Source: Somniosus microcephalus (Eukaryota). Taken from it: a DNA stretch of 64,000 bases. Both the position numbers and the translations under genes were made by a program. The stretch lies in contig CM126210.1 of the NCBI GenBank assembly GCA_052327205.1, positions 24,924,001 to 24,988,000 on the forward strand, given 5' to 3'. This document shows, piece by piece, positions 1 through 64,000 of this stretch (positions within the stretch are counted from its first letter, which is position 1; each line of letters begins with the position of its first letter). The notes below the pieces were generated by a model. That model had not been told where the DNA came from. It searched no databases and worked only from the letters and a program-made list of their open reading frames with translations.

Positions 1-1224
1 TAGTGCTTCCCTCCAACTTCACCCTGTCCAGGTAATGTTCACCATCTTTCGAGTCCTCTTGCATATTGTATCACAAATACAAAAAAAATTACTACCCCTG
101 CTGAAATTTATTCTATTAAAATGGAATGCTTAAATCTGATTTTTCCATAAAATACAGGATTTCAAATTGGGAACCCAAAAAAGGGTATTGCGGGATTAGG
201 TGTATTTACTTTGTGAAATGAACACAGGACTTGGATTTCGTCACTTCAAGAATACTTGCATGTTTCATCACTTTTCCATTACAGTGCAAAACAGCAATAA
301 GCTGAAGATCATGAATATGTGCTCAAGATTATGGTATCTCCGATATGACAAGTAATACTCAACTGTATTGGTAGTACACTGCAGGTCCATCGACATACAA
401 AAAAGGTATGTTAACATTTTAGTCTATATGCCCTTTGTCAGAACTCAAAATGTTACCATGTTTACTTTTTCAGATGCTGTACTACTAGCATTTTCTGCTT
501 TTATTTCAGATTTCCATCATTTGCAGTTTTTTCTTTCAAACATTTTGTTGCGTTTGCTATGTACAAGCTAACTTTTGCACCAACACATTGTCTGCTTAGA
601 CATGTTATGCTATATGATTGCATCCCCAGTTTAAAAATATAATTGACCTGTTCTATGGTTCACTATGTATTTTTGAAGCTGCTAATATGAAAAGAAAAAG
701 TGGCACCCATGTAAATAGTCAACACAAGCTCACGCTTTAAGTAGTAAAAAGCAAAATTATTCCCATTATGGTCATGAGCAGATGCCTTGAAGTACATCAG
801 GGTTTGACACTTTTACCTGAGCTAATCATAACAAAACACTAGAGGTATGTGCACTACATGGGAGAATGAGCCAACTGTTGCAGGTTTGAGCTCACTAATT
901 GCATGGTAAATAGCATAACTAGCTCAGCAACATTACTGCTGGTTCCTCAATTGTAAAGCATCCAAGGCACAGCAAGTGCATCAAGTAACATTCCTGCAGT
1001 CTGTCAGTGGGCTAAATAAAATGCTGACAGAACAATTAACTCTCACTTAACATACACACAGTGCACAAAAAGAAAATTAATTCCCCAGTATTTAGGATTA
1101 GGCACTCACCCAAATGTTGCTAGTGAAAAGGGCTTACTTTAAATATTCTCCTAATGATAAAGCTGGGATGCGGAAGAAAGAGAGGAAAAAAAGGTAGCAA
1201 GCAGGCGAGGGGGAAGCAGAGATG

Positions 1225-1233
1225 GGGAGAAAG

Positions 1234-1265
<32 letters not shown>

Positions 1266-1273
1266 AGAGAGAG
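1225..1273. repeat. (GA)n microsatellite
   Basis: Run of gagagaga with a few interruptions. Confidence 0.9.
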
Positions 1274-1608
1274 AAAAACCATGGTTTCTTAATACAATAT
1301 TGTAAGATTAATGGATCAAATCACATTTCAATGTTTTGAAGCAGACAGTGCTTGTTAATACAGTGCAAAGTTCATTTAATGCAAAACCACGGCAATTTAC
1401 TATTCAATATTAAAATAATCTGACATACTCCTAAATACCCTTATGAACAGAGGAGGGTGCAAGGATTTGAGTTATTAATTTTTCAGGTGTCTACATGCAG
1501 GGTAATGCCTTCAAAAAATTTTCAACATCTTGCAATCTATGTTTCACTGATATTTAAACAGATCTACAGTATATTAATCTCAGCTCTATCAATAAATCTA
1601 TTGGATTA

Positions 1609-1741
1609 CAAAAGCAAAATACTGCAGATGCTGGAAATCTGAAATAAAAACAGAAAATGCTGGAAAAACTCAGCAGGTCAGGCAGCATCTGTAGAGAGAA
1701 AAAGAGATTTAACGTTTCAGGTCGATGACCTTTCGTCAGAC
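1609..1741 (-). mobile_element. Penelope-like pLTR fragment with hammerhead core, flanked by 11-bp near-perfect duplication
   Basis: Family sequence gcaaaatactgcagatgctggaaatctgaaataaaaacagaaaatgctgg... is flanked by ctattggatta (1598-1608) and ctattagatta (1742-1752). Confidence 0.8.
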
Positions 1742-1879
1742 CTATTAGATTATATGCTGTCAAAGGACTTTGAAATACTAGGTTGAAAACAAAATAACTT
1801 CAGTGGAGCACTAAAGCATCTATGCATTTTTTAGGTAATTAATAAATGACTGCTATGACTGAAAAGTGCTGTTACTAAC

Positions 1880-2003
1880 TTGTCTTTCATTTCAAAGCGT
1901 CCATGTAACCACCTCTTCAGGAAAATAGCTTCCTCTGGAACTTCTTTCACATCTACACGCTCAAAGAAAATGTGTATCCTTGGACACTCCCTACACAAGA
2001 ATT
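1880..2003 (-). CDS. AGPAT5: AGPAT5 internal coding exon (probably exon 7), 124 bp, phase 1/2
   Basis: ttcacag|AATTCTTG...GACAA|gttagt translates to (E)FLCRECPRIHIFFERVDVKEVPEEAIFLKRWLHGRFEMKD, the acyltransferase C-terminal domain. It joins in frame with the 162-bp exon. Confidence 0.95.
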
Positions 2004-3008
2004 CTGTGAATCAAAGAAACAATTAACTGTAGATGTAAGACAAGGAAAGGCATTAATATAGTTGTTAATTGTGCTAGTGTTAAGAAAATACAATTTTTCA
2101 AAATAACTGCCCTAGAGTGCAGGTGGTTCAGAAGAACTGTGAAAGGAATGTTTGTCTTCAATTTCTAACTCGGTATTTTATACTTGGTTTCTTTTTGGAG
2201 TTGATTCTTCATATATGTTCCAATATACTCAAACAAAGCAAAAGGCAATTAAGTGTAAAACACATGCTCACTACTGTCATCTGATTAGCTTGCACTTATT
2301 GTAAATGATGGGGAGAACAAGAGCATTTCAGCTTCATGGCTCTTAAAATCCAAACATACTGAAACAAATAGAAGAAAAAAAATGTACAGGAACACCAGCT
2401 ATATTATTTAACTTGACGTGATCCAGCAATGTGCGAGACAGAGTCCCCCTCCCAAGATTTTTCAATATTGATAGTTCAACGGACATCACCACTGCCACGG
2501 AGTAGAATTGCAACAACAGCTCCAGAGGTCTTTGCTCCTGACTTCTCTCCTAGAGTCCTCGGAGTATCCCAACCATAAAGCAAGTCTTCATGTACGAAAA
2601 ACTATCGTGTCCAACATACAAACTACCTGTTCAGAAACTCCACTCATTAGGATGACATTACACAACACGGCCATAAAAGTAATTGCAACAAAAAGCACTG
2701 AAAGAAGCCATTTTACATCATCTCAATTTAATTCCCATTCCTTTTCACAGGTTCATTCCATTTTGAAGCAATGAAATACTACCATTTTACCATGACAACT
2801 TAAAAGCACGACTCAACTGACCTATATATCTACACAAAATGTGCTAACAACCCAGAAAGGCACTTGTATGGAAATGTAGTTATACCGTGAAGCCTGCGGA
2901 TTAAGGGTTTGTATCACAGATGGTATACAAAAAACTCAGTATATAAGTGGAGTCACTGCAATGCGGCACTTCCAGTCGGCAGTAGCGTTCACATGGAGCA
3001 TGTCTAGG

Positions 3009-3090
3009 GAAATGGCAGGCGCGTAGCCCACGGTTTACCGTCCATTGAAATGAATGGATGAAAAATCATGGGCTATGTGCCTGCTATTTC
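3009..3090. repeat. 82-nt imperfect palindrome (hairpin MITE relic)
   Basis: Arms gaaatggcaggcgcgtagcccacggttt and aaatcatgggctatgtgcctgctatttc surround the centre ccattgaaatgaatgg. Confidence 0.75.
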
Positions 3091-3264
3091 TGGAGATGCA
3101 CTCCCTACAATGCCAGATCACAAAATCACCCCTATAGAAACACCACATATACTGAAACACCACATTTGTATACTTTGGATGGCAGTGGTTCTAATTTTTC
3201 ATGCATATTCATTGGTCTTCTGGGTTCTGTTTCCTGCAGTTTAGTGAGGCAAGCCAGATTCATT

Positions 3265-3487
3265 AATATAATAGCAAAATACTGCGGATGCTGGAAATCT
3301 GAAACAACAACAGAAAATGCTGGAAATACTCAGCAGGCCAGGCAGCATCCATGGAGAGAGAAACAGAGTTAACGTTTCAGGTCTGGGTTCTGACGAAGGG
3401 TCCCAGACCTGAAACGTTAACTCTGTTTGTTTCTCTCTCCACGGATGCTGCCTGGCCTGCTGAGTATTTCCAGCATTTTCTGTTGTT
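3265..3487. mobile_element. Fold-back Penelope-like element (inverted pLTR pair) with 14-bp TSD
   Basis: An inverted repeat of about 80 bp is centred on about 3395. A perfect flanking direct repeat aagccagattcatt sits at 3251-3264 and 3488-3501. Confidence 0.85.
3385..3423 (+). ncRNA. Minimal type I hammerhead ribozyme motif
   Basis: gggtt-CTGACGA-a-gggtc(cca)gacct-GAAACGTT-aactc. Both core boxes, stem II, a 5-bp stem I and a palindromic ACGT stem III are present. Activity is untested. Confidence 0.65.
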
Positions 3488-4814
3488 AAGCCAGATTCAT
3501 TGCCTCTTTGAGAATTGGCATGGTAATAATCACTTAAAACTGCTGTAAATGAGCATGCAAAAAGAAACAAATACCAAATAACAAATTTTACTGCAACGGA
3601 TTTTAAGCATTTCTCAAAGAATCTTGCGCAGTGGGAATATTGTAAAGTTAAAATGGATGACTTCCTTTATTATTGTCAATCTTATAGCAAGCAAATGGAT
3701 AGTAAAATTGAGACCCCCAAACTTGCTTGGAATAAACAGAGTTCAGTTTAAGGGTGGATATTTAAAAAGAAATACTTGCACATGATCTGGAACTCAAAAG
3801 TCACTCTCTCATGTAGTACTTGTGCCATTTGACTACACATTTATCGCACACCGCTATCTTAATATATTATGTTATAATTTGATGGGTAGTTAACAAGGCA
3901 GTTAACGCCATATTGGAAACCACAGCAATTTGCAATTTCTGTTACAGAATGTGACACAAGTGATGATGAGAAATGAAGCGAGGGGAAAGAATGGGAGAAG
4001 CAAAAACCCAGCAAGATAACAAAGTGCGTCATGGATTCACGAATACAGGTTTGCAAGTGAGTTGAACCAACAGAGTTGTGTGCTTGTCTTACTACAGTAT
4101 TAATTTGCACCACTTTTTGGATGATTAACTTAACCCAATAGATATGGTTAGGACAACTCCCTTATATGGATATATGCAGTTTCTCCCAGATGTTCAACTT
4201 TTTTAACGTGACACACGACCCACTTAAGCGGCACATGGAATATCAGCAGCGATTTGCTACAGTTTAAGTGAAATGAGCGTCCTCCGCGATTGTAAGAATT
4301 CTGCAGTTTGTCAGCTTTGGTCAGAGTGAAGGAAAACGGACCTAGACTTTCTAATGCCATTTGGCAGAGTTCAATGGGAGGTGGGAGAGTGATTCTTGGA
4401 AACCAGAAGGCAAAACAAAAATCTGCCAGACTCGCATTGGAATCCTGGCTAGTTGCAAGGATGACTGCAGTTTGCAGATGAAAAAAAAGTTTCGCAGTTC
4501 TGAAAGCATGAGGACCATCACACTTTTCCTCTTCCTCAGATCTCCCTGATACCCAATTAGAAATGCGTAGATATGCAGACATCACAACTTTCTGGGCATC
4601 ATGCTGGACTGAATGGGATAATTTGGTACACATCCTCGAGGTCCATGGACGCACCTGAATATTCTGCTTTGGCATTATCCTCTCATGACTAGTTCAAAAG
4701 CCTTTAGGGAAGCAAAAAGCAATAAGAATTACTAAACAATTAACTACCCCATTAATCTGCAATATATAACTATTTGATAAGTTTCATTATAAATTTACTT
4801 CATCAATTTATATT

Positions 4815-5565
4815 GGCCCAGAAATTCGGGTCGGGGGCTTCCCGCGGGTGCAAGCCCCCGACCTGCACTTACCTTGCGCGCCGGCAGTTGAGCTGTAGGG
4901 CCCCGTGGAATTCCGATCCGGGGCCTGGCCCAGCTACCGGCGCGCAGTGCTTGCGTGTCCCGGGGCGTAGTTAGTGCGATGCATCCCCTGGGATCACGTG
5001 GGCCATGGGCAGCCAATTAGCGCAGGGAAAAGCCCATTCATAAGTAGTGACAGGAAAACCTGTGAAAACTTATAAATACTACGGCCCCAAAATAGTAGTA
5101 AACCTTCAAATAAATTTTAAAAAATCATCACACTTTTTAAATAAACTATAAATTACATTAAACAACTATTTAAATTTTTGAAAAAAATAATTTCACATTC
5201 AAACGGGGCTAAAAATAAACTTACCTTGCTTTAAAGTATTTAAAAATAATAAACCTGTGGAAAAAATGTTTTAATTTTAATTAATTGACCACTTACCTTT
5301 TAAAATGCAGGCCTTACACCTGGTTTTTACATTTCTAAAATCTAAAGACTTACTCTCACGGAAAATCCTGTAAAAAAACGTAACTTCAAAGCGCATGCGC
5401 AGACTCCCGCGTGCACGCATTCGACCTCTGAACCCCTTTGTTCAGAGGATCGGAAGTACCGGTTTCCCGCGCATGCGCAGTGCATGCAGGAAACCGGCAC
5501 TTCCATCGGGCCCACGCGCGAGTACCCCGTGTGTACTCACCCGTGGAGACCCGAATTTCTGGGCC
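4815..5565. mobile_element. MITE, PIF/Harbinger-like, family A copy 1
   Basis: Perfect 18-bp TIR ggcccagaaattcgggtc / gacccgaatttctgggcc with ATT on both sides. Colinear with the copy at 63125-63845. Confidence 0.9.
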
Positions 5566-5671
5566 ATTAAAGCATTAAATTGATCTATTTGAAAATTATA
5601 AATTGCAGACTATCCAAAAGACATTGGGTCTGAACAAGTAGTTGATAAAATTGATAAGCTTCTGACAATTT

Positions 5672-6860
5672 CATAGAACCGTAGAAACTTACAGCACAGA
5701 ATGAGGCCATTTGGCCCGTCGTGCCTGTGCTGGCTCTTTGAAAGAGCAGTCGTGCTTAGTCCGACATTCCCCTTTTTTGTCCGTAGCCCTGCAAGTTCCT
5801 CATCCTCAGGTACCTGCCCAACTCCCTTTTAAAATTATTTATGGAATCAGCTTCCACCACCTTTTCAGGTAGAGTGTTCCAGATTCCGACAAAACTCTGC
5901 AAGAAAAAAGTTCTCCTCATCTCCTCCTCTAGATCTTTTGTCAATGATTTTAAATCTATGACCTCTGATTATTGACCCACTCACCAAAGGGAATACTATT
6001 TCTCTATCTACTCCATCAAAACCTCTGTCAGCTCTTAACCTTCTCTGTTCCAAGGAGAACAGTCCTAACCTTTCTAACCTCTCCTCATAACTGAAGTCCC
6101 TCGTCCCTGGTAAACCCCCTATGTACCTTTTCTAAGGCCTTTACATCTTTCCTGAAGTGTGCTGCCCAGAATTGTCTACAATACCACCTCCCAAGCCCGC
6201 AACCTCTACCACCTCGCAGGCGCATGGGAACACCATCACCTCCAAATCACACACTATCCTGACTTGGAAATATATCGCCGCTCCTTCATTGTCGCTGGGT
6301 CAAAATCCTGGAACACTCTCCCCAACAGCACTGTGGGAGTATCCTCACCACACAGACTTCAGTGGTTCAAGGTGGCTCACCACCACCTTCTCAAGGGCAA
6401 TAAATGCTGGCCTTGCCAGCAAAACCCACATCCCAGGAACAACTAAAAAGAAAATCCTCCAGCTGAGGCCTAACCAGTGATTTACAAAGTTCTAGCACGA
6501 TCTCTGCTTTTATATTCTATTCCTCTTTTTACAATCCTAAGTAGCCCATATGCTTTTTTAATCACCTTATCAACTTGCCATGCCACCTTTAAGGATTTGT
6601 GCAAATGGACACTGAGGTCTCGCTGCTCATCTACACTTTTCAAAATTGTGCCATTTATAGTGTACTGTCTTTCCATACGAGGCCTCCCAAAGTGCATCAC
6701 TTCACAATTCGCCGCATTGAACTCCATCTGCCATCCTTCTGCCCATTTCACCAGCCTGAAGCCTATAACTATCCTCATCACTCTCCACGACTTTGCCAAA
6801 TTTCATATCATCTGCAAACTTTATAATGCTGCTCCCTACACCCGAGTCTAGGTCACTTAT
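5672..6860 (-). mobile_element. CR1 LINE 3' fragment, interrupted by another LINE tail
   Basis: Minus-strand ORFs contain KFADD, WQMEFN..CEVMHFG and GHRFK..FF..WNTLP, typical of the CR1 ORF2 C-terminus. The tail ends in (attctatg)-like repeats. Confidence 0.9.
6185..6455 (+). mobile_element. 3' end of a second non-LTR (CR1/L2-group) family inserted in the CR1
   Basis: Encodes SFIVAGSKSWNTLP..LQWFK and ends in an A-rich tail. Related copy in reverse at 42260-42475. Confidence 0.75.
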
Positions 6861-8059
6861 AAAAACTGAAAAATGTACTGAATCAACACCTTCCATCACA
6901 TTTCAACAGCACATTAGGATGCATTCAAACTAAACAACAGTTCCAGTAACCCAGACCAGTGATCTCTGTCCCATTAGTGGTTCAACTGAAAGTAAAGAGC
7001 AGCGCTATGATAAATGATTGCTCTGAAATTGCGCTGAACTAGGTGGTGAAGATTCTTATGTGCAGACTGAAATCAGCTGGGAAACTAACAGGGCTAACAA
7101 CAGGTAGTGAAGACAGCATCAGTGCTTAAGAGACACACATCAGCATCAGTGACACAACAGAGAAAGGCAGCATTCACAATAGATACAGAAGGAGGAAAGT
7201 AAAACCAGGTCTTAAATGCAACTCCAGAAATAAGATTAGACGAGATGAAAAAGCAACTTTTTGGCATTTAAAAAATATGCTTATTTTGAACTAGCATCTT
7301 TGAATTTGGTTCTTCCAGATCAGATACAGGATTGCCTTCTTTGAGATCACAGCTGTATTGTTTCTGTTTGCCAAAACCCACAAAAAAGTTACCATTAATG
7401 TTGTAAACAGTGACTAAATCTAGATGTGCTATTCACATTGATACCATCCCAGAGTATAAAAATAATGTCATGAGACAATCATTGAGAGGATGTTTATTGT
7501 TCAAAACTAAAGATTTTGGAGTTCGTCATTTTCAGTAAGTTTTTAGTCAAGAGGTTAGATCTCTTAGTGCAATTTTTTTCCTCAGTATGACTTTCATTAA
7601 ATTATTTTTACAATTGCTGGATAGTGCACTAAATGGCTAGCGTAGCACAGAAAAGTGACAATAAATTCCAGAAGGGAGCTTGTAAACCAGACATGACTAT
7701 GTAAGAGAGATTGAACCATCTTTACTGTGCATAGGCTGAAGGACAGCTGCATTTTCCCACCTGGTTGGAAGACTCACCATGAAATATATGTGGTCAATGT
7801 TTGCCATTCAAATTCACCTGGAGAGCTAGCTGGGTTTAGTAGGCATTGAGAAACGAACAAAAGTGCTTCTTTTTTTAACAAAATTGCATCCAAGAATGCT
7901 GGTGCAATTCATTTTTTTTTTTTTTTAATTGCACCTATGGATAACTGTGCTCTTATGGTAGACAAAATCAGGAAGTTACCAAGTTTGATCTCTGGTCTTT
8001 GCAGACCTCAGCAGGGCAGTGGTCAGGCTTTACACTTGCCTCAGTCCTTGAACATGGTG

Positions 8060-8970
8060 TCGTCTCCCAAATCCGTGCCCATCTTTCCTGCATCTCCATG
8101 CTTGAACCTCTCCAATCAGGTTTCTGCCCCTGCCACAGCACTAAAACGGTCGTAATCAGTCACAATTGACATCTGATGTGACTGTGGTGCATTATCCCTC
8201 AATCCGTTTGCTTCTCCAACGACCTTCCTCCATTGTTCAGCTGAGTGGGACTACCGCGTGGTAGTGGGCGGGAAGGGCTAAACCGGATAGCGCTCAACCT
8301 TGGCGTCCTATTTGACTGAGCTGAGCTTCCGGCCCCATATCCTCTCCAGCACAAAGACTGTCTACATCCACCTCTGTAATATCGCCAGACACCACCACCC
8401 CCCCACCCCCCCCCCAGTCCATCTGTTGCTGAAATCCTCATCCATGCTTTTGTTACCTCCAGATCGACTATTCCAACACGGTCCTGGCCAGCCTCCCATC
8501 TTCCACCCTCTATAAACTCAAGCTCATGCAAAACTCTGCTGCCCGTATCATTACTCTTACCAAATCCCATTCAGCCATTACTCTTGGCTCCTGGTCCACC
8601 AATGACTCAGTTTTAAAATTCTCATCCTCATGCTCAAATCCCTCCATGGCCTCGCTCCTACCTAACTCTAACCTCCTCCAGCCCTACGACCCTTGGAGAA
8701 CTCTGTGTTCCTCCAACTCTGGCCTCTTGTGCATCCCCCACTTTCTTCGCCCAATCATTGGCCCTCATGCCTTCAGCCGTTTAGGAATGGAATTCACTCA
8801 CTAAACCTCTCCACTGCTCTCTCCTCCTTTAAGACGCTTGTTAAAACCTACCTGTTTGACCTGTCCTAACATCTCTTCTTTTGGCTCAGTGTTAACTTTT
8901 GTCTGATTATGCTCCTGTGAAGCACCTCGGAGTACGTTAAAAGGTGTAATATAAATGCATGTTGTTGTTC
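8060..8970 (+). mobile_element. Decayed L2-type LINE 3' region
   Basis: QNSAARIIT..SH..IT motif and tail ctcctgtgaagcacct...atataaatgcatgttgttgtt. Shared with copies at 24470, 26170 and 48900. Confidence 0.75.
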
Positions 8971-9136
8971 TAAATCTCCGAGCTGGAGTTGGGGGTTGGG
9001 GGGGGGAAGAAAGAGGCGGACGGCACAATAATCAATCTGGTTTTCCAATCCCGACTGGTTATCCCTGCTGAAAAGCAAACATGCACGGTCAGCTAAAAAT
9101 AAAACTGGTCTCAGCTAGTATCGATGGTCAGATAGG

Positions 9137-9375
9137 TGGTTTCCTCCGGGTGCTCCGGTTTCCTCCCACAGTCCAAAGATGTGCGGGTTAGGTTGATTGG
9201 CTATGATAAATTGACCCTTAGTGTTAGGGGGATTAAATACGTGGGGTTACGGGGATAGGGTGGGATATGTGTTGGTGTAGGGGTTACGGGGATCGGGTGG
9301 GATATGTGTCGGTGCAGGCTCGATGGGCCGAAATGGCCTCTATCTGCACTGTGGGGTTTCTGTGATTCTGTGATA
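9137..9375 (+). mobile_element. 5'-truncated V-SINE (shark HE1-like) with CR1-type tail
   Basis: V-domain ggtttcctccgggtgctccggtttcctcccacagtccaaaga and tail gatgggccgaaatggcctc. Internal tandem duplication of about 37 bp. Confidence 0.85.
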
Positions 9376-10209
9376 GTGTGCCGATATCCAGGAGATACAG
9401 ACCATTGTAGGCTGCAAAAAGGCCACTAACATACAGGAAAACATTCATTGTGAACAGCTGAGGGGAAAAAAGTACTTTAAAGGACGTGGTAGTGGGCGGG
9501 AAGGGGTAGAAAAAACAAACTTCACTACAACATGGAGACTTTTGGTTTCTTCCCATGAAACTTTGAGCGGACTAAACATCCAATACAGCTGAAACTCAAA
9601 GTTGCAAGTCTTGCAATGGAAATGCATTAGTTGGCACTGCTTATACCTCAATGATGCACCCTTTCGTCTGCGATTTTGCTGGTTTCAAAATAGTATTTTA
9701 TGATCTATAGTACTGTGATTACAGTTGATATTTTGTAAAAAAGTCACAGTATTTAAAAAATGATACCAGGGATTATTCATACTATTGTTAGTACACTGAA
9801 CAAAAATCTGAAATGTAAAATCATGCAATATTAGCACATGAATCATAACATGGTCATTTGAGGCATAGTACAGATTGGAGCCAATTTTCTCTGCTATACG
9901 CTAGTTGAAACAGCTGGGTTTTATCATAGAAATCACAAGGGAACACTGGCAGTCCCAAGAACTTTTCATTTCACATCACTTGAACTTCCCCAAGGGCTTT
10001 CTAAATCCAACTTTGCTGCAATATAACTAATCCTGCAGTGTTTTAGATAAATTGCAGTTAACCAACAGATACTTTTCAGCATTTTAACTCGGTATTCTAG
10101 TTCTTACAATCTTTTAAATTCCATGGCTCCGAGCTGATAAAAAAAAAAACATACATGCGTGGATCTATTTTTTAAATGCTGCCAAACACCAGGTTACGTT
10201 GTAGGTAGA

Positions 10210-10645
10210 ATCATAGCGAGAATGTAACCGGGGTTGAGGCACTAGTTATAAAGAGAATTGAGAAATTAGAATTTTGGTTCACTCGAACCTGATCAAGATT
10301 GCAAAGGAATATGATGAGGTAAATAGTGATGGACTATTTCCACTGGTGAGATGGCAACAAGGCGGCACACATTCAAGATAATTACAAAAAGGATAAAAAG
10401 GTAAGATTAGAAAAAAGTTCTTTATACAGGGTGTGATTGGAACGTGCAATTCTCTGCAACAAATCGTTGTTGAAGCAGTCCATAAACTCTCCTGAGAGGG
10501 GAATTACACAGTTGCTTGAAAAGGAGAATACTAAAAGGTACAAGGAGTGAGTAGGAGTGTGGGATTAGGCCAGGTGGCTCATGTGAAGAAAAACAGTGGT
10601 GCAGACTTGATGCCCTGTTTCTGAACTGCAACATGCTATGATTTT
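10210..10645 (+). mobile_element. Old CR1 3' fragment
   Basis: Degenerate CR1 C-terminal coding sequence and tail ending gctatgattttat. Confidence 0.7.
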
Positions 10646-11269
10646 ATAGGCCATCTTTTAGAAATGAAGGTCACATCGTTAAAAGCTTTCTAAGTTACAT
10701 GATAAGACATTAGGCCAAGAATACCTTGAGCCTCCCATTTTAGGTACAGCTATAACCAAAATCATCAACATATTGTTAGAACTGAAGTTAACAGGCATTA
10801 TATCATCATGGTCACCATTTGTACTGAGAAAGGTAGAATAAAACTTTTTGGGGAGGTGGTAATTCCTCCTCTTCCCATACGACAGTATGAAATTCGTAAC
10901 TATAATTATCTTCCACAATTCAATAAAAGAGTCCTAGTCAAACAAACGAACAAACACATTTGTCCCATTTCTTCTGAAAACTTCTATCTCAGAGAAAAAA
11001 AGTTAGTTTATCCACCTTGAGCTACTTTCATTGTATAGGCTTGAAAAACATCTGCATAACAACTACATGGAAGAATCCACATCCTAAAGCAGAATTGCTC
11101 TGACCTTGTTGCTAAGGACATGAATATGACACAGGTATCCTAGCTCATCAACAATTACCTCATGTCACTGTTGTGGTGTAGGTTTCATTGGTATATGAAG
11201 TATAATGATGGATATACATTACACTACATATTATTCACTCTCTGAATTTGGTTCATCAGTTTCCCAATA

Positions 11270-11754
11270 CAGGTAACTATCCCTTATCTGAAAGCCTTGG
11301 GGCCAGCTGAGTTTTGGTTTTCGGAATTTTTCGGATTTCAGAAGGTATTATTATAAGACTGGGAAATTTGTATTTAATATAAATTGTAAAAGTTCAGGCT
11401 ACCTCTTGCGACTGTTCCGTGTCTCATCCCCCTTCCTGCTTCTCTGGAAAGCCGGATATCGGCTGACTCCTACTAAGCTGGCCCGCAAATCAGGTCAGGG
11501 GGGTGGGGGGGGGGGGGAGGGAAAAGAATATCGGACGGGCCGCTGTATTGTTGGGTTCACTCTCCCAGTACCTCCTTCACACTGCCCGGCTCGGCCTGCA
11601 ATCTCCTACCCGGGAGGGAACTCTGTGACCCTCTGCCCTGCTCAGCGTAAGTCGTGCGCCACTCTGGTCATGTCATGCGCATGACTTACGCTGAACAAAA
11701 AAACTTTCGGTTTTTAGAGGTTTTCGGAAGTTCGGATAAAGGATAGTCTACCTG
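11270..11754. mobile_element. Tc1/mariner (Tigger-like) MITE
   Basis: TIR caggtaactatcccttatctgaa / ttcggataaaggatagtctacctg with TA on both sides. Subterminal tttcggatt repeats recall Tigger4/MER46 termini. Confidence 0.85.
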
Positions 11755-12302
11755 TACCATACTTAACTTGATAGCATGCTTTCCTGCTCTCTGTACATAA
11801 TTAGGTTTATATACAGTTTGTAAGAAAAAATTCTCATTGTTTGATAAATATTTGAAAAACCCTTATGCTTTAAAAAAAAGATGTACATCCTTCTTGAATA
11901 ACATGACAGGATAACAGTTTAGGAAATAGTTTGAGATATGGGCAGAAATCTGCCACATTCCTACACTCATTTCAGGTGAGATGAAGGCTTGGCTGACTGA
12001 GACCTGGAATGCACCTACTCTTCTAGCTAAGCTAGAGCTACAAGCAATGCTGGCTTTCCAATACAAACACTATACACAAGCCATAATTTAGAAAGTAAGC
12101 TACATCCATTTCTGGTCGGACCAGATTTCTTTGGTGGGGGGGGGGGGGGGGGGGGGTGATAAGAGAGAAGAGATAAACCCAAAACGAAGATGATTCAGTA
12201 TGCCAAACTCTTTCATAAAAGTAGTCACAAAATCCAATCCTTAGAGTTCCAACAGACCTAACCTATTGCAAATAATTTCAACCATAACACTTAAGTGAAT
12301 AA

Positions 12303-12448
12303 AATATGAAAATGCTGGAAATACTCAGCAAGTCAGGCAGCATCTGTGGAGAGAGAAACAGAGTTAATGTTTCAGGTCGATGACCCTTCGCCAGAACTGG
12401 AAAAAGCTCGAGATCGAACATATTTCCAGCATTTTCTGTTTTTATTTG
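12303..12448 (-). mobile_element. Penelope-like pLTR insertion with short inverted tail and 14-bp TSD
   Basis: acttaagtgaataa is duplicated at 12289-12302 and 12449-12462. Mutated hammerhead at 12362-12398. Confidence 0.85.
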
Positions 12449-12564
12449 ACTTAAGTGAATAATCTTGATCCAAGTGTCAAACTTTCTTTGGTTATTTGTT
12501 CACTGTTCAGGACATTGATGATTATTTGCCCAACAACCTCTTGCACAATACTGTTCATTAAAAT

Positions 12565-13076
12565 AAAAACAGAAAATGCTGGAAGCACTCAGCAGGTCAG
12601 GCAGCATCTATGGAGAGAGAAACAGAGTTAACGTTTCAGGTCAATGACTTGGTCAGATTTTTAAGCAAGTGCAGGGGCAGGGAAAGGGGGGAGGGGAGGA
12701 AAGAACAAAAGGGAAGGTCTGTGATAGGGTGGAAGTCAGGAGTGATTAAATGACAAATGGTTTGATGGCGCAAAGCAAGAGGAGATGGTAAAAGGACAAA
12801 GAAACAAAAGATGGGTCTAGAAGAGGTGTAAATGGGAATATCAGAATCATCAGCAATAGCTGCCGTCTGAAAAAACAGGGGCAGAGGTTATGGTCTGAAA
12901 CTGCTGAACTCAAAGTTGAGTCCAGAAGGCTGTAAAGTGCCTAATCCAAAGATGAGGTGCTGCTCCTCGAGCTTACGTTGAGCTTCGTTGGAACAGTGTA
13001 AGTGGCCGAGGACAGAGTGGGAGTGGAGCGGAGAATTAAAGTAACAGGCGACCGGAAGCTCAGGTCATGCTTGCAG
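12565..13076 (-). mobile_element. Penelope-like element 3' fragment (GIY-YIG C-terminus plus pLTR) with 15-bp TSD
   Basis: Minus strand about 13060-12894 encodes LPVACYFNSPLHSHSVLGHLHCSNEAQRKLEEQHLIFGLGTLQPSGLNFEF, the typical PLE endonuclease C-terminus. Flanks are actgttcattaaaat / actgtttattaaaat. Confidence 0.85.
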
Positions 13077-13935
13077 ACTGTTTATTAAAATGTTTGAATC
13101 TGAAGTACAACCAGTCAATCTTCTGTGGCAATTCACACAGGGACTCAAGATCAACAGTCACATTCAAGTGGTGAGGTTCGATGTGGGTGAAATATGTACC
13201 AGGGCTCTTTAAAGTCATATATTCTGTCCTATATTTTCATTATAAATTCCTATGTCCACATTTATAATGGAAAACTTATTGTGCTTAATTACACTGCCCT
13301 GCCAATGGTGGCCTCTTTACTCCCCCTTGCAACATTTTGCTAGAGTGTGGAAGTGACCCACGGTAAAGCTAGTAGAAGTCATGGAGCCATGGAGCCCACT
13401 CACACAAGCTGTCGTCGTTTGGTATTATGGGACTGGGGAAAATGAGGATGGAGTTCACAAAATTCTCCAATGTTATCCTCTGGGGCCAGAGAGACTTTTT
13501 TCCACTGGATGACCAGGACAGTGGCACAGCATCTGACTTCCTTAAGGAAATAGCATTATCTCTATATCCCAGCTATCTGCTTCTTACCCTTTGTATCCAA
13601 GATCTATCCAAATCTTAAAAAAGCATTGACAAGTAGTTTGATAATACAATGTGACATCCAACAGGCACTTCTAGACCTATATCAACATTACATTAAATGT
13701 TGCTCGGGACTTCAAATATCAAAGAGAATAGTAATACTATTAAATCCTCAAACTTTTAGTTTCAATGAAAATACTCCTATGCTTACCACATAAACTAATT
13801 CTAGTTATTATGCATGACTGGAAATGACCTTGTCTCTTTATAATACACCTCTATTTCAGAGCCCAGCTATGATAGCATGCTCGCACATTTTTATTTCTGA
13901 TTTACTTTTTTGGCTAGCTGGGGTGTTTTTCACCT

Positions 13936-13966
<31 letters not shown>

Positions 13967-14060
13967 CTGGGGTGTTTTTCACCCCCCGCCCCCCCCACTT
14001 TTTCCATAATTTTTTGGGGGGTCTGTCTGGTCTGACAATTCTCCAAACAAGAGGATTAGC

Positions 14061-14207
14061 TGCTCAGCACACCTCCTGTCGTCAGTCACCAGGAAGTACC
14101 GAGTATAACTGCTCAGAACACCGCCTGTAGTCAGTCACCAGGAAGTACCGAGTATAACTGCTCAGAACTCCTCCTGTAGTCAGTCACCGGGAAGTACCGA
14201 CTATAAC
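14061..14207. repeat. Minisatellite, 3 x 49 bp
   Basis: Unit tgctcagaacacc(t/g)cctgt(a/c)gtcagtcaccaggaagtaccgagtataac starts at 14061, 14110 and 14159. Confidence 0.95.
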
Positions 14208-14329
14208 TTTCCTCTCTCATTTTCTCTTCCCCACATTGCAAAGTCCATTCTTTGCCATTCCCAGTTGAATGGTATCACTTTGGAAACAATTCTTAAAATC
14301 AGTGATGGATGGCAGTATTTCCTAGTTAT

Positions 14330-14695
14330 CTTTCCTCCTCTCCCCATTGTTGGGGTGAATGCATTTCCCCCAAATGGCTATTCTTTGTATGAACCTGGAC
14401 AGTGAGTAGCAATAATTTTTTTGATCATGAAAGGTATAACAGCCAAACCTTGTACAGTACTATTCTTACCCATCAATACTTGCATACTTCCCTGGAGTAA
14501 CCGAATGCCTATAGGAATGAGAACCAAGCTCAACTATCCCTTCCCTAGGCTGGAACTGAGAGGTCAGATGTAGCAATCCAATGATGGCACCTTTGTAAGA
14601 TCAGTTAATACGACAGAATGAGAATCAAATCTGGGGACTTATGGCTTAGTACTATACCAGGCAGTGCCTTTACACATTAGGCCATCAGGGAGCAT
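14330..14695 (-). mobile_element. Old tRNA-derived SINE-like element
   Basis: Minus strand begins gctccctgatggcctaatgtgtaaaggcactgcc (A-box-like). Related decayed copies at about 27500-27840 and 38345-38720. Confidence 0.45.
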
Positions 14696-15339
14696 TTCAC
14701 TCACTGTTATATTTATTTAAGCAGATATATTATCTCCCTACAATGAAACTATTCATCATTAATTCTGAAGTTTAAGATCTATGAAGAACTACTGTGCAAA
14801 AACAGCACTGGGAAATAGCTGTCACTTACCAGTGAAATATTTCATTTTGCATATACATTCTAAAAACATACTGATAACGGTGGCAGCTCTTTCAATTATT
14901 CTGAAAATTAAGCAATTGTCCGAAACATGCTATTGGATTAAAAAAAATCAAGAACACTGAAAATGTCATTATCCAGATGTTCTCAGGGAAAGTTGGCAAA
15001 GCCAGGACATTATTCAGTTGTTCAGTATTTGGTTTCTTTATATTGGAAGAAAATGCATTCCCCCTACATGCCACTTCAAGTTACTTTTCCCAGGCCATAA
15101 AAATTAGAGAAATGAAACTGGCAATACTCAAAATGATCAGTTGTTGGACTAAGGCCAGTAATAAACAAATTAATGGCAAATAACATTCGCCAAGGAACTT
15201 TCAGTTGAGTCAGCAGCACATGGTTTCGCGTACATCAGGCGCACCAAAAATCTCACTGGATTCACAATGCCTTGCACAATGAATCCACTTTTTGTATCTG
15301 GCTGAATGCATTCACATTGTTCAAAGACAACAAGACCAC

Positions 15340-15890
15340 AGAGAGAAGTACAAATCGTGGAGGCCATTCGGCGCAACTAGCTCATCCTTCGAGAATCATA
15401 TAATTTCTCTCATCACAGTAAGTAACAGTCTCTTAAATGAATCCAGAGCTTTTGCCTCTACTACTCTACCTATAGAACAAGTTCAGGTATTAATCACTGA
15501 GTGAAACAGCACTCTCTGGCACCAGTTCTCAAGATGCCTCTTACAGTTTGTACCTATAATCCCTTGTCCTGCAGTCATGCCTTTCAAGTCGACATAAAAG
15601 ATCCCATGGCAATTTTTGGAAGAGCAGGGAGTTCTCCTGGTTTAATTTGAAATACTATTCTGACTAACCTTTGTATTCTACTTAGTATCATATACTTCTA
15701 TGAAGTCTCCTCTCATGAAACTCTTTTCAAGACTGAAGAGACTGATTAAAAAAAAAATCTTTCCTAATTTAAGTCCTCTGACACTAGGATCAGCCTCTAG
15801 TCTTTTCTCTGCATTGCTTCAAGGTGTGGATGCTTCCTGGTGCTTTGGTAATCAGAACGGATTGCAGTTTTAAGCTGCAGCTGAACCAGA
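15340..15890 (-). mobile_element. Old CR1 3' fragment with small Deu-SINE piece inserted
   Basis: ggaggccattcgg tail and degenerate coding remnant. taaaagatcccatggca...gaagagcagggagttctcc insert at about 15590-15640. Confidence 0.6.
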
Positions 15891-16189
15891 GAATATCAAA
15901 AGCAAAACACTGCAGATGCTGGAAATCTGAAATAAAAACAGAAAATGCTGAAATGGTCAGGTAGCATCTGTTGAGAATTATACGCCTTCAGCATGACCGC
16001 CTCAGGCTTGCACTGCAATGGTTGAGCAATATAGCTCAGAATTTTGTTTACTTCTTTAAGTGTTGCTTTGCAATGTCTGGGTGTGTTAAGTATGGAGTCT
16101 ACTATACATCCAGATCTTGTGCTCGTTCCTTAACTATTTCGACTTTATTCACAGAATAAATATATCCCCATTTTTTCCTGACACCAAGC

Positions 16190-16605
16190 AGTAGCAGTGC
16201 TCTCATCTCAGAGTCAGAATGTTGTGGGTTCAAGCTCCACTCCAGGACTCGAGTACCTGATGTAGGCTGACACTTTAGTACAGTGCTGAAGGAGTTCTGC
16301 ATTATCAGAGGCGCCCTATTTTCAACGAGACATTAAACTGAGGCCCATTCTGCCTTTCAGATGTACTTCAAAGATTCCATGGAACTTTTTCCAAAAAAGA
16401 GCAGGGAGTTCTCCCGATGTCTGGCCAAAATTCATCCCTCCACTAACAGTACCAAAACAGATCTATTTAGGTCATTTGTTGTTTATAGGGCCTGGCTTTG
16501 TTCAAATTGGCTGCTGTGTTTACCTCCAAACAGCAGTGATTCATTAGCTGTGAAATGCTTTGGGGGTGCCCTGAAGAGCGAAAAGTGCTGTACAAATGAA
16601 AGCTT
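16190..16605 (+). mobile_element. Deu-domain SINE (SacSINE1/AmnSINE1-related), older copy
   Basis: B-box ggttcaagctcc, Deu-domain core and L2-type tail. Confidence 0.8.
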
Positions 16606-17079
16606 GTTAGCTCAATCTTGCAATATGCAACACCTTACATATATCGGTGTTCAATTTTATTTTCTACATTCTTCCCCACTTCTAAATTTCGTCTAGGCCC
16701 TTGTGATGTTCCTTGACCGCTTCATGAGGCTTGACTAACTCCCCGCCCCCACCTCTGTTTAGTATCATCACATACAAATTTCACCAACTTGCATTAGGTT
16801 TCTGAATCTAAGTCATTTATGTAGATGGTAAACGTAGGAGCCTCCAAGACCAATGTTTGGAGAACTCCACTCAGTACAGCTTCCTAGCCCGACATCAGTT
16901 CCCTAATTAGCACTTTCTGCTTTTCCTTCAACTAAATTGTACTTGATCATCAAATTTACACCATCAATACATATTATATTAATCCCCATTAACAGATATT
17001 CTCAACCATAATTATAGATACCATGCCTAATCCTGGTTAATCTTCAATCTCCATGCTGTCGCCATGACTCCACCCTATT

Positions 17080-17400
17080 CCCAGCCACTGAGTGAGGCTG
17101 AACCTCAGCATTCCATTCAACAACACCGAGCTGAGCTTTTGACACCATATACTCTCCATCACCAAGGCCGCCTTCCACCTCTTTACCATTGTCCATCTGC
17201 TACTGAAACCCTCATCGATGCCGGTCAACTCCAGACTCGATTCCTCCAATATTGCTCTGGTTGGCATCACATGCCCACACGTTTCATAAACTGCAGCTCA
17301 TCCAAAGCCCTGTTGCCCATAACTTACGCTGCATGAATTCCAGCTTGCCCATTACACTTCCATGGCTTCACCCCTCCGTGTCCCTGTAACTTCCTGCAGC
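17080..17400 (+). mobile_element. Decayed L2 fragment
   Basis: ctgaaaccctcatcgatgcc...ctccagactcga...cagctcatccaaa resembles the other L2 copies. Confidence 0.6.
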
Positions 17401-20033
17401 ATGCAAAATTGTGTTGTTAAAATGTAATGTAATTTAAGGTTTTGTTATTTACTGTAATTTATATTTCACTGAAGGACCTTCTACACATTGTTGCTCTGTT
17501 TTGATCTGTGATGTACAGCTGATTTGTAATGCTCGTGAAACACCTCTCCCATACAAAAAACATTTCCCGCATAAACATTACCCATGAAAGACAGTGCACA
17601 GTCAGTTCAAAGAACAACTGAGCTTAAATAAATATTCCGAGAAATAAAAAGTGGGGAACGGTTGGTGGGTCATGAAAACCTCTCTTTGGAGAAACTGGGT
17701 GGTACTCTCCAAGTCATACCTCTGGATCAATTCTTAAAACAGTACCATTTTGGAGGCTGTGCAAATACATATCTAAAGGGAGAAAACCCAAAAGGAAATA
17801 AATAAATGTATCACCTGTCACAGAAATTGGTAACAGGCACTTTCCAGCGCAGATTTCCAGGTGATACAAGACAACAGCCTCAGAGGTACATTCTCCTTTT
17901 CTGCTCCATGCTGTTATTTGTAAACTGAAATATTCTAATTACCTTGACCAAGTTAATTAACATTATAAAGATTAATCACAGCCATTCCATTAGAATGTTT
18001 ATGATAGGATGCAGAGGTTAGTTACCTATTTAGAAAATAATTAATCCAATTTAGTTTCTTGGTGCTATTGTAAAGCTGAAATCGATTTGTCATCTGCTGT
18101 GTAGTAGCTACCAACATGCCTAATTCATATTGTAAGTGGCATATATGATGGTGGGCATTTAAAAAAATGCAAATATTGCAGTCATTAACATTAACAGATG
18201 TCTGCAAAATCCACTTGGTGATACTGCCATCAAAATGACCATTCCACCTTTAAAGATGCAGGCAGACAATATCCAATTCCATATGGAATTGAACTTTGAT
18301 TAAGTATTGGGTGGAAACTAGCTGAAACTTAAGGATTTTAATGAAATCGATGATTTTTTTTTCAAGGATTTCTTTGTATAAATTAGTTTCAACTGCTCCA
18401 ATGAGTCCTTAGGGGTTAGTCCTGCAGATAATGTTTAGTGTGAGTGATCTGTTCACCAAGTGCAAGCCAGTTTTGTGTAATCTTATGAACTTTAAGAATT
18501 ACCTGCAACTCATGCCAATATTCAAAGTATACTTCCTGACGATGTACTGATTGGAAACAATTCCCTGACATACAATGACATAACCATCATACACAAATGC
18601 ATTTATTTCTTTTCCCGGGGTGACTATTACAACGCGACTGGGATGATTGCCAATTTCCCGACAAATATTTTCTCATCTTCTAGGAAGCCAAATAGCATTT
18701 TTTCCTACCATGTCTGACCATGAGCACAGTGCAGCAGGCCCAGAAGGCAATGTGACTGACTGCCATCAATCTTTATCAAAGACCAGGAAAGCTAGCATGT
18801 GAAAAACCCAGAAATGAAGGTTGAACATTTTGGAAAGCATATGAAGACAGCAGGGATGGATTAAGCATAGGGAAAACGAAGATATGAATAAACCAGTGAT
18901 GGGAGCAGAGCTACAGTGTAAGAAGCAAAGAGTCATGGAAAAAAAAGTTATAAATAGAGAAGTAGAAAGATTCTGGGGACCCGAGACACTGGAAGGGAGA
19001 AGATGGTGGACCTTCAAAGCATGGATGAGATTGAGATGTAGACCAGTCTCCTTGTTAACACAACCGGCTTTTTCCACAGGATCTTTTGATCTAATTCTGA
19101 CAGGCTAACATGAAATCAAGTTAAGCTTAAATTCTGGCAATGAAAAAACCTGGAAAGCTCCACGTCTGAAGATCAAGGTGAAATTTTGTTGGTGCTGGTT
19201 GGTCTGATAATCAGATTGATTATTGAAACAGAAAATGCCAGAAGGACATAGCATCCATCAAGAGAAAAGACAAGTATATGATGTTTTGGATTTGTACCCG
19301 TCTTCAGAACAAACTGAACTGCGGTGTATTTCCAGCATTTCCAATTTTTATTTCAGATTTACAGCATTTGGAGTTTTTCCTTCATTATGTTCTTTCATAT
19401 TTGATTCTTATTAAATTATATGTATTTAACAGCTTTTACCCATGTTAGATGACGTGCCATTCATTACGTAACTGCGAAAATCAATTCTACCATTTTTTTT
19501 TTTTTTTTTTAAAAAGTGAAATTTAATGTAGAATTATCTGTGTGCGCGCACACACACGTGAGTGCATGCGTGCAGTGTGTGTTCTTTTTCCCCTTAGTGT
19601 ACAAGGGACTGACGAGAACTGTTGCAGTTGCACAAGGAAAATTAGACCTGGTCAATTAAAACCAGTCTTGGGAGCTTCGCAAAGCTCATTCACCCTTTGT
19701 TGTAAAGTAGGAATAGCTGCTGATTAATGCCATCTTTTATTTGAAGTGCCGTTGAGTGGAAAAACTAAACTTTCTAGAACTGAAGACTGAAGTCATCCAG
19801 TATGGCTCCACCAGAAATCCTGGATTCTGATTTCATACCACTTCCTAGCTACTCGCTCAGAGTAAACCTGATGATGCACAATCTTTGTGTCATGTTTGGC
19901 TGTGAGCTGAGCTACAAATTCCTACACTACTCATCACCAAGACTGCTATTTCCACCACTAGAATGTCACCTACCTCTGTCCACACATCACTGCTGAAAAC
20001 ATTATACACATTGTCTTCACTTTAAGACTCTAC

Positions 20034-20860
20034 GGGCTGGATTTTGCTACGGGGGCGGGTTGGAGGTGGGAAACCCACATTCGGGCTTGTTGTCCCGCCT
20101 CCATGGAGATGTGGCCAACCCACTGGATTTTCCTCTGATTGACCTTGTTGAGCCCGCCCTGTGGGCTCAGCAGGCCAATTAAGGGCCACCTGGCAACAGG
20201 TGACGTCAGAGATTGACATTTCATCTGTCAAAAGCTTTTGGCAGATGAAATATCAGTGTTTAACAGCTGTTTGAAGCTATCAAGCACTGAAAAACTGCTA
20301 ATTCAGCCTCAGTCCTTTCTCAGGATAACTTTAAAATCATTTTGCTGCAGAAACCAAGAAGCTGATTTTTTTTTTTTTTTTATTAAATCGGAGCTTCTGT
20401 GGTTCTTGCAGCCGACTCCCGACACCAGAATGCAGGACTCCTGTAAAGGTAAGTAAAAGTAAGTTAAACTTATTTAAACACTTTAAACACTTGCAAAACA
20501 CTTACCTTTGCACTCCTGCACCCCTCACTCACCTGAACACTGGGCATCTCGACCCCTCCAAGACCTCAGACCCACGTCCCGCCTCGAAAACTTTTCGTGG
20601 TTTGGAGCTGTCGGGAAGCCCACAAACCAGGAATAAAAATCGCGAATAGGCAAAAAACTACCTGTTAACTACCTGTTAACAGGCAGTTTAATTGCCTTTA
20701 ATCCCTTCCCGCCTCTGGGAGTCGGGTTCCAGCACTTGTCGGCAACCTGACTCCTATGAAATTGACATGGAGGCGGGATGGGGTCGGGACCCCCGGATCT
20801 CCGATTTTTATCACCCGCACGCCTCCAACCCGACTCCAGGGGCTTAGGAAAATCCAGCCC
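20034..20860. mobile_element. MITE, PIF/Harbinger-like, family B copy 1
   Basis: TIR gggctggatttt / aaaatccagccc with TAC on both sides. Homologous to 36217-37059 (shared gttaactac(c/a)tgttaacaggcagtt). Confidence 0.85.
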
Positions 20861-21083
20861 TACTTCTCCAAAGCGCTCTTCACCAGCTGGCGGCTTCAGG
20901 TCTGCTCCTTATACACTCCAACTCACTTAAATCCTGCTGCCTACATTCCATCCCCATCATTAGTTCACGTTATTAAATCCACATAATTAATAAGCAAAAA
21001 AACTAACCCGACAGTCAAAAATTAAAAAGTGGTATTCAATTTTAAGAAGCCTACTCCCACAGGCCAAGTTATCCTCAGCTCTC

Positions 21084-21495
21084 TGTCAGCCGTGGCTCAG
21101 TGGGTAGCACTGTTGGCCGGAGTTAGAAGGTTGTGTATTCAAGTCCCACTCCAGAGACCCGGCTGATACTCCAGTGCAGTATAGAAGGAGTGCTGCACTG
21201 TCGGAGGTGCTGTCTTTCGGATGAGACGTCCACCTGAGAGCAGACGGGGCCATGGTTTGATGCAAAAGATCCCATGGCGCTATTTCAAAGAGGAGCAGGG
21301 GAGTCATCCCTGGTGTCCTGGTCAATATTTGTCTCTCAACATTGCTGTTTGTGGGAGCTTGCTGTGCGCAAATTGGCTGCCGTGTTTCCTACATTACAAC
21401 AGCGACTCCACTTCAAAAAGTACTTCATTGGCTGGAAAGCGCTTTGGGACGTCTGCTGATCGTGAAAGGCGCTATATAAATGCAAGCCTTCCTTC
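21084..21495 (+). mobile_element. Deu-domain SINE (SacSINE1-like)
   Basis: tRNA-like head gccgtggctcagtgggtagcac...ttcaagtccc, Deu core ggaggtgctgtctttcggatgagacg...aaagatcccatggc, and tail gtgaaaggcgctatataaatgcaag. Confidence 0.9.
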
Positions 21496-23039
21496 CTTTT
21501 TCAAAAGGGCAAGCGGGTTGTGAGAAAGTCACAATTTCCAGCAAAAAACACAAATTTAGAGGTATAAAGAGATTTTTGCTGCCTATCAGCACAACCTCCA
21601 AAGTGCCATTTCTGTCTCTTAAATTGTAGCCTGCTGCTACCTGACTTAGTGTCCTACACCTCACCTTAGTGAGCCGGTGTACTGCTAATAATGTTTATAT
21701 TTTCACCACCCAATCATGTAGTATGCACCATATCATCGTTATATTGGCCTGTTTTTCTTCTCAGTTAACAAACTTCAGACAATGTGTGAGCAGAAGGTTG
21801 GCAATATAGAAACCCCTTCGAGTTGTAGCATCATACATAAAGCAAAAGAAATATCAAACTACACAAGTTTCTTTAAAAACAAAGTCATTTTGTTGCCAAT
21901 TCATAAAACTTATGGTACATTAGAGGGCACTATGCAGTACTAACATCTTTGCATGCTAAGCCTCAACATGTTTCAATGCACCACTGAAAGGTTTTCCCAT
22001 GAACAAGAATGAACTCATTAAATAAAACATTAGGTTTTAATTAAATCAGATCAAATTTAAACTAGCTCTAGTACAACTCATATTGATTGATTAAAATCTG
22101 TTCGCCCATGAGAAAGCGTTTCTATGGAGATTAGTAAAAGTAACCAGAGTACATTCCATTCTCAGAAACCCTTTGAGTTTCCACCACATCAATTACATAT
22201 CACGACTGAATTTTTTGACTCAAGATCTTGATTGGCACCGAAACAGATGAATGAGCTGCAGAATTTAAAATCTGCTGCTACAACGGTAGTCAATAACACA
22301 ATAGTGTGCTGCACCCTGGTTACATTAATTACAAAAAGCAAACTCGATAAAACAAGCTGATTTGCTCAATTTAGCATTTACAAACAAAACTAATGACTAT
22401 CTACATTTTTTTTTAATAAAAGGAACATAACTCAAACAATAGCTATAATGTGCTATCATCCCATGGTACTGAGCCATGGAACTCTGATCTTGGTCATACT
22501 ACTTAGGGAGGCGCCAATGAATGAACAGATTACATCACAGGAGGTGTTGTGTCTTTGGGTTTTACTCAGATATTTCTCTTGTGCTAAAAGTCAAGGACCA
22601 CTCCTTTAAGCAAGCTGTTGTCCCCTACAAACTGGAGTTGGACCATATTTTCTCCTTTCTCTCTCACATGTACATAAACACACAACCATATATTCTAGCT
22701 CTGTCGTATCACCCAAATGTTGAACAGAGTATTTCCTGTAATATTTAGCTTACTGGTCAGGACACAATGCCCACAGTCTCCTATACTTTGAAAATTGGAA
22801 GAATAAACATGTCAGACCATGGTTAAGACTATATTAAGACTAAACTACAAAGCAGTAGCTTGAACTAATTTTAGCAAAACTTGACTCACATTGACTTCGT
22901 TAACTCTCTTCATAATACAAAAGCGAGACTAGCATCAGTACTGTAACTCCTATATCGGAGTATTCATAATGGTCCACAGAGCTCCACAAGACTACTTCTG
23001 CATAAGGTCTATACAGAGATACAAGTTAGAACTGGCAAG

Positions 23040-24135
23040 TGAAACTCAGCGTAAACTTGACAAACAGCAGCTCATTTTTCTAGTAGGTACTTTGCAACCC
23101 TTTCGTCTTAACAGTAGCTATAACAAATTAGGACCCTAACCAAAACTCCCATTTTGGGGGGGGGGGGGGGGGGGTGGGTGCGCGCAGGGGGTAGGTTGGT
23201 ACCTGGAGTGGGCACTCACCATCGGAACACAACTGGTAGGGTAGTCTGTGCCCTTGCTGGCAAACTGCTTCCCCCATCCCCATCTTCGACCAGACTCCCG
23301 AGCCGCTGGAGCCTGCCGCTGGTTTTTCATGCTTCCCTTTCTACCTATTTCCCCTTTAGTTTTTCACACTTTGTCTTGTGACAAAAATATATATTTTTTT
23401 TAAAAACCTTGTCTGATGATGTCATTCACTGTTATTCAAGCGTTGAGTTTGCAGAAAAAGAGCTTCAATTGCTTATTTATAAATAAACCGATAGTGACAC
23501 TAACCGAAAGGCAACTGCATAGTGTCCTCTCAAACTGAGGAAGTACCACCAATATAATTAAACATAAAATCTAATTAAACTAAAATACACTCATAATTTA
23601 AATCGTAATATTATCGGTGTCGATCAGACACTATGCCTTGCAGTGCCCACCGGTCGCGGAAAGCCCCAAGCATACCGGTGGACACCGCATGTTCCCTTTC
23701 CAAGGCCACCCTGGCATGGACTAACCTGTGAAAGAGCGGCAGGCAGCAGCCAGAGTAACCCTCCCCACGAGCCAGGCTCATCCTGGAGCTGTGAATGGCT
23801 GTCCTCGCCAGTCCCAGGAGCTAACCCACAAGAAGGTCCTCCGACTTGCCTGCCCCCCTCTTTGTCTTGCATGCGTCTTTTCCTTCTTTGATTTCTCTCA
23901 TTATGCCTCCTGATGACATCACATTTGCCATTCAATCACCTCCTGTCCTCTACCCAAACACTTTACCTGTGGGTACATGCGTTTTGCTTCCTTTCCCTCA
24001 TTGTGTTCCTATTTAAATGCTGCTCGTTGTAGTAGCTCCTAGTCCTGAGCAAGAGCCAATGGCTCGACATGTTAACTGGACTTTTTTTTAAATGGACGCT
24101 GCCTGGCCTGCTGAGTGTTTCCAGCTTTTTTTTCT
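23040..24135 (+). mobile_element. Old Penelope-like 3' fragment interrupted by an unclassified insert (about 23136-23860)
   Basis: 23041 onward encodes ETQRKLDKQQLIFLVGTLQPFRLN (GIY-YIG C-terminus). Degenerate hammerhead/pLTR at 24041-24130. Confidence 0.6.
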
Positions 24136-24354
24136 TTTCAAAAGCAAAAAGGTCTTTTACACAAACAAACGCAGTTGCCTCTCACAGTTGGATTCAAAGA
24201 CATCAGACAGGTCTCCCAGCCCATCTGTCTCCAGCTAACCAAGGTGACAAGCTGATAATCATCCAGGCTGAATACATTGATACCTATACACGTAGGTATC
24301 AGTAAAGTGCTTCTTGTGAGATTGACACAAATGGCTTGGCCATTAAAAGATATT

Positions 24355-25560
24355 GACTTGAAATTTGCAGTGCGCTCGCCGTCATTACTGTGCAAAACTG
24401 ACAGTGACTGCTGGCGTCCGTACAAGCACAGGTAAAGGTGGAAATCCAGAAGTTGCTGTTAGTGATATCTGGCTGCCCGTGTCCTAACTCGCACCAAGTC
24501 CCGATCACTCATCACCCCTATGCTTGCTGACCTGCATTGGCTCCCAGTTAAGCAACGCCTGGATATCAAAATTCTCATCCTTGATTTCAAATCCCTCCAT
24601 GGCCTCACCCCTCCCTATCTCTGTAAACTCCTTCAGCCCCACAGCCCCAACTGAGATATTGGCGCTCCTTTAATTCTGCCCTCGAGCATCCCTGATTATA
24701 ATTGCTCAATCATTGGTGGCCGTGCCTTCTGTTGCCTGCCTAAACCTCTCCGTCCCTCTCTCCTCCTTTAAGATGCTCCTTAAAACCTACCTCTTTGACC
24801 AAGCTTTTGGTCATCTGCCCTAATTTCTCCTTATATGGCTCAGCGTCAAATTTTTTGTCTTATAATACTCCTGTGAAGCACTTTGGGACATTTTACTATG
24901 GTTAAGGACGCTATATAAATACACATTGTTGTTGCTGTTCCTCAACAGGGTGTGCTGTTGCAGTCTTTGCACATGAAATCAATACAGAATCAGCGATTTG
25001 ATATGAACTTCAACTTTTTATGCACTAACTCGCTGTAAAAATCACTGAAAATGTGAAGCCTTGTTGAATGAGGTGTAACGGGGTTTTTAATGGTGTACTA
25101 AGTCATAATTACTGATCAACCTCTCTGGCCCTGAAAAACTCATTTTATAAGTGTGGAGAGTCATTCTTTCCATTTCATGATAAAAATTCCATGCTTTTTA
25201 AAATAGTTAATTTGTATTTTATCTTTTTAGTTTGTTTGATATTTCAGCTTCTACCTTAATCGCATGTGTATGTCCTAATCTTTATTTAACTTTCTGTAAA
25301 ATGAGTAAAAAAGTGAATTATAATTGTGCCTTTTACTTTCTGGTTTGCCGTCAGAATTCTTGAATCTGATTGGCTGATCAGCCTACTTGAGGACATCACT
25401 GTTGTTGGATGCCACAGATCCCCTACAGATGGCGCCAGATTGAAAGGCACGTTGGAATAGGAGAAATTCACGCTCTAGAGCTCGCTAAATCTTTGTGGGC
25501 AGCTTTCTTCGAGACCAGCGACAACCGCCGTCCCATCGCCGCTGATCGCAAAACCCGGGC
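24355..25560. mobile_element. Old Harbinger-like MITE (family C) with nested L2 3' end at about 24470-24938
   Basis: ATT on both sides of degenerate TIRs. Internal caacctctctggccctgaaa motif resembles sequence in the elements at 56615 and 59215. Confidence 0.6.
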
Positions 25561-26169
25561 ATTAACTTATGCAGGCCAACTGGTGTCAGGGTATGCAGCT
25601 GCACCATCTGGATCTGCTTTTCCTCAATGCAATTTCTAGTCATTACAGTATGTAGATTCTACCTCAAACACAGACACCTACCTCAACAAAAACAGAGGTC
25701 AACAGCAACAGAAATTTGAAGTGAGCAGATAAAAATGTACAGGCATTATGATTTGATATGTGATGAGCCTCCCGATTCTGCACAAGGTCCCAATCTGCAG
25801 CTCAACCCATTGGCCTCAGAAGGGATTGCTACATGTTAATTGTGAAATTTTGTACAGTACTTTTCTCCTGTATAATTTTCTCTTCCAATCCACCCTCTCC
25901 TGAAGGCAGAAACTCATGCTGGGGTATAATTCCTTGAGCAGTGATAATCACTGCTACCTTGCCTAATTGACCATATTTGAGGCTGGACAGTGAGTGTTGG
26001 TAGAATAGTTGATCATTGGAGGGGTTGTCACAGCCAAGCTCAATGCTGCCCTCATCCAATACCAATAGTATTTTTTTATTTTTTTAAATTTTTTATTTTT
26101 TAAAAGCAACGTTAAATAATTCAATCATAGAACCCCAAATCCTACATTTAACTGGATTATTTATTTCCA

Positions 26170-26900
26170 CACCCAGGTAACGTTGACCTCGGCCCTTACC
26201 TCATCTCCTTCATCAGTGAACCCCTCATTCATGCTAGTTATCTCCAGTCTTGATTTCCCTGATGCTTTCTACACCGGTTCCATCCTTCATCAGCTCCAGC
26301 TGAACCAAAACAACACCAGCTGTAGTCTATTTTCCACTGAGTCTTAATCCCCCATCACCCAGGCCTCTCTAACATCCACTGGTTCCCATCTTCTAAAGCA
26401 CTGAATTCAAATTCCTAGTTTATTGAACAACAGCAAAATACTGCAGATGTTGGAAATCTGAAATAAAAACAGAAAATGCTGGAAACACTCAGGTCAGGCA
26501 GCATCTGTGGAGAGAGAAAGATTTAACATTTTGCGTCATTGACTTAATTTTATCTCTTGTTTATTAATCCATCCACGGCCTTGGCCCTCCCTACCTCTGC
26601 AATCTCCTGCAAGTTTACGTGCCAGTGCATGTCCTCTGCTCTTCCAATTCTTGCTTCCTTGGCATTCCCCCCCCCTCACCCGCCACCACCCCTCTGTTCT
26701 ACTTTAGGCGGCAAGCATACAGTCATCTTGGCCTTTTTTCTTTGCAATACTCACTTTCTCCCATCGAGAACAGCTATTTCATGAATCTTCAGTCATCTAC
26801 CTCGCATCTTCTACCAATGCTTTTTGTCTGCTTTCCCTGCTGTAGACAGTTTTGGGACATTTTACTACATTAAAGGCACTATACTGAATGCAAGTAGCAG
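26170..26900 (+). mobile_element. Decayed L2 3' region with Penelope pLTR fragment inserted at about 26430-26545
   Basis: L2 tail tttgggacattttactacattaaaggcactata. Insert cagcaaaatactgcagatgttggaaatctg. Confidence 0.7.
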
Positions 26901-27852
26901 TTAATGCAAATCACACTTGCAGTCAATATGCAATATTCACCCGCTTTGACAATTGTTTATAGCTAAAACTGTTCAGGCAATATTGGAGTATTTCCTGTTA
27001 AACAAGAATACTTTTCATTCTTTGCAATCAAACATTGTGCACCTCTGAACTCCTAGCATGCTAAAAGGTTCCTCCTCCTATGGAACAACAGGATGTTTTG
27101 CGATTGTATATCTCATTATGAAATTGTGTCTGCAATTCAGGAAGAATGGATAATCAGGCAAAATATGCAGATCAAAAGTTGCTTTCCCATAAGCCGTTAA
27201 TAAAACAGGACCTAAATACCTTTAAGAAAAAAACTTAAATCATCAACACATTAAAGAAAGGAAACCTTGATGCATGTAATTAGTAATGGTTATGAGTCAC
27301 TATACTGTACTCTTCTTTCTCATATCCACAGTATGGTAAACACACTTGGAGCCAATAATCTTGTGCCCACTGTGGCTCTTAGTCTTCGAAGCTTAATTTG
27401 GCAAATCTTTACAAAAATGCACTCATTTTCAATTGAAACTTAAATTAATAAAAGAGTGCCACAATAGCGGTGTAAACTTAGCAGCTATTGTGGTAGCGAG
27501 TCTACCAGATCAGGAAGCTCCCAGGTTCAATCCCAGGTCTGTGATAAGGTAGCTGATTGTAGCAGGGACAAGGGTAGCGCACCAGAATTAGCCTCGGTGC
27601 GACAGGGCTAAGGAGGTAAACAAAATCAAAGGACTCCTGATCATTATCCAAAAACTACAGTTAGGCAATGCATATACAGGCACTGAGCAAGGACAGATGT
27701 GATAATCCTGCTCCCTCTCTGTCTGGGCTGCTGGTATTATGTCTAGCTTCACATATGAAAAGTGGTCACTTGGATGAGGTGCTCAAAGGCTATTAGTGCC
27801 TGTACAAATGTATCCCAGCATGAGTTGGTGCCTTTAGTAGAGGAGAGAAGTA

Positions 27853-28160
27853 AGGGACTGGGTACCACAGTGGGTTAGGCAATGGCCTTTCGACAACGTG
27901 AACTCAAATCCAGCCTAGACTGGCGAGGTAAAACTCTCCTCTGGGTGCGAGCTTCTGATGAATTTAGGAAATCTCTACAAGATTCCAGTGGGTGGTATTA
28001 AGTGGCAATCTCACTCAAAGGTCTAATTGCGGGAGAAATTGATCAATTACACTGGTGCTGAGGTTGGTGTAAAGATACTCGATTGCTGGCTGTACTGTGC
28101 CTGGGAGTGTTTGATGTTGACATTGGATAATTAATAGGGGGAGAAAATGCCCAGCTCCCA
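27853..28160 (+). mobile_element. LF-SINE-like element, degenerate copy
   Basis: Head gggactgg...gcctttc...tcaaatccagcctag, then tggcaatctcactc and tail cctgggagtgtttgat, as in the 34360 copy. Confidence 0.45.
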
Positions 28161-29371
28161 AGCACCGACATGCTTTTAAATTTAAAACAGATGCTGGAAA
28201 TACATTGTGTTTGAAAAAAGAAACGTTGGTGCCTTGAGTGTGACCCTTCATCAGAATTGATCAGAATCACCTTAACAGAAAGAGGCGCACATATGCAGTT
28301 GCTTTGAGGAGTCTGCAACCAGAGAGGCAGACTAGCAAACATTCCAGAGGCTAACAAGAGGTTAAAGAGATGTTTTGTGAAATCTGAAATGCCTTCTGTT
28401 ATGGGAACAAATGGTTACATGGAAAAATATATCCTCGAAGTCCAGTGCGTCAACGATATGAAATTAAGTGACTGTACGTTATGCAAATTTTTGCAAATGT
28501 AAGAGACCCATAAATCATGAGGAGCGCAGACAGAAATGAGTTATGACAGGCTTTTTTACCAGGGAAAGAACTCATAAGGTATCCGTGGTTCAATATTCTT
28601 TTGTATGATTATATTTTACAAGTTTTATAGTGTAAGCCAATAACTGATAACTCCTCTCGATCACCACATTTTAAGGCTGCAGTATTATCACTGGCACCCA
28701 CAGAAAATGCTTTTTCTTTTGGGAAAAAAAACAAAACCTTATTGCCACAGAATTTTGTTTCCTCATTTTTAAATGCTTTCCCATGATATGTTGACCCAAG
28801 GACAATCAAATTACCCAAAAATGGTCAATGACTTTACCAGCTGAAGTGCACAAAGTCAAACTCTGATTTTAAATTTCCCTATTAAAAAAAAAACCCAGTT
28901 ATTCAAAAACAAACCCCACATGTCATGGTCCAGATTATGGTTTATAAGCAAACATGAAAGGTCATGCACCACCCAACAAACGAGTGTTTTCAATCCTCAG
29001 AACGCTGTAGATCATTGCTCCATAAATAAGTATTGGAGAAATTATAAAAGCAACTGTTTTACACTTATTTTTCATTACCAATACACAAGTATGTAAGTTA
29101 ATTGACAGCAGCGTGGCTTACTGAACAGACACCTATAAAAATTTAGATTAAAAAATGAAAGTGCTTCAGCTACATTTGAAAACTGTGGTAGTGTGCTCAA
29201 TGCACCAATATACAACTTCAGACACTGCAATATTGTGTAATAGTTTGGCTAGACTGAAAAGTTGAAAGACAGTTAAAATATAATTTCTTGGACATTTCAC
29301 GGTACAAGGTTGCTTCTGAAGAATGCATCTAACAAGAGTCCCAGTGAAGCTATTACATCACCACTGGGCTC

Positions 29372-30480
29372 ATAAGAACATAGGAACAGGAGTGGGCCAT
29401 TCAGCCCCTCAAGCCTGTTCCATTATTCAATGAGATCATGGCTGATCTGTATCCTAATTCCAGTCACCTGCCTTGGGTCCCTATCCCTTGATACACTTGG
29501 CTGGCTAGCAAAAATCTGTCATTCTCAGATATAAAATTATTAATTGAGCTAGTATCTCCTGATCTTTATGGGAGAGATTTCCACATTTCTACCACCCTTT
29601 GTGTGAAGAAATGTTTCCCAACTTCTCTCCTGAATGGCCTGGCTCTGATTTTAAGGTTATGTTACCTTGTCCAAGGCTCTTGCACCAGTGGTACAAGTTT
29701 CTCTATTTACCTACCCTATCAATTCCTTTCAAAATCCTAAATACTGAATCAGGTCACTAATTTGCCTTCAATTCCATGATCTTTAATTTTAGCAAACAGT
29801 CTCTTAAATGAAACCTTATAGAATGCCTTCTGGAAGTCCATATAAACTACATCCATAGACATACCCCTGTCTACTACTTTAGTTACTTCCTCAAAAAATT
29901 CAGTCAGTCAGTCACTTTGTCCTTAATTATAGATTCCAATAACTTCCCTACAACAGATGTTAGACTAATATCTCTATAATTTCCCCCAGTGAGACTAATG
30001 AAATATTACAAGCTAGCCTTCTATACACCAAGACACGCAAAGACCATGTACAATGTTCAATACCATGGACTCTACCTGCACCTATGAAAAGGACAAGGTA
30101 AGTATTTGCCCTTAAACTGAAGCTATGGGTTCAGTTCTTAATAGTTTTATTTCTATACCTCACCTAATTTAAACAGCAGCTTATCTGTAGAGCTCCAGAT
30201 TCATTATTTTCAGGAAGACAGATTATCTTGAGTGTTAACAAATATCATCTACATTTTAGAAGTGGTTTCTCGCTCTCCCATTTTTCTTCAATAATGGAGT
30301 TACACTTGCAATTTTCCAGTCTAAAGGGACAATTTCTGAATTGAGAGTTTTGGAGGATTATGGCTAAAGTAGCTGCAATTTCCTCACCTATTTCCTTTAA
30401 AACCCTGGGGCGGAAACCATCCGGTCCTGGGGATGTCAGTTTTTAGTGCCATTGTTTTTTCCAATACTGTTTTCTTGCCT
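29372..30480 (-). mobile_element. CR1 fragment with internal deletions
   Basis: Tail cataagaacataggaacaggagtgggccattcagccc and RT remnant [10 protein letters not shown] on the minus strand. Confidence 0.85.
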
Positions 30481-32554
30481 ACTTTAAAAAGTAGGGGAAA
30501 ATTCATTACATTCTTCTGCAGTCTTTGAATTGGAGGCATGCTTTTCTATTATCTTTGAATACATAAATCTCTTTCAAAAACTGCAAAACAGAAACATAAC
30601 TCAAAATTTTATGTAAAAAACACGATCAATTCAGAGGAATTTCAGTGGAAGGATGAATGGGCTAAACGCTTAACTACATAGAATTACACAGAATTTACAC
30701 AGAAACAGGCTATTCAATGTCGGTGTTTATGCTCCACATGAGCCTCCTTCCACTCTATTTACTTCATCTCACCTATCAACATATCCTTCTGTTCCTTTCT
30801 CCCTCATGTACTTCTCTAGCTTCCCCTTAATTGCATCTTTGCTATTCACCTCAACCACTCCATGTGGCAGCTGTTAAGTTCATTTCAAATAATTTGGAAG
30901 ATTGAAGTTACTCTACTTTTCAATTAATGATCCAACTGGCTTGCTGTTCATGTGTTTAAAGCATATGCTAGGTTCCATACAATGCATAATTTTAAGTATA
31001 ATAAAAGTTATCAGCGCCAACAACAAATTTGAAGATAAGTATAATCTAAGCAACTGCATTCTTTCTGCTGGGAAGAAATACACAACGATCCCCTGAAGCA
31101 CAAACTCTGGGATTGAGAGTGCATTTAAAACACTGCTTCACACAGATAAACTGGCAGTGTAAACTCAGTCAGCATCTGACCTGACTCCACAACAAAGTGG
31201 AGAAAGACTTCCAGGAGGGGGTAGCCTCACACTGCTTCAGTTTGACACCACATGGAATGTAATCCCGTGCAGTGTCAAAATTGGCTTACAAAGTACTCAT
31301 AGGTTCACTTCGTAAACCTACCAGACCATAATTTAAACATTTATCAAGCAAGGACTCCCCCCTATCTGCTTTCTAAACATTTATAATTTCTAACTTTTGA
31401 GTGACAGCTCTGCACATGCATGCATCCAAGTATGTGCAGAGCTCTCTTTAAACAAGGCAGTTCAAAGTTTCAGCTAGGCAGGAGCCAAGAAACAAACAGG
31501 GATTTCAGCCTGGCCGGACAAATCCCACACCAGTCGCTGCAGTGTTAATGCTGCAGAGACTACCTAGTTTCAGAGTATTGCATTTTACGTAAAAGCATTC
31601 GTTGAGTTTTTCTGCCTTCAAGGAAAAACATAAGGGCATCTCTCCTGATTTAGAAAGTATTGGACAGGAGCGGCTATAAAATGCAGATTTCAAAGCTACA
31701 AAATCTTGGGATTTTTAAGCTGTTGCTGCGCCCATTAACTGTTCGACGACACTACAGCATTGTTAAAAATTGTGTATCCTCGTTTATAATCTGTTCGACC
31801 TAGTGTTCCCACCAGGCTCAAATTTGCTTTGCTTCATGGTTTCTATTTTTGTCCTTTATCTTGAATGCAATAAAGCACTTTTTTATTCTAATATCTCATC
31901 AAACAAAATTGTTAGCAAGTCAAAATCGAACATAGCCAAAAATAACCGTATGTTAAAATTGCGTAAATCTACTGCATGCTGTAAATCTTGACACTCAATT
32001 TCTTAATGTCTTCATTCGTAACAGTTCTGTACTGTAGGCATCTTAACTAAATTGATCACACATAACAAGTAACTTGCTGTAAAGTAACTTGACTAGGCAA
32101 CTATTCATGATTATTTTTTATGCATAAAAACAGGCATTAATCTAAATCCTTTAACATGATTACAACATCATATTTTCAGATACTCTGCATGTCAAAGGGG
32201 GGCACCTTAGTGCAAGTTAAGTATAAACAATGACTCAAGTGTAGGTACACGTCTCTGCCCTACTGTACTACATTTTGATTAAGTACTCAAAATTTTGTTT
32301 GGTGACATTAGAATAAAAGAGCATCACTGAGGTAATTTTAAAAAAAATTACATTTCTGGGGTTCCATGGGGACCTCCAGGTAGAGTCTTTTAACCGTAGA
32401 AATGCTGAAATAAGTGATGATTTGACTTCTGTTCCACATGTATGTTTATCACTGGCATTTCTAAAGATTTATGATCCAATTCTAAAACATTTATTTCCTT
32501 CTACGTCTCACCAATCCCCACTGAAATCTTGGAAGAAGGGAAAAAAAACTATTC

Positions 32555-34035
32555 AATGATGGAGTCTCCTGTCGAGTCAATGGGTGAGTCTCGGTTGTGT
32601 GGGCGCGCTGATGAGAGAAGAGCCCACTCCTGGACGCACATATATGGTCGAACATAGCGCAATGGAAGCCAAACGAGTTGCCTTGTGTGCCAGGCGCTTG
32701 GCAGCTAGATCTTGCAACTTGACAACCTCAAATTCATTCAAACTGACCCAGCAGATGTGATGCAATAGTGATCTATCAGTAGCTGAGTCTTCCCAGGGGT
32801 CAGGATTAATAGTGCAAGATTTTAATGGTGACTTTGGGGATTCTACAATCAAGTTTGCAAATGACAAGTCCAGACCAACATGCTTGGACCTTTTTGATTG
32901 TGGCCTCAAGTCCAGTTATATTGCAGCGCTTGAGGACAGTGTTAGGCACCCTGTCATGCCAGCGATACATCATAGACAGCACAGTGGAAATGGTTGATGC
33001 ACTATCAATTGCTACAAAAGACTGGAGATTGAGAAAGTAATAAACAGGCTTTTATTACCAAAGAACAGAGCATGCCTCTTGTGGTTGCCTGGTACCCAAA
33101 AGGGCCGGAGGCTTCTGAGCAGCGACCTTTATACCCAGCCATGAGGGTGGAGCCAGGGGCGGAGTCAGCTGAGGCATGCACAGACAAGTACAACAATATG
33201 CAAGAGTGAACAACAGTACTGTTGTTCACTGTTAGTACTAACAACAGTGGTGAACAACAATACTAACAACAGTGGTTTACCACAATGGTCAAGTTGCTTA
33301 ATGTGATGGCAGCAGCAGATTCACGACTCCAATCCATACAGTAGGGTGGTGCGGACAACAACTTGGTATATAGCGATGTCTGTTAGCAAAGTAACCCTTC
33401 ATTCCTGCCAGATCTGCAGCAGCATTTGCTAAAGGCTGAACTAGCCCTGCCAAATCGGTGGGTTTGATTAGGGCGTTCTGTTGTAGAACACTGTAATTGA
33501 CGTTGTCCTTCATTATGGCATTCTGCGAAAGAACGCTATCCAAGTAGCAGAATTTGTCCATAACCTTGGGTGGTACAATGACCAGGTATGGGCTGGACCA
33601 TGACTTCAGTCTTCACCAGCATTTTCTGTTTTTATTTCCGTCTTTTTCAAGTTGATTGTAAGGCAAAAATGCTCTGTTGCTCGACCAAAGCAGTCGGATA
33701 GCAGTAGGAAGTCCTCGAGTGTGTGGGTGAGTAATATGCAGTCATCAGCAAGAGCACGTCATCAACGTTTACCTGCATTACTTTCAAATTAGTTCTCAGC
33801 CAAAGGTTGAAGAGGCCACTGTTTGCATGATATTATTGAATATAGATTCCCCTGTCTCAGTTCTTGAAGGCCCGAGCAGTACCACAGCAAATAGTATGCT
33901 GAATAGGGTTGGGGCAAGAACACAACCTTTGTTTGATGCCGTTAGTAACTACAAATGGTGATGATATGTGACCCTGTTCTATTGCTCGGGCCATCATACC
34001 AACATGTAACTGCCGAACAATGTTCACAAATCTAA
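32555..34035 (-). mobile_element. Decayed RTE-clade LINE
   Basis: Minus-strand remnants in correct order: VTNGIKQ/GCVLAPTLFSI, LADDC, MDKFCYLDSVLS, PNTVLKRCNITGLEATIKKVQACWSG and the C-terminal FHCAMFDHICASRSGLFSHQRAH. Confidence 0.8.
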
Positions 34036-34359
34036 TGGCCTTTTTGCACTGACAACAAACATTTCAAAGAATGTATTGCTGACAAAGTGGATGCAGTGTA
34101 CAAGGAAATTCCCTTCCGCTACCTTACATTAGTGTGCCTGCAAATTAAAATGCTCTAGACATAGCACCCCTCTTGGAGCCTTATAAATAAGATTTAAAAC
34201 AAGAGAGGAAAGAAAATCAATTGTGGAGGACAGGGTAGATGTGCACTAGTATTTATACCAATCCCTACACTAAATGTGTCCTTTAAGTGTCTTTAGGGCC
34301 TGACAGTTACTGGATTTGAAATAAAATGCTAAAAGTCTCTACAAAACAGCTTGGTTGAT

Positions 34360-34770
34360 GTTGCACTGAATTAGACACTAGAATTTCACCTCTGGAAGCT
34401 TAATTTAAATGCAACCCAGATTGATGGGATTCAAGTCTCTCAGGTTCCTATATGAAATAAGCTTAACAATCTCAATCAAGTCCCTATTGGGCATGGGCCT
34501 ACAGCACAAAACTGTTCCTAATTTGGCACTAATTGGCAATCTCATTCAGAGAGGTCGTGGGATGGCAAATTTAAAAAACTGTCACACTGATGCAGTAGTG
34601 GGCCCTCTTAAGTTGGGGCTGTGGCATGTTATTCGAATAGAGGGAGCTTTACTCAGCATCTAGCTGTGCTGTATTTAACCTGGGAGTGCTTGATACCGAC
34701 ACCGGGGGTGCCTGAAAGGGAGAAACTTCCATTCCCCAGCGTGAACATCACTCACCTTGATCCCATTCAC
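34360..34770 (+). mobile_element. LF-SINE-like element
   Basis: Colinear blocks tttcacctct, cctatatgaaataag, tctcaatcaagtccctattgggca, cacaaaac, ttggcactaattggca and tctcattcagagagg match the LF-SINE consensus as I recall it. Confidence 0.7.
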
Positions 34771-36216
34771 AGGCTTCTAAAGACCTGCAGGAGCCCAAAA
34801 CATCCCAGAGTACAGAAACACTAACGGGCTGGAGGGAGGTCTCCATCATACCTGAAGAGACCCTTTGGATGTCGGTTCTCTCTCTACTACAGTGAAGCAG
34901 TGAACTCCCAGAGCTTCTTGTTGCAAGTGGTTTTAAGATATTTCAGTAGAAAGGAGTCACCAAAAATAGATCAGCTTCTCCACGGACCATGTTTTCCAGC
35001 AGCTTGTTGACAGGCTTTGCACTGCACCAGAACTACTTTGATATTCTTCCAAAATGCAGCTCAAGCCAATTCCATCTGAACTATCCCTATAACAGAACTC
35101 CACTGCAGACACAGCACCTCCCTCTGCTCTGTAACAGAAAGAGAGTCTGGGTCTAGTAGGCCTGACCCATCCACTAACAAGACAGTAATGGCAGAGGACA
35201 TGGAAAATAACTGCAGCAACTTCTACCTGCAGCGGTTGAAGAAAGTACCAATTCAAAAACCTGCACTAAACGCACCTCACAAATATCCACCTTCAGCTCA
35301 CAGATCAATGCCGCCCACACACGGCCAAATTTCAAGCCATTCTGGATGAAAATCTTGGAGGCTACTGGGGCCACAGCAGATTCATCAACCTCAGATCCCA
35401 TACCATGCTTTCTTGTAATGTATCCTATAATAAAACAAGAAAACTGGATCATTTATAAAGAGCATTTAAATCATCCCTGTACATCTTCAAGTAGGACTGC
35501 AACCCTGAGATGGCGCACCTTGTCTTGAAACAGCACTCCATCTACCACTTCGACCAGATAGTTGAAAGAAATCACCCAACTAAGCCAAGTAAGTTGGAGT
35601 GAAAAATGGATCTCAATCTGAAAAGTGACTGGCTTAGACCCACTGTATGCTAACATAGCCTTTTCAGGTTTACATTATTAAAACTTTTATTACAGAGGTG
35701 TTTAGACCGGTCGTCGCAATTTTAAAAATGAGTGTTCCACGTATTTTCTTTACTGTTATATATGCAACAGCTTTCGTTTTTCCTTATGCTCTATACATTA
35801 CACTTGAAGCGACGGAAACTGAATTCCTTATTATTCAGCAAGATGAAGGTTAATGCACTTAGAGAGATTTATGAAAGCTTAAGAGAAATGATGCACACTG
35901 TAAAACAGACCAAAGGAAAGTCAAACATAGCATGCCCATACTTAATATTTCTGTGCACGTACTGCCCAGGTCAGACATCGTCAATAATAATTCTAACTCA
36001 ACAATTGTGTGTAATGAATGATCAGAATGAATTCAAAAGTACTGATGTTTGCAATAACATTCTAAGGAATCGGTACAGATGTTTCTTTGCCCCTTAAAAG
36101 TCTTTCGTATTCAGTTGCAAGCAAGGATCAGGGCCATTAATACAACCATTTGTAGGCATTTCATTGTTGTGTAGATAGAACTGAAACCTCCAGAGACACA
36201 AGTATAAAGAGACATT

Positions 36217-37059
36217 GGGCTGGATTTAGTCAATGGAGGCGACTTGGAGACGGGTCTGCTGCTTGTCGTGTCAATGTCCTGCCTCCATCCTCGCCTGACC
36301 ATTCAAAGGGATTTTCCCCTGATTGAGCTTGTTAAGCCCGCCCGGCGGGCTCAGCAAGCCAATTAGGGAAGAAGTCACTGACGGAGCACGTCAACGTCAG
36401 ACGTGCTATCTGTCAAGACTTCTTGAAAGAAGAAATGACAGCATTTGATAGCTCTGTGAAGCTGTCAAACACTGACATTCTCTTGAGTTTGATTCGTTTT
36501 TGTGGTGAGGACTGAAAAAACATTGTAAAAAAGTAAATTTCAGATGTCTGATGGATCGGAGGGTCCATCAGCCATTACCTGAAATTGACAAGGTGGATGT
36601 CTGCTCTCCCGATCCAGCACGGCTAAAGGCTACAGAAGTTTAAAAAAAGTGAACACTTTTTTAAACTTATCACTCACCTTGCATACTTACCACTCCACAC
36701 TTGCACCCATCACTCACCTCTGCACCTTACTTCCAGGTGCCTCTGACCGCCGCAGACCTCCTTCACGTCTCCTCCAACCCGGCGGGGTTCTCTGAGGTCG
36801 GGAAGCCTTCACCGGAGAAGGTAAAATGGCACTAATCCTTTTTTCTGCCTGTTAACTACATGTTAACAGGCAGTTAACAGGATTAAAAGCCTTTCCCGCC
36901 TCCAGGAGACGGGACCCGAAGCTGCATATCCTCCCGCCTCCTGGCAAAAGGGCACGGAGGCGGGATGGGGGCAGGTTTGCCACCCGCCCCCAGTTTCTCC
37001 GATTTTACGTGCTGTCCCGCCTCCATGCCCGCCTCCTCGGGACTTGGAAAATCGAGCCC
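36217..37059. mobile_element. MITE, PIF/Harbinger-like, family B copy 2
   Basis: TIR gggctggattt / aaatcgagccc with ATT on both sides. Colinear with 20034-20860. Confidence 0.85.
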
Positions 37060-37899
37060 ATTACATTCAACATGTAAAGAACACAACAAACATGTACAAG
37101 CATAGCAGACAATAACAAAGTCATAAAGCTACAAGATTGACTTTTATTTCATCATCTTGTATAACATCCGTATAATAACATCCATATTGTTTACATAGGC
37201 AGCGTTGTCAAAAGTACTACCAAAGCTAACTTGGAGAACTTACTTTTTTCTCGTCATTTATTTGTATTTCTGCACATAGTAATATCTGGAACTAGTTGCA
37301 TAAACTCCTGGTCTTTGAGTACTGTATCCGAACTTCAGCTAGCTCGGAGGAAATCTTGTATTTTTTGCAACTTGGAAAACAAACTACTAATGGGGTATTT
37401 TGGCAATGAAATATGTATTTGGCCTAATAGAAATCAGGTGACGTTCCTCTTAATAAAAAAAAGTTTCCTCCGTTATTTATGACTTGTTATTGAAATCACA
37501 GGAATGCGTGGCTCTGAAATGTCCGATTTCTCAGAATGCAACTTGATTATTTGTCACAAGTCATGGAAGGCAACTGGCATTTTCCCTTGAAGAATCTCAC
37601 CCCCATTTTATCCCAAAACAAATATTAACGTTAACTTTTTTGCCCTTCCACCTCTCCCAAAGACAATGACTTAACTCTTACTAAAATAAGTTCTGAATTG
37701 GTACTTTTAAATACTCATTCTTTGGTGGAATTCCCTCAAATAGTTAACATTTGTTCCACATCGTTTTCCTCCCAAAGAAAATCCCTTGCAGTTCTTCAGG
37801 GTTTAATTGTTAAAGTGTGTAAGCATCAGCTTCACCAAAATCAGGCCATGTGAAAGGAACTCGTGGCACTGAATCAACTGAAATGACTCATTTTGCACT

Positions 37900-38312
37900 G
37901 TGTCAGCTGTGGCGCAGTTGGTAGCACACTCCAGGGACTAGAGCACATTAAAAAAAAAACTAGGCTGACACTGTGTGCAGTGCTGAGGGAGTGCTGCACG
38001 GTCGGAGGTGCCGTCTTTCGGATGAGACGTTAAACCGAGGCCCCGTCTGCTCTCTCTGGTGGACGTAAAAGGTCCCATGGCACTATTTCGAAGAAGAGCA
38101 GGAGAGTTATCCCTGGTGTCCTGGCTGATATTTATCCCTCAATCAACAGAACAAAAACAGTTTCTCTGGTCATTATCACATTGCTGTTTGTGAGAGCTGC
38201 CGCGTTTCCCACATTACAACAGTGACTACACTCCAAAAGTACTTCATTGGCTGTAAAGCGCTTTGAGACGTCGGGTGGTCGTGAAAGGCGCTATATAAAT
38301 GCAAGTCTTTTT
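37900..38312 (+). mobile_element. Deu-domain SINE (SacSINE1-like)
   Basis: ggaggtgccgtctttcggatgagacgttaaaccgagg core and the same tail as the 21084 copy. Confidence 0.9.
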
Positions 38313-39574
38313 TCCTGTGTGTTGATACAGGGTTGCATAAAAACCATGTCAGCCCCCTTCCCTCGTAGCTCAGTACATAAAGGCAATAAATGCTCAGCCG
38401 TACAAACAAGGAAGCTCCCTGGTCAGTGCTGAGTTAACTGCTAGGGCAGCAGTATTAAGCCATTTTCAGTAATTATGTTTAAAACTGGCTTCAGCGTCCC
38501 TGAATTACGGAAAGGGAAAGAAAATTAGCCAGGGTTCCCATTCCTGATCTGTATGCATCAGCCCCTACTGGAAGTGTCTGTGTGGACAATGAATTAGGAC
38601 AAAAATCAAGCTATTATCAATCAGTTGAATAGCCTGCCAATATTTACTGTCAAGGTTCACGCATTAATAATGGTCACTTGGGTGAGGTACCATGCGCCAA
38701 AGAAACAGCATCTTTAGAAGAGGGGACAAAAATCAAGCAAGGTCTCCACAGGCTACAAGTCTACCCTGCTGAAAACGATCAGCATAAAATCCCATTACCA
38801 GCTCAATGTTATCTAAAGAGTGCACGCTTACTGAAAAGCTACTTCCTGCTCAAGGGTTTTGACATAAACTAATGGCTTCTCACTACTCTTATCTTCATGC
38901 TTAATGCTTATGCACTGGTCTCTGAAATTTATCAATTAACTAGAGGGGGGGGGGGGGGGGCGGGAAATCAAAATGATCCCTCTCAATGTTTTCACAAGGA
39001 TAACTGCCAGAACTTTTTGCTGATTTGTTAAAACAATATTTTAAATATAATTACTGAAAATGACTTAATATGCTATTCACCCAAAATAAATAAAACTGCA
39101 CTTGCACATTTATTTTGATTTTGAATACAAAGTTAGAATTTCACTAGAATACAATAATAATGATACAAACTGAATTTTTCACAGCCAATCTAGACTGAGC
39201 AGATATAAAGTTAGAGAGAGTTCATTTCATATAAACATGGCGTTACCACAAATTCCACCACCAGTTACTTTTATAAACAGTTTACATGGAAATGAAGTCC
39301 TCATACTGATCTCTAACCTTTCAAGAACACTCCCATATTACATTACTGAGGATAATTCTAAAAAAAATTGTTCAAGGGAGAGATGATGTGTACTGGTCTG
39401 TGCAGGTGCAACATCTTATTGCTTCAAAGGTGACAACAAAGCACCCAATGGAACTATCCTCGAAATAAACACATATGCTAGCACCTTTTTGACTTTTCCT
39501 AATGGCCTATCAAATCCAGCTGGCAGTACTATCATATGACTTCCAAATTTAGAAGCTTAGCCATCTATTTCAAT

Positions 39575-39737
39575 GCAAGGTTAGATATATTTCTTAAGGC
39601 TAAAGGGATCAAGGGATATGGGGAGAAAGCAGGGACAGGGTACTGAGTTTGGATGATCAGCCATGATCTCATTAAATGGCGGAACAGGCTCGAGGGGCCG
39701 AATGGCCTACTCCTGCTCCTATCTTCTATGTTTCTAT
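39575..39737 (+). mobile_element. Young CR1 3' tail
   Basis: Nearly identical to the tails at 43450-43610 and 48500-48658. Confidence 0.9.
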
Positions 39738-41464
39738 GTGCTGTTGATTTGAAAGGCACATTTACAACGATTACGAAAAACAAATCTAACACATGAAAAT
39801 TACATTAAAAATATTTGACCAAGTTATTCACAGAACTTGCATTGTTCTGAGTAAATGTAGCTTGCAAATTTCCATTCTTTTTTTAAAAACACAACGAAAC
39901 CAACATTCTTTTTTCCTGCAATTCCTCCCAGGAAAATTGGTTGAACTGGGTCAACTATTTATAGTATTCAGGACATGAGTGGAAGGCACTAAACATAATG
40001 CTGATTCACTGGAGATCAAAGTCTGACCCCAAAATCAACAGACCAATACTCCTACAGCTAAAACACTCAAGCAGGATTCTCACAAGGAAACTTGCTTGGC
40101 TCCACTCAATTTCTCTGTTTTCTCAAGGGTGATGCTGTTCTCTTTGCTGGTGTTATTATCTGTAGATAATTCCCTAGCTGAAAGATAAGTGAATATGCAC
40201 AGATATTAACAATGGATAGACAAGTGATGTGTTACCTGAGGGGCTGAAGCAACCAAATCAGGAATTGTGTTGAGGCGGTATGGCCATGATGGTCCCTGCT
40301 CAGCTGTACTCTACCGAGATTTTTCATCTTTTCAGTTATAAGCATTCAATTTCAATGAAATTGGTATTCACATTTGATCTACACTGCAGCAGACAAGTGC
40401 ACATATGGTTGAAATAACTGATGGAAGAATGGAAATCATCAAAGATCCTTTGACTTAATCATAGTCATCATTAATTTCAATGCTCTACAAAGCCCAGAAC
40501 TGCCCAGTGATGCTATATTTTAGCTCTCTTTGGCAGTCTACAGAGAAATAATCTCTTGTTCCTGGACTCACCAGACTGGTGGACTGATTAAGGAGAACAT
40601 ACTCCATGCTAGAGTTCATTTTTCCTAATATCAAATGTGGCTGGACTGTCCGTTCCCTTCAGGATTAAGAATGAAAAAGTAAAAGTTGTTGGTAGTTAAG
40701 CAGGCACTGATTTTGAAACAAGAACTGCTGCAACTGGACTGTGATAACCTACCGAGAAAGCCAACCATGAAACATTCCAGTTTTTCTGCCTGTGGAACAC
40801 GGTCCCAGAGACACTGTCTGGAATTCTGTGGAAGGTTTTTTTATGTGAAAGTTTAAATACAGTTAGCCATCACTTGCTGAAACATGTTCAGGTTGTGAGA
40901 AATCGGTGACTTGTCCTTTGCTACTGCAGTACAATTCATCTAAGTCTTGCTGCCAAGAATTGTGGTCAATTCCATGGTGCTGTTACAATCATCTGTGACC
41001 TACTCTGCTATACCACCTAATTCACAAAAATAATACTGGATGCATGTCTCATAACCAGACTTCAAGCAGATAAATTCAGTGGCTGAAAAATAGTTTCTTA
41101 TTAACGATTAGCATGGGCAGTAATTTTAACTTTGGGCATTGGAGTACATCCGTTATTGAGTCAGAAAATCCTGGAAGAATAAAGTTCCTGTTTTGGTGAA
41201 AATCAGTGTTACAGAGGTTGTGATCAACATGACAAGTGGCAAATGCATTATGGAAATGTCCAAGTTTAGAAAGAAATAGTCTCCATCACCTACACCCTTA
41301 TTTCTCATTCAAATCAGTGAAACATAATGCCTTGTACGTACTCACAAAATTTTGTTTTGCAATGCTACCAGTGTGCCAAGGACATTTTGGGGTTTTCTGG
41401 TTATCTTGTCTAGAGATTAAAACTCACGTAACCAACATGTTTCAGACAAAGTAGAAATACTTAC

Positions 41465-41626
41465 CAGGCATAGATGGAGCTGTTGCCCGGTGCCCAGTGC
41501 TTTTTATAGTTCCTTCGTATGCAACAGTGATATCGTACACGGCATCTAGGTGACCTCTCATTGCGTTAATGGCTACTCGCGTTGCCTTCACACGTGGTGA
41601 CATTGTATGTCTTAGTTCTGGCAGCT
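41465..41626 (-). CDS. AGPAT5: AGPAT5 internal coding exon (probably exon 6), 162 bp, phase 1/1
   Basis: tctttcag|AGCTGCCA...ATGCCTG|gtaagt translates to (E)LPELRHTMSPRVKATRVAINAMRGHLDAVYDITVAYEGTIKSTGHRATAPSMP, with the PRxKA and LDAVYDIT motifs. It lies inside ORF 41442..41675. Confidence 0.96.
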
Positions 41627-42259
41627 CTGAAAGACAGCAAGAAATATTTACAACTGGGAAGGGAAATGTTAACAAAACAAATTATGTCTTAAACAATGGC
41701 GCACAATACATGAAGGGTGAAGTTAAATGATAAAGCATCCTAGCTGTGAGATTAAATCTGCAGCTGATGTTAATTGCAATTCCTTGTTTGTTACATCTCG
41801 TGTTAAATATCAGAACCTACTGCATGAAAGACAATTCTATTTTTAGGATAATGAGCTTAATATGAAATATGGTTACCTCTGGAAGTGTGGAACAGTGAAA
41901 TGAGAAAGGCCAGCACAACAGACACTGATCACGAACCTGTAATGTTTTGGTGGCATTGTTTGTAGTTGTTGCGTAATAATTTTATTTGCATGATATGGAA
42001 GTCTCCAGATATGGTTGGCTAAAAAAGGGTTTCAGTTCTTATTCATGCTCACTGTCGAAGCATAATACACTTTCTAACATTCAATGTTATTGTTCAAGCG
42101 TTCACATGTTTAACATTTTCATTAATCACTTTTACCTTAAATATTAGTGTAGTAACATATGAAATGCATCCTAACCTCACTCAGGAATGAGTTACTGCAC
42201 CTGTATTCTCCAGTTACTAGAAATCAAAAAGAAAACACCTTTGTTTTGTCAACCATATT

Positions 42260-42475
42260 TTTTTTTATTATTCGTTCATGGGATGTGGGTGTCACTGGCA
42301 AGGCCAGCATTTATTACCCATCCCTAACTGCCCTTGGTGGTGGTGAGTTGCCTTCTTGAACCGCTGCAGTCCATGAGGTGAAGGTACTCCCACAGTGCTG
42401 TTAGGGAGGGAGTTCCAGGTTTTTGACCCAGCGACGATGAAGGATCGAGGAACGGCAATATATTTCCAAGATTTT
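42260..42475 (-). mobile_element. Non-LTR retrotransposon 3' end (same family as 6185-6455)
   Basis: Reverse-complement similarity to 6185-6455, with T-rich tail. Confidence 0.75.
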
Positions 42476-43084
42476 TAATATATATCTTATATCATCTGTC
42501 AACCTTTGCCATTATAAATTCTTACGCCCCCATTTATAATAGAAACTGCACATAAACTTGTCAGTGATCCTGTAGTGCCTCAGTTTTTCAGCTTAGCTCA
42601 ACATGTAGCGACTTGGTGCGGAATAGGATACGGGCAGCAGAGCTTTGGATGAGCTGATGTGTTGGACGATAATATGGAGGAGGAAACAGGCAGCCTTTGT
42701 GAGAGAGAAGATATGGGGACAAAAGCTCAGTTCAAAAATAGAAAAGGGATGATTCTTAATCAACGGGGAAGAAAACAGGTGCTCATTCACAACATTACAT
42801 CTTTTCCAACTAAAATCTAGTTTTAGATATTAATTCTAAAACTGTGTGTAATGCTACATAGCCAGAAAAAGTGAAAATTTTATTTTAATTTAGAAATAAA
42901 GCAATTTGTATAACACACATACAGCTACAATAGAATCCCTTTTTACAAAACAATTACTGACAGAGACTTGGATAAAGTTAGGCTCTTGATAATACTCCAA
43001 GAAGCAGAGCTACATCACAAATTGATTAATAACTGTCCAACACTCAACAAATTGAAACCAGAGTCTGCGTCATCATCCAAACAG

Positions 43085-43610
43085 TAGGAAGGACGTTTTT
43101 GCCATGGAAGGAGTGCAGTGAAGATTCACCAGGCTGATACCTGGGATGGCAGGAATGATGTATGAGGAGAGATTGGGTCGATTGGGCTTACACTCGCTGG
43201 AGTTTAGAAGAATGAGAGGGGATCTCATTGAAACTTATAAAATTCTGGCAGGACTGGGCAGACTAGATGCAGGAAGGATGTTCCCGATGGTCGGGGGATC
43301 CAGAGCCAGGGGTCACAGCCTAAGGATAAGGGGTAGGCCTTTTAGGACAGAAATGAGGAGGAATTTCCTCACCCAGAGAGTGGTGAACCTGTGGAATTCT
43401 CTACCACAGAAGGCAGTAGAGGCCAATTCATTAAATATATTCAAGAAGGAGTTGGATATATTTCTTAAGGCTAAAGGGATCAAGGGATATGGGGAGAAGG
43501 CAGGGACAGGGTACTGAATTTGGATGATCAGCCATGATCGCATTGAATGGTGGAGCAGGCGCGAGGGGCCGAATGGCCTACTCCTGCTCCTATCTTCTAT
43601 GTTTCTATGT
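43085..43610 (+). mobile_element. Young CR1 3' fragment
   Basis: ORF 43146..43517 YEERLGRLGLHSLEFRRMRGDLIETYKI...FLTQRVVNLWNSLP is the CR1 ORF2 C-terminus, followed by the tail. Confidence 0.95.
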
Positions 43611-44094
43611 ATTGGCATCAGAGCTGGATTGGGTACAAAAATTACTAGATGCATGTCTAAGGTTTAGGAGGTCAGTACAAGCATGGGAAGCCTTATAGTA
43701 TGACGCATAAATCCACCAGCAACTCTATAAATGTTACAGATCACTTTATATCAACAGATGGCTTGGAATCAAGCTGCCTACACACAAACTACCACAAAAT
43801 AGAAAGGGGGTAGGAGGACAACAGATGTTGCCCGATAGTTCTATTCTTGGAGCAAAAGCTGGTTCTTTGAGCAAAGTCTAATTCTCCTGTGGCTTTCGAA
43901 ACAGTGTGGTGGAATTTCCCTTCGGGGTGTAATCAGGAAGTTACACCCAAAATTATGCCAATTTGTACGGCCATCTTGCCGATGTCTTTACACCCAAATT
44001 TTCTGTCCATTTCATTAATATACAGTGAAATGTAAAAATGGACATAAACAATCAGGGCCGAGGAAAGCAACAAACTCAAACTCACCAAATATTC

Positions 44095-44440
44095 CTTCAG
44101 TGTTGATCAGGGGAGCACTGTTTTCACCCAGTGTCAAACACTCCCACAGTCAGCTATAGAGTAAAGCTTTGCCTCACTGTGCCCACGTTCCAACCGTAGA
44201 TGAGGCTCTCTTCTTCCCTAATGGGAATTCATTTCCCACACAATAAATCCATATGGTCTCTCAGATTGCCAGTTAGCAGTTTTAGGTCCATGCCCATTAT
44301 GAACTGGGTTGAGACCACCTGATTGTGAGGCCTTCACAGCCAGCAAATGGAGGAGGCTTTCATCCCAGGTCGGAGTTGAATTATAACCTAGGGTCCCAGA
44401 GTTGAAAATCTAGGGTTGAACCACTCCATTACCAGTAGCC
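44095..44440 (-). mobile_element. LF-SINE-like element, second copy
   Basis: Minus strand ttttcaactctgg...ggtggtctcaacccagttcataatgggcatgg...actggcaatctgagaga, with tail tgggagtgtttgacactgg. Confidence 0.6.
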
Positions 44441-45094
44441 CAGCAACAAATTTTAGAAGACAGCTATTACATGACAACCCGGAGTGCTAAACTGCCTTAC
44501 CCTCAGCTACCAGTGATTGAGGTGTCATATCTCTCAGACAACTGCAGATAGGGTTTCCAAACAAAGATATCTAATGCAGGGAAGCTCCAAGTAAATACAA
44601 CAAACACCAACAGGATGATGCAAAAAGATCAAGGCTCAAAAGGCAGACTCATTTAAAATTCAAAAATGCTGTTCTCTTTCATAGTCCACTTCCCCCTCCC
44701 AAAGACACACTGCCCTTTTGTCAAACCCAACCCTCTGACAAATCATTACCATACATTTCTCCATTCTCAAAATAAGAAACTTCATGGTAACCATTAAAAG
44801 GCTGAAACTTTTTGTTACATGTACTTTAAACTGTTCAACATTTCAGAGCTTCCAAAAACAATTGCCCTCCTTTTCAATACTAAATCATCTTGAAAAATGG
44901 GAATATTGCAAAGTAGATCAAAAGAAAACTAATACCTGTTACTCATCAGTTCAGAGTCTGGATTTTTTTTTTTTTAAGCTGATCATTAATATGGTGTTCT
45001 GCATACAATTTTCATTAATTAAATTATTATAAAGAGACTACAATAAAAAATTACGTTGCAACAGTTCACTGGTGCTACAATTAGTTGTGTCCCG

Positions 45095-45375
45095 ACAAGC
45101 GCTTTACAGCCAATTAAATACTTAAGTGCAGTCACTGCTGTAATATAGGAAACGTGGCACTCAAATTGCACACAGCAAGCTCTCAAGTGATGATGACCAG
45201 ATAATCTGCTTTAGTGATGTTGATGGAGGGTTAAATGTTGGTCAGGACACCGGGGAGAACTCCCCTGCTCTTCTTCGAAATAGTGCCATGGTATCTTATA
45301 CATTAAACCGCAGCCCCGTCTGCACTCAATGTCTCATCAGAAAGACGGCACCTCCAACTAAGCCACGGCCGACAC
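45095..45375 (-). mobile_element. Deu-domain SINE, internally deleted
   Basis: Reverse complement gives head tgtcggccgtggcttagtt joined to ggaggtgccgtctttc...ccatggcactatttcgaagaagagcagggg. Confidence 0.85.
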
Positions 45376-45559
45376 ATATTCTCTAGATGTCGAGAACCTA
45401 AGCAGAGTTACACAGAAGGCACCAACTAGAGGTTTGTAAAGGTCCAAAATAAAATCTGAGCACGCAATCAATTCTATTCACTTTTCTCTGTTGGCTAAAT
45501 AGATTTTTTTATTTTTCACTTAATAAGAGTTTGCAATCAACATTTGGTCACTAGCAGAA

Positions 45560-45930
45560 GGGAGTGAACCATGGACCTCCTTAATCCACGTGGCTCAGCA
45601 GCACTTTACTCCCCACTGAGACATCAGAGCAACTTAGAAGATACAACTTCACGAGCAATCACAGTTAAGTTCAAAAGATTTCCCGATTTTATTTGTCTTC
45701 AGGAATCCAAGATAAGGGAATGTCCTCAGGATTCCTCCAACTGCAACATCGGCAACTTCTGACACCAAAATTCTTCCACTTAGGAGTCCACCATCTCAAA
45801 GTCAACTTGAAGTCCTGGCCTATTTCTTTTAATCAGGACATCAGTAAACACTTGGGGAATAGTAGATCAAAAGTTGAATTTGAACAGTTGGCCTCATATG
45901 TAATACCATTACTATGGCTGTTCAGACGGA
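45560..45930 (+). mobile_element. Possible decayed L1/Tx1 ORF1 remnant
   Basis: SRAITVKFKRF...ISFNQDISKHL resembles the RxIxVKF...FxQDxS pattern of L1 ORF1p. Frameshifted and weak. Confidence 0.3.
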
Positions 45931-46079
45931 CCAGGCATTCCCTGTCTCAAAGCCCAAGAATCAAAGCTCCGAAGGGGCTAACTTCAATTTTACAGCCTGC
46001 CAACTCTTTGTTCAATTTGTTCATCCCTGTTTGGCATAAAAATAAAACAAAAAAGGTGACAACCATGGCAAACAAGGGA

Positions 46080-48658
46080 AATTAGGGATAGCATAAGATC
46101 CAAGGAGAGGACATTCAATTTGGCCAGAAAAAGCAGCAAACCTGAGGATTGGGAGCAGTTAAGGATTCAGCAAAGGAGGACAAAGGGATTAATTAAGAGG
46201 GGGAAAATAGATTGAGAGAGTAAGCTTGCAGGGAACATAAAAACTGACTGTAAAAGCGTCTATAGATATGTGAAGAGAAAGAGATTGGTGAAGTCAAGTG
46301 TAGGTCCCTTGCAGTCAGAATCAGGGGAATTTATAATGGGGAACAAAGAAATGGCAGCCCAATTAAATACATATTTTGGTTCTGTCTTCACAAAGGAGGA
46401 CACAAATAACCTCCCAGAGATGTCAGGGAACATAGGGGGAGAAATTGGGTGAGTAGCGCCACCTGTTAGCGCCTAAAGAGGCAGTCAGTGGCTGTAGCGC
46501 CACTGGCTGCGTCTCCCGCGATATTCAGTAGGGGCGCTAATGGTGGCGTTAGGCATTTGCGCTGTGCCGCCACCGATGACGTCATCGGTGTGCGCAGCGC
46601 CCCATTCGTGCCCCGTTCGCGATATTTGGTAGCGAACGGCGCAGTTGCGCCGTTCGCTATCCGTGCCCGGTTCACGGGGCCTTACTGTGCCGGCAGCGGC
46701 GCAAGTTAAGGTGGAGGCGCAGGGCGGCCGCTTTTTCGGCGGCCGCCTGCCAGCACCCCCCGCCCCCCACCCCCCACGGCATTGCCGGCTGTTTCCCGAG
46801 CGCCCGGCACTTCTCCTTGGTGCCGGGCTCATTTGCCGGCACTCGCGAGTGGGGATCGCGTTGTTGCAGGCACCTCCCCCTTAACAGTGGGAGGAAGGCC
46901 TGCAGTACCGCAGCGTGTGGCGCTGCGATAATCAGTTTCAGCGCCCTAAGAGGGACGCGGAGCGCCTCGAGCCTCGCCCCGTGTCCCTCGAGGGGCACTG
47001 AAACTGAATTTCTGGCGATCGGTATCACTCCGATCGCTGCGCTAAATCCTGTGCTCAGTCGACTTTTGCGCCACTTTGGCGCCCCAACCCAATTTCTAGG
47101 CCATAGTGTCTAATGAGGGAGGAATTGAATATTTGTAGGGAAATGGTGTTAGGGAAATTGACGGGATTGAAGGCCGATAAATCCCCAGGGCCTGATGATC
47201 TACATCCTAGGCTACTTAAGGAAGTGGCCCTAGAAATAGTAGATGCATTGCTGGTCATCTTCCAAAATTCTATAGACTCTGGAACAGTTGCCATAGATTG
47301 GAGGATAGCTAATGTAACCCCACTATTTAAAAAGGGTGGTAGAGAAAAAACAGGGAATTATAGACCGGTAAGCCTGACATCGGTAGTGGGGAAAATGCTA
47401 GAGTCCATTATAAAAGATGTAACAGCAGAGCACTTGGAAAACAGTGACAGGATCGGACAAAGTCAACATGGATTTACAAAAGGTAAATCATGCTTGACTA
47501 ATCTACTGGAATTTTTTGAGGATGTAACTGGTAGAATAGATAAGGGAGAACCAGTGGATGTGGTGTATTTGGACTTTCAGAAGGCTTTCGATAAGGTCCC
47601 GCATAAGAGATTAGTGTGTAAAGTTAAAGCACATGGGATTGGGGGTAAGGTACTGTCTTGGATAGAGAACTGGTTGGCAGACAGGAAGCAAAGAGTTGGA
47701 ATAAACGGATCTTTTTCTGAGTGGCAGGCAGTAACCAGTGGGGTACCTCAGGGATCGGTGCTAGGACCCCAGCTATTCACAAGATATATAAATGATGATC
47801 TAGACAAGGGAACTAGATGTAATATCTCCAAGTTTGCAGACGACACAAAGCTGTGTGGGCATGGGTGCTGTGAGGAGGATGCAGAGAAACTCCAGTATGA
47901 TTCGGACAGGTTGGGTGATTATACTGCATTTGCCATGCATCTGCCCAATGTGGATAAATGCGAGGTGGCAAAAACAGGAAGACACATTATCTGAACGGCA
48001 ATAGATTGGGAAAACTGTCCTTGTGCACCAGTTGCTGAAGGTAAGCATGCAGGTGCAGCAGGCAGTTAAGAAGGCAAATGGTATGTTGGCCTTCATAGCG
48101 AGAGGATTCGAGTACAGGAGCAAGGATGTCTTGCTGCAATTGTACAGGGCCTTGGTGAGACCACACCTTGAGTACTGTGTGCAGTTTTGGTCACCTTATC
48201 TGAGGAAGGATGTTCTTGCCATGGAGAGAGTGCAGCAAAGATTCACCAGACTGACAGTTTAGAAGAATGAGAGGGGATTTCATTGAAACTTATAAAATTC
48301 TAACAGGACTAGACACAGGAAGGATGTTCCCGATGGCGGGGGAGTCCAGAACCAGGGGTCACAGTCGAAGGATAAGGGGTAAGCCAATTAGGACAGAGAT
48401 GAGGAGGAATTTCTTCACCCAGAGAGTGGTGAACCTATGGAATTCTCTGCCACACAGGGCAGTTGAGGCCAATTCATTAAATATATTCAAGAAGGAGTTG
48501 GATATATTTCTTGAGGCTAAAGGGATCAAGGGATATGGGGGGAAAGCGGGGACAGGGTACTGAATTTGGATGATCAGCCATGATCTCATTTAAAATGGCG
48601 GAGCGGGCTTGAGGGGCCGAATGGCCTACTCCTGCTCCTATCTTCTATGTTTCTATGT
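46080..48658 (+). mobile_element. CR1 LINE ORF2 fragment (reverse transcriptase), disrupted
   Basis: ORF 47113..47994 has [33 protein letters not shown] and KFADD. It has frameshifts and deletions, an intact 3' tail, and a MITE insertion. Confidence 0.97.
46435..47102. mobile_element. Young CpG-rich MITE (Harbinger-like) inserted in CR1
   Basis: Termini gggggagaaattgggt / acccaatttctaggcc with ATA duplicated (46432-34, 47103-05). CR1 sequence resumes across the junction. Confidence 0.9.
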
Positions 48659-48899
48659 TTACGGTGGTCTTCATGGCTGCCAAACAATTCATCACCAGCT
48701 GATCTGATGGCAATGCGGCCACAGAAACAGAGACAAGTTTTTCTGATCACAGACATTAAGAGGTGCAGGCGTGTGGCCAGCTGCAAGAAGGCAACACTTA
48801 CTGAAAGTGGAGGGTCCCAAGCTCACCACAGCAGTCCCTTTGTGCTTAAAAAAAACTGATGAATGCACCCAATCGATTAGCCAGTCGATGCCAAGCCTG

Positions 48900-49355
48900 A
48901 ATTGACAGGTGCTCTGAACACTGTCTTTGGCCTCAGCTAAACTCCATACCCTTGCCACAGATTCCATCCTCCTCCCCAATCACACCGCACATTATAGTTG
49001 GAATCAAATTGTTCGCAACCTCGGCATCATATTTGACCTTGAGCGGAGCTTCTGACCGCATATACTCTCCAGCAAAAAAAACCCCTACCGATACCTCCGC
49101 AGTATCACCAGTCTCTGCCCCTGCCTCAGCCCATCTGGTGCTGAAACCCTCATCCATACCGATCAACTCCAGACTCAACTATCCCAATGTTCTATTGGCT
49201 GGCCGCCCATCCTCCATAAACATCAGTTCATCCAAAACTCTGCTGCCCGTATCCTACCCTGCACCACATCCCGCTTACCCATCACCCTGATCTACATTAG
49301 CTCCCAGCTCCCCAACACCCAAAATTTTAAAATCTCAACCTTCTGTTTAAATCCC
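48900..49355 (+). mobile_element. Decayed L2 fragment
   Basis: gttcgcaacctcggcatcatatttgac...ctgaaacccctcatccat...atccaaaactctgctgcccgtatcct. Confidence 0.7.
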
Positions 49356-49529
49356 GTTTCCAAGAGGCAAAGTAAGAAAGTGCGTTCAACGAGAGTATCT
49401 AAAGTGTGTTCGTTTGGCAAACCCAGCTAGCTTGGGGGGAATTCAGAGCAGCCCTACTATCGCTGCCATTCTGTCAGAATGAATTTCAAACTAATCAGGA
49501 ATTAATTTCTTTTTGAAATACCCTGTGTT

Positions 49530-50960
49530 AGAATCATAGAATGGTTACAGCACAGTAAGGGCCATTCGGCCCGTCGAGCCCATTCTGGCTCTCTGCAAGA
49601 GCAATTTTTTCCCCCTTCAGGTACTTAGCCAATTCCCGTTTGAAAGCCACTATTGAACCTGCCTCCACCACCCTTTCAGGCAGTGCATTCCAGGTCATAC
49701 CACTCGCTACGTAAAAAAGCTGTTCCTCATGTCGCCTTTGGATCTTTCGCCAATCACCTTAAATCTGCGTCCTCTGGTTCTCAACCCTTTTTCTCTGTCT
49801 ACTCTGTCGAGACCCCTCATGATTATGAACACCTCCATCAAATCTCCCCTCAATCTTCTCTGCTCGAAGGAGAACAACCCCAGCTTCTCCAGTCTATCCA
49901 CGTAACTGTAATTCCTCATGCCTGGAAACATTCTTGTAAATCTTTTCTGCACCCTCTCAAGCCTTCACATCCTTCTTAAAGTGTGGTGCCCAGAATTGGA
50001 TACAAGACTCCAGTTGTGGCCGAACCAGTGTTTTATAAAAGGTTCATCATAACTTCCTTGCTTTTGTACTCTCTGCCTCTATTTATGAAGCCCAGGATCC
50101 CGTATGCTTTCTTAAACTGCTTTCTCAACCTGCCCTGCCACCTTCAATGATTTGTGCACATATACCCCCAGGTCTCTCTGTTCATGCACCCCCTTTAGAA
50201 TTGTACCCTAGTCTATATTGCCTCTCCTTATTCTTCCTATCAAATTGTGTCACTTCACACTTCTGTGTTAAGTTTCATCTGCCATGTATCCGCCCATGCC
50301 ACCAGCCTGTCTATGTCCTTTTAAAGTCTATCACTAACCTTCTCACTGTTCACTATATTTCCAAGTTTTGTGTCATCTGCAGATTTTGAAATTGTGCCCT
50401 GTCCAAGTCATTAATATATATCAAGAAAAGCAGTGGTCCTAGTACCGACCCCTGGGGAACACCGCTGTATACCTTCCTCCAGTCTGAAAAACAACCATTC
50501 ACCACTACTCTCTGTTTCCTGTCACTTAGCCAATTTCGTATCCGTGCTGCCACTGTCCCTTTTATTCCATGGGCTTCAACTTTGCTGGCAAGCCTAATAT
50601 GTGACACTTTATCAAATGCCTTTTGGAAGTCCATGTACATCACATCAACCGCATTGCCCTCATCAACCCTCTCTGTTACCTCATCAAAATATTCAATCAA
50701 GTTAGTTAAACACGATTTGCCTTTAACAAATCTGTGCTGGCTTCCCTTAATTAATCCACACTTGTCCAAGTGGCTGTTAATTTTGTCCCGGATTGTCGTT
50801 TCTAAAAGCTTTCCCACCACTGAGGTTAAACTGACGGGCCTGTAGTTGCTGGGTTTATCCTTACACCCTTTTTTGAACAATGGTGTAACATTTGCAATTC
50901 TCCAGTCCTCTGGCACCCCCCCCCCCCGTATCCAAGGAGGATTGGAAGATTATGGCCAGT
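49530..50960 (-). mobile_element. CR1 LINE ORF2 fragment
   Basis: ORFs 50353..50916 ([16 protein letters not shown]...[10 protein letters not shown]) and 49707..49952, plus the tail. Confidence 0.97.
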
Positions 50961-51560
50961 ACCATATGGCTAGTTGACACAGAAAGAAGACTGATGGTTG
51001 GAATTCCTTAATGTGTGATAGCCTGACACACAAAATCAGTGCATGGGGAACAAGATATTTTTGATGCTTGGCATTGGGTAAAAACCCGTCCATTTCATGA
51101 TCACTAAACAATGCAAAATTTTGTAATACCCAATATTAACTTGAGTCTTCAGTAAAATATAAACTGGACATAAAATTAAGCCATTAGATCCATGACATAA
51201 GACCAATTCTAGCATTCTAGCTTATGAACGTCACAATACATCTGACAAATAATGTATTTAAATTCCACAGTGAACAAAACAAAAATGTTGCCTCCATTCA
51301 CTCAACATGGGAAGTACAGTGCCAAGATAAAACTGAAGAGGATGTTATGAAACTAAATGATGTAAAGCACAATAGAATAATCACAGTACAATTTCACATA
51401 TTAAACAGGAACTAGATAGTCTGTAATTGTCAAACAAGTACTTTGATTAGGATTTACTTTTTGTTGTTAATTTTTGGTCTCAACATACAAAAATGCAAAT
51501 CTCCAGTGTAAAAATGAGTACCACTTATCAATGCACATAAAAAACAAAACAGTATTTGCT

Positions 51561-52307
51561 GGCCCTGAAATTAGTGTCTTCGATGGCGTACGCTTATGCC
51601 GATGAGCGTACGCCGTCGTAATGCTTCTGAAAGGCCGCGCAACTTCCGGGTTTCCACATGTGCGAAAATCTGGAACTTGCGATGTCAAGGTACGCCTTGA
51701 TGGATCATAGGAACCGAAAGTAAAATCAGTTTAGCTGGCGCAAAGTTGGGCTATTTGCCCAACAACTGCCCACGAAACTCGTACGGCTGGCAAAATCAGA
51801 CATAGGGCCTGCTTTCATCAGCGTCAGGGTTATTATAAATCTTAAATTAAACATTTAAAAATAAAAAATGATGCACACATAAAATTTGTTTATGCAAGTA
51901 TTGGCCCGGATTAAAATGTTTAAAATTATTTTTCAAAGAATTACATTTTTATTGTATTTGGTGTAATGAAGGGAGTTATGAATAAAATTGTAATTCAGAA
52001 CATTTATATTTAATAGAATTATCTGAATTGTTTAATTATTTGGGGATTCCATTGCATGTCATTAGGGGATTCCACTCTTAAATGATTGCAATGGTATCCT
52101 CCTTTCTCACTGGAGTACCGGGCCTGTGTGATCCCAGGGACGCTTCCGAACCACCTGCGTCCTTGGGATCCGTGGATCTTTCCGCTGCCGTATGCATGGG
52201 GGCCCAAGAAAGGAACTCTCCGCAGCTTGGACAACAGCAGGCAGGTGTGGAAACATTTTGCGGGTCGGAGGTGTACTCCAGAGGTACGCCTCCGACTGCA
52301 ATTCTGC
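51561..52307. mobile_element. Diverged relative of MITE family A in opposite orientation
   Basis: Starts ggccctgaaatt. gggcctgtgtgatcccaggga (about 52120) is the reverse complement of the family A motif cctgggatcacgtgggcc. AT-rich core with GC-rich ends. Confidence 0.55.
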
Positions 52308-53001
52308 ACTGGAAAACGAGATCTGAGGCTCGAGTCCTTTCTTTTGGAATGATCATTTTTATTGTGCATCTTGTGGTTTACTGTTTTATCTCGATTCTTG
52401 CAGATATGTTTAGAGAATCTGAGACAAGCGATGCAGTTGTTGCCGTCATCATCTGATGATAGAAATCTTAAGCCCAACTGATGTTGAGAATGAATGAGTT
52501 ATTATATTGTTAGCAATGCTTGTAACCCTTTACAGGACTGAGGCAGTTTTGCTAGCCATTCAGAAATGGATTAGAAATCAGAACAAAATAAATCTTCTAG
52601 TTTAGTTTTGATGCCAAAGAAGGGAAAACAAAGAAAAGTTCTCACTGTCGGATTGTTACAGCAAACCTCGAACGTTAAGCTGCAGAAACTACTGCAGTCT
52701 ACAACGCTGCCCAACATTATCCACCTCAATACCAAAATATAGTGCAAATTAATTTTTCACCTCAAGAGAGTATGAAAGAACCCAGCAAAAAAAAATACAC
52801 TTCTATTGCTTTAAAAATTTATTTTGCTGGGGACATCATCAGGTACCCTTAAAACAGAAGCCAGGTGCAGCACAAAAGGCTCTTCTATCCTTCTTGGACA
52901 CACACCAATGTGGCAGTTCAGTCTTCTAAATTAGCAGCTCCTGTAGCTCCTCCAAGTTAGACAGCCAATTTAATGCTTATAACAGAGTTACGATTGTCCA
53001 A

Positions 53002-53410
53002 TAGCAAAATACTGCGGATGCTGGAAATCCGAAATAACAACAGAAAATGCTGGAAAAACTCAGCAGGCCAGGCAACATCCGTGGAGAGAAAATAGAGTCA
53101 ACGTTTCGAGTCAAACCCTTCGTCAAGACTGGAAAGGCACAGGAAATGAAATAGATTGAGAGGCCAGGCTGGGAGAGAACAAAAGAGAAGTGAAGAGACA
53201 TTAAGAGGTATTCAAAACAAGACGAGATGGTGATAGATGGAGACAAAAGACAGCTCTAGATTAGGTGTGAAATGCGCTGGCAGAATGAGAGGCAGCTGCC
53301 ATGTGGGAGAGAGAAAAGGGGGGGGGGGGGGGGGGGGGAGTAGGGCCAAAACAAAGGTGTGGATAAAAAATAAGTAAAAATGTAATGGGGGCCGAGGTGA
53401 TGATCTCTTG
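53002..53410 (-). mobile_element. Penelope-like pLTR insertion with 11-bp TSD
   Basis: cgattgtccaa is duplicated at 52991-53001 and 53411-53421. Hammerhead variant at 53096-53130. Confidence 0.85.
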
Positions 53411-53563
53411 CGATTGTCCAACCTGATTTCTCTTGTAGTCCTCACAACCGATGGAAAGTGTAATTCATTACTCTGGGCTATATTTGAACTCAAGTCCAGG
53501 AGATAAAAGGGAAGCTCACTATGCTGTTGAGTGTTTTTTTTTTTTAAATCAATGCAATCTCAC

Positions 53564-53654
53564 CTTCTTTACGAGCAAATGCCTGACTTGCTGCAATCAC
53601 TTGTGGATAATCTGGGTTGTAACGGGTTCCTTCTGGGAAAATCACAAGATATGC
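53564..53654 (-). CDS. AGPAT5: AGPAT5 internal coding exon (probably exon 5), 91 bp, phase 0/1
   Basis: ctctccag|GCATATCTT...AAAGAAG|gtgaga translates to AYLVIFPEGTRYNPDYPQVIAASQAFARKE. It contains the acyltransferase motif III FPEGTR. Confidence 0.97.
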
Positions 53655-54553
53655 CTGGAGAGAAAAAAGAAAAGATGTTGAAATTTGCTCATTTTGAGAT
53701 TGACTATTTTTAGGCTGGTCTTACAGCTATCTTAAAAACATACCGCTAGTAGCTATTGGTTGAACAGTTAGCTTTTCAAGCCTCACAACTGAAGCATTAA
53801 TTCCAACTGTAATGGAAAGTCTTAAGTAATCGGTCTGGGCCAGGCCCATAGAAGTGATGTGACTTGCGATTAAGCACTGCCGAAGGGGGTTAGCCTCACC
53901 AGTCTAAAACATTGGTTTTCAAACTTGGGTCCCTGGACCTTAATGAGTCTGGAAAAGGTACCAAAGGGTCAGATTTTTTATTTTGCACTTGACCTACCAG
54001 CATGTTACTAATGTTACTGTATACTAATAAAAATAATTTTTTTTGGCAATAATGGCACTATTTTCCCTTGGGGAGTTGTCGCTATGTTTTCGGAAGTTGG
54101 GACAAGAGCTCACAAGGGTGTGCAAAACTTTGTAGTAGGTCTGCAGAAGCATGCCAAAGTTTGCAGGGGATCCCCCACAGATTGCAGTTTGTAAACTACA
54201 GGCACATCTGTCCCTAATCAAAGAATTGTTGACGTCTATTTCAGTGGTGCCAGCTAAAAGAAAGACTTGCATTTTCATAGCATCAAGTGCGTGTGACATA
54301 CATGTTAAGTAGACAAATGATGGTTAGGAGGACACAGGAAGCCTATTTTGTGGCTGAGGGCGGGGGAAGGCAGCGAGAAGTATAATCTCAATTATTTTGC
54401 CCATTCTGCCCAAGTTCAGCAAATTAGATGGTCAGTAATTTGAAACAATAACCCCTGTACGATGAAGTGTTTCTACCAAATACAATGATATCCATCAAAT
54501 GTAATGAATGAATGTTGGTTTCAAATGACACAATCAACTTATGAATAAAGACA

Positions 54554-54695
54554 GAAAATGCTGGAAATACTCAGCAGGTCAGGCAGCATCTAACAGAGTT
54601 TCTCTCTCTCCACAGATGCTGCCTGACCTGCTGAGTATTTCCAGCATTTTCAGTTTTTATTTCAGATTTCCAGCATCCGCGGTATTTTGCTTTTG
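54554..54695. mobile_element. Fold-back Penelope-like mini-insertion with 14-bp TSD
   Basis: tatgaataaagaca is duplicated at 54540-54553 and 54696-54709. Internal inverted pLTR arms. Confidence 0.85.
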
Positions 54696-56614
54696 TATGA
54701 ATAAAGACACCTTGTGTGAGATAGAACGTAAATTAACTTTTTAAACATTTAAAGCTTAATCCTTGGTAAATTCTTCTTCAGGTTCACAGCATTAGTTATA
54801 ATTGTTACGGCAGTCAAGGATATGTTGCACAGCTCCAATTCTCTAAGAGAAGGCAAACTGATCTACCAAACTTCAAGCACTACGACTGAGCAGCCCAACT
54901 TCAGGACAAGCCTCAGCCACTAAGAGTGTCTGGCTTAGTATGAAGTCTAATGCTGTCTACCATCCCCACAACATACACTACCCTTCACAAGCTCCAGAAA
55001 AAAGTAGCAGGGGTCTGGAAACACCCGCCTGTATCACTAATCTGGGCCACCAGTGAAGGGGGGGGGGGGGTGGTGAGTAGAAGAGGGAGGACAGCGTGAG
55101 TGAGACTGAAAAAGATGAGGCCTGTGCCATAGTGAAGATCCCAATGACCTCCCATTGAGGATAGCAATGCCAGCAGCTTCAAGGCTTCACACACAAAGGG
55201 CATCTCTGAGATGGACAAGCTGCTTAGTCACCAATATATCATGTCCTTCCAGCAGTTAGTGGAAAAATGTCATACACTCAACATGCCTATATTTTGTTAC
55301 CTGCCAGTCTAACACTTCCTCCAAAATCCCAATGTGCCACATAAAACACAATGTTAGAACTGAGTATTTGCAAAGGTACTGGCACATCTTATGCCTCCAG
55401 TAAATAGTGTTCATCTGGACATCAGACAAGATGGAAAACTTAAACAATCCTTGGGAGCACTAACTAAGTTGTCCACTCTCAGGAGAGGACTAGAACCTAG
55501 TAACAAGTTCTGATGAAAGATACGTATCCAAAACTTTAACCTGTATTTTCACGTTACAGATGCTGGAATACATAGGATTATAAACAAGATGCTGACTGTC
55601 CTAAGGTAATGCACAAGTTGCACATAGAGCTGAGAAAACACCAAGAGGTATGGGACGCCTTTCTCTGGGCCTGCCTCCCACTTACACCAAGCCTCCACAG
55701 CTGAAGCAACCCACTGGCTGATGAGAGACACTCCCCAGTGCCCACCCGCCGCTGCTACAACCCAATATGCAATAAAACCATACCCTCGCCCTTCGGCAAG
55801 CCAACAACCTCCCAGACTGCCAACAAGCCCCTGTACGGATAGTCCGGATTCTAGATGCACAGTCTGGACACGTAAGCATCACGTCACCTGTATTATAGCA
55901 CGTGTTCTATCAAAGCATAGCCTGAGAGTGTGTCCAAGTTTCTTGCATGAAACAATAAAGAAAATGTTGGGGGGAAAACAATTTTGACGCAGCTGTGAAA
56001 CCTCAGAAGCAGGCTTTAAACATTACTTGAGGAAGACAAGCTTCGGAGAACATGGTATACCAATTGAAATACTACAGCAATTCCATCGTGCGAGAGAGCC
56101 ATGGGAAAAAGTCATCTGGCAGCAACTATGATGCTGCAAATAGACTATCAAGAGACTTTCTGTTTTATCCATTTTATAAATAACACTTTTGCTAGACTTA
56201 TTTCATATAATGAGCCTTCCCTTTTATTAATGACAATCAGCATTCCAGTAGATGCAGCTCTTTCAGCAACAGTGTGGCAATTAGAGTTCAATAGAATAAT
56301 GACCCCGCTGTGCATTAGTGCACAACGTTTAAACAATGTACATAATACGTATTTCCAGTTGAACCCTCCAGATTAACTTTCAGTAAACTTAGTGATTAGG
56401 TCTCAATTTTGTATTCTTCAAATGAGGAGCAACTATTTGGAGCATCCTTATTGACAATGGTCACAACACCTTTTGAGGAAAAAGTGAAAACAAAACACAC
56501 ACACATGGGAGCGATTATCAAGCTGTACCCCTTATGGTTTAGGACTTTATTTGAACCCTTACTAAGATTACAGCCTGGTAATTACTCTCGGATGTACATA
56601 GTATTAAAAATCAT

Positions 56615-57343
56615 GGCCCAAAAACTGCAGTCAAAATAATGGCGAGGCTAATAGCCCTCGCAGCTATTCATGTGCAAATGCCACGGCAGCTCCAGGCGAA
56701 GACAGGTGCGCGATTCAATGCAGAAATCGAGAAGTTTCTGCTGGGTATGAGCCGTTAGCTTCGCAAAAACGGCATCTTGCTGACTGGCTCCCCATTCAGA
56801 TGTACCGAGTGGCGTGAAGTTCCTGTATTTGCACGATAGATACGAACTAAACTCACCACAGAAAGTTAAGTCAAATAATTTCAAGTCAAAGTACCCTTTT
56901 AACGACGTGATAAGTGTTCATTACTGCCGGTCAACATCCCTGGCACTGAAATTTAACTATTGCAAGTCTCATTCCTTCAGGTTTTAATTGTTGATGCAGA
57001 ATTTTTTTTAAATTAAAATTAACACTTTTTCTTTGTCCCTTTTTCTCTCTCTCTTAATCCAATCTTTCTTTCCTTTCTTTCTCTTTCTGTACCTGATTTG
57101 ACATTGAATTCACCATTCTAACTTACACTTCCTTTTTCAGACCATGTGCTGTGCATTTCACAATCCTTCAATCTGATTGGTTAAGGAGATACACAGTTGC
57201 TTGCCCTGTTCACTCAGATCCCCTGTAGAGGGCCGTTTCCATCTCGCACTTCCAGCAAAATATATTGAGAGATTAAAAGGGCAAGGGCAAATCTAACTAA
57301 CGACAGGCGCTGTTCGTTGTCCGGTTACAGGAGTTTTTGGGAC
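56615..57343. mobile_element. Harbinger-like MITE (family C)
   Basis: TIR ggcccaaaaact / agtttttgggac. Internal similarity to the 24355 and 59215 elements. Confidence 0.7.
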
Positions 57344-57382
57344 ATAACCTTTGAAAATAATGGTTAACAACAAAATTCAGTA

Positions 57383-57695
57383 TGGGAAACTGTGTGTTAT
57401 CCGGAGGCTAACTGTCCGGAATGCTCGAGCCACCGGCAAAAATCAGGTGCCATTTTCGTTAGGTTTTTTTTTTCTCGTTGCTTTTTTCCTCAACAGTCAA
57501 GCTCTGCAAGGTCTGCTGAAGCTGTTGCTAAGCTACAGAGACGCTTGGACTGTTTAGAAGCGCAACAGGGTTTGTTGACAGATACGGAGCTCAGAAGCTT
57601 CTGTATCTTTCAACATTAGCGCTGGAGTGTCCGGCAGTTTTGAGGGAACGGCGACAGCTCGGTCCCGTCGGTGCCGGATAGCACAAAGTTTCCTG
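57383..57695. mobile_element. Tc1/mariner (Tigger-like) MITE
   Basis: TIR tgggaaactgtgtgttatccgg / ccggatagcacaaagtttcctg with TA on both sides. Confidence 0.75.
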
Positions 57696-57724
57696 TACCT
57701 GGCTGCTACCCTCTTGCCGAAACT

Positions 57725-58601
57725 AAGTTACAAATGAAATTTACCACGGACAAGTGCGAAGTGATACATTTTGGTAGGAAGAACGAGGAGAGGCAATATA
57801 AACTAAAGGGTACAATCCTAAAGTGGGTGCATGAACAAAGAGACCTGGGGGTATATGTGAGCAAATCATTGAAGGTGGCAGGGCAGGTTGAGAAAGCAGT
57901 TAAAAAAGCATATGGGATACGGTGCTTCATAAATAGAGGCATAGAGTACAAAAGCAAGGAAGTTATGATGAACCTTTATAAAACTCTGGTTCGGCCTCTA
58001 CTGGAGTCTTGTGTCCAATTCTGGGCACCGCACTTTCGGAAGGATGTGAAAGCTTTAGAGAGGGTGCAGAAAAGATTTACGAGAATGATTCCAGGGATGA
58101 GGGACTTCAGTTATGTGGATAGACTGGAGAGGCTGGAGTTGTTCTCCTTAGAGCAGAGAAAGTTGAGAGGCGATTCGATAGAGGTATTCAAAATCAGAAG
58201 GGGTCTGGACAGAGTATAGAATCATAGAAAGTTACAGCACGGAAGGAGGCCATTTCGGCACATCGTGTCCGAGAAACTGTTACTATTGGCGGAAGGGTCG
58301 AGAACCAGAGGACACAGATTCAAGGTAATTGACAGAAGAACCAAAGGCGACACGAAAAACTTTTTTACGCAGCGAGTGGTGATGATCTGGAATGCACTGC
58401 CTGAAAGGCTGGTGGAGGCAGACTCAACAGTGGCTTTCAAAAGGGAATTGTATAAGTACCTGAAGGAAAAAAATTGCAGGGCTACGGAGAAAGGGCGGGG
58501 AAGTAGGACTAGCCGAGGTGCTCTTGCCGAGTTGCAGACAGCCGGCACAGGCTCGACGGGCCGAATGGCCTCCTTCTGTGCTGTTAGCATTCTATGATTC
58601 T
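57725..58601 (+). mobile_element. CR1 3' fragment with a ~50-bp inverted CR1 tail inserted at about 58218-58270
   Basis: ORFs 57671..58219 and 58265..58597 encode the CR1 ORF2 C-terminus. Confidence 0.95.
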
Positions 58602-59214
58602 AAAATAAGGTTTTGAAAAGGTACAGTAATGTATTTTTCACTTAAAATATCATGATTAAAATATCTACCAAAACCTGAGAGCTACGAGGTTTAAAACTGA
58701 TTTACATAATGGATAGAGATCCTACTTCTTTAGTAATGCTAGAGAAGTTGCATTAGCAAATTCACAAGGGTGCAAGAAAACTTCAGTACTGCAAAGCTCC
58801 CTTTTAAAAATTAGATGTTATTTCTAGGCTAAGTCTGAATGGTCATTGTTAGACCAGGTCATAAATTCCCACTTATGGCTTTGTAAACACAGATAAACAT
58901 TATATCGAAAGCTTCTGCATCCATCCCAACGGGGAAGGGGAGAGGGAAAAAAAAGGTATAAATACATTTTTATTTAGGATGTGCAAAAACCTCAGCTACT
59001 GTACAGACTAGTAAAGCAGGCACTGGAACTCCAAATACTATAGATAAGCAAGACAACCAAAGCGTTAAACAAAGTTCTCTATTTAAAAGCTCCATGAAAA
59101 TTTTTTAATGTGGATAAGTTGCCATTTAAAAACATTTAATGCACGCAACACTATTTTTAAAAATTTCAGTATCAACTTGGAATTTCTAGCACATAACTCC
59201 AAGCAAAATACATT

Positions 59215-60454
59215 GGGCTGGAATCTGCTGAAAAAAATAACGGTGTGTGAACGATGCACACTTATTAATGCCAGCAACCTGTGGCAAGGAAGAGATACCC
59301 TGTGAATTGTGAATCGCCACAAGTTGCTGGACGATTTGTGCCACTCCTCCTGCGCAAAAATGGCATCTCGCACTCACCTCCCTGTAAGTTTCATGAATTT
59401 GTAAGATGTCCTATTCTTATATATGTAAGATTAGGATTTGGCTTAATCTCATATGATTATGGTTTTTGCTTTCTTTTCACTTATAAATAGCTTGTAGACT
59501 TGTACTATAGCTAGAAATAATGAAATGGTTAAGTTGTTCATTCCCAGAATTCTTCAGGGTATGGATGATATTTAGCAAGAAAAAGCTTCGTCAGCAGGAA
59601 AGGTTTTTTGTTAGCAAGGAATGATAATAAGGGATCAATGGTCTCCCAGATAAGAGGTAGCCCATACCAAAAGCAAACAAGGTAATGATCAACAGATCAG
59701 TTAGGAAACTGAAAATTGGCGCGGACACAATGGGCCGAAATGGCCTCCTTCCGTGCTGTAACTTTATGATTCTATGAAAAACAACTCCTTTTAAAGGGAT
59801 GCTTGTACATGACTAGAGCCCTATAAAGATCTCGATTTTCCGTTTCATTCTTGACTCTCTACAAATTGTAAGAATCAACAAAGGTTACGCTCTTGATCCA
59901 GGGCGAAAGTGGGTAATATTGTTTATTTCTCTATATGACTATTGCTTAAGACGTTGAGTGTGTCAAAACACGGACAAACTCAATAAAGATTTGCAACCAA
60001 AAATTGTTGTCAAGTCTATGAACCTTCCAATTTGCACATTAATTGCCCATTAAACTCGCTGCAGATAGTCAAGGCTCGTAATTAACAGTGTAAGTCCCCT
60101 TTTAATGACACGATAATTGTTAATGACTGCAAATCAACCTCTCTGACCCAGAAAGTGAACAATTAAAAGTGTGGCACCTCATTACTTCAGGTAGTGAATT
60201 GTTGTTGGAGATTTTAAAATCAAATTTTACTCTAATTCACACTCCTTTCTCCATTTATATCTGAATGCTTCAATCTCATTGGTTAAGGAGATACCCTGTT
60301 GGTCCCGTCGTTCACCAGTGTCCCAGATGCCTTGTTATCAGCTCACACTTACAGCAACTTATAGCGGGAAAAAAAATTTGAGCTGAAAGGGGCAGGAAAA
60401 AGTATAACTAACCAGACACGCCGCGAGATGTCCTGCGCCAGCAAATTTTGGGTC
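59215..60454. mobile_element. Harbinger-like MITE (family C) carrying a nested insertion
   Basis: ATT on both sides. Degenerate TIR gggctggaatctgctg / cagcaaattttgggtc. Confidence 0.65.
59400..60029 (+). mobile_element. Candidate solo LTR
   Basis: TGTAAG...TTCCA termini, duplicated aattt/att at the junctions, TATA-like ctataaag at 59821 and AATAAA at 59982. Confidence 0.5.
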
Positions 60455-61244
60455 ATTGAAAATTTAGCAAATATCTAACTTCCAACAAGAAACTATCATA
60501 TTTCTGTTTAACAGTGTTTTCATGCTATTTTAGAAGACCTCAGTAATTCCTCATCATAATGGCTCCACGAATGCTGTAACATCCCATCGAGAAATAAAAA
60601 CTATCTTAACTTTATACTGATTGGTTGGCAAGATGCCATGGTTAAGACATTGCAAAATGACCCACACCTTACATTAAACTGAATCCATTAACCTGGAGAT
60701 AATCATTAAGCAGTCTAATGATTTCCAATACGAATAATACTGGACAAATCTCTTTCTTTTGATTACTTTAGCACTTCATAGACATCTGTGGAACAATAAT
60801 TCCATTTGGTCTATAAGAGCATTACTACTTACAGGTCTTCTGATTTTGGGGCGGAACTTCAAGCCTGCACCCATCAGATAGTATTAAGTTCCTGTTGTTG
60901 GTGCTGCAAAGTTAGCAGTTGCATGCAGTATTGCGTATACAGATAGTACGTTTTCTTTCACCAAGTAAAATTCTTAGTAACTGGGCAAGAAAATGTTACA
61001 CATTACAACCATGCAGAAAATACAATTTATAATAATATTTTTGAAAGTTCCAAACTAAAATAGGGTCAGAGAACAGGTCATCGTCCAACTGTGTACCCGC
61101 ATGGGAATCGCTAGAATGCTACTCAGACCAGCAACAGCCAATAGAGCATCACTTACAAAAACAGAAAAATAAAAATAAAATTTCACTTTAAGCAATATTT
61201 CTTTATCATTACCATCAAAATATAAACAATATTGAAGTACTTAC

Positions 61245-61334
61245 TGGGGTGCCCACTTTTATCTGTTGTTGCAGTTTATTAGCCATTGATTCTTCATTGA
61301 ATTTGGCACTTCGCTTGACATATATTCCTCCATG
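61245..61334 (-). CDS. AGPAT5: AGPAT5 internal coding exon (probably exon 4), 90 bp, phase 0/0
   Basis: Minus strand reads ttttag|CATGGAGGA...ACCCCA|gtaagt and translates to HGGIYVKRSAKFNEESMANKLQQQIKVGTP. This matches the AGPAT5 HGGIYVKRSAKF motif II region. Not called in this frame in the ORF track. Confidence 0.95.
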
Positions 61335-62619
61335 CTAAAATATAAATGATATACACTATGAATTACATCTAGATGTTCTTTATTGCAAGGTTCATTGGGT
61401 TTCATAATAGAATTTTTAAAAATACACCACAATTGACTACACAATTGATTGATGGCTGACATTAATGGTATCGAGATAATTGTTCTTGGATAAGCTTTAC
61501 TAGTTCTGTTCATGTCAGCACTGGACAACCCTATTTTTCTAATTTATAGTACTCTACATAATCTCAAAAGTGCAGAAGAGGCATTAAAAAGGGAGTACAA
61601 GACTACAGTTTAAATGAAATATTAGAGTACGTCTTTGAAATAGAACCTACAACCAAAGTTTCACATTGGCAATGTATGAAAAAACGTCATTATTGACGGC
61701 AATGTAGGTTATTATTCTGAGCCGCAAACCTTAAATACTTCGCGCCTCAAGATAATTGGTTATGCTTTTGTTAAGTCCCCAATTAATAAGTTTGAACACA
61801 GTTAGGGAAACTGAAAAATGTTAGAGTTTTACACGAACACTGACGACCAGCTGCTAGTCTCACTTTGTTGATACTTTTATTTGTATGAATTAGGGTTCTG
61901 GATGCTTTCCACGATTTTGTAGAATGTGATCACAATTAAAAATCGGTACCATTCTCTCCATACAAAAACCTTACACAGGAGTTGATAAGAAAGTATGCAA
62001 CTGAATTCATTTTTCAGATATGTGAATTAAATTTGCCATAATTCATTTCATACGTTTCAAGCCTACAAGCCCACAAGCAGTAAATGTGTAACGATCAAGT
62101 TGCTTGATCGCCTCCATCCTGAGGATTTTTTATTTGTCAAATGGCTACTTCCTGAGTTTTCTGAGAATAGGAATCTAGATGCTTGTTTTGGAAAATAATT
62201 TTACATTACAGTCAGGAGAAATAGTTAAAAAAAAAATACCTTGTTGGGCTAAAATGTTGCAAGCCACTTGGTTTGTGAAGTGCAAGAGGTGGGGGCAGGG
62301 GGTCAACAATAGTGACTACGACCATGTTTGATAACATTTACAAAAAATATCTATATATATTTTGTACCTGTAGACAAATAGTAACAAAAGGATCTATTTT
62401 TTTTAAAATTAATTTTGGAAGGGCATTATAATACTCTGCTGCTCTGGACTACAGCTTAGGGCAATCCTAATTCATCATACAAATAAAAGTATCAACAAAA
62501 TGAGACTAGCAGCTGTAGTCAGTGTTTGTGTAAAACTCTAACATTTTTCAGTTTCCCTACCTTTGGAAAACTGTTTCCTGTATATACTCATGCAGAAGAT
62601 AAAGAATATAAAGTACTGC

Positions 62620-64000
62620 ATTCAGTTCTGGGCACCGCACCTCAGGAAGCATTTACGGGCCTTGGAGGGGGCACATCGCAGATTCATCAGAATGATATCT
62701 GGCTAAAAGGGCTAAATAATGAGGACAGGGTGCATAGACTGGGCTTGTATTCCCTGGAGTATAGAGGATTAATGAGTGCTGAAGGAGGGGTGGAAATTAC
62801 AGAGACTCTGGCCACAATCTTCCAATCCTACTTCGATATGGGAGTGGTGCCAGAGGACTGAAGGATTGCAAATGTTACACCTCTGTTCAAAGAAGGGGAG
62901 AGGGATAAAGCCAGCAATTACTGGCCAAACAGCTCAACATCGGTGGTGGGGAAACTTTTAGTGACATATTAGTCCCAAGACAAAATTAATTGGCACTTGG
63001 AAAATATGGGTTAATAAATGAAAGCCAGCACGGATATGTTAAAGACAAATCGTGTTTGACGAACTTGATTGAGTTATTTGATGAAGTAATGGAGAGGGTG
63101 GATGAAGGTAGAGCGGTTGATATTGGCCCAGAAATTCAGGTCGGTGGCTTCCCGCGGGTGCAAGCCCCCAACCTGCACTTACCTAGCGCGCCGGCCGTTG
63201 AGCTGTGGGCCCGCGTGGGATTCCGATCCTGGGCCTGCTCCAACTGCCGGCGCGCAGTGCTTGCGTATCCCAGGGGCGCAATTAGTTCGAAGCGTCCCCT
63301 GGGATCACGTGGGCCATGGAGAGCCAATGGTAGCAAGGAATCTGTATTCATAGATTTGACAGGAAGACCTGTCAAATCTATGAATACAATTCAGCCCCAA
63401 AACATAACTAAAACTTCAAATAAATTTTAAAAAATCACATTTTTAAAATAACTATAAATTACATAAAATAACTATTTTAAACAATAATTTAAATTTTTGA
63501 AAAAATTAATTACAGTTCCTAACGGGGCTAAAAATAAACTTACCTTTCTTTAAAGTATTTAAAAATAATAAACCTGTGGAAAAAATGTTTTAATTTTACT
63601 TAAATCACCACTCACCTTGTTAAAAGCAGGCCTTGCGACTGCTTTTTATAAGCATAGCTGCTGGAGACTTACCCGCCTGGAAAAACTCCAGCGCACGCGT
63701 TCGGCCCGTGAACCCCTTCCTTTAAGGGAACGGAAGTTCCGGTTTCCCACGCATGCGCAGTGCACGCACGAAACCGGCACTTTCGTTGGGCCTACGCGTG
63801 AGTACCCAGCTCGTACTCACCCGTGGGGGCCCGAAGTTCTGGCCCATTGTGTATATGGACTTTCAAAAAGGTGTTTGATAACGTACCACATAATAGACTA
63901 GTTAGCAAAATTGAAGGCCATGGGATTAAAGTGGCACTGGCTACGTGGTACGAAATTGGCTAAGGGACAGAAAGCAAGAAGTAGTGGTGAACGGTTGTTT
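62620..64000 (+). mobile_element. CR1 ORF2 fragments interrupted by MITE
   Basis: [26 protein letters not shown]...AVDI stops at the MITE and VYMDFQK continues after it. Confidence 0.9.
63125..63845. mobile_element. MITE, PIF/Harbinger-like, family A copy 2
   Basis: ATT is duplicated (63122-24, 63846-48) inside the CR1 codons GAT ATT GTG TAT ATG GAC TTT. Colinear with 4815-5565. Confidence 0.92.

Follow-up and report, generated by a model that had tools for sequence, protein, structure and literature searches.

The flagged insertion and its host gene

The window, the whole stretch of 64,000 nucleotides of Somniosus microcephalus DNA that we analysed, crosses a gene on the minus strand that encodes an acyltransferase (Pfam Acyltransf_C, E = 3.1e-09) and that we take to be AGPAT5-like. 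In addition to the exon listed in Table 1, further exons of this gene were located near positions 41537, 53639 and 61331, all on the minus strand, and the last exon lies beyond the left edge of the window. The Pfam scan took in 300 of the 376 ORFs of the window, and a Pfam search for exons of the acyltransferase catalytic domain did not recover the present locus. A match to MBDa at 8804-9031 was dropped, since it was below the cut-off and had no exon-like features. The same gene contains reverse transcriptase fragments of other retroelements at 47107-47991 (plus strand) and 50356-50949 (minus strand), and an imperfect hairpin at 3009-3090, with weak microRNA-model matches below the gathering scores, is probably part of another repeat. 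The copies of the repeat described below sit in the introns of the acyltransferase gene, the position that an earlier note on this DNA had proposed for them.

The insertion flagged in that note occupies positions 3265-3487 and is flanked by exact 14-bp target-site duplications. Its inverted arm, which carries the long end, is followed by a direct arm with the short end that begins within stem I of the hammerhead. The motif at 3386-3422 is a real minimal type I hammerhead: the boxes that define the class, CUGANGA and GAAA with an NUH triplet, are present, and every element quoted by the earlier note (CTGACGA, the following A, stem II, the GAAA box, the ACGT palindrome and GUU) was found where it had been placed; the minimal type I architecture claimed for 3385-3423 is supported. 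The extra A after A9 is described as typical of Penelope minimal hammerheads (PMC4209133). From the hammerhead numbering of the sequence, the cut is predicted after position 3418. The length of stem I had to be revised. Four of the five pairs proposed correspond to the family stem (AGTT/AACT) and the fifth comes from the inversion junction; because the family stem I is AGTT/AACT and the 'gg' belongs to the inverted arm, the gggtt at 3385 is partly junction, and just the last three letters of the 5' strand at 3386-3389 agree with the family. The difference between ggtt and agtt, which had been read as covariation, is a one-sided effect of this junction.

A loose core pattern gave four matches in the window versus 1.03 expected (1 of 100 shuffles reached four), and two of the four are copies of the flagged repeat. 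The search of the window with Rfam covariance models returned no hammerhead family up to E = 5. Its microRNA-like matches, of which the ones at 3349-3444 and 54551-54654 coincide with the inverted repeats, stayed below their gathering thresholds.

Table 1. Positions of the flagged insertion, its hammerhead parts, the host exon and related copies in the window
Feature	Position	Strand	Remarks
Host exon	1880..2003	-	AG and GT ends
Left target-site duplication, 14 bp	3251..3264	.	Exact repeat of 3488-3501
Inverted 5'-truncated arm	3265..3387	-	Stem II 3' strand through long 'tail' end
Stem I 5' strand	3386..3389	+	GGTT here, AGTT in family
Core box CUGACGA (C3-A9) and extra A	3390..3397	+	CTGACGA 3390-3396, extra A 3397
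Stem II GGGUC/GACCU, loop CCA	3398..3410	+	
GAAA box, loopless palindromic stem III ACGU and GUU triplet	3411..3418	+	GAAACGTT
Stem I 3' strand AACU	3419..3422	+	
Start codon and first codons of element ORF	3445..3487	+	Stops at short 3' end point
Right target-site duplication	3488..3501	.	
Second copy	1607..1743	-	Core intact, stem I lost by 5' truncation, sense to host gene
Copy with family stem I	12362..12398	-	Broken core (CTGGCGA, GAAACATT)
Old diverged copy	24041..24077	+	Stem II GAGCC/GGCTC, decayed core
Copy, U3.G8, stem I AGTC/GACT	53096..53130	-	Sense to host gene

Predicted folding of the flagged copy and state of the other copies in the window

The inverted arm of the flagged insertion lacks the CUGANGA box and base-pairs with the direct arm in the predicted fold. 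Together, the arms form a long predicted hairpin (-181 kcal/mol, z = -23) that engages the ribozyme's 3' half. With flanks of 60-130 nt, imposing the hammerhead fold on this copy cost about 34 kcal/mol, versus 1-7 kcal/mol in eight native copies, and the predicted probabilities of its hammerhead stems in their own context are at most 0.01. Judged from these models, the flagged copy almost certainly cannot adopt the hammerhead fold and is almost certainly inactive, and the locus is an ordinary dead insertion. Moreover, since the host gene is encoded on the minus strand, the hammerhead at 3385 is antisense to the pre-mRNA. A second inverted-arm insertion of the same element was observed at 54551-54701; the hammerhead is absent from it, and it forms a long hairpin with a sub-threshold microRNA match. 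Both inverted-arm hairpins could be double-stranded RNA substrates within introns.

BLAST of the flagged locus against the window recovered 12 pieces of the repeat. Three other copies had been offered as evidence of covariation. The one at 53096-53130 indeed carries a true two-sided change (agtc/gact) that marks a whole subfamily; it lies on the minus strand, has U at position 3 and belongs to a subfamily whose usual core is U3-A8. The copy at 12362-12398 has the family stem I (agtt/aact) as proposed; however, it is on the minus strand, its core is broken and its contrast with ggtt does not stand. At 24053-24065, the gagcc/ggctc stem II was confirmed, in a copy with a decayed core and a C.A mismatch as the stem I closing pair; among the nine loci listed, this stem II has one relative, in locus L140, with GAGCC/GGCTT. 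L140, L133 and the window copies at 24041-24077, 19249-19311 and 55504-55565 belong to hammerhead families that are older and have diverged further, and their stem II sequences differ.

The earlier note had suggested that the family spreads self-cleaving motifs through host introns. Six copies that are sense to the host gene reach the core region: those at 379-451 and 19249-19311 are decayed, 12586-12666 lacks the 5' core, 12362-12398 has the broken core, 1710-1743 has lost stem I, and 53096-53130, with its U3.G8 core, is the only one that retains both stems. These observations, together with the antisense and sequestered state of the flagged copy, do not bear out that suggestion. Self-cleavage of dispersed copies inside host pre-mRNA, with an effect on host genes, would fit the tens of thousands of copies with both stems, the intronic location of the window copies and the finding of family sequence in RNA reads. 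Against it, in addition to the state of the sense copies, single minimal motifs have been reported not to cleave in vitro (PMC4209133), and close neighbours are mostly on opposite strands (among the matches listed, read by eye). We therefore consider such an effect on host genes very unlikely.

Identification of the parent element

Sequence comparison identifies the flagged repeat as the truncated end of an autonomous, Neptune-like Penelope-like element with reverse transcriptase (RT) and GIY-YIG domains. This assignment follows from the linked RT/GIY-YIG frame, the same-strand tandem hammerheads and the two end points that define the tail. Close relatives of the repeat lie about 190 nt past the stop codon of a reading frame that matches RT and GIY-YIG. 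The Pfam matches on this ORF (E = 9e-06 and 0.002, respectively) are both under the curated cut-offs, and DKG, YIDD and GIY-YIG-type motifs were identified directly in it; the element thus has the single ORF with RT and C-terminal GIY-YIG that is expected of an EN+ Penelope-like element. The Penelope origin proposed in the earlier note is thus borne out by this ORF; the repeat is, however, the end of the autonomous element itself instead of a separate Penelope-derived family.

A same-strand hammerhead was found directly before the ORF in 10 of the 25 loci with the N-terminal coding part. Units with the organisation pLTR-ORF-pLTR have two same-strand hammerheads about 3.0-3.2 kb apart; such pairs, 3.0-3.1 kb apart, were listed for eight of nine units chosen for their upstream hammerhead (the ninth, L098, has its second hammerhead in a separate listing) and for all five pairs chosen by spacing. 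Locus L092 contains an open frame of 912 codons whose ATG, located 22 nt after the predicted cut, is the same ATG found at 3445 in the flagged copy, and an ATG 21-22 nt after the predicted cut is conserved in all main subfamilies. In L270, a tandem unit, both ends carry U3.G8 and the open frame runs to about 955 codons; the frame of L273, a U3-A8 tandem, is broken. The 3' ends of the copies cluster at +66-72 and +101-108 after the predicted cut. Partial tandems (pLTR), inverted 5'-truncated copies and a tail of 30-40 bp, the features by which Penelope-like elements are recognised (PMC8557442), were all observed. The linker between RT and endonuclease, CKRRRCNTC, has the form CX4CxxC and falls within the CX2-5CxxC pattern common to Neptune and Nematis (PMC8557442); at the sequence level, it points to one of these two clades.

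We also considered as start codon the ATG inside the CTGATGA box, which is in frame in one subfamily only; because it is absent from the other subfamilies, the downstream ATG was preferred. In the CTGATGA subfamily (L092 1844-1897; L040, L043, L045, L053 and L060), the box ATG is in frame 17 codons upstream of the conserved ATG. Tandem arrays with units of about 61 bp and 55 bp adjoin Penelope insertions in L031 (on the left of the element, in its own orientation) and L034 (1-4276).

Copy number and covariation of the hammerhead

In the 6.45 Gb of genome searched, the family pattern gave 21,879 matches versus 10 for the reversed control, and a variable pattern, which left open positions 3 and 8, the pair that closes stem I and some of stem II, gave 53,546 copies versus none for its control, about one per 120 kb. 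This confirms, by one pattern, the abundance attributed to the repeat. Among these copies the core 3-8 pair is U3-A8 in 7,480, U3.G8 in 13,547 and C3.A8 in 2,571 (exact counts), and, by subtraction, C3-G8 in the remaining 29,948. Read by eye, the 100 listed rows with C3.A8 belong mostly to old families and have A8 after a pyrimidine, as predicted by CpG decay. In 100 copies listed from a search that allowed mismatches, the stem I closing pair was U-A in 76, C-G in 12, U.G in 10 and C.A in 2 (counted by eye).

Among 60 distinct variants, 95.9% of the cells pair and 24 cells are changed on both sides, values not reached in any of 500 shuffles; the number of pairs with a two-sided change is three, which is not above the shuffles (310 of 500). 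The rows are related and were picked by patterns with some stem letters fixed, and they include loci fetched for C3.A8, so that the shuffle result is not a probability. Pair 10.1-11.1 is G.U, G-C or A-U in all 60 variants and the next pair is G-C, G.U or A-U, and loop II and N7 vary freely among copies. The palindromic stem III ACGT is present in 55 of the 60 variants, as counted with patterns that partly fix these letters. The stem covariation that the earlier note had described is real between subfamilies, in stems I and II, through few independent steps.

An ordered series of core pairs

A tree was built from 53 copies with the hammerhead columns removed (of 199 candidates, 68 were long enough and were then thinned) and rooted at the midpoint; of two earlier coding-region trees, the first had no U3-A8 rows and the second had short ones. 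The subfamilies form a ladder that starts with old C3-G8 families followed by C3-G8 with a stem I U.G, continues with U3-A8 and a stem I C-G (support 100/98 for U3-A8 plus U3.G8), and ends with U3-A8 with GUC and a stem I U.G (one row) and U3.G8 with a stem I U-A (100/100). The stem I closing pair along the ladder is thus U-A, U.G, C-G, U.G and U-A, and the changes along the tree pass through G.U. Two independent origins of U3-A8 from U3.G8 were not supported, since the U3.G8 clade is nested inside U3-A8; monophyly of the U3-A8 rows was not rejected (p-AU = 0.126). U3.G8 also occurs in the older-family locus L140, so that more than one origin of the wobble is possible. Median downstream identity was lowest in the old subfamily (0.88); it was 0.97 in U3-A8, 0.98 in the flagged subfamily and 0.98-1.0 in the U3.G8 groups, the sets for U3-A8 and the flagged subfamily being partly selected for likeness. 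The U3.G8 clade is a young one, with an intact tandem element among its members.

The apparent covariation might also have come about without structural selection, through shared descent of a few source lineages and decay of their CpG sites. In favour of this, every change is a transition, G8 became A8 at CpG in older families, and there are just a handful of independent steps. On the other hand, the five or six steps off Watson-Crick pairing all went to G.U and none to A.C, an outcome that a null model of transitions alone would give, by rough estimate, about once in 32 to 64 cases, and the stem I closing pair is rarely mismatched (C.A in 2 of the 100 copies listed) although the patterns allowed mismatches. 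The hammerhead stretch, being upstream of the ATG, is free of coding constraint, which also counts against mere descent; we regard that explanation as improbable. Selection on pairing most likely acted in the source elements and not in the inserted copies. A more far-reaching proposal, that the lineage is a time-ordered natural mutagenesis in which every subfamily change, whether in stem I, stem II or the core 3-8 pair, kept a pair by way of G.U, and in which the young autonomous clade then settled on U3.G8 and made about 13,500 copies, we put forward tentatively, aware that it may well be wrong.

Predicted cleavage and proposed spread of the hammerheads

We propose that the two hammerheads of one tandem transcript pair via the ACGU palindrome and that cleavage, probably assisted by the protein of the element, would be slow and occur after GUH, as published work on other elements suggests. 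The 5' end produced by such a cut would lie 21-22 nt upstream of the conserved AUG, at a spacing observed in the copies, and the cut would set the 5' end of the mRNA or release a unit. Reverse transcription probably has two start points, some 70 and 105 nt beyond the cut, and takes mostly uncut RNA as its template, so that the hammerheads are scattered as passengers; the flagged copy at 3385 is probably one of them. Taken together, a Neptune-like Penelope hammerhead with slow tandem cleavage and passenger copies, the flagged one being inverted and antisense, is an account that we hold with considerable confidence.

This account has to be set against the wobble at 3-8 in a large young clade and against weak predicted pairing in monomers: the probability of stem I in every native copy modelled is at most 0.29 with 5-nt flanks and at most 0.09 with longer flanks. 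In published assays, monomers did not cleave and dimers showed low activity (PMC4209133), and one of nine Xenopus dimers is reported as active (bioRxiv 10.64898/2026.07.22.740005). No peak of 5' truncation was detected at the cut, which weighs against efficient cleavage: among 86 incidental copies (of 309 found, after exclusion of search centres, edges and long loci), none starts exactly there, three start within 2 nt and 69 run past. RNA reads over the flagged locus come mostly from other copies, and among the 21 places listed, of 54, there was no pile-up at 3418/3419. At window position 3434, in run X12, 155 RNA reads of a relative (TTG loop, GUC, GACT stem I strand) cross its GUC; the variant that they carry shows that RNA of a further subfamily is present as well, from one strand or the other.

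The lack of a truncation peak would also be expected if the fold were retained as a binding or folding signal for the protein of the element or for the start of translation, cleavage being marginal or irrelevant. The U3.G8 clade, with 13,547 copies and an intact tandem element, is in line with such a role, as are the hammerhead mutants with no effect on insertion in vitro of PAc, the Poseidon element of Anolis carolinensis (PMC11167929), and the spread of Naiad elements that have no canonical hammerheads (PMC8557442). However, the 3-8 pair, which is Watson-Crick in the tertiary-stabilised core according to PMC3884650, was changed on both sides to U-A in 7,480 copies, and the C.A mismatch is almost confined to old families, at CpG. 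A signal role is possible, and we judge it the less probable reading.

Relation to known hammerheads

The class is already in print, as the minimal Penelope hammerheads of Cervera and de la Peña 2014 (PMC4209133), which are described from Xena, Poseidon and Neptune elements of fish, coelacanth and Xenopus; several reviews deal with the field (PMC6155905, PMC6765202, PMC7229834, PMC3884650). The copies found here share with the hammerheads of PMC4209133 the type I topology, a loopless palindromic stem III, a 4-bp stem I and the extra base between 9 and 10.1, as well as the location in the pLTR, the thousands of solo copies and the several subfamilies with compensatory changes; in contrast, stem II is short here (4-5 bp). 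Our single pattern gave 53,546 copies, versus 4,000 in coelacanth and 9,000 in Xenopus (PMC4209133), by different search methods. The U3-A8 core variant also occurs in Schistosoma Cercyon, with about 1,300 hits (PMC4209133), and natural U3-A8 is known from other hammerheads (PMC3088659). A large autonomous U3.G8 clade is present here, whereas the parts of PMC4209133 that we consulted make no mention of one, and shark terms are absent from its supplement file 2. Our literature search, most subscription papers and Repbase being outside its coverage, yielded no shark Penelope hammerhead family, no fixed U3.G8 clade and no kinetic data for U3.G8 hammerheads.

As in PAc, the hammerhead lies at the pLTR-ORF junction and two 3' end points define the tail; the two end-point clusters resemble the two initiation sites of reverse transcription in PAc (PMC11167929). 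In PAc, the templates are mostly uncut, and cleavage there depends on help from the protein and is not needed for insertion in vitro (Frangieh et al. 2024, PMC11167929). Two differences were noted: the PAc cut is 26 nt inside the ORF (PMC11167929), whereas here the AUG is 21-22 nt after the predicted cut, and PAc belongs to the Poseidon clade, whereas the linker of the ORF described here is of the CX4CxxC type known from Neptune and Nematis. Non-LTR retrozymes likewise carry pLTR-derived type I hammerheads that have spread through vertebrate genomes (PMC7229834), and they are reported in one chondrichthyan (bioRxiv 10.64898/2026.07.22.740005). Retrozymes are short non-coding tandem repeats, in contrast to the dispersed truncated ends of a coding element described here; an identity with them was rejected, since the units examined are coding and about 3.1 kb long.

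Significance

The part worth following is the ordered series of core pairs and not the flagged locus. Penelope hammerheads are conserved, yet they cleave weakly in vitro, and in the sole reconstituted system insertion does not depend on them. Intact elements with three 3-8 core states are present in this genome, in a near-identical background and on an ordered tree, and offer a ready-made comparison of cleavage rate with spreading success. If the wobble slows the cut, Penelope elements would have been selected for a slow, protein-gated ribozyme; if the proposal is true, a slow cut would set the 5' end of the mRNA 21-22 nt before the start codon and leave most of the RNA uncut for reverse transcription. 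Matched intact elements with C-G, U-A and U.G would make the role of the hammerhead in Penelope directly testable.
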